Shown in pieces: positions 1-5,114 of a DNA stretch of 5,114 nt. The stretch lies in sequence record NZ_CP110401.1; one strand, written 5' to 3'. Origin of the DNA: a plasmid. The notes under the pieces are model-generated. The model searched no databases and had not been told where the DNA came from. It saw only the letters and a list, made by a program, of their open reading frames with translations. The position numbers and the translations under genes are program-made. Within the stretch, counting starts at the first letter, position 1, and each line of letters opens with the position of its first letter.

Positions 1-135
1 TGTCTTTTTGCGTTTTTTGCGACAGAAAGCGACTGAGGGCGTTTTAAGGGGGGCGCACAACGGGAGTTATGGTAAATGGATCGGGTTTGCGGGAAGACTC
101 GACAGGTTTTGTCGTTGGGGGTAGTGTAAGCGACT

Positions 136-245
136 GAAAAACAAACGCCCCTGAAATTCGTGTCTATCCGGCAAGACTTTCACGAAGATACAGGGGCGAT
201 GTCGGTCGATAACCTGGAAGGAATCGTAACACATGAGCGCCGCGC
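136..245 (-). ncRNA. Putative RNAI-like antisense RNA complementary to the rep mRNA leader. The 3' end is defined by a nested hairpin at 146-198 plus a T-run, and the 5' end is approximate.
   Basis: The + strand 'cgcccctg' (146-153) pairs with 'caggggcg' (191-198). An internal 'ttcgtg'/'cacgaa' inverted repeat sits between them. On the minus strand the structure is followed by 'GTTTGTTTTTC' (complement of 136-145), the layout of a rho-independent terminator. ColE2-family plasmids are known to control Rep translation with an approximately 115-nt antisense RNAI against the rep 5' UTR. No promoter could be pinned down. Confidence 0.35.
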
Positions 246-1168
246 TTCAATACTTCGAAGAAAATTTACCTCACCGTCCCTATCACACGGATGAGCTCGC
301 TTTCGGTCTTCGTATCTCCGGCAAAGGGCGTGCGCTGCTTGCTCGCTACATCCAGCAAAATCAGCCTCATGCGCAGTTCTGGCTGGTTTTTGACGTTGAC
401 CGCGTAGGAGCTGCGATTGACTGGAGCGACCGGAACGCCCCCGCGCCGAACATCACCGTAAAAAATCCCGAGAACGGGCACGCTCACCTGCTCTACGCGC
501 TCAATCTTGCCGTGAGAACCGCGCCTGATGCGTCGGTTAAGGCGCTGAAATACGCCGCTGCAATTGAACGTGCGCTGTGTGAGAAACTTGACGCAGATGT
601 GAACTACAGCGGACTGATTTGCAAAAATCCGTTCCACCTGGAATGGCAGGTGATGGAGTGGCGCGAGGAAGCCTACGCCCTCGATGAACTGGCTGATTAT
701 CTCGATTTGAGAGCCTCAGAGCGTCGTAGCGTCGATAAACATTACGGGCTGGGGCGAAACTGCCATCTGTTCGAAATGACGCGCAAATGGGCTTACAGGG
801 CGATTCGGCAGGGCTGGCCAGCATTCTCACAGTGGCTTGATGCTGTGATTCAGCGTGTCGAAATGTACAACGCATCGCTTCCCGTTCCGCTTTCTCCGCC
901 TGAATGTCGGGCTATTGGCAAGAGCATTGCGAAATACACGCACAGGAACTTCACGCCGGAAAGTTTCGCACAGTATGTGGCTGATACGCACACACCAGAA
1001 ATACAGGCCAAGAGAGGCCGGAAAGGTGGCATCGCTAAAGGCGAAGCCTACGATGACAAGCGTTTCATGGCGCTATGTATGCTGGAGAATGGATATTCTC
1101 AGAAAGCTATTGCGGCGATGCTGAATGTACATCGTAATACGATCCGTAATTGGGCAATGCACAAATAG
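233..1168 (+). CDS. rep: ColE2-family plasmid replication initiator Rep (plasmid-specified primase). C-terminal ori-binding region present.
   Basis: 311-aa ORF with an ATG start and a TAG stop. The protein shows strong recalled similarity to ColE2/ColE3 Rep (N-terminus 'MSA.LQ.F...LPH.PY', then 'ARYIQQNQPHAQFWLVFDVDR', 'NITVKNPENGHAHLLYAL', 'YSGLICKNP', 'YGLGRNCHLFE', 'RQGWP.FSQWLDAVIQRVEMYNASLPVPLSP.ECRAIGKSIAKYTHR'). A 'ggaagga' Shine-Dalgarno sits at 216-222. A ColE2-type origin follows immediately 3' of the stop codon. Confidence 0.9.
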   Translation: MSAALQYFEENLPHRPYHTDELAFGLRISGKGRALLARYIQQNQPHAQFWLVFDVDRVGAAIDWSDRNAPAPNITVKNPENGHAHLLYALNLAVRTAPDASVKALKYAAAIERALCEKLDADVNYSGLICKNPFHLEWQVMEWREEAYALDELADYLDLRASERRSVDKHYGLGRNCHLFEMTRKWAYRAIRQGWPAFSQWLDAVIQRVEMYNASLPVPLSPPECRAIGKSIAKYTHRNFTPESFAQYVADTHTPEIQAKRGRKGGIAKGEAYDDKRFMALCMLENGYSQKAIAAMLNVHRNTIRNWAMHK

Positions 1169-1213
1169 CCTATATCAGATAACAGCGCCTTTTCGGCGTC
1201 TTTTTGAGCAGCG
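1169..1213. other. ColE2-type origin of vegetative replication. Rep binds here and makes the short primer RNA.
   Basis: 'cctatatcagataacagcgccttttcggcgtctttttgagcag' lies 1 bp after the rep stop. It closely matches the recalled ColE2-P9 minimal ori motif '...TATCAGATAACAGCGCC(C)TTTTGGCGTCTTTTTGAG...'. It has the same position relative to rep as in ColE2/ColE3. Confidence 0.75.
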
Positions 1214-1254
1214 GGCTTTCCGGCGGTTTTCTCCTTTCAGCCCAGCAATGGTGC

Positions 1255-1331
1255 GGCTTACCGTATGATTGAGGTGGTCGTGCTCGCCGCAGTCTCATGA
1301 CCGAGCGTAGCGAGCGAATGAGCGAGGAAGC
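1255..1331. other. ColE1-like single-strand initiation / primosome assembly region (n'-pas/ssiA homolog) for lagging-strand priming.
   Basis: 'accgtat...ttgaggtgg..gctcgccgcag......gaccgagcgtagcgagcgaatgagcgaggaagc' aligns almost colinearly with the pBR322/pUC segment just downstream of the ColE1 ori ('aaccgtatt...ttgagtgag...gctcgccgcagccgaacgaccgagcgcagcgagtcagtgagcgaggaagcggaagagc'). PriA (factor Y/n') sites have been mapped in that segment. ColE2-type plasmids are reported to carry an ssiA of this kind. Confidence 0.45.
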
Positions 1332-1361
1332 ACCAGGGAACTGGAACGTGAACGGAGGCTC

Positions 1362-1808
1362 TTACGCACTGTCTTTGGTGAGTAGCTCTTTCCCGCGTTT
1401 TTCCCATTCCTGCCATTTTGGATGGTTGTGCGGTAGCTCTGCGATTCCTGCGAGTGCGCCTACCAGTTCGGCAGCACTAAACTTTGGCTTTCCGGTTTTG
1501 CTGTCCACCAGTCCTGCCACAATCATGAGGCCTGCGGCCTTGTAGAGTTCATGATCCCGCGCCTTTCGTTCCGCCCTTGCGGCTGCCTTCCGTTCTGCCG
1601 CTATGATTGCCGTTACTCTGGCTTTTGCTGCGGCTGCTTTCTCTGCGGTTTTTTCTGCCCGTATCAGTGCGGACAACGTTTTTTCATCCGTCGTTGTTCG
1701 GTTTTTTTTCTCTGCCAGTAACACAAGTAATCTCTGCTGCTCTGATGGTGATTTCAGTCCGTTGATGTAGGCAATTTTTGCACTTAACCACTCTTCACGA
1801 TTTGTCAT
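1362..1808 (-). CDS. mobC: Mobilization accessory protein, MobC family (RSF1010-type relaxosome/oriT strand-opening protein). The start is probably the internal ATG at 1808. The longest ORF extends to 1895.
   Basis: The C-terminal part ('AAERKAAARAERKARDHELYKAAGLMIVAGLVDSK') resembles RSF1010 MobC ('ERKNETRRKVLVGAMILAKV...'). The gene is divergent from a MOBQ relaxase gene with an oriT-like site between them, as in RSF1010. 'gcaGAGGTaaga' precedes the ATG at 1808 (M-T-N-R-E-E-W...). The upstream in-frame ATG at 1895 has no obvious Shine-Dalgarno. Confidence 0.7.
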   Translation of the reverse strand: MTNREEWLSAKIAYINGLKSPSEQQRLLVLLAEKKNRTTTDEKTLSALIRAEKTAEKAAAAKARVTAIIAAERKAAARAERKARDHELYKAAGLMIVAGLVDSKTGKPKFSAAELVGALAGIAELPHNHPKWQEWEKRGKELLTKDSA

Positions 1809-1920
1809 TCTTACCTCTGCACTTTTGCCGTTAATGTGAGTTGTTATTATGCATAATATCACCTTGTTTGCCTGCGTGTGAGACCGTAAAATCATCCATG
1901 ATTAATTCAGGGATGCGCAC

Positions 1921-1965
1921 TTAGTAGTTTCTCTCCTTCGTCGAGAAACTGTGCGCTCCTGCGGA
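1921..1965 (+). other. Origin of transfer (oriT), RSF1010/MOBQ-like, with an inverted repeat followed by a nick-region motif.
   Basis: Perfect 8-bp inverted repeat 'agtttctc' (1926-1933) and 'gagaaact' (1943-1950) with a 9-nt spacer. Then 'gtgcg|ctcct' (predicted nick near 1955/1956). Compare RSF1010 oriT 'CCAGTTTCTCGAAGAGAAACCGGTAAGTGCG|CCCTCCC'. It sits between divergent mobC and mobA, as in IncQ plasmids. Confidence 0.6.
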
Positions 1966-1979
1966 GGGCTAAAAGGCAG

Positions 1980-3530
1980 ATGGCAAGCTACCATTGCACT
2001 GTCAAAGCTGGAGCAAAAGGCAGTGCCTTAAAACATGCTGATTACATTTCCAGATCCGGCGAATATAAGAGTTACAAATCGCGGGAGGATCTGGAATTTT
2101 CGTCATCCGGTAACATGCCATCATGGGCGAAGAAAAATCCCGCAGAGCTATGGAAAGCCGCAGATGAATTTGAACGAAAAAACGGGACTGCATACCGTGA
2201 AATTGAGATCGCGTTACCGCGTGAACTGACACGCGAACAACGGATAGAACTTGTTGAAGATTTCGTGCAAAAGGAACTTGGCGATCGCCATGCCTACCAG
2301 TACGCGATCCACAATCCGCCAGGTGCAATCGACGGAAAGGAACAGCCACACGCGCATATCATGTTTTGCGAGCGGATTAATGATGGTATTGAACGCGATC
2401 CACAGCAATTTTTTAAACGTGCCAACAGCAAATCACCAGAGCGGGGAGGCGCAAAAAAAGCGAGTATTCCCCAGACAGCCGGAGAGCGAAAAGCCGCCCT
2501 TGTTGCGCTGCGTTCCCGCTGGGCAGATGTGCAGAATGAGCACCTTGCGCGACACGGTCACGAGTCGCGCGTAGATCATCGTTCTCTGAAAGAACAGGGT
2601 ATCAATCGCACGCCGGAAGTTCATCTTGGCCCCGTTCAGGCCGCCAGTCTGAATGGGGAGCAGATTGTTGCAATCCAGGAACGGAGGAATGCCGAGCGGG
2701 AACTCAAGACCGCCAGAGATGCCGCAAATGCCATTCAGCAGGAACAGGAGCAAAAGCAAAAAATCAAGGCAGTTGAGCCTGTTCGTTCAGCCCGTTCACC
2801 GGAGTTATTGCTTCAGTACCGCAAGGTTATGAAAACGGTCATTCAGGGAGAGGCAAGGCTTGCTCGTTTAGGGGATGCCAATCCCAATGCGCTCAAAGAA
2901 CATAAGCTGCTTCAGAATGCGAAAGCTAAAAAAGACTCTCTTTCCGAATGGAGTAGACGAATATATGAAGGGGCACGGTATTTAGACAAACTGGGGCGTA
3001 ATGTTGTTTCCGCACAAAGGGAGCTGCGGGAGCTACAGGAACAACGCAATGCTTTGAATGGGATTCGTGGCCTGTTTCGGGGGGCTGACAAAAGGGAGAT
3101 TGATGCGCGTATTCTGGAGCAAAAAAGTGTGCTGGAAACCGCTGAACATGAAAGGAATGAATTCAGGAACAAGCTACAGCAAGCCGAATCCGAGTGGGAC
3201 AAAGAAAACGCTGCTTTTAAGCGTACCGAGGGATATAAGTACGTTGGGGAGCTGGACAGGTACAGAGAACGCGAGATTCTGGCGGCGGCATCTTTAGAGA
3301 ACACCAGGCAAAAGGTTGCTGAAGAGGTATCCGTTGCCCGTAGCCAGATGTTATCTCTGGAGCCTGAACTCAGTATATCTGGAGATGAAAAAGCTCAAAT
3401 GCGACATGAGTTACTGGCAGAAATGGCGCAGGAACGGCAGCAACAGGAGGAAAAAGCACTGTGTATACAGCGATCCTGGGCCAGGGGGGTATCACGTAGT
3501 AACGAACGTGATCAAGATATGGAGCGTTGA
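1980..3530 (+). CDS. mobA: MOBQ-family conjugative relaxase (MobA/MobL domain) with a long charged, coiled-coil-like C-terminal extension and no primase domain.
   Basis: 516-aa ORF. The N-terminus 'MASYHCTVKAGAKGSALKHADYISRSGEY' parallels RSF1010 MobA 'MAIYHLTAKTGSRSGGQSARAKADYIQREGKY'. Predicted catalytic Tyr is Y22 (RSF1010 Y25). Histidine-triad motif 'HAHIMFCERINDG' compares with RSF1010 'HCHLMISERINDG'. Also 'GGAKKA', 'RVDHRSLKEQGI.RTPEVHLGP'. An 'aagg' Shine-Dalgarno lies 3 nt before the ATG. Confidence 0.9.
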   Translation: MASYHCTVKAGAKGSALKHADYISRSGEYKSYKSREDLEFSSSGNMPSWAKKNPAELWKAADEFERKNGTAYREIEIALPRELTREQRIELVEDFVQKELGDRHAYQYAIHNPPGAIDGKEQPHAHIMFCERINDGIERDPQQFFKRANSKSPERGGAKKASIPQTAGERKAALVALRSRWADVQNEHLARHGHESRVDHRSLKEQGINRTPEVHLGPVQAASLNGEQIVAIQERRNAERELKTARDAANAIQQEQEQKQKIKAVEPVRSARSPELLLQYRKVMKTVIQGEARLARLGDANPNALKEHKLLQNAKAKKDSLSEWSRRIYEGARYLDKLGRNVVSAQRELRELQEQRNALNGIRGLFRGADKREIDARILEQKSVLETAEHERNEFRNKLQQAESEWDKENAAFKRTEGYKYVGELDRYREREILAAASLENTRQKVAEEVSVARSQMLSLEPELSISGDEKAQMRHELLAEMAQERQQQEEKALCIQRSWARGVSRSNERDQDMER

Positions 3531-3568
3531 AAATGTAGCAATATCGGGACTGCGCCCCGAACCCCGCC

Positions 3569-3616
3569 AACGTTTCACGGAACGCGAAAAAATTCCGCGT
3601 CCCGTGAAACGTTTTC
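3569..3616 (+). terminator. Long interrupted hairpin between convergent genes. It is the likely transcription terminator for mobA and possibly bidirectional.
   Basis: 'aacgtttcacgg' (3569-3580) is the exact reverse complement of 'ccgtgaaacgtt' (3602-3613). An inner 5-bp extension ('acgcg'/'cgcgt') gives about a 17-bp stem with one mismatch and an A/T loop. 'gttttctg' runs out of the 3' arm on the + strand. Confidence 0.45.
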
Positions 3617-3688
3617 TGAATGAGAAAAATTGTCGTTTTGATTTACTCACAGTTCAGATTAATGAAGTTAACAGGTGTTAAATATTTG

Positions 3689-3714
3689 CAGGTGGTTATA
3701 TGTGTAACCACCTG
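3689..3714 (-). terminator. Hairpin just downstream of the lipoprotein gene stop. It is the candidate terminator for the minus-strand cargo transcript.
   Basis: Perfect 10-bp inverted repeat 'caggtggtta'/'taaccacctg' with a 6-nt loop, 11 bp after the stop (3726). On the minus strand it is followed by A/T-rich 'caaatatttaac'. The U-tract is weak. Confidence 0.35.
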
Positions 3715-3725
3715 TAAGGGAAGGA

Positions 3726-4826
3726 CTAAAACTTAGTGCAATCTTCTATTTTATAATAAATACTATTTTTTATTGATGTTACAAAGTCCCGAGGTATTTG
3801 ATTTTTGCTGTAGTTAATGTATGCATATTGCAATAGTTGTTTATGAAAGTTTTCAGCTCTATTCTTTCCCTGAAAATTATATGTCAACACCCCATCTAAA
3901 TAATCAACTCCTCCGGTATCTGTTACAAACCAGTAATAGGTTAATTTGACATCTGAGATATTTAGTTTTTTCCTACAATCATTTAACTTTTCACCTATTT
4001 CTATATTGTGTTTTTTTAAATCAGAAATTATTTGAGGTGCTCTATCTTGGCTTCTTTTGTAGATATTTAGAAAGTTATCATCAAAGTATATATTTGTTTT
4101 TTTTATGCATTCATCTGCGTTCTCACAGGGGGGGACACGTTCGTAGAAACCGGGGAAGTTTTTAGTTATTAATGGTGATGCATTTTTCTTAAACGATTGA
4201 TATACTTTATATATATGCTTTTCGCATGATTCTTTTGCATACTCTTCACTTACATCACGCCAACTGTAACTATCGGCAGATTGAATGTATTCGTACCCAC
4301 CACAAATTTCATTTAGCGCATTGTCATTATGGTCCTTTAGATATAGCATTCTGTCTAAATAAGGGCTAATTGTGAGTTTGCTATATATCATTGGATCTTC
4401 ATTAAAAGCACTGTTTAGCTTTCTTATATGATCTATTATGACCTCTTTTGTTTTTTCCACCAGAGGCGTTTTCTGTTTGTATTCCTCTAGTGATTCATTG
4501 GTTGATTTTATGCTGTTGTTATTTTGTGCTATAGAATATTCAGCCTTATCTTCAGGTTCTTGCATAATGGCTGAATTTATTATTTTTAGGCCACTTTCAC
4601 TAATATCACAGGTATATGTGACGATGGTTCTTCCTCGATCATCCTCTTTTTCACTCCATGTGCCATTGATGCAATCACTCCTTGTATCGAAGGCTTTACC
4701 AACAGTCATTGAGTCGTCAATGTCGTAATATACGAAAGACTTTACCTTGCTTATTCCATCAGAGTCGCATCCTGAAATAAAAAATGACGACAATAAAGGA
4801 AGGATATGTTTAAAGTTAATATTCAT
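3726..4826 (-). CDS. AT-rich cargo gene for a cysteine-rich predicted lipoprotein of unknown function, with Asp at +2 (inner-membrane retention signal). The start is probably the ATG at 4826 (MNINFKH...). Alternatives are the ATG at 4835 or the TTG at 4850.
   Basis: 374-codon open frame. The N-terminus 'MNINFKHILPLLSSFFISGC|DSD' has a basic n-region, a hydrophobic core and a lipobox-like 'ISGC' with D at +2. The mature part has about 10 Cys and many N/K/Y/D. A weak 'ggga' Shine-Dalgarno precedes the ATG at 4826. G+C is markedly lower than in the backbone. Terminated by a hairpin. I recognise no conserved enzymatic motif. Confidence 0.75.
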   Translation of the reverse strand: MNINFKHILPLLSSFFISGCDSDGISKVKSFVYYDIDDSMTVGKAFDTRSDCINGTWSEKEDDRGRTIVTYTCDISESGLKIINSAIMQEPEDKAEYSIAQNNNSIKSTNESLEEYKQKTPLVEKTKEVIIDHIRKLNSAFNEDPMIYSKLTISPYLDRMLYLKDHNDNALNEICGGYEYIQSADSYSWRDVSEEYAKESCEKHIYKVYQSFKKNASPLITKNFPGFYERVPPCENADECIKKTNIYFDDNFLNIYKRSQDRAPQIISDLKKHNIEIGEKLNDCRKKLNISDVKLTYYWFVTDTGGVDYLDGVLTYNFQGKNRAENFHKQLLQYAYINYSKNQIPRDFVTSIKNSIYYKIEDCTKF

Positions 4827-4880
4827 TTTTCCCATTTTTATTTCTAACAATAACGAGGAAATATTAATACAGGCGATATG

Positions 4881-5114
4881 TTAATGGAATCCATACATAC
4901 CGATAAACCGACTTACTATGTTTGTGCTCAACGTCTTACGCAGTTCGAAAAGATTTCGCACCAGTTCACCTTTTTCTGGATGAGAAAGTTTGCTGTTTTG
5001 ACCTGTTCGCTGTTCAAAACGAGTGAAACCGGACATGAATCGCTTTCGTGCATAGTTATGCAGCCCCCTGAAAACAATTCTGGCGCGTTTTTTTGGTCTG
5101 GCCTGTTGTTTCCC
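4881..5114 (-). CDS. Partial ORF (3' end only; open to the window edge) upstream of and co-oriented with the lipoprotein gene. Hypothetical basic protein.
   Basis: The minus-strand frame is open from 5114 to the TAA at 4883-4881 and translates as '...GKQQARPKKRARIVFRGLHNYARKRFMSGFTRFEQRTGQNSKLSHPEKGELVRNLFELRKTLSTNIVSRFIGMYGFH*'. It would also work from the internal ATG at 5036 (51 aa). It ends 46-55 bp before the lipoprotein start. The composition is protein-like, but an overlapping + strand frame (4878 to end) is also open, so the call is uncertain. Confidence 0.3.
   Translation of the reverse strand, partial: GKQQARPKKRARIVFRGLHNYARKRFMSGFTRFEQRTGQNSKLSHPEKGELVRNLFELRKTLSTNIVSRFIGMYGFH

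Follow-up and report, generated by a model that had tools for sequence, protein, structure and literature searches.

Known exclusion proteins include the lipoproteins TraT and TrbK, as well as Enterococcus PrgA, a coiled-coil stalk with a head. TraT is a surface-exposed outer-membrane lipoprotein of conjugative plasmids with a role in surface exclusion or serum resistance. PrgA, encoded by the Gram-positive plasmid pCF10, is an LPXTG cell-wall-anchored protein with a coiled-coil hairpin stalk, a CAP-like head and a role in exclusion. AcrA is an inner-membrane lipoprotein with Asp at position +2, whose N- and C-terminal segments build a membrane-proximal domain and whose antiparallel alpha-hairpin extends into the periplasm. 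Wzz and FepE combine a membrane-proximal alpha/beta base with a helical hairpin about 100 angstroms in length, and Wzz is the cargo of the small Shigella plasmid pHS-2. Llp of phage T5 and Cor of phages phi80 and N15 are lipoproteins, each encoded by a single accessory gene on a mobile element, that work on the periplasmic side and shut out an incoming agent. [quoted passage not shown]

The 366-aa prolipoprotein described here, encoded on a small enterobacterial plasmid, resembles each of these systems in part. Like Llp and Cor, it is the product of a single accessory gene on a mobile element, and by analogy it may likewise act from the periplasmic side. It differs from Llp in its mature length (346 aa), its Asp+2 inner-membrane signal and its predicted long helical stalk, and shares no sequence or PHROG similarity with either Llp or Cor. 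Like TraT, it is a plasmid-borne envelope lipoprotein that may benefit its carrier, but its predicted membrane and architecture are different, its carrier lacks a transfer apparatus, and neither TraT (PF05818) nor any Eex-type exclusion protein is matched in Pfam, NCBIfam or PHROGs. With AcrA-type adaptors it has in common Asp+2 and, in models, an out-and-back chain topology; unlike that of AcrA, its hairpin would be tipped by a helical head, pump genes are absent from the neighborhood, and no HlyD, lipoyl, beta-barrel or MP domain is found by Pfam. The modeled alpha/beta base near the membrane and helical hairpin recall Wzz and FepE, whereas the plasmid protein has no transmembrane helices (the Wzz family has two flanking ones), only a lipid anchor, and its C-terminus (...YYKIEDCTKF) is soluble and not hydrophobic. 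As a candidate Wzz polysaccharide co-polymerase it has an hhalign probability of 0.1-0.2% against E. coli WzzB and has no Pfam Wzz match, and no member of that class is among the structural matches listed. Finally, a plasmid-encoded coiled-coil hairpin stalk bearing a head would make it analogous to PrgA, although the PrgA stalk is much longer and no similarity between the two was detected.

The window (the whole stretch of DNA analyzed, 5,114 nucleotides) is a complete circular plasmid of 5.1 kb from Shigella/E. coli, of ColE2-type/MOBQ, assigned to replicon type Col156/MOBQ in PLSDB and about 99.4% identical to pBS512_5. As an earlier note, made from the sequence alone, had read it, the lipoprotein gene is the sole cargo on a plasmid of housekeeping genes, the others being Rep (PF03090 plus PriCT_1), a TraD-like accessory protein and a MobA/MobL relaxase. 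Profile search and annotation find no mating-pair apparatus genes on the carrier plasmids, and the same mobilization genes occur in cargo-less sibling plasmids of 3.9 kb. The AT-richness that the note had also claimed is borne out, and the gene is horizontally mobile: G+C is 0.327 (~33%) for the gene versus 0.514 (~51%) for positions 1-3600 of the window, with a mean of 0.33 and a range of 0.18-0.52 in 60-nt windows along the gene, and a 1.27-kb module (G+C 0.327) that includes it is common to an IncFII plasmid, at 84% identity. Diverged direct repeats bracket the cargo, and a cargo-less sibling has a single repeat copy (its positions 3369-3554 match both sides). The lipoprotein gene travels as a self-contained, single-gene AT-rich module. 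At least 1000 public contigs encode the exact 366-aa protein, in every case under the label "hypothetical" or "lipoprotein". Carriers are for the most part commensal or pathogenic enteric bacteria (S. sonnei, S. boydii, STEC, E. albertii and Salmonella); among 5426 complete E. coli genomes, the plasmid is found in only 23 and in none of them chromosomally.

Features of the lipoprotein gene and its surroundings (positions within the window; domain limits from models and alignments are predictions)
Feature	Position	Strand	Basis or remark
Prolipoprotein CDS, 366 aa	3726..4826	-	Stop codon 3726-3728; alternative starts ATG 4835, TTG 4850
Signal peptide + lipobox ISG/C, residues 1-20 (predicted)	4767..4826	-	PROSITE-type lipobox rule
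Base domain, N-half, residues ~26-76	4599..4751	-	Family alignments; helix + two strands in models
Ascending stalk, residues 77-141, one 65-residue helix	4404..4598	-	AF2 model, pLDDT 85-97
Helical head, residues ~142-236 (~95 residues)	4119..4403	-	AF2 model, pLDDT 58-87 (lower)
Descending stalk, residues 237-287, 51 residues	3966..4118	-	AF2 model; Cys284 near end
Base domain, C-half, residues 288-366	3729..3965	-	Three strands + helices; Cys363
Hairpin, perfect 10-bp stem / 6-nt loop	3689..3714	-	14 nt past stop; -15.3 kcal/mol, z = -4.3
AT-rich mobile module	3636..4902	.	Gene + 76 nt upstream + 90 nt downstream
Direct repeat, left copy, diverged, bracketing cargo	3601..3656	+	71% identity to 4961-5016
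Direct repeat, right copy, backbone side	4961..5016	+	Repeat comparison with left copy

The minus-strand open reading frame extends over 3726..4850, or 374 aa counted from TTG. The start codon is likely the ATG at 4826 (MNINFKH...), which is also the start in the NCBI annotation of the near-identical pBS512_5 and pCS14-2; the ATG at 4835 is a possible alternative, its equivalent being the start in an E. albertii record (MGKMNINF...). The frame, whose disruption had been considered earlier, is intact in three diverged alleles, against which the whole gene gives dN/dS of 0.18-0.25 with saturated dS. By region, dN/dS is lowest in the base (0.06-0.18) and reaches 0.23-0.50 in stalk plus head; with a maximum of 0.50 and no region above 1, there is no sign of positive selection on the head. 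The gene is therefore real, intact and under selective constraint. A promoter consensus scan found no consensus sigma-70 promoter upstream, and silencing of the AT-rich module DNA by H-NS is possible. The hairpin beyond the stop codon lacks a U-tract and was not called by a terminator scan; it is a candidate terminator or mRNA stabilizer.

The definition of a lipoprotein used here asks for an N-terminal signal peptide, with a basic n- and a hydrophobic h-region, and for a lipobox ([LVI][ASTVI][GAS]-C) no later than residue ~35; the protein has all of these. The lipobox and mature N-terminus proposed earlier agree with this: MNINFKHILPLLSSFFISG/C satisfies the PROSITE PS51257-type rule, Cys20 (codon 4767-4769) is followed by D-S-D, and the mature protein begins CDSDG, with Asp+2 as the enterobacterial inner-membrane signal. 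Under the +2 rule for inner-membrane retention of lipoproteins (PMC6469965), this Asp, which has no basic residue next to it, predicts an inner-membrane-type lipoprotein that faces the periplasm, with Ser at +3 versus the usual D/E/Q (PMC6469965). Among full-length relatives, those with the best scores usually have a mature start of CDS, CDD or CDG, and Gly or Ser is commoner than Asp at +2 across the wider family, so that residence in the inner membrane is not general to the family. The earlier count of about 10 cysteines in the mature domain does not stand, as there are nine in total (positions 20, 52, 73, 175, 201, 234, 240, 284 and 363), eight besides the lipidated one. These eight could plausibly form four pairs, predicted as 52-73, 175-201, 234-240 and 284-363, in keeping with the oxidizing periplasm.

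The earlier reading recognized no motif in the mature domain, and profile search likewise gave no significant match in Pfam, NCBIfam, PADLOC, PHROGs or PDB sequences, nor did any well-characterized lipoprotein family appear in the profile libraries. No Pfam domain was found in 72 family members; PADLOC-DB models returned 0 families at E<=1 for the lipoprotein and matched no family member, and searches of the PDB by sequence and by profile returned coiled-coil noise alone (E>0.01). Exhaustive hmmsearch (E<=1e-3) assembles a family of about 320 clusters that have in common a split alpha/beta base (residues ~26-76 plus ~288-366). The lipoprotein has the family's N-half motif, then a helical insert, then W.V.D.GG ... 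AY ... IP..Y; among 18 full-length members, K29, A45, R49, C52, W57, R66, Y71, C73, W299, A335 and Y336 are invariant or nearly so, and a lipobox is present in 126 of the 149 retrieved members that start with Met. At one fixed point of the base, the insert varies from 0 to ~550 residues, P0014 being a natural head-less paralogue and P0040 and P0041 insert-free members. Judged by these sequence features, the lipoprotein belongs to an undescribed family of split-base stalked lipoproteins. Several other candidates were rejected. The E. coli CP4-57 lipoprotein YfjS reaches an hhalign probability of 38.7%, which comes solely from the signal peptide and initial residues, and its CP4-57 companion YfjT reaches 0.2%; the PHROG match to Rz-type i-spanins is at the coiled-coil level only (E=0.26), the anchor is a lipid rather than a transmembrane segment, and the plasmid has no lysis cassette. 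A "repeat" match to the 5477-aa P0077 is spurious, being due to He_PIG-like Ig repeats.

AF2 models (pLDDT 77 and 86, from shallow alignments of 4 and 11 sequences) depict a split alpha/beta base into which an antiparallel stalk of 65 and 51 residues and a head of ~95 residues are inserted. The N-half of the base bears the signature VK..D.S.T.G.A..R..C....W...D.RGR.IV.Y.C, has the lowest dN/dS of all parts (0.06-0.12) and probably contains a Cys52-Cys73 disulfide; the C-half bears W.V.D.GG...G...AY.....IP..Y (dN/dS 0.09-0.18). The four-Cys head (Cys175, Cys201, Cys234 and Cys240) has 38% amino acid identity to the P0003 allele and a dN/dS of 0.30-0.42. Alleles differ most in the head and the descending stalk helix, and no blastn alignment of 3987-4377 to the plasmids with the 51% allele was obtained.

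Relatives are the lone cargo on three unrelated small-plasmid backbones (Col156, a Klebsiella Rop-type and Providencia), and also occur in variable or cargo regions of CP4-57-like integrative islands. These islands hold McrBC, R-M, AAA_15/21 (AAA-ATPase), Cap4-type and GTPase conflict genes as well, a link to defense genes that exists at the island level only, as islands hold all kinds of cargo, including autotransporters. One relative lies between the integrase and a repressor-type regulator of a phage-like integrative element, and another is on a myophage contig. Neither the genomes of 50,697 cultured phages, searched with four divergent queries, nor two scans of IMG/VR yielded a homologue, which implies that phage carriage is rare; genome and metagenome scans gained only Budvicia and further occurrences of these plasmids. 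The family gene is below its flanks in G+C in 13 of 13 loci. The partner anticipated earlier did not emerge from these 13 neighborhoods, which have no conserved toxin or partner gene; the lone recurring neighbor, a DUF4234-like membrane protein, occurs solely in the Budvicia/P0154 branch and is not encoded in the window. Nor does the 51-aa open reading frame upstream, suggested earlier as a partner, fit that role: it sits in backbone DNA outside the mobile module, is interrupted by in-frame stop codons in the plasmids from E. albertii and with the 51% allele, and has no counterpart beside any other family member.

The contexts of its relatives are consistent with an immunity, exclusion or defense role for the lipoprotein, as the earlier note had suggested. 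We tentatively favor, at well below even confidence, a stand-alone periplasmic envelope barrier, either a superinfection-exclusion-type or a protection factor. The lipid anchor and a disordered tether of ~16 residues would keep the base next to the inner membrane on its periplasmic side, where this conserved domain would bind a conserved host component or self-assemble, and the stalk would push the fast-evolving head ~10-15 nm out into the periplasm. There the head may intercept an agent that crosses the periplasm, the leading candidate being a phage tail tip or ejection proteins, and so protect the host and thereby the plasmid. Specificity would reside in head and stalk, and their being the parts that diverge fastest would be explained by this. 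The spread of insert lengths, 0 to ~550 aa, speaks against a fixed "reach across periplasm" role, and the absence of PADLOC and PHROG matches, the rarity of phage carriage and the lack of any region with dN/dS above 1 also count against the barrier reading. It is somewhat doubtful, in our estimate, that the protein is the founding member of a new mobile-element lipoprotein family for envelope-level exclusion, with the base as scaffold and the inserts as interchangeable specificity modules. The agents excluded under that scheme would be phages, or periplasm-crossers such as colicins and T6SS effectors.

The strong conservation of the base implies a conserved, probably host-encoded partner, and would also suit an envelope or host-interaction fitness factor outside genetic conflict, which might act through the base on stress signaling, a host envelope machine or the architecture of the envelope and thereby favor enteric hosts. 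The enteric pathogens and commensals that predominate among carriers, an autotransporter adhesin gene close to relatives in two loci (L004 and L011) and the surface factors found in this region of CP4-44/57-type islands point the same way. We consider this unlikely, as the plasmid is in so few complete E. coli genomes and never chromosomal, and the fast-evolving head and restriction to mobile elements resemble a conflict gene more; serum resistance of the TraT or Bor kind is in turn unlikely because an inner-membrane-retained lipoprotein is not surface-exposed. The head could instead bind a toxin, the protein being an orphan immunity or tolerance factor against one whose site of action or route of entry is the periplasm (for example a Tol/Ton-dependent colicin or a T6SS/CDI effector). 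Many periplasmic immunity proteins are likewise periplasmic, disulfide-rich and membrane-tethered, the cargo slot of related ColE2-type MOBQ4 plasmids is filled by colicin-immunity-lysis operons (bioRxiv 10.1101/726927), and relatives in L004 and L019 have Hcp and Rhs/DUF4123 modules no more than 10 kb away. However, these Hcp and Rhs genes are divergently placed rather than operonic, a toxin gene adjoins a family member in 0 of 13 loci, no Pfam immunity family is matched, and 346 aa with a long coiled coil would be atypical, all of which makes such a role decidedly improbable.

Location on a plasmid, with the lipoproteins TraT and TrbK and the stalk-plus-head PrgA as precedents, would accord with a conjugative entry or surface exclusion factor that lowers DNA entry from donors. 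This we regard as very unlikely, given that the carriers have no mating-pair apparatus, that cargo-less siblings share its mobilization genes, that non-conjugative islands and a phage also carry relatives, and that no TraT/Eex-type Pfam or PHROG model is matched. Least credible of all, to the point of being hardly conceivable, is a non-functional hitch-hiking frame or annotation artefact of AT-rich DNA. The lack of a recognizable promoter and of a known domain would agree with it, and AT-richness itself would do so weakly at best, as long open reading frames are rarer, not commoner, in such DNA; against it are the dN/dS of 0.18-0.25 at saturated dS, the intact frame in three diverged alleles and ~320 clusters, the conserved lipobox and Cys pair, and the confident AF2 fold.

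The independent pick-up of the gene as lone cargo by three backbones, together with its presence in islands with defense genes, argues that it pays its way. Clinical genomes of Shigella, E. coli and Salmonella very commonly include small mobilizable plasmids of this kind, and an identified activity would explain the upkeep of a widespread plasmid type and add a structurally new single-gene envelope module to the protection and fitness factors encoded by mobile elements. The determinant, one 1.3-kb gene with natural head variants among the 100%, 78% and 51% alleles, is cheap to assay, and if the lipoprotein blocks phage it would be relevant to phage therapy against Shigella. Exclusion through a common scaffold with exchangeable modules, if true, would explain the persistence of "cryptic" small plasmids in S. 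sonnei, E. coli and Salmonella.

The window represents a circular plasmid in its entirety. It aligns over its full length with the 5,114-bp pBS512_5 of Shigella boydii CDC 3083-94 at 99.4% and with S. sonnei pCS14-2 at 99.6%, and a 5,132-bp E. albertii plasmid matches it at 95%; plasmids of this kind are typed Col156 / MOBQ in PLSDB. Pfam assigns three of its genes to plasmid housekeeping; the fourth gene encodes a lipoprotein and has a G+C content of 0.327 (0.18 to 0.52 in 60-nt windows) versus 0.514 for the backbone. The earlier note described an AT-rich gene with a lipobox and a mature end C-D-S, which is correct save for small details: the gene lies on the minus strand, its start codon is probably 4826, not 4850, and it has nine cysteines (residues 20, 52, 73, 175, 201, 234, 240, 284 and 363) instead of about ten. 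NCBI annotates the start in pBS512_5 and pCS14-2 as ATG 4826, giving 366 aa. A promoter scan upstream of the gene returned nothing recognisable. In another frame, a 121-aa ORF without a family match (3316-3681, plus strand) overlaps the 3' end of mobA and extends beyond it.

Features of the window, of the lipoprotein as modelled by AF2, and of homologous loci
Feature	Sequence	Position	Strand	Source
ColE2-type Rep (PF03090 + PriCT_1)	window	233-1168		Pfam
TraD-like accessory protein	window	1362-1895	minus	Pfam
MobA/MobL relaxase	window	1980-3530		Pfam
Fourth gene, lipoprotein ORF	window	3726-4850	minus	ORF call
Disordered tether	lipoprotein	to ~36		AF2
Helix + two strands	lipoprotein	39-75		AF2
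65-residue helix	lipoprotein	77-141		AF2
Helical head	lipoprotein	145-230		AF2
51-residue return helix	lipoprotein	237-287		AF2
Three strands + terminal helices	lipoprotein	290-362		AF2
DUF4234-like protein	locus L016	5534-6055
DUF4234-like protein	locus L021	9197-9718
DUF4234-like protein	locus L017	11315-11797
DUF4234-like protein	locus L019	7519-8028
DUF4234-like protein	locus L011	623-1132

The segment held in common with an unrelated IncFII plasmid is exactly 3636-4902, at 84% identity, and because the overlap is limited to this segment, the transfer unit comprises the gene plus flanks of 76 nt on its upstream and 90 nt on its downstream side. Inside this module, 14 nt past the stop codon, is a perfect minus-strand hairpin (3689-3714; 10-bp stem, 6-nt loop, -15.3 kcal/mol, z = -4.3) that lacks a U-tract. 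Two diverged copies of a direct repeat (3601-3656 and 4961-5016, 71% identity) flank the cargo in the Col156 backbone, and cargo-less 3.9-kb sibling plasmids have one copy. The repeat is backbone sequence directly downstream of mobA, and another hairpin (3569-3613), whose 21-nt arms are 90% complementary, lies at the cargo's left edge. Repeat and left-edge hairpin look like a recombination hot-spot or cargo-exchange slot of Col156-type plasmids. The 51-aa ORF upstream (4881-5036, minus strand), proposed earlier as a possible partner, is almost wholly backbone DNA, is interrupted by in-frame stop codons both in the E. albertii plasmid (L003) and in sibling Col156 plasmids carrying the '51% allele' (L007, L009, L010), and is absent beside all other family members; its coding sequence is not conserved, and we reject it as a working partner.

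The protein is best described as a member of an uncharacterised family. The earlier note recognised no motif, and likewise neither the Pfam, NCBIfam, PADLOC and PHROGs models nor the PDB sequences matched it; Pfam domains were found in 0 of 72 diverse family members. A word-indexed search of 5.8 billion proteins gave four clusters only, and an exhaustive hmmsearch of 1.84 billion representatives gave 320 at E<=1e-3, about 15 of them full-length relatives. One cluster, P0077 (5477 aa), is spurious: its eight apparent copies of the N-terminal motif result from summing weak matches to He_PIG-like Ig repeats (...LPxGLSxDxxxGxISGxP...).

Alignments show that family members begin with a lipoprotein signal peptide, followed by an N-terminal half-domain (VK..D.S.T.G.A..R..C....W...D.RGR.IV.Y.C), a helical insert and a C-terminal half-domain (W.V.D.GG...G...AY.....IP..Y). 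Cys52 and Cys73 are invariant in the full-length and broad-family alignments. The insert is essentially lacking in P0040 (193 aa) and P0041 (184 aa) and reaches about 550 residues in P0057 (679 aa). AF2 models the window protein with a pLDDT of 77, and at 1.5 angstroms per residue the predicted stalk would measure some 8-10 nm; adding tether and head could place the tip about 10-15 nm away from the inner membrane. Budvicia aquatica possesses both a full-length member (P0155, 400 aa; L019/L020) and a head-less paralogue (P0014, 227 aa; L011), the latter modelled (pLDDT 86) with the same base and a shorter hairpin. Their base regions are 77% identical over the aligned part, and the pair serves as a natural experiment in deleting the head. 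The protein has a disulfide-capable domain, predicted to be periplasmic, and its architecture of split base, stalk and head is new.

The N-terminus, MNINFKHILPLLSSFFISG directly before C, satisfies the rule for lipoproteins and leaves C-D-S-D at the mature end. In E. coli, an Asp at +2 that has no basic residue next to it acts as the Lol-avoidance signal, and the residue after it is usually D, E or Q (PMC6469965). With D-S-D at +2 to +4, the protein has a predicted inner-membrane-type sorting signal. CD[SDG] recurs in the Providencia and Klebsiella plasmid members and in a majority of the best-scoring full-length relatives; across the wider family the +2 residue is Gly (45), Asp (23) or Ser (20), frequencies that would make the predicted inner-membrane retention a trait of this protein's subfamily, not of the whole family.

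Nei-Gojobori dN/dS was calculated from codon alignments of the gene with three diverged alleles, namely those of E. albertii (92% amino acid identity; 90.3% by tblastn), the IncFII plasmid (79%; 78% by BLASTP) and the '51% allele' (53%). Overall values are 0.18, 0.23 and 0.25, respectively, with 0.06-0.12 in the N-terminal base, 0.09-0.18 in the C-terminal base, 0.23-0.50 in stalk and head, and a value above 1 in no region in any of the three comparisons. This is a real, constrained gene, and a non-functional ORF is accordingly the most improbable reading of all. At least 1000 contigs of S. sonnei, E. coli and Salmonella encode the identical protein, always labelled 'hypothetical', 'uncharacterised' or 'Lipoprotein', and 673 carry the '51% allele'. 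Two '51%-allele' records with three matching places each, NZ_CP095537.1 (15,727 bp) and NZ_JBYGZT010000003.1 (10,182 bp), look like plasmid multimers, formed in vivo or by assembly. Of 5,426 complete E. coli genomes, 23 have the module; it lies on small plasmids in every case, and no chromosome carries it.

Among the contexts examined (13 loci), the family is confined to mobile elements, and its genes have a lower G+C than their surroundings in all 13. Col156 plasmids (two alleles) carry a member as their only cargo, as do a 3.9-kb Rop-type Klebsiella plasmid and a 4.1-kb Providencia plasmid; the gene adjoins a ParE toxin-antitoxin pair and IS remnants on the IncFII plasmid, and is carried by Halomonas megaplasmids. 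In Lelliottia, Budvicia and metagenomic Enterobacterales, members lie within CP4-57/CP4-44-like islands that encode a P4-type integrase, AlpA, DUF3987, YagK/YfjJ, YeeP/YfjP-like GTPase, RadC and CbeA/CbtA. Island variable regions also hold McrBC, R-M, SNF2/ResIII, radical-SAM, AAA_15/21, Cap4/MComp1 and GTPase-centred conflict genes, and in some cases autotransporters, Hcp or Rhs modules. Five island loci with chromosomal homologues (L004, L016, L017, L019, L021) variously show the conflict systems McrBC, SmaI R-M, AAA_15/21 ATPases, Cap4/MComp1/CTD1, GAP1-N1/DO-GTPase/GASH/GAAD and a radical-SAM pair, and several neighbouring Pfam-less ORFs there may be further uncharacterised cargo. In a phage-like element, the gene is flanked by an integrase and a repressor-type regulator, with a RecE-like exonuclease adjoining. 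Phage carriage is rare: a myophage contig that encodes tail sheath and virion proteins has one member, and searches of 50,697 cultured phage genomes and pattern scans of IMG/VR returned none. When the flanking ORFs of the 13 loci were compared all against all, no universal partner emerged. A small polytopic membrane protein (~160-173 aa, weak DUF4234) adjoins the gene in the Budvicia/P0154 branch only, on the opposite side in L017, and is absent from the window and the small plasmids; it may be a branch-specific partner.

The nearest functional analogues are the single-gene MGE lipoproteins Llp/Cor and TraT, and the nearest architectural ones periplasmic adaptor proteins, Wzz-type co-polymerases and Enterococcus PrgA. 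Membership in TraT/Eex, PADLOC, spanin or MFP families was rejected, as their profiles do not match the protein, and hhalign rejected Wzz and YfjS/YfjT.

The gene is a constrained, mobile, single-gene lipoprotein determinant. Because it is lone, fast-evolving, membrane-anchored and repeatedly acquired by plasmids, islands and phage-like elements, a putative periplasmic exclusion or protection factor fits best. The earlier interpretation is partly supported, minus its upstream ORF. The strongly conserved base would engage a conserved target, which may be a host envelope component or the base itself, and the faster-evolving stalk and head would supply specificity. Variability in insert length counts against a fixed-reach mechanism. 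Blocking of phage entry is our tentative first choice for the putative action; the association with defence genes is at the island level only. An envelope or host-interaction factor is a less likely reading. Somewhat less likely again is an orphan immunity or tolerance protein against colicins or T6SS effectors, a reading favoured by the equivalent cargo slot of ColE2-type MOBQ4 plasmids, which normally holds colicin operons (bioRxiv 10.1101/726927). Entry exclusion is distinctly improbable. The gene is widespread, previously unstudied and easily tested experimentally, and if the functional inference of an exclusion or protection factor holds, its product would add a new structural variant to the known MGE-encoded envelope exclusion factor class.
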